A DNA stretch of 18,448 nucleotides from positions 1-18,448 of the forward strand of contig MCFH01000196.1 in the NCBI GenBank assembly GCA_002104945.1, in the 5' to 3' direction. Position numbers and translations under genes: made by a program. Within the stretch, counting starts at the first letter, position 1. Each line of letters opens with the position of its first letter. The notes beneath the pieces are model-generated. The model was not told the origin of the DNA. It ran no database searches and was given only the letters and a program-made list of their open reading frames with translations. This stretch comes from Piromyces finnis finn. Lineage: Eukaryota; Fungi; Neocallimastigomycota. This document shows, one piece after another, positions 1-18,448 of this stretch.

Positions 1-306
1 GTTAGAAATTAATTTTAGTTAATTTCGGGGTATTTTATAATTATTTGGTATAGAATATTTGTTGTTAAAATAGTTTAATAGTTAATAATCAATAAATAGT
101 AATAATAAAAATATATTAGTTTGGTTAATAACTAGTTGTTAGTTTAGTAGTAGTAAATAATAAAAAGGTTAGTATAGTATAATAATAAGGTTGTTAAATT
201 ATTTATTTAATATAAGAATAAAATAATTGGAATAGTCAAGTTGAATAGTATAAATAATTGGGATATTAAATATTGGTTGACTATTTGTTGTTTATTAAGT
301 AGTAAT

Positions 307-3300
307 ATGAATACTAGATATAGAATGTTAGACAACCGTGACGATGGAATAGCTGGAGTCAGTGACGCAGGCTCTGAGGCGAGTTCCATGATGGATATTG
401 AGGATGAGACTGGTAAAAGCGTTAACACCAGGGGAAGACTCATCCCAAAACCTCCAAGATTTTCGGAAAAAGAAGTGAACTTCTTTACTTCCTGGCAAGA
501 TTGGAGAAATACTTTAAATATAACTTGAAGAAGATGCTACCGACGCCTACAAGCTGGATATCTTGGGATGCTACCTGGAAGGAACCGCCGCCGAATGGTT
601 TGCCGACTTAGAAAGAGAAGAAAGCCCCCTGTTGAACTCTACGAAGATTTATTGAGGCAATGAAGGCTCGCTTAAAAACTGCAACAGTGCCGATGTAGCC
701 AAAGTCGACTTGCAAAATTGAAGTCAAGTCAATTCAAGAACGTCATGGACTACTGCGAGAATTTGAAAAGATGGCTAGAGACTCGTCTTTAATGATGAAG
801 CAAAATCCATTTCTTTATGGAAGGTTTACCAACTTCAGTCAAGGAAAAAGCAAGCTCCTTTACCCAAGAATTAGAAAGTTAACTGAGTTAATTAATGTTG
901 TTGCTGCCAATGTAGAATAGAATGGAAAGTCTTCGGAAAGATCCTATGGATGTCGACGGAAAGAAGAACCGAAGATATAACAGAGACTTAGGATCAAGGT
1001 ACCTCTCTTATGGTGTAAAATATAGAAATTATGTAGACCAAGAAACCCACACCTCAGCTAAGCCTAGAAAATGTTTCTTCTGCAAAAGGACTGGACATAT
1101 TAAGAAGGATTGTCCTCAACTTAAGGATAAGGTTATAAATAGACCAAAAGCTTCATGGCTACTACCGCTGGAAGAAGAATGTTAAATGTTTAGAATTCTT
1201 TACAAGTAATAATGGTGTTATCTTAAGGCTCTTGTGGATTCTGGTTCGGACTTGACTTTTTGGATTGGAAAGCCGTGAAAGTACAAGATCCATTCCAAAG
1301 AATGTTTAAGGATAATTGTTGAAGGTATAGGTGGTAATGGATTCTTGAAGTATGAAACAATTCCTTATAATGAATATCAAGAATCATAAAGAATCCATTC
1401 AATTCTACCTTACTGATCTTCCTTCTGGTATTTCTGTCATTCTGGGTAAGAATTGGTTAAGAAAAACAGATCCTACAATTAGCTTTAAGGATCAAACTCT
1501 TGAATTCAAATCCGAATTCTGTTCTTTGAATTGCTGTGCTACTCCAGAAGACATGAAAAGAAGAAATCAAGAAGCACAATTGGCCAAAGAAGAAGAAAGA
1601 AGAAAAGAAAAGGAACTCGTACAAGAAATACTTAACAATTATAAGAATAGTTTAAAAATTAGAGAAAGTGAAATTAGAAAAAGAAATATAAAAATTATAG
1701 ATAAAAATAAAATTCATGTATTAAAAAGAAATGTAGTAAAAACTTAAAATTAAATAAAAGAATGTTCAAAAGTATATTGTATGTAGTGTTATTTCAAATG
1801 AAGGAAATAAAGGTGAAGATGTTGAAGAAAGTGTTGTAGAAATTCCTGATGTATATAAGGAATTTGAAAGTGTATTTGATGAAGTTGAGTGTAATGAACT
1901 ACCTCCACATCGAATATACGATTGTAAAATAAGATTGAAAGATAAAGATAACTTATTTTATGGTCCTTTATACCCTCTAACAGAAGAAGAAAGGAATACG
2001 TTAAAGGAGTATATTTCTGAAAATCTAGAAAAAGGATTTATAAGACCGTCTACTTCACCTGCTGGAGCACCTGTGCTATTTGTTAGGAAAAAGGATGGAA
2101 CTTTAAGATTGTGTGTTGACTACCGAAGACTCAATGAAAACACAATCAGGGATTCATATCCACTACCTCTCATATCTGAATTATTCGATAGATTAAGAGA
2201 AGCCAAAGTTTTTACTAAACTTGATCTCAAGTCTGCTTATAATCTAGTTCGAATAAATGAAGGTGATGAATATAAACTGCATTTAGGACAAGATTTGGTC
2301 ACTTTGAATATCTTGTCATGCCGTTTGGATTAAAAAACGCTCCTGCAACTTTCCAACATTTTATCAATGATGTTCTCGGGGAATACTTGGATGAATTCGC
2401 CTTTTCTTATATTGATGATATTCTTATCTATTCGAAAAACTTGGAAGAACACCGAAAGCATGTAAAGAAAGTTCTTCAAAGATTAAAAGAAAATGGCTTT
2501 ATGCGAAACTTAGCAAATGTGAATTTGAAACTTCAGAAACTACTTTCTTAGGGCATGTTATCTCAGATAAAGGAATCTCTATGGATCCAAAGAAGGTTAA
2601 AGCTATTATGGAATGGCCTGTCCAACATCTGTTAAAGAAGTTCATCTTTATTGGATTATGAATTATTATAGAAGATTTATTCCAAACTTTGCTAGTATTG
2701 CTAAACCGTTACATAATCTAACTAAGAAAGATGTCAATTTTCATTGGCCAGAAGAATGTAATGAAGCTTTTTGTATATTAAAGAAATTCTTTACCGAGGA
2801 ACCAATTTTAATTCATGCTGATCCTGAATTACCTTTTGTGGTTGAGACAGATGCAAGTAATTTGCAATCGGTGCCGTATTTATCTCAAAGATTACCGGAT
2901 AATAACGAGCTTCATCCAATTTGTTATTATTCAAGGGATTGACTAAATCGGAAAAGAATTATCCTATTTATGATAAGGAACTTTTGGCTGTTATTGAAGC
3001 TTTGAAACAATGGAGACATACTTAGAAGGAGCAAGCATCAATTTATGATCTATCGGATCATAAAAATCTTACCTTTCCAGAAAGCCTGAATATTGTCGCA
3101 AAGACAAATTCGCTGGAATTTGTTTTTACCGTTATGATTTCAAAATACAATATAGACCGGGTAAAGAAGGTGGAAAACCTGATGCTTTTTCAAGACGTCC
3201 TGATTATGAAAAGAAAAATAATAAAGAAGAGAAGAAGCCTATTCTGTTTGACAGTTAAAGAAATCGAAGATACTTTTATGTCTTGTGTCTATTCGAGGAA

Positions 3301-4735
3301 TCTTAAAGAAAGATTTAATTAAAGAAATTAAAGAAGATGAAGAAATTAAAGAGTTAATAAAATTCTACAAGGAAAATCTACCGCAAGTAAGAAGTATAAG
3401 AAGTTAATGAAAAATTTTAAGTTAAGCGAAGAAGGAATTCTTTTGTATAAAAGTTTAATTTATGTACCAAAGAAAATGAGAAATACAATAATCTCAATGC
3501 ATCATGACAATCCAATTCAATGGTCATTTTGGTATTATAAAACAAAAGAATTAATTACAAGAAACTTTGTTTGGATAAACATGACTCAAGATATAGTTAA
3601 GTTTATTGCTTCTTGTAAAGTTTGTGGAGCTGCTAAGGTTGATCGTCATAGACCTTATGACTTTTACAGCCGCTACCAACTCCCTGAAAGACCGTGGTCT
3701 TCTGTTTCTATGGATTTTATAACTGATTTGCCAAAGTCAAAGGAAAAAACAGTTATAATGGTTGTTGTGGATAGATTAACGAAGATGGCTCACTTTATTC
3801 CGTTTAGAATGATTCCTACTGCTCAAATTGCTGCTGATGTTTTTCTTTAGAGAAGTTTTTCGTTTACATGGTCTACCTGATGAAATAATATCGGATCGAG
3901 GAACCCAGTTTACTTCAGAATTTTGGCAAAAGATTATGCACTTTGTTGAACATAAAGCACAATATCTCGAGTGCTCATCATCCTCAAACAGACGGGCAGA
4001 CTGAACGTGTAAATAGTATTTTAGAACAATTTCTTAGATGTTATATTAACAAAAGAAAAGATAACTGGATGAACCTTTTGCCTTATGCTGAATTTGCGTA
4101 TAATAATACACTTCAGCAATCCATAAATCAAACACCCATTCTTTGCAAATTATGGGCAAAATCCAAGATTTAGTACGAAATTCCTGCTGATAGCGACAAT
4201 AGAAGAGCTAACAGGCACGCCTCTCAGATGCAAGAATAATATTAAATTTTTAAAGAAGAACTTAGAAAAAGCCAAGGAAGATATAAGAAGTATGCCGATG
4301 TATTAGACTTATTGGACCTAAGTTAAAGGTTGGTGACTTAGTTTGGTTTAAAGCGTCCTGACTTTACTTCCTAAAGGGACCTCCAAAATTAACAAATAAG
4401 AAACTTGGACCATTTAAGATTATTGAAAAAACAGGACCCGTTTCTTATAATTGGAACTACCAGAAAGTTTAAGATGTCATCCCGTTTTCCATATTCGAAC
4501 TTAGAACCTTATGTTGAAAGAGAAGTTGAAGTGAATGAATCAACTTCTAGAATTCCAAACATTGCTACCGATTCTGGCTGAAGGAAGAATTCCATTGAAG
4601 ATAGTTAGTGAAAAAGTTGTTAATGGAATAAGTACTACTTTATGGTTTGGAAAAACTTATTACCTTCAGAAAGTACATGGCTTAAAGAAGATGAAATCGA
4701 TGACCCTCAATTGATCCAGGAATACCTTAAAATAA
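307..4735 (+). pseudogene. gag-pol: gag-pol polyprotein of copy A, broken by many 1-bp deletions (possibly sequencing errors)
   Basis: CCHC knuckle [14 protein letters not shown] 1072-1113; protease ALVDSGS 1228-1248; [20 protein letters not shown] and YIDD 2408-2419; RNase H VETDAS; integrase [15 protein letters not shown] and [12 protein letters not shown]; GPF motif; chromodomain 4586-4732; stop TAA 4733-4735. The start ATG at 307 (alternative 325) is inferred. Confidence 0.93.
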
Positions 4736-4755
4736 GTCGCTCAGGGGCTCGACTT

Positions 4756-4766
4756 AAGAAGAGGGG
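4756..4766 (+). promoter_or_regulatory. Polypurine tract of copy A
   Basis: AAGAAGAGGGG followed by CA and then the LTR start TGTAAAATATT at 4769. Confidence 0.9.
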
Positions 4767-4768
4767 CA

Positions 4769-5006
4769 TGTAAAATATTGTATTAATAGAATAATGTATT
4801 TAATACGTATTTAAAATAATGTACAATGTATTGAATTAATGTACCGTAAATCTTTACAAAATTTATATCACAATACATTAACATAAATCTATGTGAAATC
4901 TAAAGTTACGATAAAATAATGTATTACAATACATTAACATAAATTTATGTAAATTTAATTTTATGATAAGATAAAGTTTTTGATGATAAAAAAATTTAAT
5001 TAAATT
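4769..5006 (+). repeat. Truncated 3' LTR (U3 only) of copy A
   Basis: Matches the first ~180 nt of B's 5' LTR (revcomp of ~10855-11048), plus an extra 56-bp segment. Confidence 0.9.
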
Positions 5007-5012
5007 ACTTTA

Positions 5013-5185
5013 TGTAATTATTGTAAACATTATTTTATCGTAACTTTAGATTTCACATAGATTTTATTTTAATGTATTGTGATATAAATTTTTGTAAAGA
5101 TTTACGGTACATTAATTCAATACATTGTACATTATTTTAAATACGTATTAAATATACATTATTCTATTAATACAATATTTTTACA
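5013..5185 (-). repeat. Truncated 3' LTR (U3 only) of copy B
   Basis: Starts TGTAAAAATATTG at 5185 on the minus strand after the PPT. It is the revcomp of 4769-~4940 apart from small indels. Confidence 0.88.
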
Positions 5186-5187
5186 TG

Positions 5188-5198
5188 CCCCTCTTCTT
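5188..5198 (-). promoter_or_regulatory. Polypurine tract of copy B
   Basis: Plus-strand CCCCTCTTCTT = AAGAAGAGGGG on the minus strand, 2 nt from the LTR. Confidence 0.9.
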
Positions 5199-5217
5199 AA
5201 GTGAGCCCCTGAGCGAC

Positions 5218-7067
5218 TTATAGTTTAAGGTATTCCTGGATCAATTGAGGGTCATCGATTTCATCTTCTTTAAGCCATGTACTTTCTGAAGGTAATAAGT
5301 TTTTCCAAACCATAAAGTAGTACTTAGTTCCATTAATAATTTTTCACTAACTATCTTCAATGGAATTCTTCCTTCAGCAGAATCGGAGCAATGTTTGGAA
5401 TTCTAGAAGTTGATTCATTCACTTCAACTTCTCTTTCAACATAAGGTTCTAAGTTCGAAATATGGAAAACGGGATGACATCTTAAACTTTCTGGTAGTTC
5501 CAATTTATAAGAAACGGGTCCTGTTTTTCAATAATCTTAAATGGTCCAAGTTTCTTATTTGTTTAATTTTGGAGGTCCTTTAGGAAGTAAGTCAGGACGC
5601 TTTAACCAAACTAAGTCACCAACCTTTAACTTAGGTCCAATAAGTCTAATACAATCGGCATACTTCTTATATCTTTCTTGGCTTTTTCTAAGTTCTTCTT
5701 TAAAAATTTAATATTATCTTGCATCTGAGAGGCGTGCCTGTTAGCTCTTCTGATTGTCAGCTATCAGCAGGAATTCGGTACTAAATCTTGGATTTTGCCC
5801 ATAATTTGCAAAGAATGGTGTTTGATTTATGGATTGCTGAAGTGTATTATTATACGCAAATTCAGGCATAAGGCAAAGAGTTCATCCAGTTATCTTTCTT
5901 TTGTTAATATAACATCTAAGAAATTGTTCTAAAATACTATTTACACGTTTCAGTCTGCCCGTCTGTTTGAGGATGATGAGCACTCGAGATATTGTGCTTT
6001 ATGTTCAACAAAGTGCATAATCTTTGCCAAAATTCTGAAGTAAACTGGGTTCCTCGATCCGATATTATTTCATCAGGTAGACCATGTAAACGAAAAACTT
6101 CTCTAAAGAAAACATCAGCAGCAATTTGAAGCAGTAGGAATCATTCTAAACGGAATAAAGTGAGCCATCTTCGTTAATCTATCCACAACAACCATTATAA
6201 CTGTTTTTTCCTTTGACTTGGCAAATCAGTTATAAAATCCATAGAAACAGAAGACCACGGTCTTTCAGGAGTAGGTAACGGCTGTAAAAGTCCATAAGGT
6301 CTATGACGATCAACCTTAGCAGCTCCACAAACTTACAAGAAGCAATAAACTTAACTATATCTTGAGTCATGTTTATCCAAACAAAGTTTCTTGTAATTAA
6401 TTCTTTTGTTTTGATAATACCAAAATGACCATGAATTGGATTATCATGATGCATCGAGATTATTGTATTTCTCATTTTCTTTGGTACATAAATTAAACTT
6501 TTATACAAAAGAATTCCTTCTTCACTTAACTTAAAATTTTTCATTAATTTCTTATACTTCTTATTTGCGGTAGATTTCCTTGTAGTATTTTTATTAACTC
6601 TTTAATTTCTTCATCTTCTTTAATTTCTTTAATTAAATCTTCTTTAAGATTTCCTCGAATAGACACAAGACATAAAGTATCTTCAATTTCTTTGACTGTC
6701 AAACAGGAATAAGCTTCTTCATCTTCTTTATTAATTTTTTCTTTTCATAATCAGGGCGTCTTGAAAAAGCATCAGGTTTTCCACCTTCTTTACCCGGTCT
6801 ATATTGTATTTTGAAGTCATAACGTGTTAAGAACAAATTCCATCGAATTTGTCTTTGCGATAATAATTCGGGCTTCCTTGGAAAAGTAAGATTTTTATGA
6901 TCTGTGTAGATCATAAATTGATGCTTAGCTCCTTCTAAGTAATGTCTCCATTGTTTCAAAGCTTCAATAACAGCCCAAAAGTTCTTTATCATAAATTGGG
7001 TAGTTCTTTTCCGATTTAGTCAATCCTCTTGAATAATAACAAATTGGATGAAGCTCGTTATTATCCG

Positions 7068-7109
<42 letters not shown>

Positions 7110-9769
7110 TTCGAGTGCATTTCTCCATCGATTATTATCCGGTAATCTTTGAGATAATACGGCACCGATTGCGAAATTACTTGCATCTGTCTCAACCACA
7201 AAAGGTAATTCAGGATCAGCATGAATTAAAATTGGTTCCTCGGTAAAGAATTTCTTTAATATACAAAAAGCTTCATTACATTCTTCTGGCCAATGAAAAT
7301 TGACATCTTTCTTAGTTAGATTATGTAACGGTTTAGCAATACTAGCAAAGTTTGGAATAAATCTTCTATAATAATTGCATAATCCAATAAACGACTGAAC
7401 TTCTTTAACAGATGTTGGCACAGGCCATTCCATAATAGCTTTAACCTTTTTTGGATCCATAGAGATTCCCTTATCTGAGATAACATGCCCTAAGAAAGTA
7501 GTTTCTGAAGTTTCAAATTCACATTTGCTAAGTTTCGCATAAAGACCATTTTCTTTTAATCTTTGAAGAACTTTCTTTACATGCTTTCGGTGTTCTTCCA
7601 AGTTTTTCGAATAGATAAGAATATCATCAATATAAGAAAAGGCGAATTCATCCAAGTATTCCCGAGAACATCATTGATAAAATGTTGGAAAGTTGCAGGA
7701 GCGTTTTTTAATCCAAACGGCATGACAAGATATTCAAAGTGACCAAATCTTGTCCTAAATGCAGTCTTATATTCATCACCTTCATTTATTCGAACTAGAT
7801 TATAAGCAGACTTGAGATCAAGTTTAGTAAAAACTTTGGCTTCTCTTAATCTATCGAATAATTCAGATATGAGAGGTAGTGGATATGAATCCCTGATTGT
7901 GTTTTCATTGAGTCTTCGGTAATCAACACACAATCTTAAAGTTCCATCCTTTTTCCTAACAAATAGCACAGGTGCTCCAGCAGGTGAAGTAGACGGTCTT
8001 ATAAATCCTTTTTCTAGATTTTCAGAAATATACTCCTTTAACGTATTCCTTTCTTCTTCTGTTAGAGGGTATAAAGGACCATAAAATAAGTTATCTTTAT
8101 CTTTCAATCTTATTTTACAATCGTATATTCGATGTGGAGGTAGTTCATTACACTCAACTTCATCAAATACATTTTCAAATTCCTTATATACATCTGGAAT
8201 TTCTATAACATTTTCTCTAACATCTTCACCACTATTTTCATCATTTGAAAGAACACTACATACAATATACTTTTGAACATTCTTTTTATTTAATTTTAAA
8301 TTTTTACTACATTTCTTTTTAATACATGAATTTTTATTTTTATCTATAATTTTTCTATTTTCTTTATTCCTAATTTCACTTTCTCTAATTTTTAAACTAT
8401 TCTTATAATTGTTAAGTATTTCTTGTACGAGTTCCTTTTCTTTTCTTCTTTTTTCTTCTTTGGCCAATTGCGCTTCTTGATTTCTTCTTTCCATGTCTTC
8501 TGGAGTAGCACAGCAATTCAAAGAACAGAATTCGGATTTGAATTCAAGAGTTTGATCCTTAAAGCTAATTGTAGGATCGTGTTTTCTTAACCAATTCTTA
8601 CCCAAAATGACAGAAATACCAGAAGGAAGATCAGTAAGGTAGAATTGAATGGATTCTTTATGATTCTTGATGTTCATGATTAAAGGAATTGTTTCATACT
8701 TCAAGAATCCATTACCACCTATACCTTCAACAAACTTATCCTTAAACATTCTTTGGAATGGGATCTTGTACTTGTCCACGGCTTTCCAATCCAAAAAGTC
8801 TAAGTCCGAACCAGAATCCACAAGAGCCTTAAGATACACTCCATTATTGACTTGTAATAGAATGTCATAAACATTTAACATTCTTCTTCCAGCGGTAGTA
8901 GCCATGAACGCTTTTGGTCTATTTATAACCTTATCCTTAAGTTGAGGACAATCCTTCTTAATATGTCCAGTCCTTTTGCAGAAGAAACATTTTCTAGGCT
9001 TAGCTGAGGTGGTAGGGTTTTCTTGGTCTACATAATTTCTATATTTTACACCATAAGAGAGGTACCTTGTTCCTAAGTCTCTGTTATATCTTCGGTTCTT
9101 CTTTCCGTCGACATCCATAGGATCCTTTCCGAAGACTTTCCATTCTACTTCTACATTGGCAGCAACAACATTAATTAACTCAGTTATCTTTCTAATTCTT
9201 GGGTAAAGGAGCTTCGCTTTTTCCTTGACTGAAGTTGGTAAACCTTCCATAAAGAAATGGATCTTTGCTTCATCATTAAAGGACGAGTCTCTAGCCATCT
9301 TTTCAAATTCCTCGCAGTAGTCCATGACGTTCTTGAATTGGCTTGACTTTAACTTTGCAAGTCGACTGTTGGCTACATCGGCACTGTTACAGGTTTTATA
9401 GCGAGCCTTCATTGCCTCAATAAAATCTTCATAGGAGTTCAACAGGGGGCTTTCTTCTCTTTCCAAGTCGGCAAACCATTCGGCGGCGGTTCCTTCCAGG
9501 TAGCATCCCAAGATATCCAGCTTGTAGGCGTCGGTAGCATCTTCTTCTAAGTTATATTTGAAGTATTTCTCCAATCTTGCCAGGAAGTAAAGAAGTTCAC
9601 TTCTTTTTCCCGAAAATCTTGGAGGTTTTGGGATGAGTTTTCCCCTGGTGTTAACGCTTTTACCAGTCTCATCCTCGATATCCATCATGGAACTCGCCTC
9701 AGAGCCTGCGTCACTGACTCCAGCTATTCCATCGTCACGGTTGTCTAACATTCTATATCTAGTATTCAT
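5218..9769 (-). pseudogene. gag-pol: gag-pol polyprotein of copy B; gag-PR-RT in one open frame, RNase H interrupted by a poly(A) insertion
   Basis: The ORF 9835-7577 runs unbroken through Gag (PKPPRFSG, knuckle 8948-8989), ALVDSGS and RT. A 1-bp loss in a G run near 7661 shifts the frame before YIDD. A 74-bp insertion plus duplication lies at 7058-7144. Integrase and chromodomain follow, with the stop at 5218-5220. Confidence 0.95.
7071..7131 (-). mobile_element. Very short poly(A)-tailed retroposed insertion (25 nt + A36) with 13-bp TSD
   Basis: TTATTATCCGGTA is duplicated at 7058-7070 and 7132-7144. The matching site in copy A (~2893-2905) is empty. The minus strand reads TCGATGGAGAAATGCACTCGAAGTT-A36. 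Confidence 0.9.
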
Positions 9770-10240
9770 ATTACTACTTAATAAACAACAAATAGTCAAC
9801 CAATATTTAATATCCCAATTATTTATACTATTCAACTTGACTATTCCTAATTATTTTATTCTTATATTAAATAAATAATTTAACAACCTTATTATTATAC
9901 TATACTAACCTTTTTATTATTTACTACTACTAAACTAACAACTAGTTATTAACCAAACTAATATATTTTTATTATTACTATTTATTGATTATTAACTATT
10001 AAACTATTTTAACAACAAATTATTCTATACCAAATAATTATAAAATACCCCGAAATTAACTAAAATTAATTTCTAACAAAAAAATTTTTTTTTTTTTTTT
10101 TTTTTTTAATATTAATATATTTTAGATAATCCCCGAATTTAATTCTATTATTAAATTCTCACTATAATTAATTTTTTTTTTTTTTATAATATTATTTTCT
10201 ATTACTATTCTTATACAAAGGTGAACTTCCTATTCTAATA

Positions 10241-10251
10241 AGTTGGAAAAT
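10241..10251 (-). promoter_or_regulatory. Primer-binding site of B, self-priming (Tf1) type
   Basis: ATTTTCCAACT directly follows the LTR end ...TTTTACA. It has no TGG (tRNA-CCA complement) and is perfectly complementary to AGTTGGAAAAT at 10536-10526 inside the LTR. Confidence 0.8.
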
Positions 10252-11048
10252 TGTAAAATATTCTATTCTAAGTTCAGGTTTGTATACACTAAATCAAACT
10301 AACACTAGTTATAAATTTATTTATTATTAAACTTTATTTATTTATTAAATTATATTAAACTAAACTAAACTAAAACAACCGTTGATTACTTTACCGTGAA
10401 GGATATTTTACCAGAGCCCTCACTAGGTAATCAATTTATATTTATTTAAAACTAAAATTATTAATCTAAACTATAAACTAATTATAAACTAATGTTAATT
10501 TATCTAAACAACATTAACCTATACGATTTTCCAACTATCGTTTCAATAGTTGAAAAATTTTCTTTATTTATACTTTTTAAATAAATTGAATAAATTCTAA
10601 TATACATGTTTTAATATTATAATTTTACATTGTTTACATTTATACATTTATTAAAAGAAATTATTTGTATTAAACTATTTAAATTCAATTTATTTACTAC
10701 AGAATTTTCTAAACTTAAAATAAAGTTTTGATTTATTTACTATATGGTTGATTATATTTCAAACATATATTCAATTTATTTATTTCTAATTTTGAGGCTT
10801 AGTTTATAAAAAAAATTTTTTATTATCTAAAATATTTATTGGTTAAAATTTATTTAATTTAAAATTTTATTTTATCATCAAAAACTTTATCTTATCATAA
10901 AATTATATTTTACATAAATTTATGTTAATGTATTGTGATATAAATTTTTGTAATTAAAAAATAAAATTTACGGTACATTAATTTAATACATTATACATTA
11001 TTTTAAATACGTATTAAATACATTATTCTATTAATACAATATTTTACA
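10252..11048 (-). repeat. Complete 5' LTR of B, 797 bp
   Basis: Terminal inverted repeat TGTAAAATATT(G/C)TATT, 15/16 matching. The first ~180 nt match both 3' LTR stubs. Confidence 0.85.
10526..10572 (-). promoter_or_regulatory. Putative LTR core promoter: TATAAATA (10572-10565) and predicted TSS/self-primer at 10536-10526
   Basis: The TATA-like box lies 29-36 nt upstream of the 11-mer complementary to the PBS. TATA-like words are common in this DNA, so support comes mainly from the spacing. Confidence 0.55.
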
Positions 11049-11067
11049 TTTTAGATGTGTAATGAAT

Positions 11068-13091
11068 TGTAGTAATTTCTTATTATTGTTTACAGAAATT
11101 ACTATCTACAATAATATTAACGAATAATATTGTAGTATTATTATGCGGAAATAAGAAGTATTGAACAAATTAGAATAGAAAATAGAAAGTAAAAATAAAA
11201 CTTATCGAGTTTATTATAAAGATTTATAATAAACAACCAAACACAAAGAGTCAAATGGGTCGTAAGTTTTTTTAGTTAAATTACTGATTTATTAGAAGGA
11301 TATTTTATTTAATTAAAAAGAAAAATGTATTTATGTTATTTATTATAACGTATTCCTTTATAATAATAACTCTTGAATTTCTAAGGAATTTCAAGAGTGT
11401 TTTATTTATAATTTTATTAAAAAATAAGGTTAAATAAACGGGTTCTAATCTTAACAAATAAAATGTTTAGGAAAAGACTAGAAGAAAAACCTAAACATGA
11501 TTTTCGATCAATATTCTAGTCATATTGATCTTCGTGTAATTTTAAGTAAAACCGAATGCTTCTTTAAAGCGAAATCGGGAAAACCTTAAAATTCCGATTC
11601 CTATTTTATCCGTGCTTAATACAATACATAAAATATAATTAATACATAATTTAAAACAATAAGTGTAATGAATATAGTTAGTCAAAATTAAATGTATAAG
11701 ATAAATAATAAGTAAATAAATTATTTATATTAATTAAATGTACATAAAAATTAATAATTAAATAAATTTATAAAGTTAATTAAATATATAAGAATATAGC
11801 AAGTAAATAAATTTTATATTTTATATAAGTGTATATAAAATTAATATTTTAAGTAAATCATAAGTATTAACTAAATGAATGAAATATTAAATAATTTAAT
11901 AAATTATTAGTAATAGTTGAATGTATAGAAAATAATAATTTAAATAAATTTGTATTAAATAATAAGAAATAATAATTATTCAATTATGAATAATTAATAT
12001 TTCTTATATGATGATGCGTTGACCGATATATTTTTGAATAATATAATATTTTATATAAATAATAAATTCTAATATTTATGATGAAACAATAAATTTAAAA
12101 TAAAATAAAATATGTTTTATAATTAACAAATAAATCACTCAAAAACTCGAAAATAAACTCTTTTTATTATGTTTAAATTATCTCTTTATTATATTTATAA
12201 TTTATTTATTGTCTATTTATTGTCCCCCCTTTATAAAGAAGAATTTTATCTTCCTTTTATACATTTTCATTTATTACATGTATTATTATTTTTAACTATT
12301 AAATGTTATTATTACTATTGTTATTATTTATTAAAATTAAAAGAATAAATTAAAATTATGTCTTAGTATTATAAAATATTATAGAATATTACTTATTTGA
12401 TTTTCTTATTACTTCAAAATGTTTAAATTTAGAAAAATTATTATAAATTATCATTGACTATCATTAAATGTATAATACCTTGAATAAAATAATTAAAATT
12501 TAAAATTAAAATAATATTAAAATAAAATTAAAATGAAATTAAAATATTAAAAGTATCAATTATTATAAACACTCATTTTATACAGAAACATAAAAGAGTT
12601 CTGTATTTTATCTTTGAAATTGTTATTATTGTTCTATTTCCAGGCTTTAAATTAATCACTTTTAGTAATAATTACTCAGTTATTTATTTGTTAATTTATA
12701 TATATAAGTTTGAAAGAATTTCTAAAGAACACTTGGATAAAACACTAGAATTAATAATTTAATGTATATCATTTTATTTTTTTTTAGTTTATTTATTCAT
12801 TTTTATTTACTTATTATTATTTTATTATTTTAATACATTTTTGGATTGAGTCGTTTTATTTTATTTAATAATTTATTTTATTATTATCTCTATTAAGTCG
12901 TTTTTTTATTCATAATTTATTATTTAATAAAGAGAATATTATTTATTTAAAAGAAAGGGTTATATTTCCATAAAATTATTATTTATTCATTTTTAAGGGT
13001 TATTATCTTTTATTTTTATTATAAGTCGCTATGGGTTAAGTCGTGTTTATTCGGCTAGTTTTTATTACGTTTTTATGTGAGTAGCGTATCA
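11068..13091. mobile_element. Insertion D: 2,024-bp non-coding TG...CA element with 6-bp TSD (ATGAAT); probable large solo LTR of another family
   Basis: ATGAAT at 11062-11067 and 13092-13097 flanks a segment absent from C's 3' LTR. Ends are TGTAG...TATCA with no TIR and no long ORF. There are degenerate ~91-bp tandem units (11710, 11801), an A-rich left part and a T-rich right part. Confidence 0.75.
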
Positions 13092-13107
13092 ATGAATACT
13101 AGAAATA

Positions 13108-13180
13108 ACTAAATTGTCTTAGTGGTTAGTAGCTAAGACTTTGAGTCTGAATGACACTAGTTCGAGACCTCATAGATACT
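13108..13180 (+). pseudogene. Degenerate tRNA-Gln(TTG)-like sequence / Pol III type-2 promoter in U3 of C's 5' LTR
   Basis: A-box-like TGTCTTAGTGG 13115-13125; B box GTTCGAGAC 13160-13168 at 45-nt spacing; anticodon arm TAAGA-CTTTGAG-TCTGA (4/5 pairs, TTG 13141-13143); T4 at 13182-13185. Acceptor, D and T stems do not pair, so it is not a functional tRNA. Confidence 0.7.
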
Positions 13181-13531
13181 ATTTTAAAAAAATTATAATT
13201 TTATTTTATTTTATTTTATTTTATTTTTAAATTTTATTTTATATGAAGATTATTGATTGGTTAAGAATTTTAAGTTGAAAAAATTTTATAAATTAATTTA
13301 AAAAATTTTTAGTATAAATACGAGTGAATTTTCCCAAATATTTTAAAGAATCGAGATTTTATTAATAAATAATTATATTATTAAACACTAACTTATTAAG
13401 TTAAATTCTATGTGTTTTTAATAATATTTTTATAAATTAATAATTTACAGAATATTTTAAAGTGTTAATATTACTAAGTTATTTAGTAAATATTATAATT
13501 TGTTTTATTGTTAAAGACACATTTCTTTACA

Positions 13532-16500
13532 CTAAGAAGTCTTCTGTTAACTTTTCTACTTCGTCTCTCTCAAATCAAGAACCAACTTCTGTTTTGACTT
13601 CTTTTTCTGATTCTAATATTCAATCCAATTCTATTCTCAAATCCGATTCAAACCTCTAAATCAGAACCCAATTCTTCTATATACTTCCGGATGTTCTTTT
13701 CTGACTTTGCTGATGTCTTCATGAATCTAAGCTGAAAAACTTCCTCCACACCGTCCATACGATTGTGAAATAAAACTCAAAGAAAATTCAAAACTGTTTA
13801 TGGACCGATTTATCCTCTAAACAGAAACCGAATCAATTGCTTTAAAGAATATATAAAAGAAAATCTCAAGAAAGGATTTATTAGAAAATCAAAATCGCCT
13901 GCGGAGCTCCTATTCTGTTTGTACCTAAGAAAAACGGTCAACTTCGTATGGTGTTGACTATCGCCAATTAAACTCCATAACTATTCCGTATTCTTATCCC
14001 CTTCCTCTTATACAAGATATGCTTGAACATCTTGGAAAAGGGAAGATTTTCTCAAAATTGGATTCTTCGTTCTGCCTATAACTTGGTCAGGATTAAAAGT
14101 GTGATGAATATAAAACCGCTTTTACTTGCAAGTTAGGTCATTTTGAATACTGTGTGATGCCTTTTGGGTTGAAAAATGCACCTGCTGTTTTTCAACATTT
14201 CATTAATGATGTTCTTGAAGACGTTCTTGGTAAATTCGCTTTCTCTTACATAGATGATATTATTATTTTTTCCTCTGATTATAATCTCATATATCTCATG
14301 TCAAAACTGTTTTGAAACTCCTGAGGATGCTGGCTCTATGCTAAATTGGAAAAATGCGAGTTCTTTGTTTCTTTTATTGATTTCCTTGGTCATAGGATTT
14401 CTACTGATGGTATTCACATGACCCAAATAAAGTTTCTTCTATTTTAAACTGGCCTACTCCATCTAATGTTAAAGAGGTTCAATCTTTTCTTGGTCTTGCG
14501 AACTACTACCGTCGATTTATTCCAAATTTTGCAAAGATCGCTCATCCTTTGCATAAACTTTTGAAGAAAAATGTTAATTGTATGGTCTAAAGAAGCTCAA
14601 GATGCTTTCGATTCACTCAAGTCCTTATTTGTTTCTGCTCCTGTTCTTATATTTCCTAATCGTGAACTTCCATTCATAGTCGAAACTGATTCAAGTAACT
14701 TTGCCATTGTGCTATTCTCTCGCAAGTCTCTCCAATTGATAATATGACCCATCCAGTTGCTTTCTTTCTCGCTCTCTTACTGGTCCTGAACGTAATTATC
14801 CAATATATGATAAAGAGCTCTTAGCTATCGTTGCTGCTCTTGAAACATGGCGTCATCTACTTAAAGGCTCTTCTTCTACTTTTAAGATTTACTCGGATCA
14901 TCGAAATTTACTCTATCAAAAGAAACCTGAAAAAATGTCTCAACGTCTTGTTCGCTGGGCTTTGTTTCTCTCTGAATTTAACTTTGTTATTATTTATCGT
15001 TCTGGTTCTTCTAACGGTAAGCCTGATGCTCTATCTCGTCGTCCTGATTATGCTATCAATTCGAATTCCTCTTCTGATGTTCCTTTTAATGTCTTCGCCC
15101 TGAAACTTTTGTGCCATTGTGACTTCTGTTTCGTCCATTAGTGATTCTTTCTTTCCGAATATATAAATGATGACTTTTACAATAAAATCTGTGAATATCT
15201 TGATTGTAGGAAACCTCCAATACCTCACCCTCAAATTGACAAATTTTCCTTAACATAGTTTTCTCCTTTTACTGACAGAATCTATGTTCCTCCAAATTGT
15301 CGTCTTTCAATTCTTAAACTCTGTCATGACTCTCCTTCAGCTGGTCATTTCGGAATAAAGAAAACATCTTCTCTTATTGCTAGAGATTCTGGTGGCCTTC
15401 TATTTCTTCTGATGTTAAAGACTACGTTCGTTCTTGTGAAGTTGTTGTCGTTCAAAAACCTTTCGTCATAAACCTTATGGTCTTCTGAATCCTCTTGATA
15501 TTGCTGAGCGTCCTTGGTCATCCATTTCAATGGATTTCATTACAGATTTGCCTTCATCTTCTGGTTTCACTTGCATTCTTGTTGTTGTTGATCGTCTTAC
15601 AAAAAGGTTCATCTCATTCCGTTCAAAAGTATTCCTTCCGCCGCCGAAACAGCCACAGCCTTATTGATAATATTTTCCGTTTTCATGGCCTACCTGAATC
15701 TATTGTCTCGGATAGAGGTTCTCAATTTACCTCTAAATTCTTCCAATCCATCTGTTCCTCCCTTGGCATTGAACTTAAGTTGTCTACTCCATTTCATCAT
15801 CAATCAAACGGTCAGACGGAGAGGTGAACTCCGTTATAGAACAAATTTAAGATGTTTCTCAAATTATAAAGGTTCAAATTGGAAAAGTTTTCTTAGTCTT
15901 GCAGAATTTAGTTATAACAACGTGGTCCAAGAATCATCCAAATTTTCTCCATTCTTTTTGAATTACGGCTTTCATCCAAAATATTCACCAGTTATTCCAG
16001 ACTTATCTAAAGTCCCAAGAGCAGAAGAGTTTACAAGAGATTTTAAAACTTTAATAATACCTTAAAAGAAAATTTAAAATCTGCCATGGAAACCCAGAAG
16101 AAGCATGCTGACAAACGTAGAAAAGAAGCTCCGAATTTTAAAGTTGGTGACAAAGTTTGGCTGGATAGTTCTTTAATTATCCACAAAGGAAATAAAAAAT
16201 TTAAGCCAAGAAAACTCGGCCCATACAAAATCTTGGAAAAAATATCAAATGTTACATTTAAATTAAGTCTCCCAAAATCTATTAAGATTCATCCAGTTAT
16301 TCATGTATCCAATCTCGAGAAATATGTCGAAGATAAATTTGGAAGATCTCAACCACCACCGCCACCTATTACCGTTGACAATGAAGAAGAATACGAAGTT
16401 GAAGAAATTCTGGATAAAAGAAGACATTACGGAAAATACAATACCTGATTAAATGGAAAGGTATTCAATCAATGAAGCTTCGTGGGAGCCTGAAGAAGAT

Positions 16501-16544
16501 CTAAATTGCAAGGGCTACTTAAAAAATTTAATAGAAAGAAATAA
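13532..16544 (+). pseudogene. pol: 5'-truncated pol of C (PR-RT linker, RT, RNase H, integrase, chromodomain), many 1-bp frameshifts
   Basis: LPPHRPYD; [13 protein letters not shown]; YIDD 14247-14258; VETDSS; GKPDALSRRPD; [15 protein letters not shown]; DRGSQF; HHQSNGQTER; GPYKI; chromodomain EYEVEEILD...W.GY...SWEPE at ~16389-16530, reconstructed across frameshifts. Confidence 0.93.
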
Positions 16545-16841
16545 AAAATAGTTAAAAAATTCAAATTATATTTATTATTATATTAAAATCACAATTATTA
16601 TTATTATCAAAACTTATTAATATCATTATCAATATCAATTTTATTATTAAACAATTTATTAATATCAAATTTATCAATATTTTATTTTTAACTTTAGTAA
16701 TATTAAAAAAAAAAAAATGTATTTTATTATATTAAATGTATTTTTATAATTAAGAAAATTCACTCCTTAGTTTAGTTTATTAAAAAAGAAAAACATATAT
16801 TTAAATATTAAAATTCTAGATTCGTCTGGTATCCGAATCCT

Positions 16842-16850
16842 GGAGGAGGA
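16842..16850 (+). promoter_or_regulatory. Polypurine tract of C
   Basis: GGAGGAGGA, then CCA, then the LTR start TGTAATG at 16854. Confidence 0.85.
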
Positions 16851-16853
16851 CCA

Positions 16854-17292
16854 TGTAATGAATACTAGAAATAACTAAATTGTCTTAGTGGTTAGTAGCT
16901 AAGACTTTGAGTCTGAATGACACTAGTTCGAGACCTCATAGATACTATTTTAAAAAAATTATAATTTTATTTTATTTTATTTTATTTTATTTTTAAATTT
17001 TATTTTATATGAAGATTATTGATTGGTTAAGAATTTTAAGTTGAAAAAATTTTATAAATTAATTTAAAAAATTTTTAGTATAAATACGAGTGAATTTTCC
17101 CAAATATTTTAAAGAATCGAGATTTTATTAATAAATAATTATATTATTAAACACTAACTTATTAAGTTAAATTCTATGTGTTTTTAATAATATTTTTATA
17201 AATTAATAATTACAGAATATTTAAAGTGTTATATTACTAAGTTATTTAGTAATATTATAATTTGTTTATTGTTAAAGACACATTTCTTTACA
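16854..17292 (+). repeat. 3' LTR of C, 439 bp
   Basis: TGTAA...TTACA, followed by the TSD AGATG. Near-identical to the 5' LTR. Confidence 0.93.
16874..16946 (+). pseudogene. Second copy of the tRNA-Gln-like/Pol III module, in C's 3' LTR
   Basis: Identical to 13108-13180 (A box 16881-16891, B box 16926-16934). Confidence 0.7.
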
Positions 17293-17900
17293 AGATGTAA
17301 AAAATCCTTACATGTTACATCACATAAAATACTTTAAACACAACTTAACCCTATTAATAAATATATAAAATTATGTGTAACCTAAATGTTCCCATAATAT
17401 TGTCTCCATTACAGTGCATCTATCTTTTTAATTGTGGCACATGCTTTTGTTTTTATTTTATGATGCACTTTTTGTGTGTTACTATAGTGCATCTATCCCT
17501 TTAACCATACCAGGTATTTCCTTTACCCTTTATAATGCACTTGATCTTGCTGGTATTTCCCTTATGATGCACTCTTGTCCCCACTATTAGAGACTGGTAC
17601 CAACTTTGGCCTACCAAGAACAAGGCCTCCCATAGATATAACCCGAGCGGCGACATGCCACGGGCATTACATATGCCCTAACGAATTAGGAAAGCTTACG
17701 CTTCCTCAAATTCTTTCTGCTCTAATCTTGCTCGGGAAAAAATACATAACCAGGAATTTAGTATGACCTAGATTTCTTGATCCATAAAGCCTAGATTTTG
17801 CCAGATTACTAAATTTTCCTGGCTAAACTTCTGCCTGAGGTCAAATTTCTTCTGGCTAAAAAGTCTGGCTAAAACGGCCAATATTAAACTTTAATTAATA

Positions 17901-18013
17901 ATAAAATTATAATGTAATTACTAATGTAATGTTTCTTAGAATAATCGTAGCATATAAAATAAAATTATAATGTAATTACTAATGTAATGTTTCTTAGAAT
18001 AATCGTAGCATAT
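17901..18013 (+). repeat. Tandem duplication, 58-bp period
   Basis: ATAAAATTATAATGTAATTACTAATGTAATGTTTCTTAGAATAATCGTAGCATAT at 17901-17955 and 17959-18013. Confidence 0.95.
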
Positions 18014-18378
18014 AGTATTACTAATTGACATTAGCCACATATTTTAGTATAAAAAGAAATTGTAAATGTATTATCAAAATCTTTGTAATTACCTTTATTA
18101 AATTAAATTTAATAAACATAATAAATAAACTTTATCAAACCTAAATTTACTTTTCATAAACAAACGCTAGTATCATTATTATAGTAACTATTTTTAATCA
18201 TTTCAACATATTTCTAATATTAAATACATTTAAAAATTATAAAAAATTGTTTTTTGAATTACTATTATTTTTTCAATAAATGAAATAATACTAATTATTA
18301 ATCTTTTTTTTTACATAATTTGATTATATTTACATGGTTTTGATTAAGTTTGTAAATATAATTTTAATATTACTTTTT

Positions 18379-18380
<2 letters not shown>

Positions 18381-18426
<46 letters not shown>

Positions 18427-18448
18427 TTCCGAGTGCATTTCTCCCATC
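18381..18448 (-). mobile_element. Second copy of the poly(A) retroposon 3' end, cut by the window edge
   Basis: T43 + AACTTCCGAGTGCATTTCTCCCATC. It matches 7071-7129 except for one extra C in each of two C runs. Confidence 0.85.

Follow-up and report, generated by a model that had tools for sequence, protein, structure and literature searches.

A tRNA-Gln-derived module in the LTRs of a Piromyces finnis chromovirus and its possible use as a polymerase III unit

The window analyzed here, i.e., the whole 18,448-nt stretch of contig MCFH01000196.1 from Piromyces finnis, is very AT-rich, with 12 to 18% GC in its noncoding DNA and 33 to 37% GC in the coding parts of its retroelements. On the plus strand, a degraded chromovirus-type copy of 4202 bp occupies positions 13091 to 17292 and is bounded by two LTRs. 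The 5′ LTR (13091 to 13531, +; 441 nt) was recognized as a direct repeat with 16857 to 17292, the 3′ LTR (+; 436 nt). The first 355 nt of this repeat (13091 to 13445 and 16857 to 17211) are 100% identical, and the remainder (13446 to 13531 versus 17212 to 17292) differs by five 1-nt indels in homopolymer runs, without any substitution. These indels look like long-read indel error, and the frameshift counts in the window may be inflated. The 3′ LTR has its TGT terminus at 16854 to 16856; from this copy, the terminus of the 5′ LTR is expected at 13088 to 13090, where those three bases differ. No target-site duplication was found flanking the element (13083 to 13090 and 17293 to 17297).

Between the LTRs lies a broken pol remnant (13731 to 16448, +). 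Its open pieces gave Pfam matches to RT, RNase H, integrase, and the Tf2-type SH3 domain (SH3_Tf2-1), in the order by which Ty3/gypsy chromoviruses are recognized, and the remnant ends in the start of a chromodomain. Pfam gave no match to the Chromo domain itself in the window copy; the last ORF is 68% identical to P0012 (BLASTP) and breaks after the first chromodomain residues, and PF00385 is present in relatives of the element. Compared with the 1016-codon open frame of the relative L242, the remnant covers residues 340 to 1016 only, and gag and protease are therefore missing. The same comparison reveals 6 frame switches, which is an upper bound since single-base indels may be sequencing errors, and 29 in-frame stops. 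The element is a dead, 5′-deleted chromovirus copy, yet one that was recently copied as a unit. That so many stops are found despite identical LTRs could mean either that the copy had long been dead when it was multiplied as a unit or that the LTRs were homogenized.

Upstream of the 3′ LTR, a polypurine-tract block (16820 to 16853, +; purine run at 16842 to 16850) is conserved in relatives. Within the LTR, a TATA-type block (13311 to 13325, +), presumed to be the polymerase II core promoter, is common to both LTRs of the relative L230 almost letter for letter. No TGG-type primer-binding site was found after the 5′ LTR. The leader (13532 to 13730) is pyrimidine-rich and recalls dictyostelid Skipper chromoviruses, in which a polypyrimidine tract stands in for the primer site (PMC5006619).

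Elsewhere in the window, a second Ty3/gypsy family (gag, protease, RT, RNase H, and integrase zinc finger) covers 57 to 4865 (+) and 5087 to 10020 (−). The two copies form a near-perfect 10-kb palindrome with arms 92 to 100% alike, interrupted only by small indels; this may reflect either a genuine inverted duplication or a chimera of long reads. The start of the LTR of this family (from about 4770) carries no tRNA-like module. A covariance model built from real tRNA-Gln matched weakly at 275 to 339 (+) and 9737 to 9801 (−), in the leader and gag start of the family; this match (15 bits, rough E 0.02), whose acceptor stem can pair, may be due to chance. Inside the palindromic element, at 7058 to 7144, there is a 61-nt insert (36 T plus 25 bases) with a perfect 13-nt target-site duplication, and the same 25 bases follow about 43 T at the window end (18381 to 18448). 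These T-run inserts look like the 5′-truncated ends of poly(A)-tailed non-LTR retrotransposons on the minus strand. Two further repeats, at 11659 to 11922 and 17900 to 18014, are an AT-rich tandem array whose period is about 46 nt and a 57-mer duplicated exactly in tandem.

The present study concerns a tRNA-Gln-derived module at 13108 to 13185 (+; core 13115 to 13170), of which an identical second copy stands at 16874 to 16951 (+). The module is placed 17 to 25 nt (about 20) inside the outer edge of both LTRs in sense orientation, and its GC content is 0.41 versus 0.12 in the remaining LTR. Since the TATA block, the usual polymerase II promoter, lies downstream (at a distance of ~130 nt), the module belongs to U3. 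Both the U3 placement ~20 nt from the LTR edge and the chromovirus nature of the carrier, as proposed in the initial annotation, were thereby upheld, the latter by the RT, RNase H, integrase, and SH3_Tf2-1 pieces. The A-box/D-loop-side block (13115 to 13129, +), with a T8-like base at 13115 and a D-loop-like TGGTTAG at 13123 to 13129, matches 8 of the 9 columns conserved in real tRNA-Gln. The anticodon-arm relic (13137 to 13147, +) has its loop at 13139 to 13145, TTG in the anticodon place, and 4 of 5 stem pairs. Further on, the B-box/T-loop-side block (13159 to 13169, +) matches 6 of 7 conserved tRNA-Gln columns. A T4 run (13182 to 13185, +) is found where the tRNA gene would end, which is weak evidence when taken alone, as T runs are common in AT-rich DNA; an (ATTTT)n run follows 3′ of the module at about 13198 to 13228. 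Reading of the sequence confirmed that the features first listed (spacing, C-U-TTG loop, 4/5 stem, T4, (ATTTT)n, and GC-richer island) are present in both LTRs. The promoter boxes, in contrast, stood as approximate matches: compared with the motifs as printed in PMC10886601, the A-box side has 4/5 of TRGCY plus YGG, and the B-box side, which had been called exact, has 4/5 of GGTTC.

The module is derived from tRNA-Gln, and chance is excluded as its source. For a motif consisting of TGGTTAG, 7 free bases, and the 11-base anticodon block, 0.01 occurrences per window are expected even when 2 mismatches are allowed, and two exact ones are present. The same motif was found in more than 120 places in IMG/VR; among the matches listed, 115 of 120 fall in tRNA-Gln(ttg) genes called by ARAGORN, all with the 7-nt spacer. 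Outside this motif, the right part of the module (13148 to 13187) scored 9.7 bits against a profile of 84 real tRNA-Gln, a set gathered with the window's own motif from giant viruses and phages rather than from the host. Neither the 2000 window slices nor the 2000 shuffles included one that scored as high. The left (acceptor) part was not significant against the tRNA-Gln profile. Furthermore, the D-loop to T-loop spacing is 38 nt in the module and 37 nt (81 cases) or 38 nt (3 cases) in real tRNA-Gln, and the T4 run begins 59 nt after TGGTTAG, where real tRNAs end 57 to 61 nt after it. Of 27 columns with at least 90% conservation among 49 real tRNA-Gln, the window module matches 24; each module version matches 18 to 25 of them, while 295 control slices reach a mean of 4.3 and a maximum of 11.

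The searches relied on two models, a profile HMM of the ~110-nt noncoding module built from its natural copies and the covariance model built from real tRNA-Gln. With the latter, the best match of every locus set fell on the module, with scores of 18.4 bits for the window, 16.6 bits for L124/L128, 13.0 bits for L242, and 11.5 bits for L239. In a comparison with about 300 reference tRNAs, four lineages had Gln as their best isotype. Thus, the tRNA-Gln derivation put forward earlier is borne out by the motif statistics, the profile and covariance scores, and the 24 of 27 conserved columns. A general covariance-model match was not obtained: no general model recognizes the module, and the tRNA-Gln-specific model alone does so, weakly (11.5 to 18.4 bits).

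That the module is a working tRNA-Gln gene, or else a chance look-alike, has a negligible probability for both taken together. A chance look-alike is ruled out by the score of the right part, the match to the 27 columns, and the motif expectation. A working gene is favored by the TTG anticodon loop with its 4/5 stem and by the D- and T-loop letters at natural spacing; however, ARAGORN found no tRNA gene in the window, and Rfam gave no tRNA match even at E ≤ 10 on a 99-nt slice. In the strict tRNA register, the window copy forms 7 of 21 cloverleaf pairs (acceptor 0/7; D 2/4, both G-T; anticodon 4/5; T 1/5). Across 8 versions, 37% of cells pair versus 43% in shuffles, so that the cloverleaf is without support in any lineage. 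Neither the cloverleaf fold nor the stability of the whole module was significant in the window copy (z −1.4 to −1.6). Rfam gave no match to 5S rRNA in the window or in the LTR. A match to a SNORD56-like C/D-box snoRNA at 13099 to 13154, overlapping the module (16.5 bits, E 0.31), was taken as chance.

Instead of the cloverleaf, the fold that has been kept appears to consist of two adjacent hairpins, the first of which is backed by compensatory changes; the structure predictions are suggestive in this respect. Hairpin 1 (13116 to 13139, +; arms at ~13116 to 13124 and 13130 to 13139) is a non-tRNA helix in the RNAalifold consensus and is also present in single-sequence folds. In this helix, 95% of cells pair versus 78% in shuffles (0/500 reach this value), 12 cells show double changes, and slid controls pair at 18 to 55%. 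The covariation is suggestive and not strong, because the compensatory changes come mainly from L230/L232. Still, such changes point to selection on a single-stranded structure and not on promoter boxes alone. The initial annotation had mentioned this helix as an alternative pairing; with its compensatory changes, it turns out to be the conserved fold. Hairpin 2 (13142 to 13172, +), in which the anticodon and variable region pair with the T-loop-like block, is seen in single-sequence folds of the window, L242, L230, and L239, and its register varies by lineage. The two adjacent hairpins gave z-scores of −5.0 for L242, −4.5 for L230, −2.8 for L239, and −1.6 for the window in single-sequence folds.

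The relatives are metagenome contigs with 3′ LTR starts, found via integrase C-terminal proteins at 62 to 79% amino acid identity. The module stands at the same position in six other LTR versions (seven with the window), in agreement with the earlier view that it moves with the element. In L242, L239, L230, and L232, an almost invariant polypurine block and LTR terminus, as in the window, are followed by a variable spacer of 15 to 28 nt and then by the module, which L230 carries in both LTRs. Two further versions, L124/L128 and L124:566-650, are diverged and decayed. L242 has retained its 1016-codon open frame, and module-bearing relatives have long ORFs. The polypurine block has an identity of 0.94 to 0.96 across the window, L242, L239, and L230 and is also present in L123 and L232. 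At the first anticodon position, the window has T, and L242, L239, and L230 have A. In L123 (2232 to 2400), the polypurine block is identical to that of the window, and the LTR start is unrelated and without the module; from L123, LTRs seem to have been exchanged within the chromovirus clade.

Mean pairwise identity among the three closest lineages is 0.96 for the polypurine block, 0.93 for the LTR terminus, and 0.61 for the spacer (13098 to 13114 in the window). Within the module, it is 0.96 on the A-box side, 0.81 over the next seven bases, 0.82 in the anticodon block, 0.53 in the variable stretch between the boxes, and 0.88 on the B-box side, and it falls to 0.39 in the tail (13170 to 13185). 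This contrast favors constraint on the box-like blocks, as far as alignments with 3 to 4 informative lineages and several decayed copies can indicate. It becomes weaker once the decayed copies are added to the few lineages, and with L230 included, conservation is fairly even over the whole module (0.62 to 0.80). The proposal that the boxes are better conserved than the neighboring U3 thus held for the three closest lineages (0.96 and 0.88 versus 0.61, 0.53, and 0.39). Likewise, the claim that the promoter-box-like blocks were kept while the cloverleaf was lost agrees with the 7/21 pairs and with the identities of the A-box (0.96) and B-box (0.88) sides.

Beyond these relatives, the exact 33-mer and 20-mer of the module were absent from IMG/VR, JGI metagenome contigs, and GTDB genome contigs. 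A degenerate 23-mer from three versions gave 83 metagenome matches, all of them AT-rich noise, with 0 tRNA and 0 full modules, and the polypurine/terminus anchor was absent from genome and viral contigs. Free-standing SINE-like copies of the module, for which the initial annotation had suggested a search, were found neither in the window nor in the relative sequences examined.

A gene of the tRNA-Gln(UUG) type, or a SINE head that descended from such a gene, was incorporated into U3 in the ancestry of this chromovirus clade and has since lost its tRNA fold. Since its capture, the module has been copied with every retrotransposition. Its occurrence at the same spot in related elements suggests a small polymerase III signal or a structured RNA used by the element. 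We tentatively read the module as a putative compact type-2 polymerase III unit or TFIIIC-binding site at the outer edge of the LTR, to which we assign a probability of roughly 0.4, the function being deduced from sequence. The retained A-box/D-loop and B-box/T-loop sides are the counterparts of an internal polymerase III promoter. The module might yield a two-hairpin RNA of 70 to 80 nt that terminates in the T run behind it. It might also, or instead, keep TFIIIC bound as a chromatin boundary directly upstream of the LTR TATA promoter at 13311 to 13325. The module cannot serve as promoter of the genomic RNA, given that T runs directly follow it and that the elements are 4 to 6 kb long. The role of alternative promoter once suggested for the module is thus excluded as regards genomic RNA, with T runs immediately after it and the TATA block 130 nt downstream.

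The polymerase III reading is supported by the tRNA-Gln ancestry of the module, by its fixed place across separate lineages, and by the box-like blocks being conserved like the polypurine tract while the flanks are not. The T run at the tRNA end, the sense orientation, and the separate TATA block downstream also argue for it, as does the precedent of small-RNA-gene promoters in the LTRs of Helenus and Cassandra (PMC10886601). On the other hand, general tRNA models are blind to the module, and the anticodon-arm relic is conserved (0.82), though a promoter does not need such a relic. The structure itself may be under selection, because the 5′ arm and loop of hairpin 1 share letters with the A-box side and because in L230/L232 the arms have changed together while the box letters drifted. 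The B-box-like block, too, is one arm of hairpin 2. Besides, T4 may be too short as a terminator in some eukaryotes, which also counts against polymerase III.

The same structural evidence could instead describe a cis-acting element of the long RNA or of the replication intermediates. Here, a double hairpin 3′ of the polypurine tract, in the 3′ untranslated U3, would serve stability, packaging, pairing, or plus-strand priming; the tRNA letters would be historical, and no polymerase III would be involved. We consider this, the main rival reading, somewhat unlikely. It would account for the compensatory changes in hairpin 1 (95% paired, 0/500 shuffles, slid controls at 18 to 55%), the strong two-hairpin z-scores in L242, L230, and L239, the even conservation over the module once L230 is included (0.62 to 0.80), and the fixed place adjoining the polypurine tract. 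However, the letters in the loop of hairpin 1 and in the T-loop-like block have kept their likeness to tRNA from lineage to lineage, which is superfluous for a plain stem-loop. The window copy, moreover, folds modestly (z −1.6), and the compensatory changes come essentially from one lineage (L230/L232). It is improbable, to a greater degree, that the module is a neutral passenger, i.e., a tRNA gene or SINE that landed in the ancestral LTR and has no function, with its conservation reflecting shared ancestry and a small sample. Many of the G and C positions of the module are gone in older, decayed copies (the L128/L124 version, L124:566-650, and L232), and L123, which has the same polypurine block and an LTR without the module, implies that an element can dispense with it. 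In addition, tRNA-like pieces occur in many Repbase LTRs, according to Kojima (PMC10886601). A passenger becomes less likely because the module contrasts with saturated flanks: in the same lineages, spacer and tail are at 0.39 to 0.61 and the module blocks at 0.81 to 0.96. The compensatory changes in hairpin 1 speak against it as well, and so does the retention of the module both in L242, whose lineage has a long open pol frame, and in an element with identical LTRs that was copied recently.

A link with priming appears highly improbable. The tRNA-like stretch would in this case pair with the leader or primer-binding region, as a self-priming or bipartite site, or would supply the primer. The missing canonical TGG-type primer-binding site after the 5′ LTR and an 8-nt complement between 13117 to 13124 and 13530 to 13537 could be taken in its favor, but 174 of 500 shuffles gave a complement as good, and L230 has none (339 of 500 shuffles as good). 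Self-priming and a bipartite primer site were rejected, as the complementarity between module and leader is at chance level.

Among known systems, Helenus comes closest to the window module. Helenus elements are TRIMs of 311 to 1263 bp with tRNA-like LTRs in which the box A and box B regions are conserved (Kojima 2024, PMC10886601). Helenus, Cassandra, and Ajax are grouped as TRIMp3, and Kojima proposed the insertion of a SINE2 into an LTR as the origin of Helenus and argued that the autonomous partners must use polymerase II alone (PMC10886601). The window module shares with Helenus a tRNA-derived LTR insert with best-kept box A and B regions, usually no working tRNA, a polypurine tract, and fungi among the hosts. 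In contrast, Helenus is noncoding and thought to be wholly transcribed by polymerase III, whereas the carrier in the window belongs to a coding-type chromovirus lineage and is 4.2 kb long with pol remnants. The window LTR also differs in its separate TATA block, the T runs immediately after the module, and the two-hairpin refold. A target-site duplication, of 4 to 5 bp in Helenus, was not found around the window element; fungal Helenus, furthermore, is linked to Copia helpers, whereas the window element is Gypsy. While TRIMs are shorter than about 1.3 kb and noncoding between their LTRs, this element has 4202 bp with RT, RNase H, and integrase remnants. Therefore, the insert is Helenus-like at the sequence level, but the element lies outside Helenus.

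Cassandra, offered in the initial annotation as the analogue, remains apt in having a small-RNA-gene promoter in its LTR, although Helenus (PMC10886601) is closer and Cassandra further away. Like Cassandra and Ajax, the window element has such a sequence in both LTRs, copied at each retrotransposition. Cassandra, however, derives it from 5S rRNA (type 1 promoter) and is a short noncoding carrier. It is transcribed from its own promoter, and its polymerase III transcript is the template of transposition (PMC10886601), which cannot hold for the window module. The heads of tRNA-derived SINEs (SINE2) resemble the module in being degenerate tRNAs that have kept A and B boxes and lost the cloverleaf; unlike them, the module has no LINE-derived tail, moves within the LTR, and has no free-standing copy in the sequences examined. 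The chromoviruses that adjoin tRNA genes (dictyostelid Skipper-2 and DGLT-A, Ty3, and S. japonicus Tj1) are likewise chromodomain-bearing Ty3/gypsy elements of compact, AT-rich genomes. Skipper-2 insertions are found 7 to 133 bp downstream of tRNA genes; a canonical primer-binding site is missing from many Skipper elements, where a pyrimidine tract takes its place (PMC5006619). The window element, too, is without a canonical site and pyrimidine-rich after 13531. In those chromoviruses, though, the tRNA gene belongs to the host and is a target external to the element, whereas the tRNA-like sequence in the window is inside the LTR and duplicated with it. By analogy, insertion adjoining tRNA genes may be a plausible route by which the module was captured. 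The type-2 polymerase III units that produce hairpin RNAs, such as the BLV miRNA cluster (PMC12498455), are similar in combining compact internal A/B-box promoters with hairpin-forming retroelement sequence; they belong to animal viruses (retroviral/herpesviral), and the likeness is one of analogy only.

So far, small-RNA-gene promoters in LTRs are known only from tiny noncoding TRIMs (Cassandra, Helenus, and Ajax). Here, a tRNA-derived module stands in the LTR of a coding-type chromovirus beside a TATA promoter. In AT-rich genomes, a module of this kind can give rise to false tRNA or SINE calls. A bolder proposal, which we regard as doubtful, is that coding-type chromoviruses have domesticated a tRNA-Gln gene as a portable polymerase III mini-unit, for a two-hairpin small RNA or a TFIIIC boundary, and would be the autonomous relatives from which Helenus-type TRIMp3 arise by internal deletion. 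If the module is active, this would be a full-size LTR retrotransposon with two polymerase systems in one LTR. It would also offer a natural case for tDNA-like boundaries or small-RNA sources in mobile DNA, and a plausible origin of TRIMp3.
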